From: Planctomycetota bacterium
Lineage (GTDB): Bacteria; Planctomycetota; PLA2; JAEUHO01
Reading direction: 5' to 3'
Length of the DNA stretch: 64,000 bases
NCBI GenBank assembly: GCA_030065025.1
Contig: JASJDY010000014.1
Coordinates: 13,113-77,112 of the forward strand
In this document: positions 1 through 64,000 of the stretch, piece after piece
Layout: each line of letters begins with the position of its first letter
How positions within the stretch are numbered: the stretch's first letter is position 1
Position numbers and translations under genes: made by a program
Notes under the pieces: model-generated
Told to the model about the DNA's origin: nothing
The model's database searches: none
The model's input: only the letters and a program-made list of their open reading frames with translations

Positions 1-1377
1 CGTCTCTTCTCGTGGCTGCGCACGGCCGTGTCCCAGACCGAGGCGGTCTACACGACCCTCACCGGTTGGTCGTACTACTACCTCTCGGTCGGCGGCGACG
101 TCGGCTACGACTCCGCCAACGGGTTCGCGAACAGCATCCCGATGGACGGCAAGCCCTTCGGCCTGAACGGCGACGTGTTCGAGAACACGCTGACCGACGG
201 CGGCGGCACGGACGCCATCAAGGGCAGCATCAAGTACGTCCGTAGCAACGACGGCGCCGCCGCAGGCATTCGCACGGGCGGCTACTGGTGGTCCAAGCCG
301 TGGCTCGGCGAGCTGTTCCAGGACTCGGCCTACACGACGCAGTGGGTGCCGTGGGGCAACCTGCGCGCCGACACGGGAACGACCTCCGGCGAGTACCGCC
401 TCGTGCGCCGGGGCGACCTGGCGGGCGCCCAGCAGCCGCGCGGCACGACGCTACGCAACGCGTACAACCGCACGCAGCGAGAGGGCTGCACCTCGATGTT
501 CAACGTCGGGACGTCGTCCAACACGTTCCACCACCAGAGTGTAGGGGGTGGAACGGGCGGCCTCGTCCAGGACGGCGTCGAGCTGGCGCTGAACTACAAC
601 TTCCCGCTGCCGACGCGCGCCCTGATCAGCCGTCCCTTCGGGCTGGCCGCGAGCGGGTCCGGCGGGGTGGGCGACGAGTTCTCGTACACCGACGCGTACC
701 CGCGCTATCTCGCGCAGATGGTGACGACCTTCTACGACCACACCAACGGCCAGACGGGTAGTGGGCTCGTCCGACTCCAGGAGCCGGGCGCCGATCCGCG
801 CGGCGGCTTCATCGTGGTGAACGGTATCGACCGCACGACGGAGTCGGGCTCGGCGTTCATCGCGCGCTACAGCCTGCTCTCCCTGCTCCACAGCTACTTC
901 GCAGCCGGCACGCCGGGTGGCGCGAACCGCATCCGCCAGCTGCCCCGACTGCAGATCGAGAGCCCGACGATCGTCTCCGAGCTGCTGGATCCGAGCACCA
1001 TCGAGGTGCAGTGGACGACCGACTGGTCGCGCTGGGACGGGATGCCGTACACGACGTCCTATCCCAATGGCTTCACGGAGGACGAGAGCGATCTGCGCTA
1101 CGTCCTCATGTACTCGGTCGACAACGGCGACAGCTGGAAGCACATGCTGGACGACAGCCGCGCGGAGCCGGGCGTGCTGCCCTGGATCGAGGGTGTCGGC
1201 CCCGATCCGGCGAAGGTCCTGACGGACATGAACCTCGGAGCCGACGAGTCGTGGTCGTGGCCGACGCCGTCCACCTCGTTCCCCGAGGGTTCGTACGTCA
1301 TCCGCATCGAGGGCTACCGCGCGTCCGAGTCGCTGCACTTCGTGCAGCACATGGAGAAGATCTATGTCAAGCGCTGA
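1..1377 (+). CDS. C-terminal part of a large hypothetical protein, probably exported or pilus-associated (5' truncated by window edge)
   Basis: Frame is open from base 1 to TGA at 1377. Gly/Ser/Thr/aromatic-rich sequence with a beta-rich C-terminus. Overlaps the downstream prepilin-type gene. Confidence 0.65.
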   Translation, partial: RLFSWLRTAVSQTEAVYTTLTGWSYYYLSVGGDVGYDSANGFANSIPMDGKPFGLNGDVFENTLTDGGGTDAIKGSIKYVRSNDGAAAGIRTGGYWWSKPWLGELFQDSAYTTQWVPWGNLRADTGTTSGEYRLVRRGDLAGAQQPRGTTLRNAYNRTQREGCTSMFNVGTSSNTFHHQSVGGGTGGLVQDGVELALNYNFPLPTRALISRPFGLAASGSGGVGDEFSYTDAYPRYLAQMVTTFYDHTNGQTGSGLVRLQEPGADPRGGFIVVNGIDRTTESGSAFIARYSLLSLLHSYFAAGTPGGANRIRQLPRLQIESPTIVSELLDPSTIEVQWTTDWSRWDGMPYTTSYPNGFTEDESDLRYVLMYSVDNGDSWKHMLDDSRAEPGVLPWIEGVGPDPAKVLTDMNLGADESWSWPTPSTSFPEGSYVIRIEGYRASESLHFVQHMEKIYVKR

Positions 1378-2383
1378 GCCCCATCGTCATGCCGCCCGCC
1401 GCATGCGTGCGGCCGGCTACAGCGCTCTCGAGGTGATGATCGCGGTCGCCATCCTCGCGCTGTTGACGCTCGTGATCGAGCGCACGCTCTCCACGGCCCA
1501 CGAGACCGAGCGCTATCTGGGCGGCATCCGCCACGTCACGGAGCGCGGACAGCGGATCGCTTACGAGGTGCGCGAGGTCGTCAGCTCGAGCCGCAAGCTG
1601 TTCCAGGGCGATGAGACGGGGCTCGGCTACTTCGACGCCCTCGACCTCTATGACCCGACGCCGCCGATCGCCACGATGCGGTTGCCCATGTTCGACGAGG
1701 TCCGCGGGCTGGGCCCCGACGACCCGGGCGATCCGCGCACGGGCAACACGCTGCTCTTCGTGCGCGAGTCGGACCCGGCGCCGTGCGTCGCGGATCCCGC
1801 CACGGGCAAGCTGCGTTACATCGACACGTACCGCTTCGTGTGCATCTACATCGCCGAAACCAAGCGCTACATCCTGGAGGAGCAGAGTCGCAAGCCGGCT
1901 CGCGACCTCATCTTCTGGCGCAGCATCGCGTATCCGAGCCACGGGCAGATCGCCAACATCAGCGATCCGACGGAGCGCGCTAGCGTCATTCGTGACCTGT
2001 ACGAGCGCTTCGGCTACGAGTACGCCTGGGACGCGGGCAAGTCGGTGAACGAAGCCTTCTTCGCGATGGACGCCTCGGGCACGATGAACGCCACGCCGGA
2101 GGCGGACTTCGTGATCGACCTGGACATGGACATGGTCGAACGCGGCAAGCTCGTCTACGCGAACACGCAGCTCGCGCGAACGAGAGCCGACTCCCATCCG
2201 CGCCGCGCCATCTTCACGGTGGACGATCCGAAGCTCTGGACGCCGGATGGCTTCGAAGTGAAGGTCGTCGGTGCGTCGGGCTCACGCAAGGTGTGGGTGC
2301 ATCTGGTGATCGAGACGCAGGCCGCCAAGGGCAAGGTCGCGACGCACGCGTCGACGGTCATCTCGAGCACCAAGGACCTGTAG
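1364..2383 (+). CDS. Prepilin-type N-terminal cleavage/methylation domain protein (pseudopilin-like)
   Basis: Basic leader, then G-YSALEVMIAVAILALL: Gly, Glu at +5, hydrophobic helix. Confidence 0.75.
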   Translation: MSSAEPHRHAARRMRAAGYSALEVMIAVAILALLTLVIERTLSTAHETERYLGGIRHVTERGQRIAYEVREVVSSSRKLFQGDETGLGYFDALDLYDPTPPIATMRLPMFDEVRGLGPDDPGDPRTGNTLLFVRESDPAPCVADPATGKLRYIDTYRFVCIYIAETKRYILEEQSRKPARDLIFWRSIAYPSHGQIANISDPTERASVIRDLYERFGYEYAWDAGKSVNEAFFAMDASGTMNATPEADFVIDLDMDMVERGKLVYANTQLARTRADSHPRRAIFTVDDPKLWTPDGFEVKVVGASGSRKVWVHLVIETQAAKGKVATHASTVISSTKDL

Positions 2384-2609
2384 GTCACGCCGCCTGCAGA
2401 CGGATGGTCCCCCGGAGGGGGGGATCTGCCCATCACGAATGCGAGCGCGGACTCGAGCGCGTTCTCGTGACGGCTTGAGGTGCGGCCGTCGCTGCCGACC
2501 AAGCCGGTCGCTGGCCGCACTGCGACAACCTCCAGTAGATCGACGGCCGCCTGCCGCCCCCCCTCAAGGGTGAGGGCGACAGGCGCCCTCCGATCCTAGA
2601 GGTACTCAC

Positions 2610-2996
2610 ATGTCCCACCCGACCACGACCGGCTTCGCCCATCAGCGACTCGACGCCTTTCATGCGGCCATGGAACTGACGATTGGTGTCGAGCGCCTCA
2701 CCACAGCGTTCCCCCGTGGCCATTCGAACCTGAAGGACCAGGTCCGACGCGCCGCCTCCGCAACCATGCGCAACATCACCGAAGGCGCGAACCGGTGGAG
2801 CTCGCGAGACAAGTCTGCTCGCTTTGTCATCGCTCGCGGTGAGTGCGGTGAGTGCGACGCAGCTCTCGAGATGATCGAGCGTCTTGGGCTGGCCTCGGGT
2901 CACGACATCCGCGCTATCCGCCGCTTGGCGGACCGCGTTGGTGCCATGCTCACAGGCTTGATCAAGCGACATCGCGCGGCCGACGAATCATCGTAG
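2610..2996 (+). CDS. Four helix bundle protein (23S rRNA IVP/Avd-like superfamily), copy 1
   Basis: HQRLDAF, LKDQVRRAASATMRNITEG and ARGECGECDAAL match the family pattern DQxRRAaxSxxxNIaEG. RBS AGAGGT upstream. Confidence 0.85.
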   Translation: MSHPTTTGFAHQRLDAFHAAMELTIGVERLTTAFPRGHSNLKDQVRRAASATMRNITEGANRWSSRDKSARFVIARGECGECDAALEMIERLGLASGHDIRAIRRLADRVGAMLTGLIKRHRAADESS

Positions 2997-3008
2997 CCGC
3001 CATGCGAA

Positions 3009-3854
3009 CTAGCTCGGTGTCGCCACCGCCGGCGCGAAGCGCGCGCTGCGGATCTCGCCTGCCTCGAGCACGAGGTAGCGCGACGGCTCCACCTCCTCCC
3101 ACACCTCCGAGAGCTCGGTGAGCGGCTCGGAGACGATCGCGCGGGCATCCTCGGAGAAGACGCCGAGGTGATCGGCGTGCTCACTAGGGACGAGCTGCCG
3201 CAACGCGGCAACGCGCTTGGAGTGGTACATCGTCGGAGCAGCGCCCTCTGTCGCGTAGCGCACCGCGTGCACGGCCCGCCCGTCGGACAGCGCGACCGCC
3301 ATCTCGACTCCCTCGTTGACGCCGTGGGCGCGACAGACATCCTCGATGAAGCCGGCCGTGCGCTCGAGGGCACCCTGCACGTCCTGCTCCAAGCCGAAGC
3401 CGAGCGCCAGATGGAACATCACCTCGGAGTCGGTGGTGCCCTCGACGTAGCGGAAGAGGTCGGCGGGAATCTCCAGCACAAGCTCACGGCGAACCTCGTT
3501 CCATCCGTGGATCTGGCCGTTGTGGACGAAGAGCCAGCGTCCGTGCCGGAACGGATGACAGTTGCTGTACTGCGTGGCCGTGTGCGTCGCGGCACGGACG
3601 TGCGCGAGGAAGAGGGGCGAGCGGACGTGCTGGCAGAGGTCGAAGAGGTTCGGATCGCTCCAAGCCGGCTGCACGTGCTTGTACAGCCCGGGACGCTCGG
3701 TGGCGTCGTACCAGCCCACACCGAAGCCGTCCCCGTTGGTCGTGGTGGCCGAGGCGCGGGCCGAGAGGCTCTGGTCGATCAGCGAGTGGCGGGGCCGCAA
3801 GATCAGCTCCCGCAAGTAGATGGGACCACCCGCGTAAGCCAGCCAACGACACAT
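3009..3854 (-). CDS. Class II glutamine amidotransferase (YafJ/EgtC-like)
   Basis: N-terminal MCRW (Cys2), NGDGFGVGWY, NCHPF, HNG, GTTDSE. Confidence 0.9.
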   Translation of the reverse strand: MCRWLAYAGGPIYLRELILRPRHSLIDQSLSARASATTTNGDGFGVGWYDATERPGLYKHVQPAWSDPNLFDLCQHVRSPLFLAHVRAATHTATQYSNCHPFRHGRWLFVHNGQIHGWNEVRRELVLEIPADLFRYVEGTTDSEVMFHLALGFGLEQDVQGALERTAGFIEDVCRAHGVNEGVEMAVALSDGRAVHAVRYATEGAAPTMYHSKRVAALRQLVPSEHADHLGVFSEDARAIVSEPLTELSEVWEEVEPSRYLVLEAGEIRSARFAPAVATPS

Positions 3855-3891
3855 GATCGATCTCCCCGGCCCGGAGGCCGGTCTCAGGAGG

Positions 3892-4074
3892 TCAGGCCTT
3901 CTCCTCCTCGGTGGCTTCGGTCTCGTCCTCGTCCTCGGGCAGCTGGAGGTAGCGCTGTGCGATCGCCTCGTGGTCGTCTTCCTCGGGCAGGCGGTCCTTC
4001 ATCCGGGCCTTCTTCTCGCGGCGCTTCTGCGCCTTGCGCCGCTCCCGGGCGCGCTTGGACGGAGAATCGGACAT
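3892..4074 (-). CDS. Small 60-aa protein, basic N-half and acidic C-half
   Basis: GAGGTG RBS 6 nt upstream of ATG at 4074. MSDSPSKRARERRKAQKRREKK...EDEDETEATEEEKA. Confidence 0.6.
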   Translation of the reverse strand: MSDSPSKRARERRKAQKRREKKARMKDRLPEEDDHEAIAQRYLQLPEDEDETEATEEEKA

Positions 4075-4280
4075 AGGCGTCACCTCGCTGCTGAACCCGC
4101 CCGCGAAGGGCGTTCGGCCCACAGGTTCGCACGGATCGGCGGGATGCACAGTCAGGTTCCGGCTGCCCGGGGATTCGCGGCGCCGAAGTCGCCCGCGGGA
4201 GCGGGGACTTCTGGCATAGCGCCCGGCTCGCGGTGAGGATCAGCGGCCAGCAGCCGCGTCGTATCGGGGATCCGAGCCGT

Positions 4281-5369
4281 ATGCAGACCACCAAGGCCGT
4301 GTTCCAGCGAGGCGCCTCGAGCGCGTTCGTCCGGGAGGTGAAGGACGAGGTCGCCTCGTACTTCCGGGATCGCGGTATCTCGGACAAGGCGAACGCAGCG
4401 ATGGTCGCGAAGACCGTCTTGCTCCTCGGGGTGACGTTCGGCGCCTACGGGCTGCTCTTCACGGGCTGGTTCTCGCCGCTCGGCATGCTCGGCCTCGCGA
4501 TCGTCATGGGTATCGGCTGGGCCGGCATCGGCTTCGGCATCGGACACGACGCGATCCACGGGGCCTACTCGAAGCACACGTGGGTGAACCGGCTGCTGGG
4601 CTACAGCTTCGAGCTCCTGGGCGCGAGCAGCTACATGTGGCGGCTCACGCACAACGGCATCCACCACACGTGGACGAATGTCCGCGACATCGACGAGGAC
4701 CTCGTGGTCACGCCGGTCCTGCGGCTGACGCCGCACTCCGAGCGGCGCTGGTTCCACCGCTTCCAGACCCTGTTCGCGCTGCCCGCCTACGCCACGGCAA
4801 CCCTCTTCTGGGTCTTCGCCAAGGACTACAAGTACTTCTTCGCGCGGCAGCTGGGCCCCCACCGCGACAGGCGCCATCCGCCGAGCGCCTGGGTCGGGAT
4901 GGTCCTCGGCAAGGTGGTCCACTACGGCTGGACGATCGTGCTGCCGCTGCTCTTCCTGGACCTCGCGTGGTGGCAGTTCGTGATCGGCTACCTGACCGTG
5001 CACCTCACGGCCGGGCTGATCCTCGGCGTCATCTTCATGCTCGCGCACGTCGTGGAGCAGGTGGAGTACCCGGAGCCCGACACCGAGGGCCAGCTCCCGG
5101 ACGCGTGGATGGTGCACCAGCTGCGTACGACGGCGGACTTCGCCCGCCGCAACCGCCTGTTGGGCTGGTACGTCGGCGGCCTCAACTTCCAGGTGGAGCA
5201 CCACCTCTTCCCCAAGGTGTGCAGCGTCCACTACCACAAGATCAGTCCGATCGTCGAGGAGGTCGCCCGCAAGCACGGGGTGCCGTTCAACGACAACCCG
5301 ACGTTCCTCCGGGCCCTGGGCTCCCACTTCCGCATGCTGCACCGCCTGGGACGCCCCGCCGCGGCCTAG
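4281..5369 (+). CDS. Membrane fatty acid (acyl-lipid/acyl-CoA) desaturase
   Basis: His boxes HDAIH, HNGIHH and QVEHH, with TM segments. Start at 4281 is preferred over the ORF-track start at 4233. Confidence 0.9.
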   Translation: MQTTKAVFQRGASSAFVREVKDEVASYFRDRGISDKANAAMVAKTVLLLGVTFGAYGLLFTGWFSPLGMLGLAIVMGIGWAGIGFGIGHDAIHGAYSKHTWVNRLLGYSFELLGASSYMWRLTHNGIHHTWTNVRDIDEDLVVTPVLRLTPHSERRWFHRFQTLFALPAYATATLFWVFAKDYKYFFARQLGPHRDRRHPPSAWVGMVLGKVVHYGWTIVLPLLFLDLAWWQFVIGYLTVHLTAGLILGVIFMLAHVVEQVEYPEPDTEGQLPDAWMVHQLRTTADFARRNRLLGWYVGGLNFQVEHHLFPKVCSVHYHKISPIVEEVARKHGVPFNDNPTFLRALGSHFRMLHRLGRPAAA

Positions 5370-5545
5370 GAGGCCGTCCGCGGCCGATGTGCCGGGAATC
5401 CCCCAACCGGGTGCGTGAGGTTCCGCGATCCAGTCCGCTACGGTGCGGACTGCGCGAGGTTGCGCATGCGCACGCGGTTTGCAATCCTGCGTGGGTCCTG
5501 TGCGACCCGCTGCGGGCGGGCCGCGCCGCGCCACGGGAGGACGTC

Positions 5546-5974
5546 ATGCGCATGCAGACCCTGGTCCAGATCTTCAAGTCCCTGGGAGTGGCCCTCCTCG
5601 TAGCCGGCATCCTGTTCGGTGCGGCCATCGGATGGGATGCGGACGGTGGCATCCGAGCACTCTGGCTGGCGACGGGTCTGGCCTTCTTCGCCACCGCGGT
5701 CGGATTGGTCATCGCGGCCGCCCTGCGCGACGCCCGCGCGCGTCCCGACGGCGCACCCACCGCGTTCCGCGTGGGCCTCGGTGTGAGCTGGCTGCTGATG
5801 CTGCTGTTCTCGGCGCCCTTCCTGCTCTCGAGCTTCGTGACGCCGCTGCCGTACCTCATCTGGCTCGTGCTGCACGCTGTCGGCCAACTGGTCCTGCAGA
5901 TGGTGACGTTCCGCGGCGAGGACCCCGACGAGGTCGCACGCCGCACGAAGCTCAACGCAGGCATGACGCCCTAG
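5546..5974 (+). CDS. Hypothetical membrane protein, about 4 TM
   Basis: GGGAGG RBS before ATG 5546. Hydrophobic helices. Confidence 0.65.
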   Translation: MRMQTLVQIFKSLGVALLVAGILFGAAIGWDADGGIRALWLATGLAFFATAVGLVIAAALRDARARPDGAPTAFRVGLGVSWLLMLLFSAPFLLSSFVTPLPYLIWLVLHAVGQLVLQMVTFRGEDPDEVARRTKLNAGMTP

Positions 5975-5977
5975 GGT

Positions 5978-7741
5978 TCACGCCCCGGCCTGCTTGCTCT
6001 CCAGCTCTTCCCAGCGCGCGTACGCCTGCGCGATGGCTGCATCGAACTCCGTCAGCCGCTGGCGCGCCTCGGCGATCTTCTCTCCAGGGCCCTTGAGGAA
6101 GGTCGGGTCGGCGAGGATGTCGTGGAGCCGAGCCTGACCGGCTTCCAGCTTCTCGATGCGCGCGGGCAGGTCGCGCAGGGCTTGCTTCTCCTCGCGACTG
6201 AGACGTGAGGTCGCTCGCTTCGGCGCAGGCTTGTCGGGCTTCTTCGGCGCAGGCGGTCGCGGAGCGTCGTCGCCGCGCTGCGCCAGCCAGTCGGAGTAGC
6301 CCCCCACGTAGGCCCCGACCACGCCGTCATCCTCCAACACCAGGGTGCTGGTGACGACGTGATCCAGGAGCTCCCGGTCGTGGCTCACCACGAGAATCGT
6401 GCCGTCGTACTCCGCGAGCAGGTCCTCGAGTACCTCGAGCGTCTCGACGTCGAGGTCGTTCGTCGGCTCGTCGAGCACGAGGAGGTTCGACGGGCGGCAG
6501 AAGAGACGGGCGAGCAGCAGCCGGTTGCGCTCCCCACCGGAGAAGTGTCGGATGCCGCCGCGCGCCTGGTCCGCGGTGAAGAGGAAGTCGCCGAGGTAGC
6601 TGACCACGTGGCGCTCGCGCCCCCCCACGCGGACGGTCTGATCGCCGCCGCTGACGTTGTCGGCTGCCGAGCGGTCCTCATCGAGCGTGGCGTGCAGCTG
6701 GTCGAAGTATGCGATCTCCAGGTTCGTACCCAGGCGGACGCGTCCTTCCTGCGGTCGCAGCTCGCCGAGCAGCAGGCGCAGCAAGGTGGTCTTGCCGGAT
6801 CCGTTCGGCCCGACGATGCCGACCCGGTCGCCCCGCAGGATCTCCGTCGTGAGCCCGGACACGATGGGCGCGCCCTCCCAGCCGTAGCCGAGGTTCTCCG
6901 TCCGGACCACGATGCGGCCCGAGGGTGCCGCCGAGGAGGCCTGCATGCGCACCGACGCGCCGCGTTCCCGTCGCGCCTCGCGTTCGCTCCGCATGTCCTG
7001 CAGTCGCCGGACGCGGCCCTGGTTGCGTTTGCGGCGCTCGCGCACGCCGCGGCGGATCCACACCTCCTCCTCAGCGAGCTTGCGATCGAACTGCCGACGG
7101 CTCCGCGCCTCCACGCTCAGCTCGGCCTCCTTGCGCTCGAGGAAGGCGTCGTAGTCGGCGGGGTGGCGCGTGAGCTGGCCTCGGTCGAGATCGAGGATCC
7201 CGGTCGCCAGGCGCCGCAAGAAGGCGCGGTCGTGCGTCACGAAGAGCAGCGTCCGGTTCTGCCGGCGCAGGAACTCCTCCAGCCACTCGATCGAGTCGAT
7301 GTCGAGGTGGTTCGTCGGCTCGTCGAGCAGGAGCAGGTCCGGGTCGCTCACGAGCGCGCGGGCCAGCAGCGCACGTCGCTTCAGCCCCGCCGAGAGCTGG
7401 TCCACGCGTGCGGCGGGGTCGAGGCCGACGCGGGTGATCGCGGCATCCGCCGCGTGGGCGTCGGCCCCGCTGCCCTCGAGCGCGAGGTCGTGCACCGTGC
7501 CGTGCAGATCCGCCGGCACGTGCTGCTCGAGCGAGGCGATGGACACGTCGGCCTCGCGAACGACCGCGCCGGCGTCGGGGTGCAGTGTGCCCTGCAGGAG
7601 CTGCAGCAGGGTCGACTTGCCGGCCCCGTTGCGTCCCAGGAGCGCCAGACGCTCGCCGCGATCGATCACGAGATCGACGCCGTCGAGCACGGGCGGTCCG
7701 CCGAACGCGACCGTGGCCTTCTGGAGCTGGATCAGCGGCAC
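5978..7741 (-). CDS. uup: ABC-F family ATPase, Uup-like
   Basis: Two Walker A motifs (GRNGAGKST, GPNGSGKTT), two LDEPTN motifs, linker, C-terminal coiled coil ending AYARWEELE. Confidence 0.9.
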   Translation of the reverse strand: MPLIQLQKATVAFGGPPVLDGVDLVIDRGERLALLGRNGAGKSTLLQLLQGTLHPDAGAVVREADVSIASLEQHVPADLHGTVHDLALEGSGADAHAADAAITRVGLDPAARVDQLSAGLKRRALLARALVSDPDLLLLDEPTNHLDIDSIEWLEEFLRRQNRTLLFVTHDRAFLRRLATGILDLDRGQLTRHPADYDAFLERKEAELSVEARSRRQFDRKLAEEEVWIRRGVRERRKRNQGRVRRLQDMRSEREARRERGASVRMQASSAAPSGRIVVRTENLGYGWEGAPIVSGLTTEILRGDRVGIVGPNGSGKTTLLRLLLGELRPQEGRVRLGTNLEIAYFDQLHATLDEDRSAADNVSGGDQTVRVGGRERHVVSYLGDFLFTADQARGGIRHFSGGERNRLLLARLFCRPSNLLVLDEPTNDLDVETLEVLEDLLAEYDGTILVVSHDRELLDHVVTSTLVLEDDGVVGAYVGGYSDWLAQRGDDAPRPPAPKKPDKPAPKRATSRLSREEKQALRDLPARIEKLEAGQARLHDILADPTFLKGPGEKIAEARQRLTEFDAAIAQAYARWEELESKQAGA

Positions 7742-7806
7742 GCGCGTCAGGGTAGCGCGGGGTATCCCGCGAGCAGCACCGTTGCCCGCTCGCGTAGCAT
7801 CCGGTC

Positions 7807-8274
7807 ATGGCCGCCTCGTCCACCCGTCGCTCCGCTCTCCGCGTCGTGGGCTGGATCCTGCTCGCGCTGGGCCTGCTCGCGTGGCCCGTGGCCCGCGCCG
7901 TGGATGCCGCTTGGGGCACCGACGTCACGCTGCTCTCCCGCCTACGCACGGCCGAGGAGCGCGAGGCTTGGCGGCGCGGTGGCTGGGATCCCGCGACGGG
8001 CCTGCCTGGACTCTACGGCGTGAAGGACGCTAGGGATCGCGTACGCCTCGTGGGTGTGGAGGAGGAGCGGCTCGTCCGCCCCGAAGAGGATCCCACCCAG
8101 GCTCTGCTGCTGCTCGATGCGCGCGGCGGCCAGGGTCTGCTCCGTGCGCGCGAACTCCGCTTCCGCGCCGCCCTGATCGGGCTCGCGCTAGGTCTTCTCG
8201 GAACTCTGCTGCTCCTGCGAGCGCGGCGTCTCAGCCGCGCGTCTCGGACTTCGCCACCTGCACCGCCTCGATGA
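7807..8274 (+). CDS. Hypothetical membrane protein, two terminal TM helices
   Basis: ORF with hydrophobic helices near both ends. Fills the gap between genes. Confidence 0.55.
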   Translation: MAASSTRRSALRVVGWILLALGLLAWPVARAVDAAWGTDVTLLSRLRTAEEREAWRRGGWDPATGLPGLYGVKDARDRVRLVGVEEERLVRPEEDPTQALLLLDARGGQGLLRARELRFRAALIGLALGLLGTLLLLRARRLSRASRTSPPAPPR

Positions 8275-8452
8275 GGGAGTCGACCTCCGCCGTCTTCGTG
8301 GCGTGATCGGTAGCCTCGGTGATGCGGTGCATGTGATCGACGAGCTCGACCTTGTCGGCGCAAGGCACACAGAGCCGGATCTTGGTGGGCGTCATCTCGT
8401 GGAACACGGTGCGCTCATAGTCGGCATGGCCGCGACAGACGTTGCAGAGCAT
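8231..8452 (-). CDS. Small putative zinc-binding protein (CxxC-x21-CxxC)
   Basis: Strong RBS GGAGGGAGG. MLCNVC...LCVPC followed by a helical tail. Confidence 0.7.
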   Translation of the reverse strand: MLCNVCRGHADYERTVFHEMTPTKIRLCVPCADKVELVDHMHRITEATDHATKTAEVDSLIEAVQVAKSETRG

Positions 8453-8589
8453 GGGCCTCCCTCCGTCCTTGTCTCCTTCCGATGCTACAGGAGGCTGCCT
8501 CGTCTGGGAACGGACTTGCGTTCAAACGTCAACGTAGTGACACGATCGGCCCGCGGCCATACTGACGGCGCGGAGCTGGAGGACGCGCC

Positions 8590-9606
8590 ATGACCGGAGC
8601 ACAGGTCGCGCGATTCGCCCACGTCGCCGTTGCGGGCATCACGCGGGAGTACCCGCACAAACCGGGGCAGGTCATCGCCGGCCCGCACGACGTTCGCGCT
8701 CCGCGCGCGGTGCACCCGGCCTTCTACGGCTGCTTCGACTGGCACTCCGCGGTGCACGGCCACTGGTGCCTCGTGCGCCTGCTCAAGCGGCATCCCGAGT
8801 GGACAGACGGTCGCGACGCCGCCCTCGCTGCCGTCACGACGAACCTCACAGCCGAGAACCTCGTGGCGGAGGCGGCGCTCTTCGACCAGCCGTCGAACCA
8901 CGCGTTTGAGCGCACCTACGGATGGGCCTGGCTGCTGCGCCTCGCGCAGGAACTTCACACCTGGGACACCGAAGACGCACGTGCGCTCGCGTCGAATCTG
9001 CGTCCGCTGGAGGCACGCCTCGTCGAGCTGGCCAAGGCCTACCTGCCGCAGCTGACGATGCCGGTCCGGTCCGGCGAACACGGTGACACGGCCTTCGCGT
9101 TGGCGTTCTTTCTCGACTACGCCCGCACCGTGCAGGACGTCCAGCTCGAGCAGCTCTGCACGCAGCGCGCAAGCGAGTACTACAGGGAGGACGTCGACTA
9201 CCCGAGTGCGTACGAGCCGTCGGGACACGACTTCTTCTCAGCCGGCCTGAACGAAGCGGACCTCATGCGCCGGGTCCTGCCGCCCGCGGAGTACGCGGTG
9301 TGGCTCGACGCCTTCCTCCCCGGCCTCGCCGGCGGCGACCTCGGTCCCCTCGCACGACCGGCGTCGGTCAGCGACGTGACGGACGGGAAGCTCGTGCACC
9401 TCGCCGGACTGAACCTCACTCGGGCCTGGACCCTGCGCGGCATCGCACAAGCGCTACCCGCGGAGGACACGCGCCGCACCTACCTGGAGGACCGAGCACA
9501 GGCGCACACGCAGGCGGGCCTGGACTACGTCTTCAGCGGTCACTACGCGGGCGAGCACTGGCTGGCCAGCTTCGCCGTCTATCTCCTGACGGATGCCGGT
9601 CTGTAG
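8590..9606 (+). CDS. DUF2891 family protein
   Basis: REYPHK, HPAFYGCFDWHSAVHGHW, FERTYGWAWLL, YAGEHWLASFA. GGAGG RBS. Confidence 0.85.
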   Translation: MTGAQVARFAHVAVAGITREYPHKPGQVIAGPHDVRAPRAVHPAFYGCFDWHSAVHGHWCLVRLLKRHPEWTDGRDAALAAVTTNLTAENLVAEAALFDQPSNHAFERTYGWAWLLRLAQELHTWDTEDARALASNLRPLEARLVELAKAYLPQLTMPVRSGEHGDTAFALAFFLDYARTVQDVQLEQLCTQRASEYYREDVDYPSAYEPSGHDFFSAGLNEADLMRRVLPPAEYAVWLDAFLPGLAGGDLGPLARPASVSDVTDGKLVHLAGLNLTRAWTLRGIAQALPAEDTRRTYLEDRAQAHTQAGLDYVFSGHYAGEHWLASFAVYLLTDAGL

Positions 9607-9613
9607 GCGAGCG

Positions 9614-9657
9614 CAAAACGAACCACGGGCGGCGAGCCGTGAGGCGCGCCGCCCGTG
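9614..9657 (-). terminator. Intrinsic terminator between convergent genes
   Basis: 11-bp stem CACGGGCGGCG/CGCCGCCCGTG (9624-9634/9647-9657), followed by a U-rich run on the minus strand. Confidence 0.6.
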
Positions 9658-9679
9658 ATCGCGTCGTCGTGACGAGCGA

Positions 9680-10579
9680 CTACTTGTCGGTCGTCTTGCC
9701 GTCCTTGCCGCAGGGGCAGGCGGTCTTCTCGCAGCCACCGCACTCGGACATGGGCTTGCCGGTGCAGGGGCAAGCCTTCTTCTTCGCGGAAGCGTCGCCC
9801 GTCGTGCCGGCGTCGCCGGTCGGAGCCGAGGCGCCGGAGGCCTTGCTCTTGTCGCAGCCACCACCGGAGCAGTCCTTCGACTTGTCGCAGCTCTTGGCCT
9901 TGTCGCAGCCGCCGCAGCTCGACTTCTTGCCCGAGGCGTCGCCGGTGGTGCCGGCGTCGCCCGTCGCCGCCGAAGCGCCGCCGGACTTGCTCTTGTCGCA
10001 GCCGCCGCAGCTCTTCGACTTGTCGCAGCCACCGCCGGAGCAGTCCTTCGCCTTGTCGCAGCTACCGCAGCACTTCGAGCTCTTCGCCGTCGCGCCGCTC
10101 GTGCCGGCGTCGCCCGTCGGAGCAGCCGCGCCGCCCGACTTGGACTTGTCGCAGCCGCCGCAGCTCTTGGCCTTGTCACAGCTCGCGGCCTTGTCGCAGC
10201 TGCCACAGTCGCTGCCGCTCTTGGCGGCCATCATCTTCTTGAAGTAGCCGATGGTGCGATCGGCGTTCCAGCCGTCGGCGACCATGGCGTCGCGCAGGCC
10301 GGCGAGCTTCGCGTCCTTGCTGGCGAACCAGGCGCGCCACTGCTTCTCGCCCTTCTCGGTCGAGGGGCAGGCGCAGTCGTCGGACACGTGGCCGGCAACC
10401 CACTTCATCATCGAGTGGATCGGCGACTCGGTGGCCGTCTCGGGCTTCTTCGCGACGGTCGTGGGCGCCGTCTTCGTCTCGGCCGCGGGCTTCGCGACGG
10501 GGGCATCCTCGCCGGCGAAGGCGAGACCACCGGCCACGAGAGCGAGGCCGAGGGCGAGGGCAACGATCGTGTTGCGCAT
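9680..10579 (-). CDS. Secreted cysteine-rich repeat protein
   Basis: Signal peptide MRNTIVALALGLALVAGGLAFA. About 25 Cys, mostly in repeated CxxCDK / CDK units separated by three TGDAGT(S/T)G spacers. RBS GGAG. Confidence 0.8.
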   Translation of the reverse strand: MRNTIVALALGLALVAGGLAFAGEDAPVAKPAAETKTAPTTVAKKPETATESPIHSMMKWVAGHVSDDCACPSTEKGEKQWRAWFASKDAKLAGLRDAMVADGWNADRTIGYFKKMMAAKSGSDCGSCDKAASCDKAKSCGGCDKSKSGGAAAPTGDAGTSGATAKSSKCCGSCDKAKDCSGGGCDKSKSCGGCDKSKSGGASAATGDAGTTGDASGKKSSCGGCDKAKSCDKSKDCSGGGCDKSKASGASAPTGDAGTTGDASAKKKACPCTGKPMSECGGCEKTACPCGKDGKTTDK

Positions 10580-10785
10580 ACGGTGATTCTCCAGATCGAG
10601 GGCTTGCGAGAGTCAGCTGCCGCTGCGCCCGGACTTCCGGCGCCGCCGCGGCTCATATGGGGCGCGATGGTAGCAGCGTGCGCCGCCGCCGCTGCACTCG
10701 GCCTGGGACCAACGACCGAGCGGGCGACAGGGCCCAGGAACTGGGGCTCTAAGGGGTGAAGCGGCGATGAAGACGCCCGCCCGCA

Positions 10786-12150
10786 TCAACACTCGGGGAC
10801 GTTCACCGCGACGGCCAGGCCGCCCTCCCCCGTCTCCTTGTACTCACGGCGCATGTCGTCGCCGGTGCGCTTCATGACCTGGATGACGCGGTCGAAGCTG
10901 ATCAGACCCTGTCCGCCCGCGTGCAGGGCGAGCTGTGCGGCGCTCCAGGCCTTGGCGACGCCCATCGCGTTGCGCTCGATGCACGGCGCCTGGACGAGCC
11001 CCTTGAGGGGATCGCACGTCAGCCCCAGGTTGTGCTCCATGGCGATCTCGGCCGCGTTCTCGACGTGACCGGGGCTGCCGCCCAGGATCTCGCAGAGGGC
11101 CGCCGCCGCCATCGCGGTCGCGCTGCCGACCTCGCCCTGACAACCCACCTCCGCGCCGGACAGGCTGGCGTGCGTCTTGATGAGGATGCCGAACGCACCC
11201 GCGGTGGCCAGCGCGCGATGCACGGCACGCCGGTCGAGCTCGAGGCGCTCGGCGACCTCCACGAGGACGGCAGGGACGATGCCCGCCGCGCCGTTCGTCG
11301 GTGCCGTCACGACGAGGCCGCCCGCGGCGTTCTCTTCGTTCACCGCGAACGCGTACGCCTGGGCCCGCGCGATGTGCGCGTAGCCGGCGTCGAAGTCCGC
11401 CGCGTCGGAGCGCGCGTGCAGTTCGGCGGCACGACGCTGCATGCCGAGCCCACCCGGAAGCGAGCCGTGCTGCGCGAGTCCGCGACGGATGCAGGCGCGC
11501 ATCGCCTCCCAGACACGGTCGAGGCCCGCGGCGGCCTCGGCGGCTCCGCCCGCCCAGGCTTCCTCGTTGGCAAGCACAAGATCGCCGATGCGCATCTCGG
11601 CTGCGACGGCCGCCGTGACGAGCTCTTCACCCGTGGTGTACGGGTACGGCGGCGGCGGGAGCGGACCGCCGAGGTCCTCCTCCTCGTCGCTGTCCGCAAG
11701 GCGGACGAACCCGCCCCCCACCGAGCACCACGTCTGCTCGAAGATCGTCTCGCCGTCCTCGTCGAGCGCGCGGCACTCCATCGTGTTCGGATGCGGCAGC
11801 ACCTCGTCGCGGTAGGCGCGGTACGGGAGGAAGACCACGTCCTCCCGCGCGAGCGGCACCCACGCGCCATCGAGGTGCGCGTCGATGTCGAGGAGCGCAT
11901 CGACGTCGCACGTGTCCGGGTGCCAGCCGAGCAGACCGGCGAGCACCGCACGGTCGGTGCCGTGTCCGTGACCCGTCGCGCTCAGGGATCCCTTCAGCTC
12001 GACGCGCACGCGCGCCGGTCTCAGTCCATGCGCCTCGCAGGCCTCACGGAACATGCGCGCCGCGCGCATGGGTCCGACCGTGTGGCTGGAGCTCGGCCCG
12101 GGGCCGATGCGGTAGAGGTCCGTGAGACGGGTGGTGATCGGCGTCGACAT
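10786..12150 (-). CDS. sdaA: L-serine ammonia-lyase, Fe-S dependent, single chain
   Basis: IGPGPSSSHTVGPM, GSLSATGHGHGTD, VTAPTNGAAG, GAEVGCQGEVG, EHNLGLTCDP, PCIERN. Confidence 0.95.
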   Translation of the reverse strand: MSTPITTRLTDLYRIGPGPSSSHTVGPMRAARMFREACEAHGLRPARVRVELKGSLSATGHGHGTDRAVLAGLLGWHPDTCDVDALLDIDAHLDGAWVPLAREDVVFLPYRAYRDEVLPHPNTMECRALDEDGETIFEQTWCSVGGGFVRLADSDEEEDLGGPLPPPPYPYTTGEELVTAAVAAEMRIGDLVLANEEAWAGGAAEAAAGLDRVWEAMRACIRRGLAQHGSLPGGLGMQRRAAELHARSDAADFDAGYAHIARAQAYAFAVNEENAAGGLVVTAPTNGAAGIVPAVLVEVAERLELDRRAVHRALATAGAFGILIKTHASLSGAEVGCQGEVGSATAMAAAALCEILGGSPGHVENAAEIAMEHNLGLTCDPLKGLVQAPCIERNAMGVAKAWSAAQLALHAGGQGLISFDRVIQVMKRTGDDMRREYKETGEGGLAVAVNVPEC

Positions 12151-13724
12151 CAGGCTCGGGGCTCGAACAGGACGGCGGAGTGGACGGGGCGCACACGCAC
12201 CACCGCCGACTCGCCGGCGACGATCTCAGTGTTGGGAAGATCCACGATGGCACCGTCCACGAGCATGCGCTTGGAGGAGCCGCCGTCGAGGTTCATGGCC
12301 GTCCGGCAGCCGAGCAGGGCCATGAGTCGGCCCGCGTCGGAGAGCGTCATGCCGAGCGCGCGCTCGGCGTTGCGTCCGTCGACTGCAGCGACGAGGAGCC
12401 GGCCGTCCGCGTCGATGCCGGCGAGCATGCGCGCGAGCAGGTTGCGGTCGCCCGTCTCGTCCTGCGAGAACGTGATGGGCGGCGCGCTGCCCCAGAAGTC
12501 CTCCGCCCGCATGTCCAGCGCCGGCTGTCCGTCGTGGAGCAGAAGCGGACCGCCGGCGACGCCGTCGCTCGCCGTCCCGCCGCCCGTCATGCGGGGCGGC
12601 TCGTAGCTCACACGGGCGCCTGCGCGCATTGCGGGCGTCAGCCCGGCATCCGGCACGGCGACGAATCCGTTGAGCGGCACCGGGAGCGACGACCCGACGG
12701 CGAGCACGCTCTCGCCCACCACGGAGAAGGACGGCGCATCCGGACCGACCTCGGCGTCCGCGCGGTTGACGAAGCTCGCGGGTGGCAGCGGTCGTCCGTC
12801 CACGGCGATGTCGACGTCGCCGAGCGCGACACGGCGCACCTCCGCCGCACCTTCGCCGGCTAGCAGCGCAGCCCGATTGAAGACGGGCGGCGCGCGGACG
12901 ATGCCGCGCTGCAGGAGCAGGCCGACGGGATCGTGCCGGTGGCTAGGCAGCTCGATGTCGCTCTCGGAGTACAGGAAGAAGCCGCCGGAAACGCCGGCGC
13001 GAACCTCGGGACCCGCCGCCTCCGCAAAGGACTGGCCGCGGCTCGTGAGCGACGTGAGGTCGCGGACACGGATCGCGACGCGCTTGGGATCGATGCGCAG
13101 CACGTTCACGTGCACAGGCATGCCGCCTGCCAGGCCGTCGAGCATCGAGTACTCGAGCCCCGCCGCCACGTCGCGCCAGGTCGCCGCCGCAACCAGCTCC
13201 TCGAGGTGATGCGGCTCGGCGGTCCACTGCGGGTGGAGCAGCCGTGCGGCGTAGCTGTAGTAGAAGTCCGCGAGGGCCCGCACACGCTTGAGGCGAGGCG
13301 GCGGCGCGGCGGAGATGCCCTCCAGCCGCACGCGCAGGCCCACGCGCAGGATGCGGGCTGCGGGTGAGCCGAGGTCGCGCAGAATGCCCTCGGTCACGGC
13401 CGTGCGCCGGGCGAAGACGCCGGGCTGACGACCGTCGGCCTCGGGCGACAGCAGGATCTTCAGGGCGGACACGTCGAGCTGCTCGGGCCACTGCGCCTCG
13501 AGCGCCTCGAAGTCGTCGTCCCAGGCGCGCTCCGCAGGCCGCGGCGGTCCCCCGCGCGGATGGGCCGACGAGAACGCATCGAGCGCCCCGAGCACCTCGG
13601 CGGACACGCCATGGGACTGCCCGTACGTGGTGCAGGCGTCGATCCAGGTGCGGGGTCGGGTCTCGGGCGGCATGGCGGCGGCGCAGCCTACCGCGAAGCG
13701 CGGCGGCTGCGTGCTGCGTGCCAA
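12150..13724 (-). CDS. Phosphodiester glycosidase (NAGPA/DUF2233-like) family protein with long N-terminal extension
   Basis: C-terminal GGPLL, VDGR, GMTL and NLDGGSS motifs. Start uncertain (13724 TTG or 13673 ATG). Stop overlaps the sdaA ATG (TGATG). Confidence 0.7.
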   Translation of the reverse strand: MARSTQPPRFAVGCAAAMPPETRPRTWIDACTTYGQSHGVSAEVLGALDAFSSAHPRGGPPRPAERAWDDDFEALEAQWPEQLDVSALKILLSPEADGRQPGVFARRTAVTEGILRDLGSPAARILRVGLRVRLEGISAAPPPRLKRVRALADFYYSYAARLLHPQWTAEPHHLEELVAAATWRDVAAGLEYSMLDGLAGGMPVHVNVLRIDPKRVAIRVRDLTSLTSRGQSFAEAAGPEVRAGVSGGFFLYSESDIELPSHRHDPVGLLLQRGIVRAPPVFNRAALLAGEGAAEVRRVALGDVDIAVDGRPLPPASFVNRADAEVGPDAPSFSVVGESVLAVGSSLPVPLNGFVAVPDAGLTPAMRAGARVSYEPPRMTGGGTASDGVAGGPLLLHDGQPALDMRAEDFWGSAPPITFSQDETGDRNLLARMLAGIDADGRLLVAAVDGRNAERALGMTLSDAGRLMALLGCRTAMNLDGGSSKRMLVDGAIVDLPNTEIVAGESAVVRVRPVHSAVLFEPRA

Positions 13725-13727
13725 CCG

Positions 13728-14981
13728 TCAGCGCGTCACGGGGACCTGGAGCTCCCAGAACTGCTGGGAAGCGGGCACCATCGGGCTGTTGTAGCCCATG
13801 GCGCGGAAGTCACCGGCGCGCTCGTAGCCGTTCTTCGCGATGTGCTCTTCGATGAGCCGCTTGGCGGTGGCCATGTCGCTCATGGAGCGGCGTCCACGCA
13901 TGCCGATGCTCAGCACCGTGATCGGCTCGAGGTCGAGCACGGCGACGCGTCCCTGCGCGCCGGCCTTGCCCTGATCCGGACGCTCGTAGAGGAACGCCAT
14001 GTCGCGCGCCCGCATCTTGCCGTCCATGGTCATCTCGACGGGTGCGGTCATCTCGACCTTGTTCTTCTTGATGTGCTGGAACAGGGTCCAGAACGCCATC
14101 TGCCCGCCCTGGGCGCGCGCCGCGCGGTACTGCGGGTAGCGCTTCTCGACGATACGGCCCACCGGGCCGGGCTGCGGGAAGCCCTTGGGTAGCGCCGCCT
14201 CCATGCGGGGCTTGAAGTTGGCGTTGGCCAGGATGCTGTCGAAGGCGTGGCGCAGGTTCCAGGCCTGCTTGCTCGCGTCCGCAGCCGGCTTCTGCATGGC
14301 TGCGGCCAGCGTCATGCGGTCCCAAGCACCGACGGACTCCCCGGCGTCCATCAAGCGCTGGGCGGCCTCGTGGTAGACGCGCGCGCAGCCGGCCACATCA
14401 CCGTGGTTGTACATCGGTACGCCCCGGTCGAGCGCGGCGTGGATGACCTTGGAGGGATCCATGCGCGTGGTCCGGGCGGTCATCGGACGCTCCTTCTTCG
14501 CCACGGGCTTGCCCGGGGTGAGCGTGGGGATCAGGACGCGATCGATCACGTGAATGACGCCGTTGGTGGTCATGACGTCGGCCTGGATGACGTTCGCGCG
14601 GCCGATGCGAAGGCCGACCGCCAGGTCATCGCCGCCAAGGGTGCGCGCCGACCGCACGGGCAGGAGGTTCTTCGACAGCACCCGCCCCTTCACCACGTGG
14701 CGGAGCAGCAAGCCGCGGAGCGCATCACGATCCCGGAGGAGCCCCTTCAGGGCGCCGGCGGGCAGTGCCGCGAAGGCCTCGTCCGTCGGGGCGAAGACGG
14801 TGAGCGGGCCCGGCGCCTGGAGCGCCTCGACGAGGCCGGCAGCCTCGACCGCCTTCACGAGCGTCGTGAACCGGCCGTCGGCGACCGCGGTCGTCACGAG
14901 GTCGCTGCCGTCCGAGGCGGACGCGGGGGCCGAGGTCAGGAGCAGGAACGCCATGAGGCACGCGGGCAGGATCGTCTTCAT
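13728..14981 (-). CDS. Secreted fasciclin (FAS1) + helical + SOUL heme-binding fusion protein
   Basis: Signal peptide from MKTIL. FAS1 motifs TVFAPTDEAF and NGVIHVIDRVL. C-terminal SOUL-like MTAPVE, MAFLY, YNSPM. Confidence 0.8.
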   Translation of the reverse strand: MKTILPACLMAFLLLTSAPASASDGSDLVTTAVADGRFTTLVKAVEAAGLVEALQAPGPLTVFAPTDEAFAALPAGALKGLLRDRDALRGLLLRHVVKGRVLSKNLLPVRSARTLGGDDLAVGLRIGRANVIQADVMTTNGVIHVIDRVLIPTLTPGKPVAKKERPMTARTTRMDPSKVIHAALDRGVPMYNHGDVAGCARVYHEAAQRLMDAGESVGAWDRMTLAAAMQKPAADASKQAWNLRHAFDSILANANFKPRMEAALPKGFPQPGPVGRIVEKRYPQYRAARAQGGQMAFWTLFQHIKKNKVEMTAPVEMTMDGKMRARDMAFLYERPDQGKAGAQGRVAVLDLEPITVLSIGMRGRRSMSDMATAKRLIEEHIAKNGYERAGDFRAMGYNSPMVPASQQFWELQVPVTR

Positions 14982-14987
14982 GCGCGC

Positions 14988-15031
14988 ATTGTGCAGCCTG
15001 AGCGGGGTATGTCTAGATAAATATCTGTACA
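14988..15031 (-). promoter_or_regulatory. Sigma70-like promoter of a probably leaderless transcript, plus a 22-bp near-palindromic operator
   Basis: Minus strand TAGACA-16 nt-CACAAT-6 nt-ATG(14981). Dyad TGT-nn-AGATA-AA-TATCT-nn-ACA at 15010-15031 in an AT-rich patch. Confidence 0.5.
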
Positions 15032-15098
15032 CTTATCGACCCGACGGGAGGTGCCCTCGACCGTCCTCGGCCGTACCCTGCCCCATCGAGGGAGGCCG

Positions 15099-15917
15099 AT
15101 GCCCATCCGCACCGTGATTCTGGACTTCGACGGCACCTGCACCGACGTCGAACAGGAAGCCCAGGGCTTCCTCGCCGGCTACCAGGCCGACCTCGCCCGG
15201 GTCCTCGGTCTCACGGACATCCAGCCCGCCTGGGCCGCGGCCGAGGCGCAGGTGCTGGCCGAGCCCAGCCGCTTCGGCATGGTCATCGGCGGACGCATGG
15301 TGGCGCCCGCGGTGGACCTGTACCTGCTGGCAACCGCGATCTCCACGCTCATGGAGCCCGAACTCGGCGACGAGGAGACCGAACGGCTGTTCAAGGAGAA
15401 CTACCGCTTCACCACGATGGCCTTCAAGCCGGAGACGCGACCCGTGCTCGAGGCGCTCGCGAGCTCGGTCGAGCATCTGTGCGTCGTGACGAACTCCGAG
15501 CCCGCCAAGGTGGGCGCGAAGCTCGATGCGCTCGACCTCTCGCAACGCGACACGATTCGGCTGCACGGCGACGCACGCAAGTTCCTCGTGGCCGAGCCCG
15601 TCAAGCACGAGGGCAGCGACCGTTTCGCGGCACTCCCGGAGACGCAGCAGGTCGCGGGCTGGCCGCGCCCGATCTACGTGCGCCGGGGCCACTACTTCGA
15701 CGCGCTCGCATCGATCTGGGAAGCGACGCGCACGACCCCGGCCGAGACCCTCGTCGTGGGCGACGTGTTCGAGCTCGACCTCGTGTTGCCGGGCGCTCTC
15801 GGGTGCGGGGTGCACCTCGTACCCAGCCCGCGCACGCTCGACTATGAGCGGCGGGGTGTCGAGGCCCTCGGCGGCACGCACGCCGAGGACCTGCACGACC
15901 TCTTGGACCTTGTCTGA
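15099..15917 (+). CDS. HAD superfamily hydrolase
   Basis: Motif I ILDFDGT, VVTNS, VVGDVFELD. GGGAGG RBS before ATG 15099. Confidence 0.8.
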   Translation: MPIRTVILDFDGTCTDVEQEAQGFLAGYQADLARVLGLTDIQPAWAAAEAQVLAEPSRFGMVIGGRMVAPAVDLYLLATAISTLMEPELGDEETERLFKENYRFTTMAFKPETRPVLEALASSVEHLCVVTNSEPAKVGAKLDALDLSQRDTIRLHGDARKFLVAEPVKHEGSDRFAALPETQQVAGWPRPIYVRRGHYFDALASIWEATRTTPAETLVVGDVFELDLVLPGALGCGVHLVPSPRTLDYERRGVEALGGTHAEDLHDLLDLV

Positions 15918-17978
15918 CTAGGGTCCGTGCGATGCGGGCTCACGGGCGACGATGTTGCCCGCGGCATCCAGGAAGCGGACCTGGGCCTGCTGCGGAGGTC
16001 CGGAGTTGATCTGGATCTGGAACGGCGTGGTGCTGAAGGGCTGCCCGGCGACGATCGGGTCGCCGACGACATCGTCGTCGAGCAGGAACGAGACACCGTC
16101 GCCGCTCGTCTGGCCGATCCAGCCGGCCGGCGCGGAGCCACCGGGCGGAACCTGGGATGAGTTCCACTGCGGCGTCTGCTCGGCGTTCACAAGCTCGATC
16201 GCCACGATCTCGGGCATGAGCGCCACCTTCGGGTCGCTCGCGCCGGGTCCGGGGGCGATGGTGAGCTCACCGACGAAGTCCGGCGGCTGCGCAAAGGGCA
16301 GCGGGAAGTTGCAGGTCCAGACCTCGTGCACGACGCTCACGAGGCACTTGAGGATCTGCACGCGCACGCCCGGCTCCCGCAGGCGGATGCTGATCGTGTA
16401 GTCGACCGTTCGCGGCGGCCCGTCGATCGCGGTGGAGTCGATACCGAAGCCCAGCGGATTCGCGCCAATCGGCGGCGGCGGGTTGGTGGGCGGGAACGCC
16501 GGCGTGCCGTCCGGGTTGAACAGCTCGATCTCGAAGCAGAGCGGATCGCCCCCGATGCCCATCTTGCCGTTGCAGTTGACGACGCCGGCCTGCGTGGGCC
16601 CGGCCGCGGGCGGGATCAGCACGGCGGGCGGCCCGAGCGGGCAGAAGACGCTGGCGCCGTGACCGATCACCTTGTCATCGCAGTCGTACCACCAGTAGCC
16701 GCCGGCCGGCGGACTGCCGCCGCCGCCCGTGCAGCACTCGACGACGAGCGTCATGTAGGCGTAGGACACGTTGCCGGTGTCGTCCTCCACCCGCAACGTC
16801 GGCGTGTAGACGCCGCGCTCGGTGTACGTGAAGGTCGGGGTGAGGGAGGAGCCGTCGTCGAACTCCCCGTCGTTGTCGAGGTCCCACGTCGTCGTGTCGA
16901 TGTTGCCGTCGGGATCGGAGGCGTCTCCGACGAACTGGATGGGCGTGCCGATGGAGCCGAGCACCGTCATCGCGCGCGCACGCGCGCTCGGGAAACGCTC
17001 GATGCCGGGACCGGCGACGATGCTGACCGTCTCGAGCGCGAGGCTCGTCTTGCCGTCGTCGTCCGTCGCGCGAGCGCGCACGCGGTACGCAGATCCTCCG
17101 GGACCGGGCCAGGCGAGGCTCGTGATCGTGCGTCCGGACGCGTCCGTGAAGACGCTGTCGTCGTTCGTGTCCCAGGCGATCGACGTGAGGGTGCCGCCGT
17201 CCACGTCGGCACCAAGCGCGATGAAGTCGGCCGTGCCACCGGTGGTGAACGTGTTCACTGCGTTGTCGTCGCGCTCCACCTGGAGGCCGGGACCGAGGTC
17301 GGGCATGGAGGTGTCGTCACACAAGAAGAGCGTCAGCGAGGCGGTGCTCGAGCTACCGCCGGTGCTGTCGACGCGGCAGGTGACGGTGACCTGGCCGGGA
17401 CCCGCGATCGTGCGCGTGACGGTGCGCGTCAGCGTGGTGAGGTCCACGGTGCCGTCGCCGTCGAAGTCCCAGTTGTAGTCCGCGATGCTGCTGCCAGGAG
17501 TGACGTCGGCGGCTTCGGCGACGAAGAGGGCCTGCATGTCCTCCTCGCCGAGGAGGGCCTGACAGCGGACCTGCACGGCCGGCGCCAACGGAGCCGCCGG
17601 CGGGCCGACGGCGACGACGCAGGTGGCCTCCGCGGTGTCCCCGGCGGCATCCGTCACCACCAACCGGACGGCGCGCACGCCAGGCGTGGGGTAGCTGAAG
17701 CTGGGCGACTGGAGCGTGGAGTCGTCGGTCGCACCGTCGCCGTCGAGGTCCCAGGCGTAGGTGAGCGCGGTGCAGTCCGGGTCGGCGCCCTGGCCGAAGA
17801 ACTGATACGTCCCCGCGGCGCCCGCCACCGAGCCGGCCACGAAGATCTGGGCGGCCGGCCCCGAGTCGCTGCTCTGGGGCGGAGGCGTGAAGCCCCCCCC
17901 ACCGCCTCCGCCGCCGCAGGCCGCCACGAGGAACAAGGTCGCGCCCAGGGCGCAGAACGACAGCCAGGTTGATTGCAT
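15918..17978 (-). CDS. PKD-domain lipoprotein
   Basis: Lipobox LVAAC plus poly-Gly. Repeated YxWDxDGDG / WDLDNDG PKD motifs. GAGGAG RBS before ATG 17978. Confidence 0.8.
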   Translation of the reverse strand: MQSTWLSFCALGATLFLVAACGGGGGGGGFTPPPQSSDSGPAAQIFVAGSVAGAAGTYQFFGQGADPDCTALTYAWDLDGDGATDDSTLQSPSFSYPTPGVRAVRLVVTDAAGDTAEATCVVAVGPPAAPLAPAVQVRCQALLGEEDMQALFVAEAADVTPGSSIADYNWDFDGDGTVDLTTLTRTVTRTIAGPGQVTVTCRVDSTGGSSSTASLTLFLCDDTSMPDLGPGLQVERDDNAVNTFTTGGTADFIALGADVDGGTLTSIAWDTNDDSVFTDASGRTITSLAWPGPGGSAYRVRARATDDDGKTSLALETVSIVAGPGIERFPSARARAMTVLGSIGTPIQFVGDASDPDGNIDTTTWDLDNDGEFDDGSSLTPTFTYTERGVYTPTLRVEDDTGNVSYAYMTLVVECCTGGGGSPPAGGYWWYDCDDKVIGHGASVFCPLGPPAVLIPPAAGPTQAGVVNCNGKMGIGGDPLCFEIELFNPDGTPAFPPTNPPPPIGANPLGFGIDSTAIDGPPRTVDYTISIRLREPGVRVQILKCLVSVVHEVWTCNFPLPFAQPPDFVGELTIAPGPGASDPKVALMPEIVAIELVNAEQTPQWNSSQVPPGGSAPAGWIGQTSGDGVSFLLDDDVVGDPIVAGQPFSTTPFQIQINSGPPQQAQVRFLDAAGNIVAREPASHGP

Positions 17979-18035
17979 GCACGACTCCTCGGATCCGGTG
18001 AATGAGACCCCGGACCGGAACAACACCCCGGAGCG

Positions 18036-19001
18036 ATGGTGCCCGCGGGCCCGGGATCGGTCAACCGCGCCGGCCGGAAACGTCCGCCGGTAGCATGGCC
18101 GCCCATGGCCTCAGCCGACGCCCCGGCGCTTCCCGTCGCCCTGCTCAGCGCCCCGGCGCTCGGCGACGGTCTGCTGACGCTGGTGCTCGCCAACAACCTG
18201 CGCCGGCAGGGCCGCGCCTGCGTCCTCCACCACGACCAGCTGCTGTCACTCCGATCGTGGGCGCCCTGGGCCACGATCGAGCCGCTGCCGGACGAGCCCG
18301 AGCGCATGGCGTGGTTTGCCGAGGCCCGACCGCTCTTCGTCGGCGATCCGGCACTGGTGCCGCCCGGCGCAGGCGCGGGTCCCGGTCAGCTCGTCTTCAC
18401 CAAGGACCGCTGGGACCGTCAGCATCCCTACCTACGAAGCCTCCAGCGACACGCGGAGCGGGTGCTCGACGCGCGCTGGACAACCGACGCGTGTGAGCTC
18501 GTCGCGCCGGCCGGAGTCGCCCGCGACACGCATCCGCGGCGCATCGCGCTGCATCCCTTCAGCGCGCGCCCCGCCAAGGACTGGCCGCCGGAGCGCTGGG
18601 TCCGTCTCGCGCTCCACCTCCGCGAGCGCGGCTGGGAACCCGAGGTGCTCCTCGCCCCGGGCGAGGAGGAGCGCTGGCGCGCGGCGGCGGGCGACGCGTG
18701 CGCGATCGCGGTGCCGGGCCCGCTCGACGCGGTCGCAGCCTGGCTCCTGGGCTCGGCGGCGGCCATCGCGGGCGACTCGGGCATCGGTCATCTGGCCTCG
18801 GCCGTCGGCGTGCCGACCCTGTCGCTGTTCCGCAAGGCCAGCGCCGCGCGCTTCTGGCGCCCGACTTGGGGCCGCACCGCCGTGGTGACGGCACCGTGGC
18901 GGCTGCCGGGCGGCCGCGGTCACCGCCATTGGGGGCGCCTGCTCTCCGTGCGCCGCGTGGCGCGACGCTTCGAGCAGTTCGTGGGGCGACCGCCGGCCTG
19001 A
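18036..19001 (+). CDS. Glycosyltransferase family 9 (heptosyltransferase-like)
   Basis: LGDGLL, ALHPFS...KDWP, GDSGIGHLASAVGVPTLSLF. Alternative start at 18105. Confidence 0.75.
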   Translation: MVPAGPGSVNRAGRKRPPVAWPPMASADAPALPVALLSAPALGDGLLTLVLANNLRRQGRACVLHHDQLLSLRSWAPWATIEPLPDEPERMAWFAEARPLFVGDPALVPPGAGAGPGQLVFTKDRWDRQHPYLRSLQRHAERVLDARWTTDACELVAPAGVARDTHPRRIALHPFSARPAKDWPPERWVRLALHLRERGWEPEVLLAPGEEERWRAAAGDACAIAVPGPLDAVAAWLLGSAAAIAGDSGIGHLASAVGVPTLSLFRKASAARFWRPTWGRTAVVTAPWRLPGGRGHRHWGRLLSVRRVARRFEQFVGRPPA

Positions 19002-19038
19002 GCTACGGTCGGCTCCACCCCGATCCAGGAGACCGACC

Positions 19039-19650
19039 ATGACCACCCGCCTGACCACCCTCGTGCTCGCCGCCATTCTCGTCCTCGCTGTCGCCGGCAG
19101 CGGCTTCACCGAGGACAAGCCCGCCGAGAAGCCGCAGCCGATGAGCGAGGGCGAGATGTGGGCGAAGGCGGCCGAGCTGGCGACACCGTCCGCCGTCCAC
19201 AAGGACGTGCTTGCGCCCATGGCCGGGACGTGGTCCGCGACGGGCAAGGCGATCACGGGCATGGGCGAGATCCCGATTTCCGGCACCGCCGTGCAGACGC
19301 TCGTGATGGGCGGCCGCTTCATCCACGTCGCCTACGAGGGCCCCTTCATGGGAGGCAAGTTCGAAGGCGGCGGGTACATCGGCTACGACAACCAGTCGAA
19401 GACGTTCCAGCAGGCCTGGGTGATGACCATGGCGACGAGCATGGACGTGATGACCGGCACGTGGGACGCGAAGACGAAGACCATCACCTGGCGCGGCTCC
19501 ATGAAGGGCCCCGACGGCGTGACGTACGCGAAGCGCACGACCACCTGTTTCAAGGACGCGGACACGATGGTGAGCGAGTCCTTCGCGACCGGCCCGGACG
19601 GCAAGGAGCGCAAGGAGATGGAGATGACGTACAAGCGCTCCAAGAAGTAG
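19039..19650 (+). CDS. DUF1579 family exported protein
   Basis: Signal peptide, PSAVHK.LAPMAGTW, MGGRF, FEGGGYIGYDN, MEMTYKR. Confidence 0.75.
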   Translation: MTTRLTTLVLAAILVLAVAGSGFTEDKPAEKPQPMSEGEMWAKAAELATPSAVHKDVLAPMAGTWSATGKAITGMGEIPISGTAVQTLVMGGRFIHVAYEGPFMGGKFEGGGYIGYDNQSKTFQQAWVMTMATSMDVMTGTWDAKTKTITWRGSMKGPDGVTYAKRTTTCFKDADTMVSESFATGPDGKERKEMEMTYKRSKK

Positions 19651-19663
19651 CCGCGCCTGATCG

Positions 19664-20863
19664 TCAGAAGTCGATCCGTACGATGCCCCAGAGGCCGTCC
19701 ACCTTGCGCAGGTGGTAGGTGCGCTGTGTGCCGCCGCCGAAGTTCGCATGGGCCTGGAAGACGACCTCGTCGGCGGTCTCCTTCTTCACCTTGCCCGTAC
19801 CGAAGGTCATCGCGAGCAGCCGGCGGGTGTTGTGCACATCGCGGCGCTTCGAGTTCGCGAGGAACTCCTTGATCCAGGCGGCCTTGAACTCGGTGAGCGG
19901 CTTGCTCGCGTCCCAGCGCTTCACGACCTTCGTCTCGTGCTCGTACATGAGCTGCCAGTGGAACGCTTCCGCGAGCAGCTCCTTGCGCGCCATGTGGTAG
20001 CCGAAGCCGAACTTGATGAACGCGCGCTTCCAGGTGGTGGCCGGCTCGGCAGGATCCTCGCTGATGCGCGCGCCGCCCAGCCCGCGCGGAACGATCCGCA
20101 CCGGACCGTTGCGGCTCACCATCGCGATCAAGCGCTTGTGGTCTCGCGAGAGGTGCAGCGTCCACGTCGTGCCGCCGTTCGCGAGATCCACGAGCGAGGT
20201 CTCGAAGCGCTTGCCGGCGTGCTCGAAGGTCCCCTGTCCCCGCACGGTGAGGCGCATGGGCTCGTCGTTGTTCGCCTTGGCGGGCGCCTTGAACGAGGGG
20301 TTCGGCACCCACGGCAGGGCGTAGGCCGTGCCCGGCACCGGCTTGATCGCGCGCAGGAAGAGGAGCGCCGCCCCGCCCGTACCCGAGGCGCCCGTCGGCG
20401 CCTTCATGGTCAGCTTCTCGGGCTTGCTCCAGTCCTCGCCCTTCTTGACGCGACGCGAGATGTCGAAGCCACTGTCGGTGCGCGCGAAGCCGATCGAGAT
20501 CGCCGAGCCTTCCTCACTGCGCTCGAACACACCGCTGCGGATGGCGAGATCCCGGCCGACGTGAAGCGTCACGTTTTCGCGCACCTCGCCGCCCTGGAAG
20601 TCGAGGAAGCTGCGCTCGCTCACGCGCCAGACGGCGTCAGGACCCAGCTTCGTAGCCCGTGCGCTGAGCGTGATCTCGCCCGCCCACAGATCCTGGATCA
20701 GCAGATCCCCTTCGTACTCGAGGGAGATGGCCGGCGTGGGCTCCGGCAGGTTCGCTCGCACGGCATCCGCACGTTTGCGGGCCGCGGCGACATCCTCGGG
20801 CCCGGCATGAGCGGGCGCGAGCAGCAGGAGCAGGACGACGAAGACGAGGCTGGGGCGAGGCAT
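19664..20863 (-). CDS. Hypothetical exported protein
   Basis: Signal peptide, long ORF with genome-typical codon usage. No recognised family. Confidence 0.65.
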   Translation of the reverse strand: MPRPSLVFVVLLLLLAPAHAGPEDVAAARKRADAVRANLPEPTPAISLEYEGDLLIQDLWAGEITLSARATKLGPDAVWRVSERSFLDFQGGEVRENVTLHVGRDLAIRSGVFERSEEGSAISIGFARTDSGFDISRRVKKGEDWSKPEKLTMKAPTGASGTGGAALLFLRAIKPVPGTAYALPWVPNPSFKAPAKANNDEPMRLTVRGQGTFEHAGKRFETSLVDLANGGTTWTLHLSRDHKRLIAMVSRNGPVRIVPRGLGGARISEDPAEPATTWKRAFIKFGFGYHMARKELLAEAFHWQLMYEHETKVVKRWDASKPLTEFKAAWIKEFLANSKRRDVHNTRRLLAMTFGTGKVKKETADEVVFQAHANFGGGTQRTYHLRKVDGLWGIVRIDF

Positions 20864-20891
20864 GGCCCGAGGGTACCGGACGCGTCGGCGA

Positions 20892-22283
20892 TCAGTCCTT
20901 CACGGGCAGGCCGCTGGGCACGCTGTCGGGGATGTCGCGCAGCAGGTTGACCGACGACGGATCCGTCAGCGCGTGCAGGAACGCCATCAGGTCGTCGAAC
21001 TCCGCATCGCTGAGTCCCACCGACACCGGGTGGTCCGGGCTGAGCGCCGCGGCGCGCGCCGCCTGGCGGGTCGGGTCCGTGTCGACCATCGTGTCGAACG
21101 GCACCGGTAGCTGGCTCACGTCGAAGTTCGCCAGGCTACTCAGCGGATCCAGGTGGTGCCGCACCGCCGCCTCCAAGGTGGTGAAGGCACCGGCGTGCAT
21201 CCACGGGCCCGTGAGCGCGATGTTGCGTAGCTGAGGCGTCCGGAACTTGTAGTTGTCGGCGGGGTCGCCGGTCTCCAGAGCCAGGCCGCGGTCCTCGTCG
21301 GCCTCGACCTTGCCGGGGCCCACCTGCGGCGCCCCTACCGCGTGGTGCTCGAAGTCCGAGAGCAGCGGACCGTTGTGACAGTTGGCGCAGCTGGCGCGCC
21401 CGAAGAAGAGCAACGCGCCGCGCTTCTCTGCATCGCTAAGCGCGCTCGTGTCGCCGCCGAGGTAGCGATCGAACGGTGAGTCGAGCGCCGTCCACGTCTC
21501 GCGCTCGAACGCGGCGATCGCGCGTGCCGCGTGACCGAAGTTGAAGTCGTTGAAGTCCGAGACGGACGGGTAGGCGGCGAAGAACAGCGCCTCGTACGCG
21601 GGGATCGCGGCGAGGCGATCCATGAGCGCGTCCCACACGCCGGCGTTGGTCGTCGCGTCGCGCAGCGGATCGGGATCGCCGGGCAGGGACTGACCGCGCA
21701 TCTCCTCGCGCGAAGTGACCGGGAACATCGCCTGCGCGGCGAGCGCACTCCCGAGCTGCAGCGCATGAGGCAGTGCGGGTGCGGCCGTGTTCAGCCCCGG
21801 CTCGGGCGTGGTGAGGACGCCGGTGAGCGGATCACGCACCACGCGGCTGTCCCAGAACATCGAGTCGACACCCGTCACGCCGCCGTTGAAGAGATGCGGC
21901 GCGTTGCGCGGGATGAAGTGGCTGGTCCCCTGCTCGCGGTTGGCGCCCGTGCCGATGCCGCCCTCACCGAACGACACGGGCAGGTTGTCGCCGGTGCCTG
22001 CGGTGGGGTGATGGCACGTTGCGCACGAGATGTTGCGATTGCCGGAGAGCTCCTTGTCGAAGAACAGGGCTCGGCCGAGCGCGACGAGGTCGGCGTCCTC
22101 GGGCTGCGGGCGCGAGATCGGCTGAACGTTCGCCGCGGCGAGCGCGGTCGTCAGCTCCTCGTCGAGCGGATCGACGTTCGGGTTCTCGTCGAGGAAGATG
22201 AAGCGGTCGTCGCCGGCGGCACCGCAACCCGCCAGAACCGCAACCGCGAGGGCAAGAACGAACAGTGAACAGCTCGCGCGCAT
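20892..22283 (-). CDS. Di-heme cytochrome c peroxidase (CCP/MauG family) lipoprotein
   Basis: Two CxxCH motifs (CATCH, CANCH), LGRALFFD, RNAP, FWDSR, FRTPQLRNIALTGPWMHAG. Lipobox LAGC. Confidence 0.9.
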   Translation of the reverse strand: MRASCSLFVLALAVAVLAGCGAAGDDRFIFLDENPNVDPLDEELTTALAAANVQPISRPQPEDADLVALGRALFFDKELSGNRNISCATCHHPTAGTGDNLPVSFGEGGIGTGANREQGTSHFIPRNAPHLFNGGVTGVDSMFWDSRVVRDPLTGVLTTPEPGLNTAAPALPHALQLGSALAAQAMFPVTSREEMRGQSLPGDPDPLRDATTNAGVWDALMDRLAAIPAYEALFFAAYPSVSDFNDFNFGHAARAIAAFERETWTALDSPFDRYLGGDTSALSDAEKRGALLFFGRASCANCHNGPLLSDFEHHAVGAPQVGPGKVEADEDRGLALETGDPADNYKFRTPQLRNIALTGPWMHAGAFTTLEAAVRHHLDPLSSLANFDVSQLPVPFDTMVDTDPTRQAARAAALSPDHPVSVGLSDAEFDDLMAFLHALTDPSSVNLLRDIPDSVPSGLPVKD

Positions 22284-22343
22284 ACCGCCTCCAAGGCTCC
22301 GCCATCGGTATCGGCAAGCGCAGGGCAGGACTTGCGCCCCGTT

Positions 22344-23234
22344 TCAGCCCGATGAGGGTAGTCCGCGGGGCTGCTGACGCAAGGCATGTGCCGCGGTCGC
22401 CAGCAGGATGATCAGGGCGCCGGCGCGTGACCAGGGACCAGGGACCTCACCGTGGACCAGCCAGGCCCACACCGTGTTCAGCACGGGCTCCACCAGGAGC
22501 AGCAGCGCGCCCTCGAGCGCCGGCACCCGGCGCATGCCCGCGGTCATGAAGACGTACGCCAGCCCGATCTGGAACACCCCCAGGTAGCCGACCAGGGCCC
22601 AGTCCACGAGGCGTCCGCCCTCCACCGGGAAGGCGAACGGGATGCAGACCACGAACACGAACAGGTTGCCGAGCACGGTAGCGCCGGCGGCAGCGCCGGC
22701 GGGGCTCCCGCCGGCCGCCCCCTCCTCGCGCGCGATCCAGCGCAGGCCCGCGACCGTGAGGGCCCACGTGATGGCGCTGCACGCGCCGAGGACGTTGCCG
22801 AGCAACGGGTCGGTGGCCGTACGACGCGCCGGTTCCGCGCCGGCGAAGAAGAGCGCGAGGCCGACCGCGAGGGCGGCCATGAAGCCCAGGTCGCGACGGC
22901 GCACGGGCTCCTTGAGCAGGAGCGGGGCGATGACGAGCATGTACAACGGCGCGGTGGACTGCAGGAAGATCGCGTTCGCCGCGGTCGTGAGCTTGTTGGC
23001 CAGGACGTACAGGATGAGCGTGGCGGCATAGGCGAGGCCCACGAGCGCCTGCCGCCGGTTCCAGCCGCGCCGCGCGGCCGGGATCATCGCGAACAGCGCG
23101 AGGGCCGCGATGCCGCTGCGGAATCCCGCAACCTGCCAGCCGGAGAATCCGCACCCCTTGATCGCAGCGCCGCCGGTCGAGAACAGCAGCGCTGCGGCGA
23201 GCATGCACCAGCGGGCGGTCTTCCGGCTCTCCAC
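22344..23234 (-). CDS. EamA/DMT family transporter
   Basis: About 10 TM, duplicated EamA pattern, QSTAP, GVFQIGLAY, EPV. Confidence 0.85.
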   Translation of the reverse strand: MESRKTARWCMLAAALLFSTGGAAIKGCGFSGWQVAGFRSGIAALALFAMIPAARRGWNRRQALVGLAYAATLILYVLANKLTTAANAIFLQSTAPLYMLVIAPLLLKEPVRRRDLGFMAALAVGLALFFAGAEPARRTATDPLLGNVLGACSAITWALTVAGLRWIAREEGAAGGSPAGAAAGATVLGNLFVFVVCIPFAFPVEGGRLVDWALVGYLGVFQIGLAYVFMTAGMRRVPALEGALLLLVEPVLNTVWAWLVHGEVPGPWSRAGALIILLATAAHALRQQPRGLPSSG

Positions 23235-23266
23235 GCGCCCACCCTACCCAGGCCGGGCGTCGGAGC

Positions 23267-23644
23267 TCAGACGTGCCGGCCGAGCGCGAGACCGAGCCAT
23301 ACGGCGGCGAAGCCCACGCCCAGCTGCAGCGCGACGTTCAGCACGGCGGAGCCGGTCTGGCCCACGCGAAGCAGCTCCACCGTCTCGTAGCCGAACGCGG
23401 AGAAGGTCGTGAAGCCTCCGAGCAGGCCGGTCAGCAGGAAGGCCTGGCGCTCGGGTGTGAAGGCGCCGCGTACCTCGGCGAGACCGCCCAGGAGCCCGAT
23501 GCACAGGCAGCCGAGGACGTTGACGGTCAGCGTGCCGACGGGGAACCAGGGCGAGCCGGCGAGTCGCTGGGTCAGGCCGCTGAGGCCGTGGCGGCCCACG
23601 GCTCCCAGGAATCCACCGAGACCCACGAACAGGAGGTTGCTCAT
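23267..23644 (-). CDS. crcB: Fluoride channel CrcB/FluC
   Basis: GGFLGA, GTLTVNVLGC, GLLGGFTTFSAF signature. Confidence 0.95.
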   Translation of the reverse strand: MSNLLFVGLGGFLGAVGRHGLSGLTQRLAGSPWFPVGTLTVNVLGCLCIGLLGGLAEVRGAFTPERQAFLLTGLLGGFTTFSAFGYETVELLRVGQTGSAVLNVALQLGVGFAAVWLGLALGRHV

Positions 23645-23677
23645 CGCGCCTGAGGATGCAGCAACCCGGGGACGCGG

Positions 23678-23714
23678 TTGACAAATATGCCTGATGCATA
23701 TATGCTATGAGCAT
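23678..23714 (+). promoter_or_regulatory. Sigma70 promoter with overlapping palindromic operators (probable NrtR site)
   Basis: TTGACA (23678-83), 17 nt, TATGCT (23701-06). Dyads ATATGC-n5-GCATAT (23685-23701) and ATGCT-n3-AGCAT (23702-14). Confidence 0.75.
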
Positions 23715-23730
23715 CTAAGTCGGAGACGCC

Positions 23731-24480
23731 ATGACCCCTCGCGATGCCCGCCCCGCCGACGAACGCTCCTTCCTGGCGTCCTACGACGCCTCGGCCTTCC
23801 CCCACCCCTCGGTCGCCGTCGACGTCGCGGTCGTCACCATCGAGGACGGCGAGCTCAAGGCGCTCCTGGTCCGACGCACCGAGCACCCCCACCGCGGCCG
23901 CTGGTCGCTCCCCGGTGGCTTCGTCGGCATGCGGGAATCACTCGACGCCGCGGCCCGGCGTGTCCTCGCCGGCAAGGGCGGCCTGTCGAAGGTCTACCTC
24001 GAGCAGCTCTACACGTTCGGCGCACCCAAGCGCGATCCGCGCACGCGCGTGATCTCCATCGCCTACTACGCGCTCGTGCATCCCGGCAAGCTGCGCGACA
24101 TCGGGATCGAGAGCGACACCTCCCGACTCGCCACGCTGCAGGTGCCCTGGGCGGGCGAGGAAGGCGGACGCGTCCACGCGGTCGACGAGCGCGGCCGCAA
24201 GCTCCCGCTCGCGTTCGATCACGCGGACATGCTCGGCCTCGTCGTGCTCAGGCTCCGAGGCAAGCTGGATTACGCGGGCATCGGCTTCGAACTCCTCCCC
24301 CGCGAGTTCACGCTGCGTCAGCTCCAGACCGTGTACGAGACGATCCTCGATCGCAGCCTGAACAAGGACTCGTTCCGCCGCCGCATGCTCGCGTCGGGAC
24401 GCGTCGTACCCACCGGGCGGCAGGAGGCGCACGTCGGTCATCGGCCTGCAGCCCTCTACCGCTTCTCCCGGGATGTGTAG
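23731..24480 (+). CDS. nrtR: NrtR-family regulator (degenerate Nudix + winged HTH)
   Basis: VAVDV, WSLPGGFV with the Nudix-box glutamates lost (RVLAGKGG), LEQLYTFG..RDPR, AFDH, FTLRQLQ..YE, NKDSFRRRM, RPAALYRF. Confidence 0.85.
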   Translation: MTPRDARPADERSFLASYDASAFPHPSVAVDVAVVTIEDGELKALLVRRTEHPHRGRWSLPGGFVGMRESLDAAARRVLAGKGGLSKVYLEQLYTFGAPKRDPRTRVISIAYYALVHPGKLRDIGIESDTSRLATLQVPWAGEEGGRVHAVDERGRKLPLAFDHADMLGLVVLRLRGKLDYAGIGFELLPREFTLRQLQTVYETILDRSLNKDSFRRRMLASGRVVPTGRQEAHVGHRPAALYRFSRDV

Positions 24481-24501
24481 CTCCGTCGAAAGGAGGCCAC
24501 C

Positions 24502-25557
24502 ATGGCCACCATCTCCTGCTTCTTCGGCCTGCGTCATCTGCGCAGCGATCCGAGCCACCACGTCCTCCATTACCGGCGTGGGCGCTGTGTGCGCTCCGGG
24601 CGGGGGCTCGCATTCTGGTTCCTGCCGCTCAGTGCGAGCCTGGTCGAGATCCCCCTGGATGACCGCGACGAGAGCTTCCTGTTCCACGCGCGCTCACGCG
24701 ACTACCAGGACGTCACGGCCCAGGGCGTGATCACCTACCGGGTCGCGGACCCCGAGCGCCTGGCCAGGCGCATCGACTTCACGATCGATCTGCACCGGGG
24801 ACTCCATCGCCACGAACCGCTCGAACAGCTGAGCGCGTTGCTGGTGCAGGCGGCCCAGCAGCACGCGTGGCGCTATCTCGCCGGCGGCGACGTCCGCGAG
24901 TTGCTCGCCGACGGCGTGGATCACGTCCGGGACCGCATCGCCGCTGGCCTCGAGGCCGACGACAACCTGGCGGCGATGGGCCTGGAGATCGTCGCGGTCC
25001 GCGTCGCGGCCGTCGCACCGACCGCCGATCTGGAGAAGGCGCTGCAGGCACCTGCCCACGAGGCGATCCAGCAGGAGGCCGACGAGGCGATCTTCCAGCG
25101 GCGCGCACTGGCCGTGGAGAAGGAGCGCGCGATCCAGGAGAACGAGCTGCAGAACCAGATCGAGCTCTCACGCCGTGAGGAGCAGCTCATCACGCAGCGG
25201 GGTCAGAACGACCGCCAACGCTCGCAAGAGGAGGCCGCGGCAGCACGCATCGGCGCGGAGGCCAAGGCAGAGCGTCGCCGCCTCGCGTCGGAGGCCGACG
25301 CCCTCGCCATCCGGCTCGTGGAAGAAGCACGGGTCCAGGCCGAAGGTGAGCGCGTTGCCATCTACCGCGATCTGCCCCGTCACGTGCTGGTAGGTCTCGC
25401 CGCGGCCGAGTTCGCCGGCAAGCTCGAGCACATCGACCACATCTCCGTCGGGTCCGACATGCTGGCGCCGGTGCTCACGGACCTCGTTCGGGCGGGCACG
25501 GAGCGCATCGAGCACGCCAACGGTGAAGCCAAGCGGCGTGGCCGAGGTGGCAAGTGA
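24502..25557 (+). CDS. SPFH/Band 7 (flotillin-like) domain protein
   Basis: SPFH core (DYQDVTAQGVITYRV) followed by an A/E/Q/R coiled coil (RRALAVEKERAIQENEL). Confidence 0.85.
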   Translation: MATISCFFGLRHLRSDPSHHVLHYRRGRCVRSGRGLAFWFLPLSASLVEIPLDDRDESFLFHARSRDYQDVTAQGVITYRVADPERLARRIDFTIDLHRGLHRHEPLEQLSALLVQAAQQHAWRYLAGGDVRELLADGVDHVRDRIAAGLEADDNLAAMGLEIVAVRVAAVAPTADLEKALQAPAHEAIQQEADEAIFQRRALAVEKERAIQENELQNQIELSRREEQLITQRGQNDRQRSQEEAAAARIGAEAKAERRRLASEADALAIRLVEEARVQAEGERVAIYRDLPRHVLVGLAAAEFAGKLEHIDHISVGSDMLAPVLTDLVRAGTERIEHANGEAKRRGRGGK

Positions 25558-26492
25558 CCGCCGCCACGCGGCGAGGGGTCCGCACGGCGGCGGCGCGCAC
25601 AAGCGCGCCCCCGCGCATCGTCGTCGTCACGCGGGCGTCCGAGTACGAGGGCCTGTTGCGCCGGCACGCGACAGCGCAACAGGCTGCGTTCTTCCTCGAG
25701 CAGCGTGGTTCTTCCCTCGAGGAGGTCCGCGCCCGACACGAGCGCATGGAGCATGTGCTCGCGGAGATCCGCGGCGCCCTGCCTGCGGACTGGCGGCGTG
25801 CGCACGTGAGGCGCGCCGATCTCGACCGCTTCCTGTTCGAGCCGTCCGACGTCGTCGTGGCGGTCGGCCAGGACGGTCTTGTCGCCAACACGGCCAAGTA
25901 CCTCGAAGGCCAGTCCGTGATCGGCCTGAACCCGGATCCCGAGCGCTACGAAGGTGTGCTGGTCCCCCACGCCCCGGTGCGCGCCGCCGAGCTCATGCAC
26001 GCCGCGGTCGACGGCACCGCGTCACACGAGGCCCGCACGATGGTCGAGGGCAGGCTGGACGACGGCCGCCACCTGCTGGCGCTCAATGAACTGTTCGTCG
26101 GCCACCGCAGCCATCAGTCGGCGCGCTACGTGATCGCGTACGGCAAGCGACGTGAGCAGCAGTCCTCCTCGGGTCTCATCGTGTCGACGGGCACGGGCGT
26201 CACCGGCTGGGCACGCTCGATCGCGCTGTCCCGCGGCTGCACGCTGCGCATGCCCGAGCCGGAAGACCGTGCGCTGGTCTTCTTCGTGCGGGAGGCGTGG
26301 CCGAGCGTGGCCACGGGCGCCGACCTCGTCGAGGGCGTGCTTCGCGACGGCCGCGAGCTCGCGGTGACATCGCGCATGGAGGCGGGCGGCGTCGTGTTCG
26401 GCGACGGCATCGAATCCGATCGCATCGAGCTGGCCTGGGGCCAGCGCATCTCCATACGCCGCTCGCGTCGGACCCTGCGTCTCGTGGTCTGA
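25554..26492 (+). CDS. Divergent NAD(+) kinase-like protein
   Basis: VGQDGL (variant of GGDG), ALNELFVG, SSSGLIVSTGTGVTGW, VVFGDG. GTGA overlap with the SPFH gene. Confidence 0.75.
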   Translation: MTAATRRGVRTAAARTSAPPRIVVVTRASEYEGLLRRHATAQQAAFFLEQRGSSLEEVRARHERMEHVLAEIRGALPADWRRAHVRRADLDRFLFEPSDVVVAVGQDGLVANTAKYLEGQSVIGLNPDPERYEGVLVPHAPVRAAELMHAAVDGTASHEARTMVEGRLDDGRHLLALNELFVGHRSHQSARYVIAYGKRREQQSSSGLIVSTGTGVTGWARSIALSRGCTLRMPEPEDRALVFFVREAWPSVATGADLVEGVLRDGRELAVTSRMEAGGVVFGDGIESDRIELAWGQRISIRRSRRTLRLVV

Positions 26493-26501
26493 CGTCGCGC
26501 C

Positions 26502-28013
26502 TCAGCGCACCTCGAAGATGAACGCGGCGGTCTTGTTGGGCTGCGAGCCGTCCTCGTTGAGCCCGCCACAGAAGAGGACGTTGCCGCTCGGGAGCACGGT
26601 CGCCGTGTGGTACGCCATGCCCGTGCCGAAGCGCACCGGCGTGGCGAATGTGTTCGCGCCGCCGAGGCCGCCTTCGACCAGCACGTCGCAGGACGCCTCG
26701 ATGAACGCGCCGCGCGAGAAGTCGATGCCGCCCGCCACGAGGATCTGGTCGGGCTTGATGCGTACGGCCGTCGCGTAGGAGCGCGGCCGATTGAGGCCGC
26801 TCCCCGTGTTCTGCACGCGGCCGGCGGTCGTCACCACCATCACCGTGCCCAGCAGATCGCCGCCGGCGATGGCGACGACACCACTATCGAAGCGGGCCAT
26901 GGCCGGACCGAAGCGTCCCTGGTCGCTCGCGCCCTGCCCGAGGTCCTCGAAGAGCCCCGTCGCGGTGACGTACCAGTCGTGGCGTCGATCGGCGTCGCTG
27001 CCGCCGCCCAGCACGATCTGTCCGAGTCCGTTGTCCACCATGCCGTGCGTGGTGCGTGTATGGGTCATCGACTCGACCAGCTGGGTGAACATGCCCGTCG
27101 CGGGGTCGTACACCTCGGCGCTCTCGAGATCCCGCAGGAAGCTCCCCTCGAGTCGGCTGCCGCCGGTGAGCAGCACGCGACCGTCGGGCAAGAGCGCGGC
27201 CGCGTGGTCGGCGCGCTGCGTCGTCATCGTCCCGGTCCGCGTGAACGTGTTCGTGGCGGGGTCGAACAGCTCGGCCGTCGCCGTGGTCGCGTTCTGCCCC
27301 GGTCCGCTCGAGATCCAGCCGCCCGCCAGCAGCACGCGGCCGTCCGCCAGCTTCGTGGCGGTGTGTGACGCGCGCGCGAGTCTCAGCGTGTCGCTCAGCT
27401 CGACGAACCGCTCCAGGCCCTCGAGGAACACTTCGGCAGAGGCCGTCGTGGAGCCCAGCAGCGTGAAGCCGCCCGTGATGAGCACGCGCTGGTCGTCGAG
27501 CAGGGTCGCCTCGTGTCCCTGTCGTCCGACGTTCAGCTGTCCGAGCGCGGAGCGCATCTGGTCCGCGGTGGGAAGCCCGTTCCCGGCCTCGGTGCGGGTC
27601 ACGAAGGTGAACTCGCTGCCGCCCTCCAGGGCCTCACCGTCGACGGAGCGCAGCGCGGCGGCGATCGTCCACCGGTAGAGCCGCCCCGGATCGAGGAAGC
27701 CGATCGGCCGCCAGCGGATCGAGGTGTTGCCTCCCGCCGCGTCGAGGGTGGTCGTCCCGGACACCTCCGTGCCGTCGAACGCGCGCACGAGGAGCGTGCT
27801 CGTGCCGAACGTGCCGACGTCGATCGCCTTGTTGAAGCGGACACTCACGTCGTCGTCGAGCTCGATGCCGAACTGACCGTCGAGCGGGTTCGTGGTGGTC
27901 ACGAAGAAGGCGGGCAGGGCGGCCCCTCCTCCCCCGCCGCCGCCGCAGGCGATCAGGAGGAGCAGCAGGCCCGGCAGCGCGGCGCAGGTGGCGGTTCGTC
28001 GTCGCAGGTTCAT
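26502..28013 (-). CDS. Lipoprotein with Ig-like (Big_5-like) domain and 7 Kelch repeats
   Basis: Lipobox LIAC plus poly-Gly, VxFNKAID Ig-like motif, repeats of RxxHxAxxLxDGRVLxxGG. Confidence 0.85.
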   Translation of the reverse strand: MNLRRRTATCAALPGLLLLLIACGGGGGGGAALPAFFVTTTNPLDGQFGIELDDDVSVRFNKAIDVGTFGTSTLLVRAFDGTEVSGTTTLDAAGGNTSIRWRPIGFLDPGRLYRWTIAAALRSVDGEALEGGSEFTFVTRTEAGNGLPTADQMRSALGQLNVGRQGHEATLLDDQRVLITGGFTLLGSTTASAEVFLEGLERFVELSDTLRLARASHTATKLADGRVLLAGGWISSGPGQNATTATAELFDPATNTFTRTGTMTTQRADHAAALLPDGRVLLTGGSRLEGSFLRDLESAEVYDPATGMFTQLVESMTHTRTTHGMVDNGLGQIVLGGGSDADRRHDWYVTATGLFEDLGQGASDQGRFGPAMARFDSGVVAIAGGDLLGTVMVVTTAGRVQNTGSGLNRPRSYATAVRIKPDQILVAGGIDFSRGAFIEASCDVLVEGGLGGANTFATPVRFGTGMAYHTATVLPSGNVLFCGGLNEDGSQPNKTAAFIFEVR

Positions 28014-28051
28014 CGTGGGGACGCTTCGCGCGCCCGTAGCCCGCCTACATG

Positions 28052-29449
28052 CTAGCCGAGCTTCTTGCGCCAGCGGGCGAGCTGGCGCTTGACGCCGGCG
28101 GGCGAGGGCCCGCCCAGCACGCGGCGCGAGCGCACGGCGCCGTCGGCGCTGAGCACCTTGTAGACGTCCTCGTCGAACTTGCGATGTGCCCTGCGGAAGA
28201 CCTCGAGCGGCAGCTCCTCGAGCCCGAGGCCGGCGGCCTCGGCGGCGCTGACGAGGGCGCCGACGGCCTCGTGCGCCTCGCGGAAGGGCACGCCCTGGCG
28301 TACCAGCCAGTCGGCCGCCTCCGTCGCGAGCAGGTAGCCCGTGGGATCCTCCACGGCGGCGCGCATGCGCGCCGCGTCAAAGCTGATGTCGCCGAGCATC
28401 GCGCAGGCGATCTCGAGCATCTCCTCGACGGCGTCCTCCGCCTCGAACAGGGCCGTCTTGTCCTCTTGGAGATCCTTGAAGTAGCCCATCGGCAGACCGC
28501 GTTGCACCTCGAAGAGGCGACCGAGGGCGCCCGTGACGCGCGTCGCCTTGGCGCGCAGCAGCTCGGCACCGTCGGCGTTGCGCTTCTGCGGCATGATCGA
28601 GCTGCCGGTCGAGACCCCGTCGCCGAGACGCGCGAAGCCGAACTCGCTGCTCGTCCAGAGCACGAGGTCGGCGCCGAGCCGCGAGAGCGTGACGGCGATG
28701 GCCGCGAAGCCGGACAGGACCCGCGCGATGTCGTTGCGTGACGACACCGCTTCGAGGCTGTTGGGCGACGGCCGCTTGAAGCCGAGCAGCTTCGCCGTCA
28801 TGCGGCGGTCGATCGGGAGACTCGTGCCCGCGCCCGCACAGGCACCGAGCGGACACTCGTCGAGTTCGTAGCGCGCGCTCTGGAGGTCGCGCTCCAGCAT
28901 CTCGACATACGCGAGCAGCCCGTGGCCGAGCACGACGGGCTGGGCGCGCTGGAGGTGCGTGTAGAAGGGCAGCACGAACGCGCCGTCGCGCTCGACCAGC
29001 GCAAGCAGCGCACGCTGCGCCTGCTGCACGTTCAGCTCGATGCTCTCCGCCGCGCTCGCGAGGTACAGGCGCACGTCGGTCGCAACCTGGTCGTTGCGGC
29101 TGCGCGCGGTGTGCAGCCTTGCACCGTCGGGACCGATCAGCTCGGTCAGCCGGCGCTCGACGGCCATGTGGATGTCCTCGTCGCTCTCGCGCGGCTCGAA
29201 GCTGCCGTCGGCGAACTCGGCCGCAACCTTCTGCAGGCCCTTCACCATGCGCTTGCTCGCCGCCTTCGTGACGATGCCCGTGTCGCCGAGCATCATCGCG
29301 TGGGCAATCGAGCCGGCGATGTCCTGCGGCCACATGCGGCAGTCGACGTCGTACGAGCGGTTGATGCGCACCAGGGCGGGATGCTGCTCGACGGTGAAGC
29401 GCCCGCGCAGCGGATCGCCCTTCGCCTTGCGCTTGCGACGCGCGGCCAT
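28052..29449 (-). CDS. argH: Argininosuccinate lyase
   Basis: EDIH, LHTARSRNDQ, YTHLQRAQP, GSSIMPQKRN. Confidence 0.95.
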   Translation of the reverse strand: MAARRKRKAKGDPLRGRFTVEQHPALVRINRSYDVDCRMWPQDIAGSIAHAMMLGDTGIVTKAASKRMVKGLQKVAAEFADGSFEPRESDEDIHMAVERRLTELIGPDGARLHTARSRNDQVATDVRLYLASAAESIELNVQQAQRALLALVERDGAFVLPFYTHLQRAQPVVLGHGLLAYVEMLERDLQSARYELDECPLGACAGAGTSLPIDRRMTAKLLGFKRPSPNSLEAVSSRNDIARVLSGFAAIAVTLSRLGADLVLWTSSEFGFARLGDGVSTGSSIMPQKRNADGAELLRAKATRVTGALGRLFEVQRGLPMGYFKDLQEDKTALFEAEDAVEEMLEIACAMLGDISFDAARMRAAVEDPTGYLLATEAADWLVRQGVPFREAHEAVGALVSAAEAAGLGLEELPLEVFRRAHRKFDEDVYKVLSADGAVRSRRVLGGPSPAGVKRQLARWRKKLG

Positions 29450-29450
29450 G

Positions 29451-30515
29451 TCAGTCCTCCTCGGCGCCGAGATACGCGCGTGCGATCTCGTCGTAGGCCT
29501 TCACGGCCGCCTCGACCTGCTCGACGGCCACCCACTCGTCGGGCGCGTGGCTGGCCGCGCTCGTCCCGGGACCCATCACGACGCCGGGCACGTGCCGGAC
29601 CCAGAACAGGTCGGAGAGCCCGCCGAAGCCGCGCACGCGACCGGTGGGACTGGCCGCGGTCGCGATGCGCGCGATCTCGGCAGCGGCATCCGTGCGCACC
29701 GGGAGGAAGCGGTTGCTGAGCACCTCCACCTCGCCGTTCACGGCTTCCTTCAGCATGGCGAGCATGCGCTCGTTGTCGCAGGCCGGCGTCGGGCGACCGT
29801 CGAGCTCCAGCGCGCAGGCGCCGGGCAGCACGTTCGGACGCGTGCCGCCCTGGATCACCGTCGCCTGCAGCGTGGCCGGGCCGAGCAGGTCGTCCTCGCC
29901 GCCGAGCTCGAGTCCCTGGACGGCCAGGATGTCGTGCGCAGCGAGCTCGATGGCGTTGACGCCTTCCCACGGCCGGGAGGCGTGGCACTGCCGGCCGTGC
30001 GCGGTGACGCGAGCGCGGAACAGGCCGCGCTGCCCGGGGCAGACGTCGAGCTCCGTCGGCTCCCCCACCACCGCCGCGTCGTAGGGCGGCAGCTCGTCGC
30101 CGCACGCCTCGATGCCCTCACCGCCGGTCTCCTCGTCGCACACCAGCGCGACGACGAGACGTCCGCGGATGCGGCTGCGATCGACGTGGGCGAGCACCCA
30201 CGCCATGGCTGCGGCGCTCGACTTCGCGTCGTTCGAGCCGCGCCCGAAGACCTTGCCTTCTTCGAGCGCACCGTCCCACGGCTCCCGCGTCCAGCCGGGC
30301 CCGACGGGCACGACGTCGATGTGCGTCAGCAGGAGCAGTCCGCGCCCCTCGGGCTGCTCGCCCTCGACGACGCCGATCACGTTGCGCCCGGAGGTCCAGG
30401 CCTCGACGCCGCGTGCCTGCCACCACGCGAGCAGGTGGTCGCGGCAGGCCTCTTCCGCGCCGGAGACCGACGGGATGCGCACGATCTCGCGCAGCAGGTC
30501 GACGGCGCCGCTCAC
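29451..30515 (-). CDS. argE: M20 family deacylase (ArgE/DapE-like)
   Basis: THIDVV, GRGSNDAK, CDEE, VVGEPT, SHAPDE. Lies within the arg operon. Confidence 0.85.
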   Translation of the reverse strand: MSGAVDLLREIVRIPSVSGAEEACRDHLLAWWQARGVEAWTSGRNVIGVVEGEQPEGRGLLLLTHIDVVPVGPGWTREPWDGALEEGKVFGRGSNDAKSSAAAMAWVLAHVDRSRIRGRLVVALVCDEETGGEGIEACGDELPPYDAAVVGEPTELDVCPGQRGLFRARVTAHGRQCHASRPWEGVNAIELAAHDILAVQGLELGGEDDLLGPATLQATVIQGGTRPNVLPGACALELDGRPTPACDNERMLAMLKEAVNGEVEVLSNRFLPVRTDAAAEIARIATAASPTGRVRGFGGLSDLFWVRHVPGVVMGPGTSAASHAPDEWVAVEQVEAAVKAYDEIARAYLGAEED

Positions 30516-31429
30516 GCCGGGCCGCCCGCGCCGCGGGCCGAGCCCCCGTCCTTCTCGATGAGCGTGCCGACGCCGCGCACGGTGAACAGCTCGAGCAGCA
30601 GCGCGCTTTCCTCGATGCCGGAGAGGATCACAGCCGCGCCGACACCGCCTTCCAGGGCCTCGATCATCGTCGTGAGCTTCGGCACCATGCCGCCGGCCAC
30701 GACGCCGCTGGCCATGAGCTCACGCGCCTCGTCGATCGTCAGCCGCGACACCAGGCTCTCGGGGTCATCCTTGTCGCGCAGCAGGCCGGGGACGCCGGTG
30801 AGCGTGATGAGCTTGCTCGCGCCCAGGTCCCGGGCGAGCACGGAAGCGACGGTGTCCGCATTGACGTTGAGGGGGCTCCCGCTCTCGTCACCGGCAAGCG
30901 AGGAGATGACCGGCACGTAGCCGTCCTCGACGAGCAGCGAGAGGAGGTGGGTGTCGACGTCGGTGACGTCGCCGACGTGGCCGAAGTCGACCAGCGTGGT
31001 CTCCCCCGTCGCGTCGTCCTTCATCTCGGTCGGCGGCCGCTTCGTCGCGTGCAGGATGTCGCCGTCCACGCCGGAGAGCCCCACGGCACGCACGCCGTGA
31101 CGACGCAGCGCCGAGAGGATGTCCACGTTGATCTGCCCGGCGAACACCATCTTCGCGACGGCGAGGGTGTCCTCGTCCGTCACCCGCCGCCCCTGCACGA
31201 GCTTGGGCTCCAGCCCGAGCTTGCGCGACATCTCCGTCGCCTGCGGTCCGCCGCCGTGCACGATGACGATGCGGATGTTCACGTGCGTGAGCAGCGAGAC
31301 GTCCTGCGCCAACGAGTCGAGCGCCTCGTGGCTGGCCGCGATCTCACCGCCCAGTTTGATGACCATCGTCTGGCGGCGATGACGGCGCAGGTAGGGCAGG
31401 GCCTCCTTGAGCAGCCGGACGTCCTTCAT
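30512..31429 (-). CDS. argB: Acetylglutamate kinase
   Basis: VIKLGG, VHGGGPQ, RVTD, NVNAD, GGMVPKL. ATG 31429 overlaps the argF' stop. Confidence 0.9.
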   Translation of the reverse strand: MKDVRLLKEALPYLRRHRRQTMVIKLGGEIAASHEALDSLAQDVSLLTHVNIRIVIVHGGGPQATEMSRKLGLEPKLVQGRRVTDEDTLAVAKMVFAGQINVDILSALRRHGVRAVGLSGVDGDILHATKRPPTEMKDDATGETTLVDFGHVGDVTDVDTHLLSLLVEDGYVPVISSLAGDESGSPLNVNADTVASVLARDLGASKLITLTGVPGLLRDKDDPESLVSRLTIDEARELMASGVVAGGMVPKLTTMIEALEGGVGAAVILSGIEESALLLELFTVRGVGTLIEKDGGSARGAGGPA

Positions 31430-32432
31430 GCCGTGACTCCCATCGCACGGCACAGGGTAGCCTTCTGGACGTCGAGGCGCGCGGCCGCCTGGTCGATCAC
31501 GACGGACGAGGGGCCGTCGAGGACCTCGTCAGCCACGACCACGCCACGCCTCACCGGCAGGCAGTGCATGAAGATCCCGCCGTCCGTACGGTCCATCGCC
31601 GGACCGTCGACGATCCACTCGGGATGCGCCATGACGTCGGCGGCAGCCCGCTGCGCGTCTCCGTAGTAGCCGCGGGCGCCCCAGGACTTGGCGTAGATCA
31701 CGCGCGCGCCCTCGAAGGCGGCGTCACGCTCGTGCGTGACGGAGAGCGAGCCGCCGGCGGCCTCGGCGATGGCCGTCGCGTCTGCGACGACGCCTGCGTC
31801 CAGGTCGAAGCCGTGCGGATGGGCGATCACGACGTCGTGGCCCTCCTGGGCGAAGGCCAGGGTGGCAGCGTGCGGCACGGCCAGCGGCAGCGGCTTGATG
31901 TGAGGAGCCCAGGTGACGACGACCTTCGCGCGCTCGCCGACCTTGCGCCGCACGGTCAGAGCATCGGCGAGGCCCTGGTGCGGATGGTCCATCGCGGACT
32001 CGAGGCTGAGCACGGGCACGCTGCTGGCCGCAGCGGCCGAGCGCAGCACGAGATCGCGCGCGTCCTCCTTGGCATCGGCGAGCGAGGCGAACGAACGCAG
32101 GCCGAGGGCGTCGACCATGCGCGCCAGGACGGCGAAGCCCTCCTTCACGTGCTCGGCATGCGGGCCGTCCATGACGACGCCGTCGCGATGCTCGAGGCTC
32201 CACAGGCCGCCGCCGACCTGCAGGTTGACCGCGAACGCGCCGAGGTCGCCGCACGCCACCTCGAACGCCGTGCGCGTGCGCAGCGACGGGTTGAAGAACA
32301 CCATGCCGCAGCGCCGGCCCGCGAGCAGGGGCTCGCGGCCGCGCGGTCCGGAGAGGATCTCGGACTGCGCGAGCAGGTCCTGCCACGTCGTCGTGTCGAC
32401 GTCGCGCAGACTCAGGAAGTGCCACGGCGTGC

Positions 32433-32436
<4 letters not shown>
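31426..32436 (-). CDS. argF': N-acetyl/N-succinyl-ornithine carbamoyltransferase (ArgF' type)
   Basis: FFNPSLRT, HPHQ, WAPHIKPLP, FMHCLPVRR. Start 32436 (ATGA overlap). Confidence 0.85.
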
Positions 32437-33676
<1,240 letters not shown>

Positions 33677-33680
<4 letters not shown>

Positions 33681-34702
33681 AGGCCGGCTCCCGGGCGGTC
33701 GAGGCCGGCCGTTTCGTCCAGCCCGAACATCAAGTTCAGGTTCTGAACGGCGGTGCCGGCCATGCCCTTCCCCAGGTTGTCGATGGCCAGGGTCACGACG
33801 GCCGTGCCGTCGCCGGGCGTCACGCAGACGTCGACGTGGTTGGTGCCCACGCACGCCCGCAGATCGGGCGACTTCGCATGCATGCGGACGAACGGCTCGT
33901 CGTCGTAGACGTCCGCGAACGCCGCGCGTACCTCGTCGTCTCCGGCGTCGCCGACGGGCACGAACGCGGTGACGTGGATACCGCGCGCGAACGGCGCGGA
34001 GTGCGGCACGAAGTCGACGCGGGCCTCCCCGCCCAGGGCGTGCAGCACCTCGGGCAGATGCTGGTGGTGCAGCGGCCGGTAGGCCTTGAAGTTGGTGAAG
34101 CGCTCGGGATGGTGGGTGCCGGCCTTGGCGCGCGCCCCCGAGCCGGACGAGCCGGTCACGCTGACGACCGACGCCCGACCACGCAGCAGGCCAAGCCGCG
34201 CGAGCGGCCACAGCGCCAGGATCGTCGCGGCGGCGTGGCAGCCCGGGTTGGCGACGAGGCGCGCCCCGCGGATCGCGTCCCGGTGACCACACTCGGCGAG
34301 GCCGTACTCGGCCTGCCCGAGCAGTCCGGGGTGCGGGTGCTCGAAGCCGTACCACGCCGGATACTGCGACGGATCCGGCAGGCGGAAGTCGCCCGAGAGA
34401 TCGATGATGCGCGCGTCGGCGGCCGCCTCGAGCAGCGGCGGCAGCTCCGCGGCGCTCACGCCGTGGGGCTTGGCGAAGAACACCACGTCGTTCTCACGGG
34501 CGAGACGGAGGCGCACGTCCTCCGTCTCCTTCGTGAAGCGCAGCGACGAATAGCCGGCGAGGTGCGGGTGCCGGTCGGCGACCGGTCCCTCTTCCGTGCG
34601 GCTGGTGAGCGCCGTGACCTCGACCCCGGGGTGGCCCACGAGCAGCCGCAGGAGCTCCATGCCCCCGTAGCCCGTGCCGCCCAGGATCGCGGCACGGATC
34701 AC
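33677..34702 (-). CDS. argC: N-acetyl-gamma-glutamyl-phosphate reductase
   Basis: GGTGYGG, DLSGDFRL, ANPGCH, SGSSGSG, IDNLGKGMAGTAVQNLN. GTG start 34702 overlaps the mdh stop. Confidence 0.9.
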
Positions 34703-35640
34703 GAGGCGGACGCGCCCAGCGACTGGACGTCGGCGATGCCCGAAGCGACGCTCGCGGCGGAGGCCTTGAGCATCTCGAGCTCGGCCTCGTCGAGGTCGAG
34801 CTCGACGATCTTCGAGACGCCCTTGGCGCCCAGGTGCACCGGCACGCCGCAGTACATGCCCGACAGCCCGTACACGCCGTCGAGGTACGCGCTGCAGGGC
34901 AGCAGGCGATCGGAGTCGTTGAGGATGGCGTCGACCATGAGGGCGGCCGCCGCACCGGGCGCGTAGTACGCGCTGCCCGTGCCCAGCAGCTTCACGATCT
35001 CGGCACCGCCGTTGCGCGTGCGGTCGCTGAGGGCCTCGATGCGATCGGCGGGCATCAGCTCGGTGATCGGGACGCCGCCCACCGTGCTGAAGCGCGGCAG
35101 CGGGACCATGGAGTCGCCGTGGCCGCCGAGCACCATCGCCTTGACGTCGATCGGCGAGCAGCCGAGCTCCATCGCGATGAAGGTCGAGAAGCGGGCCGAG
35201 TCGAGGACGCCGGCCATGCCGACGACGCGCGACGCGTCGAAGCCGGTGGCCTGCTGCGTCGTCCACGTCATCACGTCGAGCGGGTTCGTGACGCACACGA
35301 CGATGGCGTCGGGCGCGTACTTCTTGATGGCCTCGCCGGAGGCCTTGGCGATGTCGGCGTTCTTGCGCAGCAGGTCCATGCGGTCCATGCCGGGCTTGCG
35401 CGGGAAGCCGGCCGTGACGACGACGACCTCGCTGCCCTCGATGATCGAGACATCGTGGGAACCGGTGACGCGTCCGTCGAAGCCGAAGATGGGTCCGACC
35501 TGGCTCATGTCGAGCGCCTTGCCCGCGGGCACGCCCTCGACGATGTCGTAGACCGCGACGTCCGCGGTGCCACGCGAGGCCACCTGATAGGCGCACGTCG
35601 CGCCCACGTTGCCACCGCCGATGATGCCGACCTTGCGCAT
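34699..35640 (-). CDS. mdh: Malate dehydrogenase (LDH-like)
   Basis: GGGNVG, GKALD, TAGFPRKPGMDRMDL, TNPLD, GVLDSARF, GGHGD. Confidence 0.95.
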   Translation of the reverse strand: MRKVGIIGGGNVGATCAYQVASRGTADVAVYDIVEGVPAGKALDMSQVGPIFGFDGRVTGSHDVSIIEGSEVVVVTAGFPRKPGMDRMDLLRKNADIAKASGEAIKKYAPDAIVVCVTNPLDVMTWTTQQATGFDASRVVGMAGVLDSARFSTFIAMELGCSPIDVKAMVLGGHGDSMVPLPRFSTVGGVPITELMPADRIEALSDRTRNGGAEIVKLLGTGSAYYAPGAAAALMVDAILNDSDRLLPCSAYLDGVYGLSGMYCGVPVHLGAKGVSKIVELDLDEAELEMLKASAASVASGIADVQSLGASAS

Positions 35641-35958
35641 GATTCACTCCCGTTGGGGGCGCACCCCGACCACGTTCTGGCCGGAGGATAGGTCCGGGAG
35701 CCGCGGGGGGCTAGACGGTGTCGAGGGGTGCGCCCAGCAGGGTCGGCCATGAGCGAAGGCGAGGCGGGTCGGACTCTCCAAGCGTCCCACGATCGGCCCG
35801 TCGGCCTCGCCATCGAGTCGAGGGCGAGCGGCTGTGACCACCGTACGCGGCGGGCCTGGACACGCGGCGTCGCATTCGAGTCGAGAGCGAAGGGGCTCCC
35901 GATCCGCCGGAGCGCTTGGATAGCCCGTGGGTCCTCGCCTTCGTCCGCAGGTGAAGAC

Positions 35959-37299
35959 CTACCGGCCGCCCTTGGCCGCCCGGAACAGCTGCTGCCAGCG
36001 CTGCTCGTCGGCGCGGTAGCGGGTCTGCGCGGCCTGGAACTCGGCGACGGCGGCCTCGAGCATCTCGCGCACCTCGGGCCGGTCCAGGTCCTTGCGCTGC
36101 AGCAGGCTCATCAACCGGCGGCTCGACTCGTTCACGTCGCGCATCGCGCGCATGTAGCTCAGCGCGGCCGAGCGCAGGTTCTCGAAGGCGATCTGCTTGT
36201 CGTCGGGCTTGTTCAGCAGCTTCCAGGGATGCGCCCGCAGGTCCTCGGAGGTGTCGAGCAGGTTGTGCGCCGTGTCGTTCAGACGACCGACCAGCACCTT
36301 CACGTCCACACCGAGGTCGCTCAGGATGCGCCGCGCCTCCGGGCCGATGCCCGAGAACTCATCCGACAGGCTCGCGAAGTTGCGGCCGGCCGTCTCGAGG
36401 TCTGCGAGGAACCGATCGATCGGCCCCTTCGCGCCCGCGAGGATCTCGTCGAGCTTGCGCACGACCTCCTTGGCCGACGCCATGAGCTCCTTCAGGTCGG
36501 CGCGCACGTCGCCGACGGCGCCCGAGCCCTTCTCGGCCATGACCTTCATCTCGCCGGTCGCGGCCTCGAGGTTGCCGGCGATGGTCGCGACGCGCGACTC
36601 GAGTCCCTCGAGCGTGCGACGCAGCGACCCGATCGCGGCACGGGCGTCCTTGTCGAGCTCCTCGGTGTTGAACGCGTCGACCTTGCCGCGCAGCGTGCGG
36701 ATCAGGTCCTTGGCCTCGACCATGACCTCCCCGCCCTGCGTGGCGAGCATGCCGATCTTGTCGGCGAGGTCGTTGATCTTGCCGCTGATGTCCGCGAGCC
36801 CAGGCGCCTCCTTGGCCATCAACGGGTTGGCCTTGGTCTGCTCGTCCTCGAGGTTCTCGCGCGCGAAGCCGGGGAGCAGGGCGAGCGTACGGATGCCAGT
36901 GAGGCTCTTGTCGATCTGGGCGGTCGTGCCGACAGGCACGATCTGGTCGGCGGGCATCTTCACCTGCGCGACGACGAAGATCTCGCGGAACGTGCCCGAG
37001 TCGCCGTCGGCGAGCCCGAGCTTGAGACGGTCGGCCTGGGTGAGTGGCAGCCCGCCGCCGTCACCGCGCACCTCCTCGCGCTGCTCGACGGCGGAGATGC
37101 GTCCGACCCGGATGCCGTTCATCAGGACGGGGTCGCCGATCTTCGGCGCGACGTAGCCCTGGCTGAAGCGGAGATAGATGTGGCGGTAGTTGCCCCAGAT
37201 CGGCTCCTCACCACCGGCGAAGTAGACGAGCGCCAGCAGACCGGCGATCGCAGCGAGGACGACGACACCGGCCTTGAACTCTGCGCGCTTGGTGTACAT
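35959..37299 (-). CDS. mlaD: MCE/MlaD family protein with long helical tail
   Basis: EFKAG + TM, VLMNGIRVGRIS MCE motif, coiled-coil C-terminus. Confidence 0.8.
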   Translation of the reverse strand: MYTKRAEFKAGVVVLAAIAGLLALVYFAGGEEPIWGNYRHIYLRFSQGYVAPKIGDPVLMNGIRVGRISAVEQREEVRGDGGGLPLTQADRLKLGLADGDSGTFREIFVVAQVKMPADQIVPVGTTAQIDKSLTGIRTLALLPGFARENLEDEQTKANPLMAKEAPGLADISGKINDLADKIGMLATQGGEVMVEAKDLIRTLRGKVDAFNTEELDKDARAAIGSLRRTLEGLESRVATIAGNLEAATGEMKVMAEKGSGAVGDVRADLKELMASAKEVVRKLDEILAGAKGPIDRFLADLETAGRNFASLSDEFSGIGPEARRILSDLGVDVKVLVGRLNDTAHNLLDTSEDLRAHPWKLLNKPDDKQIAFENLRSAALSYMRAMRDVNESSRRLMSLLQRKDLDRPEVREMLEAAVAEFQAAQTRYRADEQRWQQLFRAAKGGR

Positions 37300-37309
37300 C
37301 GAATCGCTC

Positions 37310-38128
37310 CTAGAGCCGGAAGAGGAGGAAGTAGTTGAGGATCGCGTCGCTGACGATGATCGCGATGATCGACGTCACCACTGCGCTCGTCGTCGCCCGC
37401 CCGACGCCCTCGGCGCCCCCCTGGACCTTGAATCCTTGATAGCACCCGATGGTGCCGATGATGAGGCCGAAGACGCAGGCCTTGAACAGGCCGCGCCAGA
37501 CGTCCTCCGTGTAGAGCGAGTCCCAGGCGTGCTCGAAGAACGAGTTCACGCTCATGTCGAGGACCTGCACCGACACGATCAGGCCGCCGACGATGCCGAC
37601 GAAGTCGGCGAGGATCGTCACGCACGGGACCATCAGGAGCACGGCGAGCAGGCGCGGCGCCACGACGAAGCGCACGGGGTTCAGCGACATCGTGCGCAGC
37701 GCGGTGATCTCCTCGGAGACGACCATCGTGGCGATCTCGGCGGTGAGGGCCGCGCCGATGTAGCCCGTCATGATGATGCCCGTCAGCAGCGGCCCCAGCT
37801 CCAGCACGATGCCGACGCCGAGCAGGTCGCCCACGTACTCGGTGAAGCCCAGGTCGGTCAGCACCTTGCCGCCGATCAGGGCGAGGATCATGCCGACGAA
37901 GAAGTTGACGACGAACACCACAGGCAGCGCTCGGGGTCCGGCGCGAACGCACTGTGTCCAGAACGCCTTGCGGCCGATGCCGCGTCCGCGGAACGGCCCG
38001 GCGACCGCGTGGCCCACGGTATCGCGGAACAGCAGCGCCAACCCGCCGATGAACTGGAACAGCCCGAGGGTGGCACCTCCCATGGAGGTGACCAGGTCCT
38101 GCAGTCGTCCGCTCCTCCGGGTCGTCAT
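37310..38128 (-). CDS. mlaE: MlaE family ABC permease
   Basis: ELGPLLTGIIMTG, AEIATMVVSEEITAL, VVAPRLLA, GAEGVGRATTSAVV. Confidence 0.9.
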   Translation of the reverse strand: MTTRRSGRLQDLVTSMGGATLGLFQFIGGLALLFRDTVGHAVAGPFRGRGIGRKAFWTQCVRAGPRALPVVFVVNFFVGMILALIGGKVLTDLGFTEYVGDLLGVGIVLELGPLLTGIIMTGYIGAALTAEIATMVVSEEITALRTMSLNPVRFVVAPRLLAVLLMVPCVTILADFVGIVGGLIVSVQVLDMSVNSFFEHAWDSLYTEDVWRGLFKACVFGLIIGTIGCYQGFKVQGGAEGVGRATTSAVVTSIIAIIVSDAILNYFLLFRL

Positions 38129-38133
38129 GTGTG

Positions 38134-38463
38134 CTAGTCGGCTACGGCCTCGGCGCGCGTGTCACGCAGATCGAAGATCGTGCTGAGCTGGGCCAGGTCG
38201 AAGAGCTTGCGTACCTCGGGCGACAAGCCGCACAGCCGCAGCTTCCCGCCGTACTTGCCGACGGCCTGCAGCGCCTCGATGAGCGTCGCCAGGCCGCTGG
38301 AATCGATGAAGGCGACGTCGGTGAGGTCCACCACCAGGGGCGAAGCCTGGTTGCCCAGGGCGGTGCGCAGGTGGCCCCGCAGCTCGGGACTCGTGTGCAT
38401 GTCCACTTGCCCCTCGACGATGAAGAGGGTGGCGGACCCATGCGTTTCCTGGGTGACGTTCAT
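38134..38463 (-). CDS. STAS domain anti-sigma factor antagonist
   Basis: GQVDMHTSPELR, VVDLTDVAFIDSSGL (phosphoacceptor Ser). ATG 38463. Confidence 0.9.
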   Translation of the reverse strand: MNVTQETHGSATLFIVEGQVDMHTSPELRGHLRTALGNQASPLVVDLTDVAFIDSSGLATLIEALQAVGKYGGKLRLCGLSPEVRKLFDLAQLSTIFDLRDTRAEAVAD

Positions 38464-38909
38464 GTCGTTTCCTTCTCGGCGGCCGCCTCGGCCGCGCCAT
38501 GCTTCACCATGGTGAGCGTGGTCCCCCCGTGCTCGTTCTTCACGTACTCCACGCGATCCATGGTGGACTTGATGAGGTGCACACCGATGCCGCCCGGCCG
38601 GACCTCGTCCAGCGGTCGCGACTCGATGTGTTTGGGATCCACGAACTGGCCGTAGTCGACCAGGTCGAGCTGCAGCTCGTGCTCGCCGGCGATCACGTCC
38701 AGGTCGATGCGCTGATCGTCCCGGCCGTCGTACGCGTGGCGGATGACATTGGTGACCGCCTCGGTCACGGCAAGCAGGATGCGCTGGGTGAGATCGGCGT
38801 CGAACCCCGAGAGGTTTGCGCCCTCCTGCACGACCGAGCGGACGAGCGGCAGGTACTTGGGGTGCGACGGCACGCTGCAGCGCACCCGGTCGAGGGCCGC
38901 CGGCATCAT
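38460..38909 (-). CDS. RsbW/SpoIIAB-like anti-sigma factor Ser kinase
   Basis: LAVTEAVTNVIRHAY, DYG, GGIGVHLI. ATG 38909. Confidence 0.9.
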   Translation of the reverse strand: MMPAALDRVRCSVPSHPKYLPLVRSVVQEGANLSGFDADLTQRILLAVTEAVTNVIRHAYDGRDDQRIDLDVIAGEHELQLDLVDYGQFVDPKHIESRPLDEVRPGGIGVHLIKSTMDRVEYVKNEHGGTTLTMVKHGAAEAAAEKETT

Positions 38910-39292
38910 GAGCCGCCTCGCTGCGCGCCCTGCGGCTGGAGCCTCGCGCGCCATGCTTCCTGCGCGGCGCGGCGCTCGGCTGCCGGCGCGAAGGCCTGGT
39001 AGCCGACGTCCTCGCCGGTGAGCTCACGGAGCGCGGCGCCGGCCTGGAGGCGCACCGTCTCATCGCGATCGTCGAGGAGCTCGATCAGGTCGGGCAGCCA
39101 GCGCCGGTCGCCGCGGGCGGCGACGTCCTGGATGGCCAGCGTGCGGCGGAGCGCATCGGGGTGGTGCAGATCGAGCTCCGGCTGGACCGGGCGAGGCGTG
39201 TCGGTGCTGGCGCAGGCCGCGAGCAGGAGCAGCAGCGCGCCCACGGCGACCCTCGGGGCGGACTTCGGCAAGAGCGGTGCACTGGGAGGCAT
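38906..39292 (-). CDS. HEAT-repeat lipoprotein
   Basis: Lipobox LLAAC, LIELLDDRDETVRLQAGAAL. Confidence 0.75.
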   Translation of the reverse strand: MPPSAPLLPKSAPRVAVGALLLLLAACASTDTPRPVQPELDLHHPDALRRTLAIQDVAARGDRRWLPDLIELLDDRDETVRLQAGAALRELTGEDVGYQAFAPAAERRAAQEAWRARLQPQGAQRGGS

Positions 39293-39382
39293 GCGTCCCC
39301 GTTCGGGCTGCGGAGATCCAGGACTCGCGGATTCTCTGGGAGTCGCCCAGGCGCGTCAACGAATCCGTTCGCGACGCGCAGC

Positions 39383-40363
39383 CTAACGAAGAAGCCCTTC
39401 CGCGCGATACCAGGCGGCCGTCTCCGCGAAACCGGTCACGAGGTCCTTGGTGGGACTCCAGCCCGTGGCGGCCTGGAACGGGCCCGGCGCGCAGACCCAG
39501 TCGCCGCTGACGAGCTCCTGCATCCGCTCGGCCCCGAGCACGGAGCTGCGGCCGGTCCACTGGCTGACGAGGTCCGCCGTGGTGCCGACCAGGCGCATGA
39601 AGCTCTCGGGCAGGACGAGCCGGCGGCTGCGGCGGCCGACCGCGGACTCGGCGGCCGCGATGATGTCGGCCAGCGTCACCACCTCCGGATGGGCCACGAG
39701 CCAGGCCTGCCCGAGCGCCTCCGGGCTGCGCGCCGCGAGGATGAAGGCCCGGGCCAGATCCTCCGCATGCACGAGGCTGTAGCGCTTCGTCGCCCGTCCG
39801 GCGACCAGCGAGAAGCCCTGGGCCGCGGCGCGGAAGAGGCGCAGGAACTCAGCGTCCCCGGGACCGTACACCCCGGGCGGGCGCAGGATGGTGACCGGAA
39901 GTCGCTCGCTGCGCTCGAGGACGTGGCGTTCCGCGAGCGCCTTGCTGGCGCCGTACGCGGTCACCGGCCGGAGGGGACTCGCCTCCGTCAGCGTGCCGGC
40001 CGGCCCGGCGGGCCCCACCGCCGCCATGCTCGAGCAGAACACGAAGCGACCGGTCAGCCCGGCCTCCTCCGCGGCGTCGAGCAGACGACGCGTTCCGTCG
40101 GCGTTCGTGGCGCGCATGGCGCGCGGTGACAGACTGCTGACCAAACCCGCCAGGTGATACACCTCGTCGACGCCGCGCACCGCGGCGACGAGACCACCGC
40201 GCCGGCGGAGATCCCCGCGCACGATCTCGACGTCGAGCCCTTCGAGGGCCGCCGGAACGCCCTCACGGCGGTACAGGCAGCGAACGGCCGCCCCCTCCGC
40301 CAGCAGCAGCCGGACGAGGTGGGATCCGATGAAGCCGTGGCCGCCGGTGACGAGGATCCTCAC
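39383..40363 (-). CDS. Extended SDR (NAD-dependent epimerase/dehydratase family), candidate ceramide reductase
   Basis: TGGHGFIG, YHLAG, SSMAA, YGASK, RPPGVYGP. Divergent from spt-bCerS. The CerR role rests on gene context. Confidence 0.75.
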   Translation of the reverse strand: MRILVTGGHGFIGSHLVRLLLAEGAAVRCLYRREGVPAALEGLDVEIVRGDLRRRGGLVAAVRGVDEVYHLAGLVSSLSPRAMRATNADGTRRLLDAAEEAGLTGRFVFCSSMAAVGPAGPAGTLTEASPLRPVTAYGASKALAERHVLERSERLPVTILRPPGVYGPGDAEFLRLFRAAAQGFSLVAGRATKRYSLVHAEDLARAFILAARSPEALGQAWLVAHPEVVTLADIIAAAESAVGRRSRRLVLPESFMRLVGTTADLVSQWTGRSSVLGAERMQELVSGDWVCAPGPFQAATGWSPTKDLVTGFAETAAWYRAEGLLR

Positions 40364-40600
40364 GAGGCGCCGAGGATAGCGACGGAGGCCGGATCCGCGC
40401 GCCTGTACCCGGGACCGTGGCTCCGGCGGTCCCAGTTGACGGGTCCCTGGGCAACCCTAGGATGGGGCCGCCTCAGAGCGGTCGGCCTACCCGGGCCGGC
40501 CGCTCTGGCGCATGTACCGAGGGAGTCGGCTGCGAGGCTCGTGACCACGGCGCGACGGCGCTGGAGCACGCACGGCGCACGCCGGCTGAGGACACCAGAC

Positions 40601-41794
40601 TTGGACCTGTTCAACAAGGCCTACAGGTACCGACGCGCCAACGACCTCAAGGCGACGGGGCTGTACCCCTACTTCCGCCCGATCACCGAGTCGTGCGGCG
40701 GCACCCGCGTCCAGATCGGCGATCGCGAGCTGGTCATGGCCGGCTCCAACAACTACCTCGGCCTCACGCACGACCCGCGCGTCATGAAGGCGGCCCGCGA
40801 AGCCGTGGACCATTTCGGCACCGGCTGCACCGGCTCCCGCTTCCTGAACGGCACGCTCTCCATCCACGAGCAGATGGAGGAGCGGCTGGCGGCCTTCCTC
40901 CAGAAGGAAGCCTGCATCACCTCGGGCACCGGCTACCAGACGAACGTCGGGGCCATCGCCACGCTCGCCGGCAAGAGCGACGTCATCTTCGGCGACCGGG
41001 ACAACCACGCGTCGATCATCGACGGCGCGCGTCTGGCGTTCGCCCGCCACCTCAAGTACCGCCACAACGACATGGAGGACCTCGAGCGCCTCCTCCAGAC
41101 GACCGAGCTCGTCCCGGGCGGCGGCCGCATCATCATCACCGACGGCGTCTTCTCGATGCTGGGCGACCTGGCCCACGTCCCCGAGATCGTCGCCCTCGCC
41201 AAGAAGTACGAAGCCCGCATCATGGTCGACGACGCGCACGCCGTCGGCGTCGTGGGTCCGAACGGCCGCGGCACACCCGAGCACTTCGGCGTCAGCGACG
41301 ACGTCGACCTCGTGATCGGCACCTTCTCGAAGTCGTTCGCGTGTCTCGGCGGGTTCGTCGCCGGGCCGCGCGAGGTCATCGACTACATCCGTCACACGAG
41401 CCGCTCGGTCATCTTCTCCGCAAGCATGACGCCGGGCAGCGTGGCGACGGTGCTGGCCTGCCTCGACATCATCGAGGCCGAGCCCGAGCGGCGCACCCAG
41501 CTCTGGGACAAGGTCGCGTACATGAAGCGCGGCTTCGAGGAGCTCGGCTTCGACGTCATCGACGGCGGCAGTCCGATCCTCTCCATCGTGATCGGCGACG
41601 ACACCACGACGATGGAGTTCAACAAGCAGCTCTTCGAGCAGGGTGTCTTCGTCAACCCGGTCCTGCCCCCCGCGGCGCCTCCCGGGATGAGCCTGCTGCG
41701 CACGTCGTACATGGCCACGCACACGCAGGACGATCTCGACGAGATCCTCGGCGCGTTCAAGGTCGTGGCCGAGCGCCTGCGCATCATGGGCTAG
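40601..41794 (+). CDS. spt: Serine palmitoyltransferase (alpha-oxoamine synthase family)
   Basis: TTG start after GAGGA, (M)DLFNKA...GLYPYFRPI, GSNNYLGL, GSRFLNGT, NHASIIDG, DDAH, GTFSKS (PLP Lys). Followed by a bCerS-like gene. Confidence 0.8.
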   Translation: MDLFNKAYRYRRANDLKATGLYPYFRPITESCGGTRVQIGDRELVMAGSNNYLGLTHDPRVMKAAREAVDHFGTGCTGSRFLNGTLSIHEQMEERLAAFLQKEACITSGTGYQTNVGAIATLAGKSDVIFGDRDNHASIIDGARLAFARHLKYRHNDMEDLERLLQTTELVPGGGRIIITDGVFSMLGDLAHVPEIVALAKKYEARIMVDDAHAVGVVGPNGRGTPEHFGVSDDVDLVIGTFSKSFACLGGFVAGPREVIDYIRHTSRSVIFSASMTPGSVATVLACLDIIEAEPERRTQLWDKVAYMKRGFEELGFDVIDGGSPILSIVIGDDTTTMEFNKQLFEQGVFVNPVLPPAAPPGMSLLRTSYMATHTQDDLDEILGAFKVVAERLRIMG

Positions 41795-41802
41795 CCGAGC
41801 AG

Positions 41803-42930
41803 GTGGCCGCGCCGCTGCGCATCGACGCCGAGGACGGGCCGGCCGACCGCGACGCGTTCATCGACTTCCCGTACGCGCTCTACCGGGGACACCCCGTGTG
41901 GGTCCCGCCGCTGCGCATGGCCGAGCGCGACGTCATGGACCGCGCGAAGAACCCCTTCTTCCAGCACGCCGAGGCGCAGCACTTCCTCGCGCGACGCGGC
42001 GAACGCGTGGTCGGACGCATCGCCGCGTGCGAGAACCGGCTCCACAACGAGGTGCACGAGGACCGCGTTGGCTTCTTCGGTTTCTTCGACGTCGAGGCGG
42101 ACCCCGAGGCGGCGACCGGCCTCGTGGAGGCGGCGCAGGCGTGGTGCACCGGCCGCGGCCTCGCGCCGATGCGCGGCCCGGCGAACTACTCCATGAACGA
42201 CTCGTGCGGCGTGCTCGTCGACGGATTCGACGAGCCGCCGTTCCTGCTCATGCCGCACAACCGGCCGGACTACGACGAGCTGCTGCAGGGCGCGGGGCTC
42301 ACGCCGGTGAAGGACCTCGTCAGCTACTGGATCAGCACGCGCAACACGATCCCCGAGCGCTTCGTTCGCGTCGTGGACCGCCGGCTGGCCCGCTCGAACA
42401 TCGTGATCCGCGACATCGACCTCAAGCACTTCGATCGCGAGGTACAGATCCTCAAGGACATCTACAACCGCAGCTGGGAGAAGAACTGGGGCTTCGTCCC
42501 GGCGACGGAGGCCGAGTTCGAGCACGCGGCGAGCGATCTCAAGATGCTGGTCGAGCACCGCGTCTCGGGTGTCGCGGAGCGCGACGGCGAGCCCGTGGCC
42601 TTCTCCGCCTTCGTGCGTGACCTCAATCGGATCCTGAAGCGCGGCAGCGGCAACGGGCGGCTCTGGCCCACGCTGTGGGCGCGGCTGGCGCTGGGACTCA
42701 AGCGCATCAAGTACGCGCGCTGCGTGCTGCTGGGCATCGTGCCGGAGGCACGCGGCAACGCGATCAACGAGGCGTTCTTCGTGCGCGCGATGCGCCGCGG
42801 CCTGGAGCACGGCTACTACGGGGCGGAGTGCGGCTGGGTGCTCGCGGACAACGAGGCGATGCAGAAGCCGATCGAGGTGGCCGGCGGCAAGGCGACGAAG
42901 CGGTATCGGATGTACGAGACGCAGGCGTAG
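41803..42930 (+). CDS. GNAT-fold N-acyltransferase, bacterial ceramide synthase (bCerS/YghO-like)
   Basis: FIDFPYALY...WVPPL...KNPFF, VGRIAA, GFFGFF, MRGP.NYSMND..G.LVDGF, MPHN, WEKNWGFVP, WVLADN. GTG start 41803. Confidence 0.75.
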   Translation: MAAPLRIDAEDGPADRDAFIDFPYALYRGHPVWVPPLRMAERDVMDRAKNPFFQHAEAQHFLARRGERVVGRIAACENRLHNEVHEDRVGFFGFFDVEADPEAATGLVEAAQAWCTGRGLAPMRGPANYSMNDSCGVLVDGFDEPPFLLMPHNRPDYDELLQGAGLTPVKDLVSYWISTRNTIPERFVRVVDRRLARSNIVIRDIDLKHFDREVQILKDIYNRSWEKNWGFVPATEAEFEHAASDLKMLVEHRVSGVAERDGEPVAFSAFVRDLNRILKRGSGNGRLWPTLWARLALGLKRIKYARCVLLGIVPEARGNAINEAFFVRAMRRGLEHGYYGAECGWVLADNEAMQKPIEVAGGKATKRYRMYETQA

Positions 42931-42942
42931 TCGCCGCGTCTC

Positions 42943-43050
42943 TCAGGATCCCACCATCCGCCACATCGCCGCCGCCACGCAGAGCGCGAGCAGGAAGACC
43001 ATCCAGAACTTCGTGGCCTTGTAGAAGGCGGTGGTGGATTCGCGGGACAT
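42943..43050 (-). CDS. 35-aa single-TM small protein (not in ORF track)
   Basis: ATG 43050 to TGA 42943: MSRESTTAFYKATKFWMVFLLALCVAAAMWRMVGS. GC3-rich codons. Weak RBS. Confidence 0.5.
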   Translation of the reverse strand: MSRESTTAFYKATKFWMVFLLALCVAAAMWRMVGS

Positions 43051-43171
43051 CGGCCTAGCTTGGCACGGTCCCAAGGAGCATCAACGGGCCGGGCCGAGAT
43101 TCGCCTTCACTCGCTACGCAAGTGAAGACTCCCAGCGGCCCCTACGGCAACCAGAGGCTCGAACGCTGGCC

Positions 43172-44257
43172 TCATTTGGCGGGCTGGCCGAGTTTGGCGC
43201 GCAGCTCGGTCTCGTTGTCGCGCCACCACTGGCGCCACTTCTTCTGGATGCGGATGCGCTCGTTCTTGGTCAATCCGCTGACGAAGTTGAAGTCCTGACC
43301 CGTGATCCGATGCAGCGCCTCGCTGGCCGCCGTACGCACGAGGTCGTCCTTGTCGTTCAGCGCCTCGATGAGGTCCGGCACCGCTGCGACGGCCTGGATC
43401 TCCCCCAGCGCGGTGGCCGCGCCGAGGCGAGCGTAGAAGTCCTTGTGCTTGTTGAGCACGCGCACGAGGTCCGGCACCGCCTCGAGCGCCTTGAGGCGCG
43501 CCAGCTCGATCGTCGCCGAGAAGACGATGTCTTCGTCGGAGTCACGCAGCCGCTTGCGCCAACGCTCGATCTCCTTCAGCCGCTGCTCCTCTTCCTCGGA
43601 GGGCGTGGCGGGCTTGGGCTCTTCCTTGGGCTGGACCGGCTCGGCCGGCGTGGGCTGCGCCGGCTCGCGGCGCTTGGCCTGCTCGAGCTCACGGCGGAGC
43701 TGGTCGGCCTCCTGCTGGATGCGGATCTTCCAGTCGACGAGGTCGGCCATCTGCCCCTGCAGCTTCACGACGAGCCTGTTGAGCGCCTGCAGGCGGTCGC
43801 TCATCTGGTTGCTCGTGTCGCGCAGCAGCTTGTCCATCGCCTCGGTCGTGGCGCCCTTGATGCTCGCTCCGTGCTCCGCCAGCCGCGTGTTGAGGGCCTT
43901 CTCGAAGGAATCGTTGAGCTTGGTCAGCTCCGTGCTCTGGGCGTCGAAGCGCTTGACGGCGCGCTCCTCGGAGGCGCGCACGCTGTCCGCGACGTGCTCC
44001 TTGACCGAGGGCAGCTCGGCGATCGTCAGCGGCTTCTTCTTCTCATCCAGCTTCTGGACGAGGAGGTAGGTCGCGACGCTTGCCCCGAACAGCGCGAGCA
44101 GGAGCGTCAGCCACGAGCGCCAGCCGCTCATCTCGACGCTGCGCTTCAGGGCGCAGGCGACGTGCTGGCTCTTCTGTCCGGAGACGATGGCGCGACCGGC
44201 GTCGAACTCGCCATCGGGAATCGACTCGTTGCAGACGGAACAGAAACGGATTTCCAT
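43172..44257 (-). CDS. Bitopic protein: Cys/His N-terminal domain, TM, coiled coil, HEAT repeats
   Basis: FCSVC...HVAC, one TM helix, C-terminal LRDSDEDIV/LNDKDDLVR HEAT units. Confidence 0.8.
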   Translation of the reverse strand: MEIRFCSVCNESIPDGEFDAGRAIVSGQKSQHVACALKRSVEMSGWRSWLTLLLALFGASVATYLLVQKLDEKKKPLTIAELPSVKEHVADSVRASEERAVKRFDAQSTELTKLNDSFEKALNTRLAEHGASIKGATTEAMDKLLRDTSNQMSDRLQALNRLVVKLQGQMADLVDWKIRIQQEADQLRRELEQAKRREPAQPTPAEPVQPKEEPKPATPSEEEEQRLKEIERWRKRLRDSDEDIVFSATIELARLKALEAVPDLVRVLNKHKDFYARLGAATALGEIQAVAAVPDLIEALNDKDDLVRTAASEALHRITGQDFNFVSGLTKNERIRIQKKWRQWWRDNETELRAKLGQPAK

Positions 44258-44348
44258 GGTCGTGGTCCCCGGGAGAGGGTTGCGGAGGCTCCATCTTGTG
44301 AACGCTCGGTAGGGCGCGCCGGCGCGCCCGTTCCGGAAATCCGGGCCG

Positions 44349-45323
44349 CTAGCCGCCGCCTGCGCCCCCGGCCCGGGGCTGTCCGAGGCGCGCGCGCACC
44401 TCGTCCTCGTGGGCTCGCCACCACTCCTTCATCTTGTTGCGCGCCGTGCGGCGCTTGCGCATGCCGGCCGTCGCCGAGAGCTCGGTGTTGAACCCCGTGA
44501 TCTCGCGCAGCGACTTGTTGGCCTGCTGGGCGACGAGCTCCGACTTGTCGACGAGCGCCTCGGCCAGGGCCGGGACGGCGTCGGCCACCTGCATCTTGCC
44601 GAGCGCCGCGGCGGAGGCCGCGCGCCCGAACTCGTCCTTGTGGGTGCCGAGGATCTCGATCAGGCGCGGCACGGCGTCCATGACGCGGTGCTCGCGGATC
44701 TTCTCGATCGCCGGGAAGAGCACCTCGAGATCCTCGCTGCGCAGCCCCGCGCGCGCCTTGGCGACCTCGGCGGCCACGATCTTCGGGTCCTTCTGCTCGA
44801 CCGCCGGGAGGGTCGGTCCCTTGCGAGGCGCCGTCCCCTTGTGCGCCGGTCCAGGCGCGGGGGCCGGACCCTTCGTGACCACCTCCTTGATGATCTGGGG
44901 CGGACGCTTCTCCACCACCTCGAGGCGCTTGCCAAATGCCGCGAGCTCGGCCCGGAGCTGCTTCAGCTCGGCGCCCGTACGCTCGAAGCCGCGGATGGCC
45001 TCCTCGAGGGTCTCCAGCTTGCCGTAGTTGGCATCCGCGGCGTTCTCCGCCGTCTCCTGCACGAGCTTCAGGCCTTCTTCGATCCGGCCCTGGAGAGCGT
45101 CGAAGCGCGACAGACGCAGATCGATGTTGCGCTGCCGCTCCTTCACCTCGGCGCTCATCTGCAAACGCGCTTCGTGCATGAGCTTGCGTAGATCCGGATG
45201 CCCTGCGTCGGCGACAGGCGCGCTACCGGTGGCGGTCGTCCCCTGATCGTTCTGCGACTGCATGTACAGATAGGTCGAGACCGCGGCCGCGTACAGCGCG
45301 AGGAGCACGACGATCTTGGACAT
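44349..45323 (-). CDS. N-anchored coiled-coil + HEAT-repeat protein
   Basis: N-terminal hydrophobic helix, coiled coil, AVPRLIEIL/AVPALAEAL HEAT units, and a C-terminal WW motif similar to the neighbouring gene. Confidence 0.8.
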   Translation of the reverse strand: MSKIVVLLALYAAAVSTYLYMQSQNDQGTTATGSAPVADAGHPDLRKLMHEARLQMSAEVKERQRNIDLRLSRFDALQGRIEEGLKLVQETAENAADANYGKLETLEEAIRGFERTGAELKQLRAELAAFGKRLEVVEKRPPQIIKEVVTKGPAPAPGPAHKGTAPRKGPTLPAVEQKDPKIVAAEVAKARAGLRSEDLEVLFPAIEKIREHRVMDAVPRLIEILGTHKDEFGRAASAAALGKMQVADAVPALAEALVDKSELVAQQANKSLREITGFNTELSATAGMRKRRTARNKMKEWWRAHEDEVRARLGQPRAGGAGGG

Positions 45324-45397
45324 GCGTTGTATCCCTGCGCCGCGGAAGGACTTGCGTGCGGCGCATCGGCGATTCTAGCGGCGCCTGCGGTACGCGC

Positions 45398-45805
45398 CTA
45401 CGGCGCCGGCGTACCGCCGTCGCTCGGGGTCGGCGGCTCGTCGGGCGCCGGCATGCGCGCCACGCGCTCCTTCATGAGGCGGCCGACCTTGAACTTCACG
45501 ACGCGCTTCGCGGGCACGTCGACCTTCTCGAGGGTGCGCGGGTTCTGCGCCTTGCGGGCGGCGCGCTCCTTGATCTCGAACACACCGAACTCGCGGAACT
45601 CCAAGCGGTTACCGCGTCCGAGCTCGCGGATGATCTCATCGAGGAACATCTGGATGATGTCCTTCGCGACGACCTTGGTCTGGTTCGTCTTCTCCGCGAT
45701 GCGCGCCACCAGCTCCTTCTTCGTGATCGTCTGCGGCTTGTGGTCCGCATCGTCCGAAGGCGGTATGGAGGCAGGCATTCCCGTAGGAGGCACTCCGGCT
45801 GTCAT
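45398..45805 (-). CDS. HU/IHF family DNA-binding protein
   Basis: ITKKELVARIA, LEFREFGVFE, ARKAQNPRT, VKFKVG. Start uncertain. Confidence 0.9.
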   Translation of the reverse strand: MTAGVPPTGMPASIPPSDDADHKPQTITKKELVARIAEKTNQTKVVAKDIIQMFLDEIIRELGRGNRLEFREFGVFEIKERAARKAQNPRTLEKVDVPAKRVVKFKVGRLMKERVARMPAPDEPPTPSDGGTPAP

Positions 45806-45915
45806 CCGTGACGGTCTCCGATGCCGGTCGGAAGGGTCGCCGACACCACGCCGGCGAGCGGGCTACGAGCGCCCTCGCGGAGGGCCTCGATTCACCTAGA
45901 TCCTTTTCCTGCATC

Positions 45916-45944
45916 ACCTTAGGTACGCTGCCGGACACTGTCAA
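45916..45944 (-). promoter_or_regulatory. Sigma70 promoter for the HU/IHF gene
   Basis: Minus strand TTGACA (45944-39), 17 nt, TAAGGT (45921-16). Confidence 0.65.
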
Positions 45945-45997
45945 AGGTCCCGGAGATTTTCGTCAAGGGCCCTGTACCTTGGGCGCCCGGAGGCCCC

Positions 45998-46414
45998 ATG
46001 CCGCGATCCAAGATCCCCACAGCCCTCCAGATGCGGGAGCTGAAGTACGGCGACACCTCGGAGGCGGACCGCGACCGCATGGCCCAGGAACTGCGCGCCG
46101 CCGGGCGCCGGGCCGAGGCGATCCTGCTCTTCGAGGGCCGCGGCGACCACGCGTTCCTCCGCGAGGAGGCCGATTGGGCGGTTTCGGAGGGAAACGGCTT
46201 CCACCTCGTCTCGATCCTCCGCCTGGGCCGGGAGGTCCCCGAGGAGGAGCTGCGGGCCTGCGCCCGGGCGGCCGAGACCCGCGGCCGCTGGATGGATGCC
46301 CGCCTCTGCTACCTGGAGCTGGACGACGAGGGCGCGATCCGAGCCATCGCCGAGCACCTGCCGGCGGCGTTGCAGCCGGAGGCCCCCGAAGAGCCCACGG
46401 AGCCCGAGGCGTAA
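45998..46414 (+). CDS. Hypothetical protein
   Basis: GGAGG RBS, helical 138-aa ORF with typical codon usage. Confidence 0.7.
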   Translation: MPRSKIPTALQMRELKYGDTSEADRDRMAQELRAAGRRAEAILLFEGRGDHAFLREEADWAVSEGNGFHLVSILRLGREVPEEELRACARAAETRGRWMDARLCYLELDDEGAIRAIAEHLPAALQPEAPEEPTEPEA

Positions 46415-46425
46415 CGCGCTAGGGA

Positions 46426-48645
46426 CTAGCGGCCCTCCTTGCGCTCCTCCTCGGCCTTCTGCTTGGCCAGCTCCTGGCGCAGATCCCGCAGCTGGCGCAG
46501 GTCCATGTCCGTGTCCGGCACGCGGGCCTTGCGCAGGATCTCCTCGGCCTGCCTGAAGTACCCCTCGGCGGCCTCGTAGTTGCCGAACCACATGCCCCGC
46601 AGCCAGCCGGCGCGGATGTAGGCCCGCGCGTATGCGGGGTTGACCTCGATGGCGCGCTCGAAGCTCGCCACGGCAGCCCGCATCTGGCCCTCCGCCTGCT
46701 TCGCCTCGCCTTCCGCAACCAGGCGCGCGGCCATCGTGCGGGCGCTGCGGCGGGCGCTCTCGATGATCGCCTGGACCTGCTCCCGCTCTTCTGCGTCCCG
46801 CGTGCGCCGGACCACCTCGAGAAGCAGCCGGATGCCGACGCCGTAGCGCCCGACGCGGCAGAGGCTGGCTCCGGCCCGCCGCATGATGCGCAAGTCGTCA
46901 GGATCGAGCTGGGAGGCGGCGTAGTAGGCACCCGCGGCCTCCTCGCGATCGCCCAGCGCCTCGTGACAGCGGGCCAGCGCGAAGTTGAGCTCGGCCGCGA
47001 CGGCGCGGCGGCGGGCGGACGCGTCGTCCACCTGTGCCTCCAGCGGCTTCTGGAAGAACGGGTCGAGCCCGCGAGCGCGCTCCAGCGACCGCAGGGCCAC
47101 CGCCGTCTTGTCGGCCTCCAGCTGCGTGTAGCCGACCTCGCGCCACGCCTCGGGGCTGCGGCGCCCGAGCTCGTGCTTGACCGCCCTACGGCCCCACGCG
47201 GCGGAGCTCGCCAGCGCCTCGCGCCGTAGCCGGAGGTAGTTCGCCCGCTCGGTGCTGTCCGAGGGCAACACGGACGCGGCGGCGCGCAGCTCGTCGGCCG
47301 TCTGGCGCTGTGCCCTGACGAGCCGGATCATGGCCCGGACGTGCCGGGGATTCCGATCGAGCAGACGCTCGTGGAAGGTCTCGTCGTCGCGCCAGCCGGT
47401 CGCCTCCCGGTGCGTGAGGCCGACGAGGGCGATCAGCGCGAGCGCACCCACGAGGGCGCCGCGCGCCAGCACGAAGGAGTGGCTCGCAGCACGGCCGGCC
47501 CCCGCAGTGAACAGCGCGGCCGCCACGCCGCCCCCCATCACCAGGAGGGGGAGCGCCGCGAGGTAGGCGAACGGCCCCTCGAGGGGCGCGCCCGCCGGCA
47601 GCACCAGGAACGCCGGCACCGCGAGCCCGATCGTCGCCAGCCAGGCCGTGCTGAACAGGCCGGCGCGACCGCGGAACGTGCGCACGAGGGCGAGCACCAA
47701 CAACAGCGCGGCCAGCGCGGCACAGATCACACCGACTGGCGCTGCGTCGTAGCCCGTCGCCGGCAGGGCCTCGTCCGAGTGGTCACCGCGCAGGCCGACC
47801 GGAACGAGCAGGGCCAGCGCGGCTCGGGCGAGGCCCTCGAAGCCGACGCCGATGCGCTCGATCGCAGGCTGCTCCGGAAGGTCGAGACCGACCGGCGGGA
47901 TGCCCGACCACGTGGCCAGGAACACGCCGAGGGGCAGCAGGAACACCAGCACGTATGCGGCGGCGACGGGCGCCCGCGCCTCGGGCGCCCGGACAGGCGC
48001 GGCCCGATCCAGGATCCACAGCACGATCGGTACGCCGATGGCCAGCGGCGAGGCCTGCAGCGCGACCAGCCAGGCGAGGACGGCGACGGGGATCCACGCG
48101 TAGTGGCGCCCGCCCCATGCCCGCCATGCCACGGCGGTGAGCAGCGAGAAGAGCACGGCGAGCAGCTCCGCGCGTCCCATGAGGGTCGCCACGGTGCCGG
48201 TGTGCAGTGGATGGACCGCGAACAGGAGTGCCGCCCCCAGGGCGATCCCCTTCCGGCGTGGGATCACACCCAGCAACAAGCGGAAGAAGAGGAGCGCACA
48301 GAGCCCGTGGAGCAGCAGGTTGGTCAGGTGGAAGCCGCCCGGCGCGAGGGCTCCGTCGGACTGCTTCCAAAGCGGGGCCTCGAGCGCGAAGCTCGACACG
48401 GTGAGCGGGCCGTAGCGCGCAGCGATGTCCTCGGGACCGCGCTTGGCGAAGATGTGCGGGATGGCGCCCGGGCCGCGCGCGACCAGCGTGTTGTCGCGCA
48501 CGAGACGGACGTCGTCGAGGACCCACGTGGCCTGACGCGCGCCGGCGTGCGCCACCCATGCAGCGAGGACCACGACGAGCGGCGCCCAGCGCACCCAGGC
48601 CCCTCCCGGCGCGGTGTGTGCGTACTCGGGAGTGGGATCGCTCAT
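46426..48645 (-). CDS. Multi-TM GT-C-like (TMTC/PMT-like) protein with C-terminal TPRs
   Basis: DD motif after TM1 (WVLDDVRLV), FHLTNLLLH, LFAVHPLH, GRAELL, WRDDETF, TPR helices. Confidence 0.75.
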   Translation of the reverse strand: MSDPTPEYAHTAPGGAWVRWAPLVVVLAAWVAHAGARQATWVLDDVRLVRDNTLVARGPGAIPHIFAKRGPEDIAARYGPLTVSSFALEAPLWKQSDGALAPGGFHLTNLLLHGLCALLFFRLLLGVIPRRKGIALGAALLFAVHPLHTGTVATLMGRAELLAVLFSLLTAVAWRAWGGRHYAWIPVAVLAWLVALQASPLAIGVPIVLWILDRAAPVRAPEARAPVAAAYVLVFLLPLGVFLATWSGIPPVGLDLPEQPAIERIGVGFEGLARAALALLVPVGLRGDHSDEALPATGYDAAPVGVICAALAALLLVLALVRTFRGRAGLFSTAWLATIGLAVPAFLVLPAGAPLEGPFAYLAALPLLVMGGGVAAALFTAGAGRAASHSFVLARGALVGALALIALVGLTHREATGWRDDETFHERLLDRNPRHVRAMIRLVRAQRQTADELRAAASVLPSDSTERANYLRLRREALASSAAWGRRAVKHELGRRSPEAWREVGYTQLEADKTAVALRSLERARGLDPFFQKPLEAQVDDASARRRAVAAELNFALARCHEALGDREEAAGAYYAASQLDPDDLRIMRRAGASLCRVGRYGVGIRLLLEVVRRTRDAEEREQVQAIIESARRSARTMAARLVAEGEAKQAEGQMRAAVASFERAIEVNPAYARAYIRAGWLRGMWFGNYEAAEGYFRQAEEILRKARVPDTDMDLRQLRDLRQELAKQKAEEERKEGR

Positions 48646-48664
48646 GCGCTGTGCGAACGCGGGA

Positions 48665-50788
48665 CTAGCCGTCCTTGTTCCCGCCGACCTGGCCGCGCGG
48701 CGGCGGCGTGTACTTGAAGTCGGCCGGGTTCATCTTCATGACGACTTCGCGCAGGTACTCGTGGAACTCGTCGTTGATGTCTTCCCAGTCGTCTTCGTCG
48801 CGGATGCGGAAGGCTTCCTGGAAGGCCTTCGAGCCCATGCGCCCACCGGTCTCCCGGTGCAGCACGAGGTCGAAGAACTTGTCGAATTTGGCCTTGTACT
48901 TGCCGTTCTTGTAGTTGTTCAGGAAGTACGTGAACGCCCAGGACTGTTGATAGAACATCGACAGCACGAGGCCCGGGTTGAGCTGCCACGTGCCGGCGCC
49001 CCACGCCTGTACCTGACCGTAGGACTGGAAGCCGACCATCTTGTCCACGGGGAACAGCTTGTACTCACGGCCCTGCGACTTCGCGGCCTTCGCGAGGTTC
49101 TGCATGTTCTGCAGACGCGGCACGTTGACGCCCGTGAAGGTCAGCTGGCCTTCCTTGTCCATCTTGACGGAGCCGATGAACTCGGCGATGCCCTCGCCGA
49201 ACCAGTCCTGGCCGGGACGGGGCTTGCGCCAGCGGTTGCGCTGCCGCGTGAACCAGTACTCGAGCTGGTGCACGCCCTCGTGGACGTTCTTGTTGATCTC
49301 GAACACGCGGTTGCCGGGGTTGTCCGCCTCGTCGTAGAGGTAGACGTACGAGGTCGCCGGCGAGAAGTAGCCCGCGACGTTGTGCGGGATCATCTCCTTC
49401 TTGACCTTCGAGTGGTACTCCCGGAATGCCTTGTTGCTGTCGAAGATCCAGATCACGAGCGGCACGCCGTCCTGGTAGGAGCGCACGCCGATCGGATAGT
49501 CCGGACGGCCGCCGTACTCGTCCATGAGCGGCTTGAGGTTGAGGCTCTCCTTGTAGCGGTTGTAGAACTCGTTGTAGAGCTGCGTGAAGATCAGCGCCTT
49601 CTCGTCGAGGACCTTCTCGAACACCTCGCGCTTCTTGCGCAGCTCCTCGAGCTTGAGCCGCCGCTCCGCCTTGTCCTCGATCGAGAGCAGGTCGTACTCA
49701 CTGAGGCGCTCGGTGGACGCGTAGCAGATCAGGTACGGATCGGCCCAGCGAGCGGCATAGTTGTAGTCCTTGAACCACTTGTCCTTCGCGATGTTGGCGC
49801 GGATGCCGATGCCGGCGCGGAAGCGGTGGTCGTTGATGAGCCGGTCGAGATGCTCCTGGGTCTTCTTCCAGGCGCGCATCGCGATCTTGTACTCCTCGTC
49901 CTCATCCGGTCCGAACCAGTGCTTCTGGTAGGCGGTGGTGACGGCGCGGAGGTAGTCGAAGTCGCGGAACGAGATGTCCTCGGGGATCTCGTGGCGGAAC
50001 TCCTTGTAGCCGAGGAACGTGCGCGCCTCGCGGTCGTCGCGGCCGGGCCCCTCGATGTAGTCCTCGTAGACGGTGCGCAGCGCGTTCTTCGAGTCGGCGT
50101 CGTCGATCGCCTTCAGCCGCTCGATGTACCCGCGGTACTGCTTCTTCATCGTCGGGCGCTCGGTCGCGTAGTCGCCCATCACGTCCCGGACGGTCTCGGT
50201 CGGCTCGGGCTCGGGTGCCGTGCCGCCGCCGTTCCCGGCGACCTCGGTGCCGCCGCCGCCGCCCGACGGCTTGTCGCCCTTCTCGCCCCCCATCGCGATG
50301 AGGAGGATGACGATGAGCAGCACGACGCCACCGGCGCCGATCAGCAGCCCCTTGTTCGGGCCCGCCGCCGGGCGTGCGCCGCGGCGGCCGCCTTCATCCT
50401 CGCCACCCCCGCGTGCGGCGCGGGCACCGCGGCGGCTCGCCGGGGCCTTCTTCTGGACGCCGGGCTTCTTCGCGGCCGGGCCGCCGGCGCGCTGCACCGG
50501 CTTGTACTGGGGCCCGCGCGACGGGGCGGCAGGTCCGCCGGCGACGGCCTTCTGACCGGGCACGCGACGGCCGGGCTTGCGTCCCGCACTCCGCCCGGGC
50601 GTCCGGCCCGGCGTCCGTCCAGGCGTCTTCGTGCCGGGCGTCCGACCCGGGGCGCGCTTGGCGGCGGGAGCCGCGGCTCCGCCGGCGGTGAGCACCTCGC
50701 CGCACGAGCCGCAGGTGAACTGCTCTCCCGGCTGGTAGGGCGTGATGTCGAACTGGGCGCCACACTTCGTGCACGCTTGCAGCTTCAT
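48665..50788 (-). CDS. Zn-ribbon + low-complexity linker + TM + HExxH (DUF1570-like) domain protein
   Basis: CTKC/CGSC, PGRT repeats, single TM, NVAGYF, HEGVHQ, WFGEGIAEF, YQQSWAFTYFL. Confidence 0.75.
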   Translation of the reverse strand: MKLQACTKCGAQFDITPYQPGEQFTCGSCGEVLTAGGAAAPAAKRAPGRTPGTKTPGRTPGRTPGRSAGRKPGRRVPGQKAVAGGPAAPSRGPQYKPVQRAGGPAAKKPGVQKKAPASRRGARAARGGGEDEGGRRGARPAAGPNKGLLIGAGGVVLLIVILLIAMGGEKGDKPSGGGGGTEVAGNGGGTAPEPEPTETVRDVMGDYATERPTMKKQYRGYIERLKAIDDADSKNALRTVYEDYIEGPGRDDREARTFLGYKEFRHEIPEDISFRDFDYLRAVTTAYQKHWFGPDEDEEYKIAMRAWKKTQEHLDRLINDHRFRAGIGIRANIAKDKWFKDYNYAARWADPYLICYASTERLSEYDLLSIEDKAERRLKLEELRKKREVFEKVLDEKALIFTQLYNEFYNRYKESLNLKPLMDEYGGRPDYPIGVRSYQDGVPLVIWIFDSNKAFREYHSKVKKEMIPHNVAGYFSPATSYVYLYDEADNPGNRVFEINKNVHEGVHQLEYWFTRQRNRWRKPRPGQDWFGEGIAEFIGSVKMDKEGQLTFTGVNVPRLQNMQNLAKAAKSQGREYKLFPVDKMVGFQSYGQVQAWGAGTWQLNPGLVLSMFYQQSWAFTYFLNNYKNGKYKAKFDKFFDLVLHRETGGRMGSKAFQEAFRIRDEDDWEDINDEFHEYLREVVMKMNPADFKYTPPPRGQVGGNKDG

Positions 50789-50940
50789 CGGAACTCCTTC
50801 GTGCGCCGGCCTGGGAACGGCCCGACGGCGCTGCGGACGGGAGGCGGTCGTCCCCCCCGGAAGAGCGATTTATAGCACGCGGAGAGGCGACACAGCGGGC
50901 CCTGGCGGCGCGCTGATCCGGTTCGGAACTGGGGCCTGGG

Positions 50941-51765
50941 TCACCACTTGAAGCCGAAGGTCTTCTCGTTGGCCTCGAACCACTTCTTGGCCTCGGCGGT
51001 CTTGTCGAACTCCTGCCCGGTCAGCGCCTTGAGGGCCTCGACCACGGCGGGCTTGGCTTCCTTCCACATCTTCCAGCGCCGCTCCCACCAGTCGGCCGGC
51101 GGGTTCGAGCCCGAGTTGACGTTCGTCGCCATGGGCTCGTCCAGCTCCTCGGCAAGCCGCCGACAGAGCCGCTTGTCCTTCGCGATGCGGACGTAGTCCG
51201 CCATCGCGGCGAGCGCGGGTGCCAACGTCGGGTTGGGATTGCCGATGATCCAGCGCCAGCTGCGCTCGACCTCGTCGAACTGCTTGTCGTTCAGGGTGAG
51301 TCCGGCGCGGGGCCACGACTTGAGCACGATGGCCTTCACCTGGTACCGCTTCTTGTTGACCTTGCGGTCGCCGAAGGTCGCGGCCCACACCTTCTTGGCC
51401 ACCTTCTTGTGATTGCGCCACTCCCACATCGCGGCCACCTTGAGCGACACGAGGCTCGAGGGGTGCTTGAGGAGCTTCAGCAGCGGCTTCTCGAACTCCT
51501 TGTGCTGCAGGTTCTCGATCTTCTCGAGCACGGGCAGCACCTCGGTGGCGTTCTTCTTCTTGGAGATCTTCTTGATCTCGGCGGCGAGCGCCTTGGCCTT
51601 CTTGTCCTCGACGGACTCGAGGGGACTCGTCTCGGTCTCTTCCGCGGCCTCGTCGGCAGCGTCCTCCTCGGCGATGGCGGTCCCCGGACCGACCCCGGCG
51701 AGCAACAGCAGGAGGAGCGCCCAGACGAAGACGAGGGCGATCGGGATATCGGGACGCTGGCTCAT
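50941..51765 (-). CDS. Exported helical (HEAT-like) hypothetical protein
   Basis: AGGAGGTG RBS before ATG 51765, signal peptide, acidic linker, C-terminal LKALTGQEF..W motif. Confidence 0.7.
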   Translation of the reverse strand: MSQRPDIPIALVFVWALLLLLLAGVGPGTAIAEEDAADEAAEETETSPLESVEDKKAKALAAEIKKISKKKNATEVLPVLEKIENLQHKEFEKPLLKLLKHPSSLVSLKVAAMWEWRNHKKVAKKVWAATFGDRKVNKKRYQVKAIVLKSWPRAGLTLNDKQFDEVERSWRWIIGNPNPTLAPALAAMADYVRIAKDKRLCRRLAEELDEPMATNVNSGSNPPADWWERRWKMWKEAKPAVVEALKALTGQEFDKTAEAKKWFEANEKTFGFKW

Positions 51766-51800
51766 GCGGCACCTCCTCGGCACCGATGGTAGCGCCTCCG

Positions 51801-53222
51801 CTACGGCTCATCCAACGGGTCTGAGAAGTCAGCCGTCCGCGCGTAGATGTCGGCGGGACCGTCGCGGAAGTCGTACCAGACCACGACCGCGAACGGTCCG
51901 TCGCAGCAGAGGCGCGGCGCGAGCGATGCACTGACGCCGGGCGGATCTCCGTCCATGCGCACCACCGGGCGGAGCCAGGTGCCGCCGCCATCGGGAGAGT
52001 GGGTCAGCAGGACGTCGGCGGAACCGTTCAAATCGTCGGTCCAGGTGACGTGCAGATCCGGGCCGCTGCAGCAGATCCGGGGAACGGAGGAGTAGTCAGC
52101 ACCCGGCACGTCGTCCCCGAGGCGGCGCTGCGCAGGGAGCCAGGTCGTGCCGCCGTCCTCGGTACAGTCGAAGTAGACGTCGGTCGTCGGCTGGAACTCC
52201 GGAAACGGCGGCGGCGAGTGCCGCTCGTCGCTCCACACGACATAGGCCCGCAGGCCTTCGGCGCACAGATGCGGCCAGCGGGCTGCCGTGACGCCGTCGT
52301 CGATCTGCCTGTCGTCCGGTAGCCAGCTCGCGCCGCCGTCCAGCGAACGGTTGAAGACCACGTGCGGGATGCCCACGCGGATGTCGGTCCAGACGACGTA
52401 CACGTTGCTCCCGCTGCACGCCATGCGCGGCCGGAACGCGAAGGCGGCAGCATCGCTCACCGGCGTCTCGGCCTGCGGCCACGTCGTACCGGCGTCGAGC
52501 GAGGCCGCAAAGCGCACCCCGGCCCCGGTACCACCGGCATCACCGATCCAGGCAACGTAGACGGCATCCCCTGCGCAGCAGATCACCGGTTCTTCCGCAC
52601 CGTCGGTCGGAAGGGTGCCCGGATCGGTGTCGATGCGTACGTCGTCCGGCAGCCAGCTCGAGCCGCCGTCGAGCGAACGATTGAAGCGGATGTCCCACGT
52701 GCCGTCGCGCTTGTCGCTCCACGCCACGTAGACCTTGCTGCCGGCGCAGCAGATCACGGGCTCGCGGCTGGCGGCGACGCCGGGGAGGTCCGTGTCGAGC
52801 CGCACGTCCTGCGCCAGCCACGTGGCACCCGCGTCCAGCGACCGGTTGAAGTGGATATCGGGCTCGCCGCTGCGCTCGTCGTACCAGACGACGTACACGG
52901 CGTCGCCGCTGCAGCAGATGCGGGGGATGTTCGAGATGGCGGCGCCGGGGAGGTCCGTGTCGAGCCGCACGTCCTCCTCGAGCCAGGTCACACCCCCATC
53001 GAGCGAGCGGTTGAAGTAGATGTCGAGGTTCTCGTTGCGGCGGTCGTACCAGACGACGTACGTCCGCAGCCCGTCGCAGCAGATCTCGGGGCCGAAGGAC
53101 AGATCGACTCCGGCGCCGTCGGTGTTCAGCCGCGTCTCCCCGGAACCGGCCGGGGGCGGCGGCTGCCCGTCCCCTCCGCCGCAGGCAGCGAGCAGCACGG
53201 CGAGCAGGGGCAACCAGCGCAT
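51801..53222 (-). CDS. BNR/Asp-box (sialidase-like) beta-propeller lipoprotein
   Basis: Lipobox LAAC, 7 Asp-boxes SxDxGxTW, 8 Cys-containing repeats. Confidence 0.8.
   Translation of the reverse strand: MRWLPLLAVLLAACGGGDGQPPPPAGSGETRLNTDGAGVDLSFGPEICCDGLRTYVVWYDRRNENLDIYFNRSLDGGVTWLEEDVRLDTDLPGAAISNIPRICCSGDAVYVVWYDERSGEPDIHFNRSLDAGATWLAQDVRLDTDLPGVAASREPVICCAGSKVYVAWSDKRDGTWDIRFNRSLDGGSSWLPDDVRIDTDPGTLPTDGAEEPVICCAGDAVYVAWIGDAGGTGAGVRFAASLDAGTTWPQAETPVSDAAAFAFRPRMACSGSNVYVVWTDIRVGIPHVVFNRSLDGGASWLPDDRQIDDGVTAARWPHLCAEGLRAYVVWSDERHSPPPFPEFQPTTDVYFDCTEDGGTTWLPAQRRLGDDVPGADYSSVPRICCSGPDLHVTWTDDLNGSADVLLTHSPDGGGTWLRPVVRMDGDPPGVSASLAPRLCCDGPFAVVVWYDFRDGPADIYARTADFSDPLDEP
52778..52975. repeat. 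33-bp exact direct repeat inside the BNR gene
   Basis: CGCCGGGGAGGTCCGTGTCGAGCCGCACGTCCT at 52778-52810 and 52943-52975. Confidence 0.85.
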
Positions 53223-53324
53223 GGGCTCATCCTACGGCCTGCGCGCGAGCGCGCTCGGACGGGATGTTCACGTCGGAGCGATCCGGCCCTTATGCTCCGG
53301 CGCTGGTCAGCCCCCGGAGACGCC

Positions 53325-53816
53325 ATGCCGCCCCGTGCCCTATTCGACCTGTCCAAGGTGGACCCCGCCCAGGTGGCCGCCGACATCGAGACGATCCGCG
53401 AGAGCAACCCGCAGCGCTACGAGTTCGAGCAGCTCTCGCACATCTGCTACGTGGACAAGGAGGTGGGCGAGCTCGCGGGCGTGCTCGACGTGCCCGAGGA
53501 CGTGTGGTGGGGACGGGGCCACGTGCCCGAACGCCCCCTCATGCCGGGCGTGCTGATGCTCGAGTCGGCTGCGCAGCTGTGCTCGTGGTTCGTGCACCAG
53601 GTGTACGACGCCAAGAAGTACCCGGGTCGCATGTTCGGCTTCGGCGGCATCGACGACGTCAAGTACCGCTCGGCGATCTTCCCGCCGGACCGCATGATCA
53701 TCGTCGGCAAGGCCAAGAGCATCCGCCCGCGCCGCGCCATCTTCGAGACCCAGGGCTACCACGACGACATGGAGCGGATGGTCTTCCAGGCGACGATCAC
53801 GGGTCTCTGGATCTGA
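53325..53816 (+). CDS. FabA/FabZ-like 3-hydroxyacyl-ACP dehydratase (hot-dog fold)
   Basis: QRYEF, GHVPERPLMPGVLMLESAAQL, FGGIDDVKYR. GGAG RBS before ATG 53325. Confidence 0.8.
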   Translation: MPPRALFDLSKVDPAQVAADIETIRESNPQRYEFEQLSHICYVDKEVGELAGVLDVPEDVWWGRGHVPERPLMPGVLMLESAAQLCSWFVHQVYDAKKYPGRMFGFGGIDDVKYRSAIFPPDRMIIVGKAKSIRPRRAIFETQGYHDDMERMVFQATITGLWI

Positions 53817-53825
53817 GCGAGCGCC

Positions 53826-54356
53826 TCAGCAGCTCACCATCCCGTCCCACTTGCCCTCGCAGTGGCGCTTGGCCTGCTCGACGTAGTGGGCGGCATGGCG
53901 GATGGCCTGCGACGTACGCTCCCACCCTTCGTGCTGGCGGATGACCTTCGCCGGTGAGCCCACGACGAGGCTGAACGGCGGGATCTCCGTGTTCTCCAGC
54001 ACGAGGGCGCCCGCGCCGATGATGGCGCCCTCCCCCACCTTCGTGCCTCCGAGCAGGATCGCGCCCATGCCGATCAGGGCGAAGTCACCGACCTCGACGC
54101 CGTGCACGAGCGCGCCGTGACCGATCGTGCAGTCCGCACCGATCGAGTTGGGGTAGCCCGGATCCACGTGGACGACCGCGTTGTCCTGGATGTTCGTGCG
54201 GGCGCCGATGCTGATGGCGGCGTCGTCGCCGCGGATCATCACGCCGTACCAGATGTTGGCGTCCTCCCCGAGCTTCACCTTCCCGGTGACGGTGGCGGTG
54301 TCGGCGATGTAGGCGTTGCCGACGCGCAGCATGCGGGACTTGCGGAGTTCGCTCAT
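53826..54356 (-). CDS. Gamma-class carbonic anhydrase family hexapeptide-repeat protein
   Basis: IWYGVMIRGD, TNIQDNAVVH, TIGHGALVHG, GSPAKVIR. ATG 54356. Confidence 0.9.
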   Translation of the reverse strand: MSELRKSRMLRVGNAYIADTATVTGKVKLGEDANIWYGVMIRGDDAAISIGARTNIQDNAVVHVDPGYPNSIGADCTIGHGALVHGVEVGDFALIGMGAILLGGTKVGEGAIIGAGALVLENTEIPPFSLVVGSPAKVIRQHEGWERTSQAIRHAAHYVEQAKRHCEGKWDGMVSC

Positions 54357-55419
54357 GATGCGGACCTCAGGAGGACGAGGGGGACCATCGTGACGCCATT
54401 GTGGATCGCATGCGCGATGATCACAGCAGCAAGCGAGTTCGTGGTCTCGAAGATCCAGGTCAGCACGAGCGCGAGCACGAACAGCGGGATCACCGCGAAC
54501 AGGTTCCAGTGCACGACGGCGAAGATGGCCGAGATGAAGATGGCCGAGATCCACATGGCCCGGCGGCCGCCCCCGAGCGCGTGCTTGAGGCCGGGGTAGA
54601 GCATGCCGCGGAAGATGCACTCCTCGGTGAACGGCGCGACGACGATGCCGAAGAACACCATGAGCCAGGCGCCACTGTCCGTCGGCCCGTCCACGACGTC
54701 CTGGACGGGTCCCTGCGTCACCGGCTCGGCCCCGAAGCCGTTCAGGAGCAATGCCCAGCCGAGCGTCGCGGGGATGACCAGCACGCCCGCCACGCAGTAG
54801 GTCCAGAGGCCGACCCCGAACGCGCGGCCGAGGCCCGGCGCCTTGGTCGGCACCGGCGCGCCGGGTCCGAAGCGCGCCTCGATCTCCTCCTGCGAGCTCC
54901 GCTCCAACCGCTGGCGTCGGAGCACCAGCAGGATCGCGACGGCGGCCCCGCCCACGACCATGCCCAGCACGGTCTGCCACGTCGGGATCGCGACATCGGG
55001 TCGGCCCTGGGCCAGCAGCATGATCACGAGGTAGGGCACAAGAGCGAGCGCCGCGACGGCCCAGATGAGCGCCTCGCCGAACGAGAACGCCAGCGTCGGC
55101 ACGGCCCGCGGCGGTGGCGGCAGCACGCCGCCCTTGATCTTGTCCCGCTTCAGGAACCAGAGGACCAACAGCAGGATGCCGATGCCGATGGGCACGAAGC
55201 GACCGAGGATGAGCGCCCAGCGGGCCGCGTCGTTCGCGAAGATGCGCTCCTCGAGCTCGCCGGACTTGAGATCGCGCTTCTCGAGCGCGCTCTTGTCTGC
55301 AGGCCGGGCCCCTTCGCTGTCCTCGTCCTCCGCCGCCAGGCCGGGGGCCGCGAACGCCAGCAGCACGCCGACCGTCAAGAGGACGGCGAGCGCGACGCGG
55401 AGTAGCTCGGGAACGCGCG

Positions 55420-55423
<4 letters not shown>
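54353..55423 (-). CDS. CPBP family intramembrane metalloprotease (Abi/CAAX)
   Basis: [21 protein letters not shown]. Confidence 0.85.
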
Positions 55424-56217
<794 letters not shown>

Positions 56218-56222
56218 GGGAT

Positions 56223-56459
56223 CTATCCCCCACCTACGAACGTGACGACCTCGACCTTGTCGCCGGCGGCGAGCGTGTGTCGCTCGTGCTCGGCCTTGGG
56301 CACCACCGCGCCATTGACCTCGACGGCTACGCGCTGCTCGGCGAGATCGAGCTGGGCGATCAGCGCCGCGACCGTGGGCGCGCCCTCGGAGGCGGCGAGC
56401 TCGTGCGGGTCTCCGTTGAGCGTGATGGCGACGGCGGGCGCGGACATGCGCGTAACCAT
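56223..56459 (-). CDS. thiS: Sulfur carrier protein ThiS
   Basis: ITLNG, VAVEVNG, C-terminal VVTFVGGG. Confidence 0.95.
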
Positions 56460-56492
56460 ACGTACGAGCCCAGGACTGCCAACGCCGGATAC

Positions 56493-56587
56493 GGAGCCAG
56501 GCTCGCGATTCCACCACTTCGCTGTAAGGCAAGCAGGAGCATGCGAGCGCGGTGGGCGGCGAAGATGGTGGAATCGAGCCAGGCTCC
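56493..56587. repeat. ~30-bp imperfect inverted repeat with 36-nt loop
   Basis: GGAGCCAGGCTCGCGATTCCACCACTTCGC (56493-522) against GCGAAGATGGTGGAATCGAGCCAGGCTCC (56559-587). Confidence 0.8.
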
Positions 56588-56606
56588 TGTTGGAAGTGCG
56601 GCCGGC

Positions 56607-57929
56607 TCACTGGGTCGCGTCTTCGTCTCCTCCGACGACCTTCTTCTCCCACTTGTAGAGGTCCACGACCTGGGCGAGCGTCTCGCCGCCGTCCTGGATC
56701 TCGGCGCGGATCCGGTTCTCGGCCTCGAGGCAGTACATCGCGCGGTTGGCGATCTCGACGGCCTTCGCCTGCGGCACCACGAGCACGCCGTCGGCGTCCC
56801 CGACGATCCAGTCGCCCGGACGCACCTCGATGCCCTCGACCCGCAGCGTCACGCCGATCTCGCCGAAGCCCTTCGGCTCGCCGGCGTTGCTCGACACGGC
56901 GCGTGCGAACACGGGCAGGCCGAGCGCGCGGATGTCGCGCGTGTCGCGGATCGCGCCGAGCACGACTACGCCGGCGAGGCCCCGGTTCTTCGCGGAGTGC
57001 GTCGCGAGCTCCCCCCACACGGCGGGCGGCGTGCCGCGGGCATCGATGACGAGGACGTCGCCCGGCTCGCACGTGTCGATGGCCTCGACGGGCTTGGCCC
57101 AGTCACCCGGCACGGTGCGACACGTCACGGCACGTCCGGCGATCCGTGCTTCCGGCGCCGTGAGGATCAAGCCGTGCCAGCCCGGCGCGCGGTGCATCGC
57201 GTCCGAGACGTTCGGCGTGGAGACCTGCATGAAGATGCGGCGGATCCCGTCCTCGCTCGAGACGCGGTCGGCCATCTCGCTCTCGCCGGGGAGTCCCGTG
57301 GCCATCGCCTCGAGGATGGCGGCCGCGGCGCTCTCGGCATCGCGGGCCTTGGTGATCGCTCCGCCTACGATGACGACGTTGGCGCCCGCCTCGACGGCTT
57401 CCGGCGCCGTCTTGGCCGTGATGCCGCCCGCGACGGTCACGGGGATCGACACGGCCGCGCGCACGGCGCGCAGCGTCTCGAACGGGTCGCCCCCGCGCAC
57501 CTGCTCGTCGATCGGGCAGTGCACGTTGACCGCGTCCGCGCCGGCTTCCGCCGCGAACGCGGCCCGGGCGACAGGGTCTTCGCAGCCGAGGAGGTCGACC
57601 AGCACGCGGATGCCGTAGTTGCGCCCGGCCTCGACGCACTCCTCGATCGTGGCGTCCGAGGCCACGCCGAGCACCGTGCCCCACGTGGCGCCCGCCTTGG
57701 CGGCTGCCTCCAACTCGAGCCGACCCGCGTCCATCGTCTTGGCGTCGCAGACGATGTCGCTCTTCGGGAAGGCCTCGCGGAGCTGGCGCACCGCGTCGAG
57801 GCCCTCGGCCTTCAGCAGGGGTGTGCCGACCTCGAGGATCAGGTCCCCCGCACGGACGGCCTCGCGGGCCGCGCGCAGCGCGCGATGGAGGTCGACCTGA
57901 TCGAGGGCAAGCTGCAGACGGGCGTTCAT
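56607..57929 (-). CDS. 3-hexulose-6-phosphate synthase fused to an RraA/HMG-aldolase domain
   Basis: N-terminal [22 protein letters not shown]-terminal [34 protein letters not shown]. Confidence 0.85.
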
Positions 57930-58024
57930 GGGGCGCCCAAGCTACCCGGCCTGCTCCTCCGGCACAGCCCGCGCAGGTGCCCAGAAATGGACGTTCGCGC
58001 GTCGTTTGCCACCCCTCCGCCCGC

Positions 58025-58137
58025 TTGACGGGGGGTGTAGGTCGACGGACACTCTCCCCCCTGCACCTGCGGCTTGACCAAAGGCGGGCAGCGTCCCTCG
58101 GGGCGGCCCCGCCTTTTTTCGTGCCCGCAGGGGCAGG
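58025..58137 (+). promoter_or_regulatory. Promoter plus structured leader / terminator-like hairpin upstream of nusA
   Basis: TTGACG-17-GACACT. Inner stem AAAGGCGGG/CCCGCCTTT followed by a T-run, nested in outer stem 58060-72/58125-37. Confidence 0.6.
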
Positions 58138-58191
58138 CGACGTCCTCCGGGACGGCGCACAGACCCCAGCAATCCGGCCCGAGGAGAGACC

Positions 58192-59379
58192 ATGGATCCC
58201 GCCGACATCCTGCGCTTTGCCGACGTCGTCCATCGCGATCGTGGCATCGAGAAGGAGATCGTGTTCTCGGCCATCGAGCAGGGCATGCTCACGGCGGCGC
58301 GCAAGCGCTTCGGCGAGGACGCCGTGATCGAGTGCCGCCTCGACCGCCGCACGGGCGAGATCGACTGCCTGGTGAACGGCCAGAAGCGCTCCGTCGAGTT
58401 CGGCCGCATCGCCGCGCAGACCGCGCGCCAGGTGATGAACCAGCGCATCCGCGAGGCCGAGCGCGACAAGCACCTCGACGAGTACAACCGCCGTCTGAAC
58501 TCGATCGTGACCGGCAGCATCCAGCGCATCGAGTCCGGCAACCTGATCGTCAACATGGGCCGCGTCGAGGGCATCGTCCCGCGCTCGGAGCAGATCCGCG
58601 GCGAGACGTTCAAGGTCGGCGACCGCATTCGCGCCTTCCTCTTCGAGGTGCGTCCGATGGGCCAGCGCGTGCGCATCGTGCTCTCGCGCAGCCGCCCCGA
58701 CTTCGTCGCGAAGCTGTTCGAGCTGGAGGTCCCGGAGATCGCCGACGGCGTCATCGTCGTGCGCCGCATCGAACGCGAGGCCGGCTACAAGACGAAGCTG
58801 GCGGTCGAGTCGCTCGACACGAAGGTCGACCCGATCGGCGCCTGCGTCGGCGTACGCGGCAGCCGCATCCGCAACATCATCGACGAGCTCAACGGCGAGA
58901 AAGTCGACATCCTCAAGTTCGAGGAGCAGCCGGAGATGATGATCGCGACGGCGCTGAAGCCGGCGCAGATCAACTCGATCACGCTGAACTGGGACACGCA
59001 CGTCGCAGACGTGCTGGTGGACGAGGATCAGCTCAGCCTGGCCATCGGCCGCCGCGGCGCGAACGTCCGCCTGGCATCGCGCCTCGCGGACTGGGAGATC
59101 AACATCGCCGGCGAGCCGCTGGGTGACGTGCCCGGGGAGCAGCCCGCGGAGGGTGCCGAGGCCGGCGACGGCTCCGAGGCCGCAGAGGGCGAGGAGCCCG
59201 CAGCGGCCGCGGAAGCCGAGTCCGAGGGGGCCGCGGAGGCCCCCGAGGCCCCTGCGGCGGACGCCGAGGCGCCCGCGGCGGAGGCCGAGGCGCCCGCGGC
59301 GGAGGCTGAGGCGCCGCCCGTGCCGGGTGACGACGAGCCGGACGCCGAATCCGCGAAGGAGTCCCCCGCGGGGAGTTGA
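58192..59379 (+). CDS. nusA: Transcription termination/antitermination factor NusA
   Basis: FGRIAAQTARQV, S1 domain, KH motifs DPIGACVGVRGSRI and SLAIGRRGANVRLA, acidic Ala/Glu/Pro tail. Confidence 0.95.
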   Translation: MDPADILRFADVVHRDRGIEKEIVFSAIEQGMLTAARKRFGEDAVIECRLDRRTGEIDCLVNGQKRSVEFGRIAAQTARQVMNQRIREAERDKHLDEYNRRLNSIVTGSIQRIESGNLIVNMGRVEGIVPRSEQIRGETFKVGDRIRAFLFEVRPMGQRVRIVLSRSRPDFVAKLFELEVPEIADGVIVVRRIEREAGYKTKLAVESLDTKVDPIGACVGVRGSRIRNIIDELNGEKVDILKFEEQPEMMIATALKPAQINSITLNWDTHVADVLVDEDQLSLAIGRRGANVRLASRLADWEINIAGEPLGDVPGEQPAEGAEAGDGSEAAEGEEPAAAAEAESEGAAEAPEAPAADAEAPAAEAEAPAAEAEAPPVPGDDEPDAESAKESPAGS

Positions 59380-59459
59380 GCCTGCGCGCGCGGGTCCGGT
59401 ACCATCCCCGGTTCAATACCGATTCGACGCATCGAAACGACAAGAGGACAAGACACGGT

Positions 59460-61952
59460 TTGGGCAAGCGCTTCTATCAGATCGCACTCGATCTCGGCTT
59501 GCAGCCGCGGAGCTTCATTCGCGAGCTGAGTGACGTCGGTCTGTCGGTCGGCAATCAGATGGTCATCATCCCGGACGAGCTCGAGAGCCGCATTCGGGAG
59601 ATGTACGACACGCTGCATCCGCCGGCGGCGCCCCCGGAGCCTGTCGCCCCGCCCGCGCCCGTCGCGGAGCCCGTGGCTGAGGAGCTCCCGGCCGAACCCG
59701 TCGAGGAGCCGATCGAGGCTCCCCTCGAAGACGGCACAGCCGTCGCCGAGGAAGTCCCGGCGCCCGCAGCCGAGGCCGCCCCCGCCGAGGAGCCGGCGGA
59801 GGCCCCGGAGGCCGGTGAGCAGGACGACACGGGCGAGGGTCCCGCGGAAGGCGGCGAGCCCGAGCCGCCGTCGCGCCGCCCGCCGCGCCGCCTCGTGCCC
59901 ACGCTCGACCCGCGCGCCGGCCGTCTCGTGAAGGACGCGCCCGTCGGCGGTGTCCCGACCCTGCGCCCGCGGCCGCGCCGCGAAGACGCGGGTCCGGGTG
60001 GCTTCACGCCGCAGCTCCCGCGCACCGACCGCGCACCCGGTCAGCGCCGCGACGGCGGTCGCCGCGTGGCCGACCGCTACCGCGGCAAGCGCGGCAAGGA
60101 AACGTTCACGATGCGGCGTCGTGGCCGCGGCCGCAAGTCGCGTCCCGCCGTGCCCCACGTCCGCCCCTCTTCGATCGTCGTCGAGCTACCCATCACGGTG
60201 AAGGGCCTCGGCGAGCTCAGCAGTTACAAGGCTGCCGACATCGTCCGCGTGCTCTTCAAGAACCACGGGATGATGGTCACGCCCAACTCGTCGCTCGACA
60301 AGGAGACGGTCGAGACCGTCTGCCTCGAGTTCGAGATCGACGTCTCGTTCAAGAAGAAGGTCACGGCCGAGGACACGCTCCTCAAGCAGTTCCAGACCGA
60401 GGACGACGACGAGGACCTCAGGCCGCGTCCCCCGGTCGTCGCGATCCTGGGTCACGTCGACCACGGCAAGACGACCCTGCTCGACTACATCCGTCAGAGC
60501 GACGTCGCCGCCAAGGAGGCGGGCGGGATCACGCAGCACATCGGTGCGGCACAGGTCACGCTGGCGGACGGCCGCAAGGTCACGTTCCTCGACACGCCTG
60601 GCCACGAGGCGTTCACCGAGATGCGTGCGCGCGGCGCCCAGGTCACCGACATCGTCATCCTGATCGTCGCGGCCGACGACGGCGTCATGCCGCAGACGGT
60701 CGAGGCCATCAGCCACGCCAAGGCGGCCGGAGTCGAGATCGTCGTCGCGGTGACGAAGGTCGACCGCGACAACGCCCGCCCCGATCGCGCCAAGCAGCAG
60801 CTCGCCGAGCACGAGATCTACGTCGAGGGCTACGGCGGCGACGTGTCCGTCTTCGAGGTGTCCGGCATCACGGGCCAGGGTGTGCCCGAGCTCCTCGAGC
60901 ACCTCGCCCTCATGGCCGAGGTCGACTCCGAGAAGTACCGCGCCAACCCGGACCGCAAGGCCCAGGGCACGGTCATCGAGGCCCAGAACTCCCCGAAGCG
61001 CGGCATCCTCACGACCGTGCTCGTCCAGAACGGCACGCTCCAGAAGGGCGACGCCGTCATCGCCGGCGAAGCGTGGGGCAAGGTCCGCGGCATGTTCGAC
61101 GACCGCGGCGGCACCGTGAAGCAGGCCGGGCCGAGCACGCCGGTCGAGATCATCGGTCTCGACACCGTGCCGGACGTCGGCAGCAAGCTCTACTCGGCGC
61201 GCAATGCCATCGAGGCGAAGAAGATCGCCCAGGCCCGCCGCGACGAGGCTCGCGCGCTCGAGCAGGCCGCACAGGGCAAGGTGACGACGCTCGACGACCT
61301 CTTCGGCAAGATCGAAGAAGGCAAGACGCAGGACGTCAACCTCGTCGTGAAGGCCGACGTGAAGGGCTCGCTGGAGCCGCTGAAGACCGTCCTCGAGCGC
61401 CTCGGCAACGAAGAGGTGCGGCCGAAGATCATCCACAGCGCCGTCGGCGCGGTGAACGAGTCGGACGTCGTGCTCGCCTCGGCCTCGAACGCCTGGGTCA
61501 TCGGCTTCCACGTCAACGTCGACGCCAAGGCGCGCGACAAGGCGAAGCAGGAGCACGTCGAGATCCGCACCTACAAGGTGATCTACGACATCGAGAGCGA
61601 CGTGCTCGACCTGCTCGAGGGTCGTCTCGCGCCCGAGATGTTCGAGGAGGTCACCGGCCACGCCGAGGTGCTGCAGATCTTCACGTTCTCGAAGATCGGC
61701 AACATCGCCGGCTGCCGCGTGCGCGACGGCATCGTCCGCCGCGACTCGCTCGTCCGCGTGAAGCGCGGCGACGAGATCGTCCACGAGGGCGCCATCGCCA
61801 GCCTGCGCCGCGAGAAGGACACGGCCAACGAGGTCCGCGAGGGTCTCGAGTGCGGCCTCACCATCAAGGGTTGGGACGACCTCGAGGTCGGCGACATCAT
61901 CGAGACCTACAAGATCGAGGCGAAGAAGCGCACCCTCGCCGACAAGTCGTAG
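59460..61952 (+). CDS. infB: Translation initiation factor IF-2
   Basis: TTG start after [41 protein letters not shown]. Confidence 0.95.
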
Positions 61953-61965
61953 CTGCGGGACCCCC

Positions 61966-62364
61966 ATGGCCCAGCAACGCCGCATCCTCCGCCTGCAGAA
62001 CGTGATCCTGCAGACCGCTGCGAACCACATCCAGCGCGAGCTGGAGGATCCGCGCATCGGTCTCGTGTCGATCACGCGCGTGAAGCTGTCGCCCGACCTG
62101 ACGCAGGCCCAGGTGTACTGGTCGGTGCTGGGCGACGAGGCCGAGGTCCGCACGTGCGAGCGGGGCCTCGAGAATGCGCTGCCTAGCATCCAGCGCGCGG
62201 TGGCGGACGCGATGCAGACCCGTGTCACCCCGAAGCTCCAGCTGCGGCACGATCCCGGCCTGGAGCACGCGCAGCGGCTGGAGGAGATCTTCACCAAGCT
62301 GCGCGAGGAGCGCGGCGAGGACGAGGAGCCCGCCGACGACGCCGGAGACGGCGCAGAGAGTTGA
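61966..62364 (+). CDS. rbfA: 30S ribosome-binding factor A
   Basis: [33 protein letters not shown]. Confidence 0.95.
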
Positions 62365-62388
62365 CGTAGGCGCGGCGGCGCGGATACT
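62361..62388 (+). promoter_or_regulatory. Sigma70-like promoter for tRNA-His
   Basis: TTGACG (62361-66), 16 nt, GATACT (62383-88). Confidence 0.5.
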
Positions 62389-62410
62389 CGCCAGCCGCGT
62401 TTTCGAACGT

Positions 62411-62488
<78 letters not shown>

Positions 62489-62507
62489 AACGCGGCGCAG
62501 CCGCGTT

Positions 62508-62711
62508 GGGGTGCCCTTGGCACCCGTCTTTCTTTCAAGGGGGGCAGAGCCCCCCTTGCGGTCTCGACGTGGCGGAACGAACGCATCCAGGCGTAGGTAC
62601 GCCGGACACGCCGCCACGATCGAGACCTATCCCCCACTCACCCAGCTCCGCTGGGTGGGGGTGCCAGGCACGCAGTTCATCTTCAAGGGGGGCAGCCCCC
62701 CCTATCCCCCA
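62508..62711. repeat. Modular hairpin-rich direct repeats between tRNA-His and four-helix-bundle copy 2
   Basis: Two ~46-bp units GGGGTGCC..GGCAC..TTCAAGGGGGGCAG..CCCCCC (62508-555, 62658-702). Exact 11-bp CCTATCCCCCA at 62626 and 62701. Long hairpin GGTCTCGACGTGGCGG/CCGCCACGATCGAGACC (62560-627). Confidence 0.8.
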
Positions 62712-63034
62712 TCTTTCAGTGCAGCCTGCCGCTGGCGCGTGATCAGGCCGGTCAGCATCGCGCCGACGCGATCCGCCAGATGCCGGAGCGCACGCACGTC
62801 GTACGCCGGGGCCAGCCGGAGGCGTTCGATCATCTCCAAAGCGGCATCGCACTCACCCGACTCGCCTCGCGCGATGACAAAGCGTGCGGCCTTGTCGCGC
62901 GGAGCCCAGCGGTTCGCGCCCTCGGTGATGTTGCGCATCGTTGCCGAGGCTGCTCGGCGGACCTGGTCCTTCAGATCCGCGTGACCGCGCGGAAGCGACG
63001 CGGCAATGCGCTCGACTCCGACGGTCAGTTCCAT
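62702..63034 (-). CDS. Four helix bundle protein, copy 2 (possibly 5'-damaged)
   Basis: About 80% aa identity to copy 1 by manual alignment. HQRLDAFHAA is present in frame upstream of Met 63034, but there is no ATG/GTG/TTG before the in-frame TGA at 63172-70. Confidence 0.8.
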   Translation of the reverse strand: MELTVGVERIAASLPRGHADLKDQVRRAASATMRNITEGANRWAPRDKAARFVIARGESGECDAALEMIERLRLAPAYDVRALRHLADRVGAMLTGLITRQRQAALKDGG

Positions 63035-63214
63035 GGCCGCATGGAACGCGTCGAGTCGCTGGTGCGGAGGGGATTGGAAGGGGAGGCGCGCAGCTTCCCC
63101 TTGCCGCGCCGTAGGCGCGTCCAGTCCGCGCGTGAGCGCGGGACGGTGGCCTGTTGCCGCCCGGCCCGTTCATCCTCCCTGGGACTGTGCAACTGGAAGT
63201 GCGGTCCGCAGACG

Positions 63215-63259
63215 CACGCCCACACCCACACCCGCCCCCTCCCCCCTACCATCTCCCCC
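63215..63259 (-). other. Hexamer-periodic G-rich tract, potential G-quadruplex
   Basis: Plus strand CACGCC CACACC CACACC CGCCCC CTCCCC CCTACC. Minus strand GGGGGG-A-GGGGG-C-GGG-TGT-GGG-TGT-GGG. Confidence 0.55.
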
Positions 63260-64000
63260 GTGACCACGCCGTGGACCCGGGCCGCCGAGACCTTCCGCGC
63301 CGAGCTGCGCGCCGCCGTGCCCGCAGAGCGGCTCCAGGCGCTCCACACCGTCCAGCCGTGGCGGCACGCCCTGACCGTGCTGCGCCAGCTCGTCCTCCTC
63401 GCGCTCGCCGCCTGGGCGATCCTCACGCACGGCGACCTCTGGTACGCGTGGATCCCGGCTTCGATCGTCATCGGGTTCGTCGTCTTCGACTTCACGGTGC
63501 TCGTGCACGAAGCGGTGCACGAGGTGATCGTGTCGGATCGGAAGAGCCGCCTGCACACCCTGCTCGGCCACCTCTACGCGCTGCCCTCGGGGCTCTCGTT
63601 CTCGCAGTTCCGACGCTGGCACCTCGACCACCACGCCAACCTCGGCACGGACGACGCCGACCCGAAGCGCGCCTACCTGTCGCCGAAGAAGGTGCTGCGC
63701 CGCGTCAAGCTGCTCTACATGACGCCGGCGCTGTTCCCGATCTACTTCCGCGCCGCGCGGCGCGCGGCGGCCGGCTATCCGCCGGAGCTCAAGCGCAAGA
63801 TCGCGTGGGAGCGACGCGCCGCGATCCTGCTGCACCTGGCCATCCCGGCGGTGCTCTGGTGGCAGCTCGGCTTCGAGGCCGCGCTCAAGCTGCACCTGCT
63901 GCCGGTCTTCGTCGTGTTCCCGGTCGCGTTCACGCTGAACCGCCTGGGCCAGCACTACGACATCGACCCCGAGGACCCGGCGCACTGGGGCACGTTGATG
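63260..64000 (+). CDS. Membrane fatty acid desaturase/hydroxylase family protein (3' truncated by window edge, absent from ORF track)
   Basis: My translation from GTG 63260: VTTPWTRAAETF...HEAVH...WHLDHH...GQHY. His boxes and TM helices. Frame is open to the window end. Confidence 0.85.
   Translation, partial: MTTPWTRAAETFRAELRAAVPAERLQALHTVQPWRHALTVLRQLVLLALAAWAILTHGDLWYAWIPASIVIGFVVFDFTVLVHEAVHEVIVSDRKSRLHTLLGHLYALPSGLSFSQFRRWHLDHHANLGTDDADPKRAYLSPKKVLRRVKLLYMTPALFPIYFRAARRAAAGYPPELKRKIAWERRAAILLHLAIPAVLWWQLGFEAALKLHLLPVFVVFPVAFTLNRLGQHYDIDPEDPAHWGTLM

Follow-up and report, generated by a model that had tools for sequence, protein, structure and literature searches.

A predicted exported protein of one planctomycete family, with an orphan four-helix domain and a metallothionein-like cysteine tail

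The gene, its expression signals and its surroundings

The DNA analysed here is a stretch of 64,000 nucleotides from an uncultured planctomycete (the window), in which a complete ORF (9680..10579, minus strand; protein P0001) encodes 299 amino acids followed by a TAG stop codon. An earlier description made from the letters alone, referred to below as the sequence-only reading, had left the strand unstated. GC content at codon positions 1, 2 and 3 is 53, 64 and 93%, a pattern absent from the overlapping alternative ORFs, and searches found 38 homologs of the protein among 5.8e9 clusters and 48 representative ones among 1.84e9; for both reasons this is a genuine coding gene rather than an ORF arisen by chance in a genome of 70% GC. 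The protein family is small and confined to one uncultured family of the Planctomycetota, occurring in 15 of 17 genomes within it and in none of 384 other genomes. No family was matched by the 299-residue protein in NCBIfam or in Pfam-A (hmmscan, E up to 1), a scan in which the composition filters of HMMER may suppress low-complexity matches. Ten diverse relatives gave sub-threshold noise only against Pfam, the family profile retrieved nothing among PDB sequences at E up to 10, and Foldseek found no match in the PDB for the full-length model.

The gene appears, from its sequence elements, to be transcribed separately, with a promoter-like element, a Shine–Dalgarno sequence and a terminator of its own. 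The Shine–Dalgarno GGAG (10589..10592, minus strand, read from the sequence) lies 9 nt before the ATG, and CTGGAG(A) recurs just 5' of the start in most orthologs. A candidate –10 hexamer, TACCAT, preceded by TGC, is placed about 90 nt upstream of the ATG (10667..10672, minus strand); TA[CG][CG]AT was present 59–118 nt upstream in 9 of 17 orthologous regions, compared with a mean of 0.6 (maximum 4) in 500 shuffles, while a consensus sigma-70 scan found no promoter at the locus. Among the upstream regions of the 17 orthologs, a search for a conserved operator yielded just GC-rich k-mers and the –10-like element, and no metal-regulator operator was found upstream of the gene. The fold of the 5' UTR was unremarkable (z = -0.13), and an Rfam scan of the locus gave chance-level matches only. 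An inverted repeat upstream of the promoter was also considered, and is most simply explained as a terminator belonging to the serine dehydratase gene that precedes. Downstream, between the Cys-tail gene and a convergent DUF2891 gene, lies a predicted intrinsic terminator (9613..9659, minus strand) consisting of a 13-bp GC-rich stem-loop (9622–9659) and then UUCGUUUUG; its minimum free energy is -43.7 kcal/mol (z = -4.06), none of 200 shuffles was as stable, and a terminator scan also reported a terminator-like site.

The flanking genes encode DUF2891 and L-serine dehydratase; no modifying enzyme adjoins the gene in the window, as had been claimed in the sequence-only reading, and no partner gene is conserved across the family contexts. 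Nor is a metal-homeostasis or metal-regulator gene adjacent in this genome or in most relatives. In three diverged genomes, where the identity of DsbD falls as low as 57%, the gene adjoins those for DsbD, an AhpC/Redoxin protein, ZnuA and GDT1; in another context (L040) a divergent gene 0.7 kb away encodes an HMA-domain protein that has an LDCGGCE site, and in a further one (L004) MauE and a thioredoxin-like gene lie downstream. Such metal or redox neighbours were noticed post hoc, and only about 3 of 10 independent contexts have them. The host genome contains two heme-copper oxidase genes and a gene for VKOR fused to a CGHC thioredoxin-like domain; by its gene content, the host is an aerobe with an extracytoplasmic disulfide oxidase.

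Export signal, orphan domain and cysteine tail

Residues 1–22 (10514..10579, minus strand) read as a Sec-type signal peptide, MRNTIVALALGLALVAGGLAFA followed by GED, with an n-region, an h-region and an AxA site, cleavage being predicted between AFA and GED. The N-terminal pattern MRN..(A/G)xA-G(D/E)(D/E)AP is kept across the family alignment. Neither a twin arginine nor a lipobox Cys can be read in the signal peptide, and the 299-residue protein has no membrane anchor, lipobox or sorting motif. Since the signal is Sec-type and not Tat-type, the chain is predicted to be exported unfolded and cofactor-free; binding of Fe–S or another pre-assembled cofactor had been considered and was dropped because the signal peptide is not Tat-type. 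A Pro/Ala/Thr/Lys-rich linker follows (residues 23–49; 10433..10513, minus strand), which is predicted to be disordered (pLDDT about 40) and is variable in length in the family alignment (A1).

The signal peptide and the small folded domain proposed in the sequence-only reading both reappear in this analysis. Residues 50–121 (10217..10432, minus strand) carry PxH, CxCP, WRxWF, LRD and DGWxAD motifs and are modelled by AlphaFold2 as four helices (53–65, 75–86, 93–101 and 106–121), with pLDDT of about 90 when the whole protein is modelled and 87 when the domain is modelled by itself (range 87–94). T50, P53, W84, R96, D102, G103, W104, A106 and F113 are invariant in the family alignment, and the two Cys of the domain, C69 and C71, belong to the loop that joins helices 1 and 2. 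The domain has no Pfam, NCBIfam or PDB match, and the best Foldseek hit of its model against the PDB (E 4.4) is meaningless. A sub-threshold TAP_C match in a relative (P0019) and the DGW..T..F pattern had prompted the idea of a UBA-like or peptidoglycan-binding-like fold, which was ruled out as Foldseek gave no such folds. Searching for homologs with the N-terminal domain alone, a check suggested together with the sequence-only reading, retrieved close relatives only in a word-index search. The domain is a confidently predicted, previously undescribed orphan restricted to one planctomycete family. It is also common to Cys-free paralogs (hhalign 99.4%, E 5e-22). In three of these (P0068–P0070) the tail is rich in Met, His and Gly, e.g. 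GPHGMHGSQGMGPMGMPGPHGMGQHGMGPMGMGGMH, and in another (L032) it is Arg/Gly/Pro-rich and not Met/His-rich; the gene contexts of P0068 and P0070 were uninformative, their contigs being too short.

The tail (residues 122–299) contains 23 of the 25 Cys of the protein, arranged in blocks of five (C125–C143), seven (C170–C194), five (C222–C242) and six (a terminal CPCx7CGGCx4CPC), all encoded on the minus strand. Block 1 (residues 122–147, CGSCDKAASCDKAKSCGGCDKSK; 10139..10216) includes the invariant C125 and C134 and a C143 conserved in at least 90% of sequences, and is followed by spacer 1 (residues 148–169, SGGAAAPTGDAGTSGATAKSSK; 10073..10138), where G150, A151 and D157 reach at least 90%. Block 2 (residues 170–198, CCGSC..C..C..CGGC; 9986..10072) and block 3 (residues 222–246; 9842..9916) are separated by spacer 2 (residues 199–221, ending ATGDAGTTGDASGKKSS; 9917..9985), and spacer 3 (residues 247–269, ending PTGDAGTTGDASAKKKA; 9773..9841) leads to the terminal motif CPCTGKPMSECGGCEKTACPCGK with its Lys/Thr/Asp end (residues 270–299; 9683..9772), around which the local pLDDT climbs to about 73. 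A CPCTGK-type ending was seen in 19 of 79 collected family sequences. The spacers read TGDAGTSG, TGDAGTTG and TGDAGTTG, and the motif count comes to nine CDK, six CxxC, three CxC and one CC. There is no CxxCH haem-binding motif anywhere in the protein, which therefore does not classify as a c-type cytochrome. The repeats are visible in the DNA too, as three copies of a unit of about 112 nt, 144/153 nt apart and 67–77% identical, and as 27-nt periodic arrays found by TRF. The sequence-only reading thus gave a faithful account of this region, in its number of Cys, its spacers, its CPC..CGGC..CPC ending, its DNA repeats and its lack of CxxCH.

The 178 residues of the tail are made up largely of Gly (35), Lys (29), Ser (27), Ala (24), Cys (23), Asp (19) and Thr (13); aromatic, aliphatic and His residues are absent, and there is one Met. 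Across 63 family tails the Cys content averages 14% (7.5–21%), and F, W, Y, I, L, V, M and H together make up 1.6%. What is conserved in the aligned tails is the Cys and a few spacer residues, C171, C185 and C242 being, like C143, conserved in at least 90%; block number ranges from 1 to about 5, the motif varies, and some proteins have two whole modules. This combination of Cys-centred conservation and variable block number suggests selection on capacity rather than on fold. Cys counts show no even bias across the family (38 odd versus 25 even), a parity that speaks against a defined fold held together by intramolecular disulfides alone. Net tail charge rises with the number of Cys (r = 0.63, slope 0.43). 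This correlation was set aside as evidence, since both tail length and relatedness confound it and the net charge of many tails is zero or negative.

Comparison with known cysteine-rich and metal-binding systems

Metallothioneins are typically composed of Cys together with Lys, Ser, Gly, Ala, Asp and Thr; those of bacteria are not known to carry an export signal. The tail resembles SmtA/BmtA, MymT, the Pseudomonas metallothioneins and the modular eukaryotic ones in this composition, in its absence of aromatic residues and His, in its CxxC, CxC and CC motifs and in the (here predicted) disorder without metal; the multi-domain metallothioneins share its modular, bead-like Cys clusters. There is no sequence match, however, and while motifs and composition fit, the Cys density of the tail (23/178, 13%) is below the 20–30% of classical metallothioneins. 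Unlike these small proteins (less than about 10 kDa and nearly all Cys-rich), the mature chain has about 277 residues (about 27 kDa), of which a folded, Cys-poor domain takes up 72 and a linker 27. The known bacterial metallothioneins are treated as intracellular (PMC7558416), in contrast to the Sec-type export predicted here.

Exported metal-binding proteins offer partial parallels. SilE and PcoE are exported disordered chains proposed to soak up soft metal in the periplasm (PMC5008109), and the Met/His-rich paralogs described above use the same ligand types. SilE and PcoE are, however, small, bind through Met and His and are encoded in sil/pco resistance operons, whereas the Cys-tail gene is monocistronic and chromosomal, lies beside DUF2891 and serine dehydratase genes with no efflux genes nearby, and encodes a tail with one Met and no His; in the lack of any homology, the likeness is that of a functional analogue. 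Csp1 is a pre-folded, tetrameric four-helix bundle with a Cys-lined core that leaves through the Tat system. It is an exported protein of bacteria whose cysteine thiolates serve to store many Cu(I) ions (PMC7558416). The helical domain described here has two loop Cys, with the remainder in the disordered tail, and its Sec-type signal has no RR; neither Pfam nor Foldseek gave a Csp1/Csp3 match.

Among structural proteins, the YTV proteins are likewise exported, Cys-rich, planctomycete-specific repeat proteins (PMC8567305, PMC12673574). The Cys-tail protein differs from them in being Asp/Lys/Ser/Gly-rich and Pro-poor and in its much narrower range (one family), and it has no visible YTV tripeptide repeats and no match to PF07639 in Pfam at E up to 1. 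Elsewhere in the PVC superphylum, the chlamydial OmcA and OmcB are small Cys-rich exported proteins that form disulfide-cross-linked envelope material; OmcA is a lipoprotein, whereas the Cys-tail protein has no lipobox.

Possible roles of the cysteine tail

Our most likely interpretation, still a tentative one, is that the protein is exported and displays a metallothionein-like array of thiolates on an orphan carrier domain, capturing metal outside the cytoplasm; a role in a disulfide-bonded envelope is nearly as likely. After cleavage of the signal peptide, the four-helix domain (residues ~50–121) would act as a carrier or docking module, and the 178-residue tail, having no hydrophobic core, would be disordered in the apo state, with flexible Ala/Gly/Thr/Asp linkers joining its four clusters of 5–7 Cys, each bordered by Asp, Lys, Ser and Gly. 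Each Cys block may then fold about soft metals, Cu(I) or Zn(II)/Cd(II) being the most plausible ions, to give a tetrathiolate site or a small metal–thiolate cluster, with the adjacent Lys and Asp tuning thiol pKa and balancing cluster charge. Because the beads would be independent, each chain could buffer or sequester several ions, roughly 4–10, for which we infer that the thiols are kept reduced.

The points counted for metal capture are the metallothionein-type composition, the CxxC/CxC/CC blocks with a conserved CPCx7CxxCx4CPC motif at the end, Sec export, the odd/even parity, the Cys-focused conservation, the Met/His paralog tails, the thiol-reductant and metal neighbours and the heme-copper oxidases, with their copper demand. 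Against it stand the absence of any sequence or fold match to metallothionein, Csp, HMA or another metal-binding family (a tail-only search retrieved this family alone, with no tie to known metal domains), the lower Cys density, the aerobic host with VKOR, the scarcity of metal neighbours, the lack of an upstream operator and the fact that not every Cys-free paralog tail is Met/His-rich.

The host's VKOR–thioredoxin oxidase and aerobic life mean that exported Cys could be oxidised to disulfides, and a disulfide-cross-linked envelope or matrix protein is accordingly the nearest competitor, albeit itself on the doubtful side. Here the Cys would form intra- and intermolecular disulfides, the tail would join a covalent layer and the N-terminal domain would anchor it to another envelope component, much as in the YTV wall proteins of planctomycetes or the Cys-rich outer-membrane complex of chlamydiae. 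The presence of Cys-rich YTV proteins in planctomycete cell-wall preparations (PMC8567305, PMC12673574) fits this picture, odd Cys counts are compatible with intermolecular links, structural repeat proteins typically vary in how many repeats they have, and the MauE/thioredoxin-like and DsbD neighbours would suit any maturation that depends on thiol–disulfide exchange. DsbD, however, supplies reductant and not oxidant, and neither a YTV nor a keratin-associated-protein match was found. The Pro-poor, Asp/Lys/Ser/Gly-rich tail is unlike Cys/Pro-rich wall proteins, the chain has nothing by which to be anchored or sorted, and its range, a single planctomycete family, does not track envelope type. 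Moreover, paralogs with the same N-terminal domain are entirely Cys-free, so the partner of this domain would need no disulfide chemistry. Sequence evidence by itself cannot separate a metal sponge from a disulfide cross-linker, and both, as offered in the sequence-only reading, stay live.

The third role offered there, a multi-core precursor in which the TGDAGTTG spacers would be processing sites and the Cys blocks would be freed as separate small peptides, is disfavoured and now seems very improbable. Blocks and spacers do alternate regularly, and AAAPTGDAGxTGDA is kept among closer relatives, but the spacers do not look like processing sites and, in distant members, have degenerated into generic Ala/Gly/Asp/Ser linkers, and the blocks are not identical cores, given DNA units only 67–77% alike. 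In the window and about 10 related contexts no protease, radical-SAM, lanthipeptide-type or other maturase, or dedicated exporter adjoins the gene, and a Sec signal with a conserved folded domain is unlike RiPP precursors. Less remote, though still improbable, is an extracytoplasmic thiol redox buffer or sacrificial antioxidant, in which the 23 tail thiols would cycle between the reduced and the disulfide form, be re-reduced by a DsbD-type pathway and take up oxidants in the periplasm, or serve there as carriers of sulfane sulfur or of metalloids, for example arsenite. Metallothioneins are themselves known as thiol antioxidants, and the many CxxC pairs, the aerobic lifestyle of the host, the adjoining DsbD and peroxiredoxin/Redoxin-family genes in one subclade and the MauE and thioredoxin-like genes in another are all in keeping with such a buffer. 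These CxxC motifs lie outside any thioredoxin-fold context, however, which leaves no basis for a tuned redox potential, and the redox neighbours are missing in the window and most relatives; this role also overlaps heavily with metal binding and is hard to tell apart from it.

Returning to metal capture, a broader and more speculative proposal, which we hold to be rather unlikely as a whole, is a carrier-plus-payload system, in which an orphan domain invented in one planctomycete family would display interchangeable disordered soft-metal tails, of Cys or Met/His type, outside the cytoplasm; the Cys branch would then be the first Sec-exported metallothionein-like bacterial metal buffers to be described. 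Few bacterial metallothioneins have been characterised to date, and these are discussed as intracellular proteins; periplasmic metal buffering is usually credited to small Met/His proteins or to the pre-folded Csp1. If the metal array is real, it would thus represent a distinct means of handling thiophilic metals beyond the cytoplasm, Sec-exported, Cys-based and modular, and would raise the question of how thiols stay reduced in an aerobic envelope. If the protein is instead a disulfide cross-linker, it would be a chemically distinct (Asp/Lys/Ser-rich, Pro-poor) component of the poorly understood proteinaceous envelope of planctomycetes. On either reading, this planctomycete family reuses a confidently folding orphan N-terminal domain with different disordered tails.

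The gene and its two-part product

The ORF at 9680-10579 on the minus strand of the window encodes a protein of 299 amino acids. Long spurious ORFs are common in DNA of 70% GC, the value for this window, and several other ORFs overlap this one; its frame is taken as coding because GC at codon positions 1/2/3 is 53/64/93%, a pattern missing from the overlapping frames, and because homologs exist. From the end of the gene to the convergent DUF2891 gene is 74 nt; this space contains a 13-bp GC-rich hairpin, with UUCGUUUUG after it (MFE -43.7 kcal/mol, z = -4.06). Upstream, an intergenic gap of 206 nt separates the gene from a serine dehydratase gene. A GGAG stands 9 nt 5′ of the ATG (minus strand), and a TACCAT hexamer at 10667-10672 (minus strand), with TG just before it, fits the pattern TA[CG][CG]AT, which is found 59-118 nt upstream in 9/17 orthologs, compared to a mean of 0.6 in shuffles. 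The 5′ UTR was unremarkable in structure on folding, and an Rfam scan of the locus gave no match above chance level. We read the gene as monocistronic, with a putative promoter of its own. At 10690-10760, just past the serine dehydratase stop and before the candidate promoter is reached, lies an inverted repeat, CCTGGGCC ... GGTCCCAGG, for which the simplest explanation is a terminator of the serine dehydratase gene; similar repeats occur in L022 and L021, two loci of relatives.

The protein begins with a Sec-type signal peptide (MRNTIVALALGLALVAGGLAFA, then GED) with one Arg and neither a twin-arginine motif nor a lipobox, followed by a Pro/Ala/Thr/Lys linker and a region (the N-domain) containing CACP, WFAS and DGW. 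In the full-length AlphaFold2 model, helices at 53-65, 75-86, 93-101 and 106-121 have a pLDDT near 90; it falls below 50 for residues 1-48 and 124-265 and rises slightly, to about 73, at the terminal Cys motif; the N-domain modelled alone gives pLDDT 87 and pTM 0.73. Its two cysteines (CxCP) sit in the loop after helix 1, and in the family alignment C71-P72 are at least 90% conserved, C69 is variable, and T50, P53, W84, R96, D102, G103, W104, A106 and F113 are invariant. Neither the N-domain nor the whole protein matched anything in Pfam, NCBIfam, PDB sequences or PDB folds, making the N-domain an orphan.

Of the 25 cysteines, 23 are in the tail, grouped into three blocks (5, 7 and 5) and a terminal six-Cys motif, CPCTGKPMSECGGCEKTACPC, with the blocks kept apart by the spacers TGDAGTSG, TGDAGTTG and TGDAGTTG; CDK occurs nine times in the protein, CxxC six times and CxxCH not at all. 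Three units of ~112 nt, 144 and 153 nt apart and with sub-repeats of 27-nt period, are visible in the DNA, and as they are only 67-77% identical the duplications are old, not recent. The sequence-only reading of this ORF, with its signal peptide, CACP/WFAS/DGW motifs, about 23 Cys in three repeat blocks with the ending CPC..CGGC..CPC, lack of CxxCH, spacers and DNA repeats, was thus accurate.

A lineage-restricted family and its Cys-free paralogs

Exhaustive phmmer searching of 1.84 billion representatives yielded 48 proteins, and a word-indexed search of 5.8 billion clusters gave 38 matches; the homologs, where named, are called ‘hypothetical protein’ in their source records, and those named all come from uncultured Planctomycetota or Planctomycetia MAGs. 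In a sample of 401 Planctomycetota genomes, the gene with both N-domain and Cys-rich tail is present in 15/17 of the window's own family, in 0/6 of its sister family within the order and in none across the rest of the sampled phylum. One marginal match spans the signal and linker region only, and that in genome G391 arises via a Cys-free paralog only. A tail-only search likewise found matches confined to this family, with no such tail fused to a known domain.

Tails vary greatly in length and motif (CDKSK and CDKAA pentapeptides, CEKGA, CAKGD, CPSGG), with one to about five blocks each, and a CPCTGK-type ending is found in 19/79 collected sequences; P0004, P0006, P0019 and P0039 each carry two full N-domain-plus-tail modules. 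Composition is constant across the family: Cys makes up 14% of a tail on average (7.5-21%, 63 tails) and F/W/Y/I/L/V/M/H summed 1.6%. In the family alignment, conservation within the tail falls on cysteines and on a few residues of the spacers. The gene is real, conserved and lineage-restricted, and its two-part architecture is clean.

Some Cys-free proteins share this N-domain (hhalign probability 99.4%, E 5e-22). They are P0068-P0071 together with the products of genes from four genomes within this planctomycete family; the window's own genome has none. The tails of P0068-P0070 contain 23-26 Met and 13-14 His, with Gly-rich runs such as GMHGSQGMGPMGMPGPHGMGQHGMG, and other Cys-free tails are Arg/Gly/Pro-rich, so the N-domain is a reusable carrier for disordered tails, two types of which are enriched in the classical ligand sets for soft metals, one in Cys and the other in Met/His. 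These paralogs conserve a central I(I/M)WNDGxGW and have basic KRVRIK-like segments near both ends. Two of them, at L032:1314-2405 (minus strand) and L035:1936-2958 (plus strand), directly adjoin a same-strand ORF that by eye is metallophosphoesterase-like (GDIH..GNHD motifs).

Gene neighbourhoods

Neighbouring the gene in the window are an ABC-F ATPase gene, a 73-aa CxxC ORF and the genes for DUF2891, L-serine dehydratase, a NAGPA-family protein and a fasciclin-SOUL fusion. This order is retained in close relatives only and so reflects shared descent; more distant members have entirely different neighbours. The 73-aa ORF (8231-8452, minus strand, between ABC-F and DUF2891) has two CxxC pairs (CNVC...CVPC), is zinc-ribbon-like and has no Pfam match; ORFs alike in size and place, also lacking Pfam matches, are seen in the related loci L001 and L002. 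The exported fusion of fasciclin and SOUL haem-binding domains (13728-15032, minus strand) keeps its synteny in L001.

Three contexts have a metal or redox character. In one subclade DsbD is divergently adjacent to the gene, and close by are genes for an AhpC/Redoxin protein, ZnuA and a cation transporter of the GDT1 family, an arrangement kept down to 57% DsbD identity. In L004, the stretch downstream of the family member P0021, on the same strand (L004:9002-11374, plus strand), encodes a 121-aa unknown, a 324-aa membrane protein of the MauE family and a thioredoxin-like protein of 280 aa, whose similarity to thioredoxin/Redoxin is weak; these genes may form a dedicated thiol-disulfide module. 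In L040, an HMA-domain protein of 129 aa whose metal site reads LDCGGCE (L040:7642-8031, plus strand) is divergent from the family member, 0.7 kb away; an apparent degenerate first HMA half precedes the HMA-domain protein. Having been picked out post hoc, as about 3/10 independent contexts, these are only suggestive of function.

Proposed roles: metal binding or disulfides

The sequence-only reading had proposed a periplasmic metal sponge, a disulfide-crosslinked structural protein or a multi-core peptide precursor. We tentatively favour the first, in the form of an exported, metallothionein-like thiolate array on the orphan carrier domain. The composition is of metallothionein class, the cysteines form discrete clusters with flexible linkers, their counts have no even-number bias, and what is conserved is Cys and capacity, not a fold; further support comes from export of the apo chain by Sec and the Met/His-rich sister tails. 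The tail thiols would remain reduced or metal-protected, each Cys block might take up a single Cu(I) or Zn/Cd ion or a few of them, and the N-domain could dock the protein or pass metal on.

The main rival, a disulfide-cross-linked envelope protein, seems to us only a little less likely and draws on the redox setting of the organism. The window's genome encodes a fusion in which a long Pro-rich stretch links a VKOR-family membrane protein to a thioredoxin-like domain bearing CGHC (G000:C79:32244-33433, equivalent to L036:945-2132, plus strand; the ORF extends past the contig end); this fusion is likely the organism's extracytoplasmic disulfide oxidase. The genome also has two genes for heme-copper oxidase subunit I, and no DsbA of the Thioredoxin_4 type was found in it. 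Together the fusion and the oxidases indicate an aerobe with an extracytoplasmic disulfide-forming system, the strongest argument for disulfides, and cysteine-rich YTV proteins are documented in planctomycete walls (PMC8567305, PMC12673574). However, the tail is non-YTV in composition and Pro-poor, the protein lacks any anchor, its phyletic range is narrow, and Cys-free paralogs exist. A thiol redox buffer, which overlaps with both the thiolate-array and the disulfide readings, is improbable, and a multi-core peptide precursor very improbable indeed, given the absence of processing genes and the presence of a Sec signal and a folded domain.

In its proposed working mode as a thiolate array, the protein most resembles metallothioneins and SilE/PcoE, which are periplasmic sponges (PMC5008109), with a more distant likeness to Csp1, which is Tat-exported (PMC7558416). 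It belongs to none of the metallothionein, SilE/PcoE or Csp families, as there is no profile match and size and architecture differ; the ligand set of SilE is not that of the Cys-based tail, and Csp cysteines lie in a helical core, whereas those here do not. The protein extends the Cys-rich exported, metallothionein-like theme with a new form.

Follow-up and report, generated by a model that had tools for sequence, protein, structure and literature searches.

A probable ceramide-synthesis cassette of the Spt/bCerS/CerR type in an uncultured planctomycete

Do three neighboring genes in a presumed planctomycete constitute a bacterial route to ceramide and, if so, is such a route new to the phylum? 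The question arises from positions 39383-42930 of the window, the whole stretch of 64,000 nucleotides that was analysed (GCA_030065025.1, JASJDY010000014.1:13113-77112). A preliminary description had reported a divergent SDR gene, an alpha-oxoamine synthase (AOS) with a GTFSKS motif and, 8 nt later, a GNAT-like acyltransferase, and had read them as a CerR-like/Spt/bCerS trio. Every element of that layout, spacing included, is present. The cerR-like gene (39383..40363, minus strand) encodes P0003, an extended-SDR NAD(P)H-dependent reductase of 326 aa, and is divergent from the spt-like gene (40601..41794, plus strand), whose product P0001 is a PLP-dependent AOS of the Spt clade. The bcerS-like gene (41803..42930, plus strand) would encode a tandem-GNAT N-acyltransferase, P0002, of 375 aa, as judged by orthology to Caulobacter and by its AlphaFold2 (AF2) fold. 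The AOS stop is TAG 41792-41794, and the acyltransferase begins with GTG 41803, exactly 8 nt past it. The start of the AOS is ambiguous, TTG 40601 giving 397 aa and GTG 40541 giving 417 aa; TTG 40601 seems the more likely of the two, because a GAGGA (40588-40592) precedes it by 8 nt and the N-terminus so obtained agrees with that of S. multivorum SPT. Within the divergent intergenic region (40364..40600) there is a putative spt-bcerS promoter-like site, TTGACG-16-TAGGAT (40436-40463, plus strand), that matches 9 of 12 consensus positions; the scan, which covered a 4.1-kb region, returned 2 sites against 0.2 expected, and the putative promoter is a consensus match only.

The AOS is the most readily classified of the three proteins. 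P0001 matches Aminotran_1_2 in Pfam (E 3e-54), carries VIGTFSKSFA, and has as its best NCBIfam model SerpalmtaseCFB (514 bits, against 381-396 for the Kbl and BioF models). Its closest PDB match is S. multivorum SPT (420 bits, E 7e-125, 51% identity over 378 residues), with Kbl at 286 bits and a cysteate acyltransferase (28eh) at 271 bits, and in the HMM and PDB scores alike Spt is ahead of Kbl and BioF by more than 110 bits. P0001 lies under all of the NCBIfam Spt equivalog cut-offs (CFB, 514 vs 640; BetaP, 407 vs 500; AlphaP, 321 vs 670). These cut-offs are lineage-specific; the Caulobacter cluster Spt proteins likewise miss the AlphaP one (483-518 vs 670), and the CFB one is reached in none of the 401 genomes of the phylum. 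In a tree with Spt, Kbl and BioF as its reference families, P0001 behaves as its original assignment to Spt demanded: it forms one clade (support 100/99) with 20 cassette AOS of the phylum and four Spt references (S. multivorum SPT, S. wittichii SPT and two Caulobacter cluster Spt proteins), apart from the Kbl of E. coli and Coxiella, the Kbl/BioF of Thermus and the BioF of E. coli. This placement rules out a Kbl or BioF identity for P0001. A second AOS of the same genome groups with Kbl.

The alignment points in the same direction. H156, D230, H233, T261 and S263 of P0001 correspond to H138, D210, H213, T241 and S243 of S. multivorum SPT, for which we took the PLP and catalytic residues from PMC10196870, and the catalytic lysine is K264, within GTFSKS. 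The Spt-type residues G98-S99, A232 and A294, among them positions that separate Spt from Kbl, are also kept. With 51% identity to the S. multivorum enzyme, as against 38-39% to alphaproteobacterial Spt, P0001 belongs to a Bacteroidota-like branch. As an Spt-clade AOS it would, by analogy with Caulobacter, condense serine.

Curated models for bCerS and CerR are nonexistent, and the names of the other two proteins rest on orthology to genomes of Caulobacter sp., not to strain NA1000. In C. crescentus, Spt is CC_1162/CCNA_01220, bCerS is CC_1154/CCNA_01212 and CerR is CC_1164/CCNA_01222 (PMC11087976 and PMC11324152, which cite Stankeviciute et al. 2022 and Olea-Ozuna et al. 2021 as the original sources), and the genes CC_1165-CC_1162...CC_1154 are required for ceramide (PMC11324152). 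Our reference genomes were found by a CtrA scan of genome contigs; C. vibrioides was absent among the 80 CtrA loci listed, and three other Caulobacter species (AP07, D5 and KR2-114) were used instead. On one contig of Caulobacter sp. AP07 there are matches to P0003 (8189-9103), P0001 (9469-10650) and P0002 (17633-18718), flanked by an acyl-carrier-protein (ACP) ORF and an acyl-CoA-synthetase-like ORF, which is the layout of CC_1165-CC_1162...CC_1154. All three window proteins are reciprocal best hits of the corresponding cluster positions, at identities of only 30-39%.

P0002, whose sequence includes ...AFIDFPYALYRGHPVWVPPLRMAERDVMDRAKNPFFQHAE..., gives a single match in each of the three Caulobacter genomes (E 7e-67 to 2e-60, 35-38% identity, residues 7-373), always within the sphingolipid cluster and 2.4-7 kb downstream of spt. 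In the reverse search, the protein at the Caulobacter bCerS position finds P0002 as its sole match in the window's genome, and the bCerS call is sustained by this reciprocal relationship with the CC_1154 position. Neither Pfam nor NCBIfam yields a match to P0002 at E 0.01, and a PDB sequence search gives chance matches only. The Caulobacter bCerS orthologue is likewise without a Pfam or NCBIfam match, so this silence is a gap in the libraries and not counter-evidence. The GNAT fold that had been proposed, although invisible to these libraries, does emerge from the AF2 model (pLDDT 87.8, pTM 0.87), whose top Foldseek matches are tandem GNATs (5kf1, 7q3a, 2wpw and MshD; E 4e-13 to 4e-10). The model consists of alpha/beta structure throughout, long hydrophobic helices being absent, and supports a soluble tandem GNAT devoid of transmembrane segments. 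The motifs that had been taken as a bCerS signature fared unevenly: WVVPL and TNPFFEHAE occur in the Caulobacter orthologue, but FIDFPY is not kept and reads FINLAN there. P0002 may best be described as bCerS-like, and by analogy with the Caulobacter protein would be an N-acylating enzyme.

P0003 is recognised in Pfam as Epimerase (E 7e-42), and also as 3Beta_HSD and NAD_binding_4, and displays the motifs TGGHGFIG (GxxGxxG), CSSMAA and YGASK (YxxxK). In each of the three Caulobacter genomes its best match is the second gene upstream of spt, which corresponds to CC_1164 (E 5e-33 to 6e-32, the next matches being 2e-24 or weaker), and a reverse tblastn of the Caulobacter CerR-position protein against the window's genome retrieves P0003 alone at E up to 1e-5. 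The SDR tree places P0003 and the Caulobacter CerR-position SDRs in one clade that excludes 6 paralogues, with moderate support (92/96). The CerR role suggested earlier for this gene is thereby strengthened, by reciprocal best hit as well as by clade. [quoted passage not shown] In P0003 the Rossmann motif begins at residue 7, too early for a classical signal peptide; the Caulobacter orthologue, likewise, has only some 9 residues ahead of its Rossmann strand. P0003 appears to be CerR-like and, again by analogy with Caulobacter, could carry out the reduction of the 3-keto group.

How general is this arrangement? Among 401 genomes of the phylum, Spt-like and bCerS-like genes occur together in 131, a bCerS-like gene only in 42, an Spt-like gene only in 1 and neither in 227, a co-occurrence with a Fisher p of 8e-67, uncorrected for phylogeny. 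The bCerS-like homologue is present in 131 of the 132 Spt-positive genomes and stands next to spt in 85 of 116; since 42 genomes have it without an Spt-like gene, the bCerS-like family is not strictly tied to Spt. Across the phylum, 10 of a diverse set of 20 genomes have the same layout with the divergent SDR (10 of the 12 AOS-GNAT cassettes sampled), and in relatives of the same family the AOS and GNAT genes are adjacent in 11 of 11. The three-gene arrangement is far beyond chance. It does not, however, bring sphingolipids to the phylum for the first time, as the preliminary description had supposed. Ding et al. 2024 (PMC11334938) had already counted 138 MAGs of Planctomycetota in which Spt-like genes occur, bCerS and CerR often being co-localised, and the potential is there in 131 of our 401 genomes. 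We found no planctomycete lipid analysis showing ceramide in the literature searched. Taken as a whole, the original interpretation is upheld in its pathway by all of the computational tests run, and in its host, and fails in its claim of novelty.

Three other explanations of the locus deserve consideration. Perhaps only spt and bcerS function together, the SDR being an epimerase or reductase of sugar or sterol type, unrelated to them and a neighbor by chance. SDRs are indeed many and promiscuous, HpnA (138 bits) and SdmB lead the NCBIfam models for P0003, with every score far under its cut-off, and 2 of the 12 sampled AOS-GNAT loci have no SDR within 8 kb. However, HpnA is also the top NCBIfam match of the Caulobacter CerR orthologue, and the reciprocal best hits, the motifs in common, the clade apart from the paralogues (92/96) and a divergent placement kept in 10 of 12 loci across families make a chance neighbor very unlikely. 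Still further from probable, and to our minds close to negligible, is that the trio sits on a misbinned contig from another phylum, in which case the planctomycete host would be an artefact. The genome is a MAG of 285 contigs and 89% completeness, and odd labels do turn up, with Rhodothermaceae on a GNAT homologue (72% identity) and Solirubrobacterales on a NusA homologue (91%). Yet nusA and infB share the window with the trio, and almost all named relatives of the window's NusA, at 77-94% identity, are proteins labelled as Planctomycetota, Planctomycetia or Planctomycetes MAGs, in agreement with the host first proposed. Moreover, an Spt-like gene is found in 17 of 17 sampled genomes of the same family and a bCerS-like gene in 16 of 17, and the GC content is even over the window (0.65-0.74).

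The third explanation concerns the amino acid: the cassette might make a sphingolipid-like product from something other than serine, be it alanine (giving a 1-deoxyceramide), glycine (giving a glycine-derived base) or cysteate (giving a sulfonolipid), with N-acylation and reduction following as they do for ceramide. Bacterial Spt enzymes can also use alanine and glycine, with low efficiency (PMC10196870), the cysteate fatty acyltransferases, one branch of this superfamily, have the catalytic scaffold in common with Spt (PMC13692747), and P0001 is, as noted above, under the curated Spt cut-offs. Against this, the residues of S. multivorum SPT for the serine side chain and carboxylate (N52, G80, S81 and S243) are all identical in P0001, which scores 420 bits to that enzyme and 271 to the solved cysteate acyltransferase. 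A sulfonolipid or cysteate acyltransferase identity is ruled out by this difference in score only, that family being absent from the tree. We consider a non-serine substrate unlikely, if somewhat less so than a stray SDR.

We therefore return to ceramide. The trio is probably a compact cassette for ceramide (dihydroceramide) synthesis of the Spt/bCerS/CerR type, a call based on homology, reciprocal best hits, synteny, clade, catalytic residues, predicted fold, neighborhood and co-occurrence. By analogy with Caulobacter, the soluble PLP enzyme Spt would join L-serine to a long-chain acyl thioester, the product being 3-ketodihydrosphingosine; the tandem-GNAT bCerS, from the same operon, would N-acylate this to an oxidised ceramide; and the divergently encoded extended-SDR CerR would use NAD(P)H to reduce the 3-keto group, yielding dihydroceramide. 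The acyl thioester is most likely acyl-CoA, because the trio has no dedicated AcpR/AasR genes beside it and the Spt is of the Bacteroidota-like branch. No ACP or acyl-CoA-synthetase ORF was found within about 5 kb of the trio, and Caulobacter AasR has in the window's genome a weak partial match only (E 2e-15), on another contig. The substrates, step order, expression, final lipid and head group of the cassette are things that we only infer.

Past cerR, on the same strand, this planctomycete family has genes for a HEAT-repeat lipoprotein, an RsbW-like kinase, a STAS protein, an MlaE permease and an MCE/MlaD protein (35959-39292). These genes are present in both of the two same-family loci that have enough flank. 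In other families they are absent within 8 kb in 18 of 18 loci, 8 of which have the full trio, and this rules them out as part of a conserved system at the level of the phylum. One may imagine that the cassette and a partner-switch-regulated Mla-like system form one unit moving sphingolipid to the outer membrane and, more broadly, that ceramide lipids are an overlooked envelope component in about a third of Planctomycetota species; we regard this as a doubtful speculation. If true, the Mla-like link would offer one possible explanation of how sphingolipids are trafficked in bacteria, a question still open.

The locus brings no new enzyme, mechanism or system, and is an ordinary case of a pathway already predicted for the phylum. 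Its value is as a further genomic instance, well supported, of the Spt/bCerS/CerR pathway in Planctomycetota, from an uncultured lineage and with a compact, divergent three-gene cassette that is conserved over many families of the phylum. As such it lends support to the proposal, made from metagenomes, that the potential for sphingolipids extends widely beyond Bacteroidota, Myxococcota and Alphaproteobacteria.

Of the known systems, the Spt-like 'clade B' loci of Black Sea metagenomes (Ding et al. 2024) include those of the 138 MAGs of the same phylum and, with bCerS and CerR genes nearby, led to the same view of its sphingolipid potential; that study is at the scale of the community and describes neither the lineage of the window nor the architecture of the cassette (PMC11334938). 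The cysteate fatty acyltransferases of sulfonolipid synthesis, CapB/SulA/CFAT (PDB 28eh; PMC13692747), belong to the same AOS superfamily as P0001, and the logic of their pathway, a condensation followed by reduction and N-acylation, matches that of the cassette, but they are described as a branch of their own whose substrate pocket is remodelled (PMC13692747), and they are much further from P0001 by score than true Spt. The nearest solved relative of P0001 is S. multivorum SPT (PDB 3a2b, 8guh), with the same PLP-binding and substrate-contact residues; its M271 is Ile in P0001 and its A79 is Thr. In Bacteroidota the ceramide genes are reported to be unclustered (PMC11334938), whereas those of the window are adjacent. 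Caulobacter has its genes distributed over a 17-gene region in place of three contiguous ones with cerR divergent, and the linked genes for a dedicated ACP (AcpR) and its synthetase (AasR), which accompany Spt in Caulobacter and in the acyl-ACP-dependent system of Rhodobacteria, are absent at the trio. The proteins themselves nevertheless retain clear marks of kinship: Caulobacter bCerS and P0002 share NPFF-HAE, VGRI, NWG-VP-T-E and E-WVLE-N and align over their full length, and Caulobacter CerR and P0003 have in common the Rossmann motif, SS(M/L)AA, Y(G/A)ASK and RPP(G/A)(V/I)YGPGD.

Because the G+C content is 65-74% across the whole window, long spurious ORFs are abundant in it, and the three genes of the cassette are clear at the positions, and with the motifs and the 8-nt gap, that the preliminary description had given them. 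The cerR-like gene (P0003; 39383-40363, minus strand) encodes an extended SDR of 326 aa with GxxGxxG and YxxxK motifs (Pfam Epimerase, E 7e-42; also 3Beta_HSD and NAD_binding_4). On the plus strand, P0001, the spt-like alpha-oxoamine synthase (AOS), contains GTFSKS and runs from either GTG 40541 or TTG 40601 to a TAG stop at 41792-41794; the TTG seems the more likely start, since it has a GAGGA 8 nt upstream and yields an N-terminus that matches the Sphingobacterium multivorum SPT. The bcerS-like acyltransferase P0002 (375 aa; GTG, 41803-42930, plus strand) starts exactly 8 nt past the AOS stop and carries FIDFPY, WVPPL and KNPFF. A sigma-70-like site, by consensus match only, lies in the divergent spacer (40436-40463), and the 4.1-kb region scanned has two such sites versus 0.2 expected.

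With respect to P0001, the best NCBIfam model is SerpalmtaseCFB (514 bits), followed by BetaP (407), the Kbl and BioF models (381-396) and AlphaP (321), although the protein is under the curated cut-off of every one of these. The Spt sequences of three Caulobacter genomes likewise score 483-518 bits on SerpalmtaseAlphaP versus a cut-off of 670, and a control C. vibrioides genome is under that cut-off too; this model would therefore miss Spt in the very genus where the pathway was worked out. Among PDB entries the S. multivorum SPT ranks first for P0001 (420 bits), with lower scores for Kbl (286), the Sphingomonas Spt (272-288) and cysteate fatty acyltransferase (271). The Spt assignment was put to a maximum-likelihood phylogeny of P0001, 20 cassette AOS from other genomes of the phylum, the second AOS of the window's genome and the AOS paralogues present in three Caulobacter genomes, with S. 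multivorum and S. wittichii SPT, Coxiella Kbl, Thermus Kbl/BioF and E. coli BioF and Kbl as references. P0001 and all of the cassette AOS share one clade with four Spt references (support 100/99), the Kbl and BioF references falling outside it, so that the grouping with BioF or Kbl that would have spoken against Spt is absent. The second AOS (C18:10202-11356, minus strand) is a Kbl (2-amino-3-ketobutyrate CoA ligase), 64% identical to that of E. coli and joined with it at 100/100. In alignment, P0001 retains the PLP- and L-serine-binding residues of the S. multivorum enzyme (PMC10196870), and the positions that discriminate Spt from Kbl all have the Spt residue (G80-S81, A212, S243 and A274, S. 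multivorum numbering).

There are no curated models for bCerS or CerR; in NCBIfam the Caulobacter bCerS, like P0002, has no match, and the best, weak match of the Caulobacter CerR, as of P0003, is HpnA. For this reason, three Caulobacter genomes, reached through a CtrA scan, were searched directly with the window proteins. P0002 has exactly one match in each, over its full length (E 7e-67 to 2e-60, 35-38% identity), and the top match of P0003 in each (E 5e-33 to 6e-32) is followed by runners-up at 2e-24 or weaker. In Caulobacter sp. AP07 a single contig carries the SDR (8189-9103), Spt (9469-10650) and acyltransferase (17633-18718), with an acyl-CoA-synthetase-like ORF ahead of the SDR and an acyl-carrier-protein ORF between SDR and Spt. 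In the opposite direction, a tblastn search of the entire genome of the window with the three Caulobacter proteins returned the window genes as sole matches for bCerS and CerR and as the top match for Spt. A tree of SDRs groups P0003 and ten SDRs of other cassettes with the Caulobacter genes at the CerR position, apart from six paralogues (support 92/96). The GNAT fold previously assumed for P0002 is borne out by its predicted AlphaFold2 model (pLDDT 87.8), whose top Foldseek matches are tandem-GNAT acyltransferases (E about 1e-13), and alignment with the Caulobacter bCerS reveals the common blocks NPFF-HAE, VGRI, GP-N-S-N, NWG-VP-T-E, E-WVLE-N and Y-YR-YE.

To place the cassette within its phylum we used 401 evenly drawn genomes. 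A P0002 homologue occurs in 173 of them (E up to 1e-20) and an Spt-like AOS in 132 (NF047600, E up to 1e-125, a threshold at which only Bacteroides thetaiotaomicron is positive among 14 control genomes). Both are present in 131 genomes, neither in 227, and only one has the Spt-like gene alone, its locus being cut by a contig end (Fisher p for co-occurrence 8e-67, with no correction for phylogeny). Of the 116 genomes with both places listed, 85 have the two genes side by side, and the AOS is directly upstream of the GNAT gene in all 11 same-family relatives. Among 20 diverse loci with 8-kb flanks, ten have the identical layout (divergent SDR, AOS, GNAT), two have AOS-GNAT only and eight the GNAT gene alone, six of these eight having an unlinked Spt-like gene. 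The remaining 42 of the 401 genomes carry the bCerS-like tandem-GNAT without an Spt-like AOS, two of them as tandem duplicates (G334:C1:692166-694533 and G166:C134:31705-34005); this branch may acylate something besides a sphingoid base.

The cerR-like gene is followed on its own strand by a block (35959-39292, minus strand) for a lipoprotein with HEAT repeats, a kinase resembling RsbW, a STAS protein, MlaE and an MCE/MlaD protein of 446 aa, with a promoter-like site in between (39359-39331, minus strand). The block recurs in both same-family loci with enough flank (L132 and L133) and is missing from the 8 kb around the trio in eight other families; its conservation is confined to the window's family. 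Immediately downstream of bcerS, two paralogous proteins of 361 and 324 aa are encoded on the other strand (43172-45323, minus strand); both have a coiled coil in the middle and, at the C-terminus, a HEAT-like repeat similar to the small HEAT lipoprotein at 38906-39292. L133 also keeps the 361-aa gene beside its cassette, along with HU and TPR genes.

The window's genome is a MAG (3.9 Mb, 285 contigs, 89% completeness) whose close relatives are all uncultured. NusA and InfB are also encoded in the window, and the "probable planctomycete" host is supported by the labels of the named NusA relatives (77-94% identity; all but one, labelled Solirubrobacterales, are MAGs of Planctomycetota, Planctomycetia or Planctomycetes) and of several P0002 relatives (Planctomycetota). 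The odd labels on two public homologues of the window's proteins, P0143 (NusA, 91% identity, "Solirubrobacterales bacterium") and P0009 (GNAT, 72% identity, "Rhodothermaceae bacterium"), probably reflect mis-binned or mislabelled MAG contigs, the remaining relatives being labelled Planctomycetota.

On the model of the Caulobacter ceramide pathway (PMC11087976), Spt would join serine and an acyl thioester into 3-ketodihydrosphingosine, bCerS would N-acylate this product and CerR would reduce the 3-keto group; we infer the substrates, step order, CerR location and head group. No genes for the dedicated acyl carrier protein AcpR or acyl-ACP synthetase AasR are linked to the trio; this and the Bacteroidota-like nature of the Spt suggest that the acyl donor is acyl-CoA. 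The novelty that had been proposed for sphingolipids in Planctomycetota is not supported: Ding et al. 2024 (PMC11334938) had already reported Spt-like genes from 38 phyla and from 138 Planctomycetota MAGs, in many cases close to CerR and bCerS. In the literature searched we found no report of ceramide in any planctomycete by lipid analysis, a real experimental gap next to a genomic insight that is already known. The ceramide pathway call is itself well supported by the Spt clade, the reciprocal Caulobacter searches, the SDR tree and the predicted GNAT fold, and the trio is best seen as a further, well-supported example of the known Spt/bCerS/CerR pathway.
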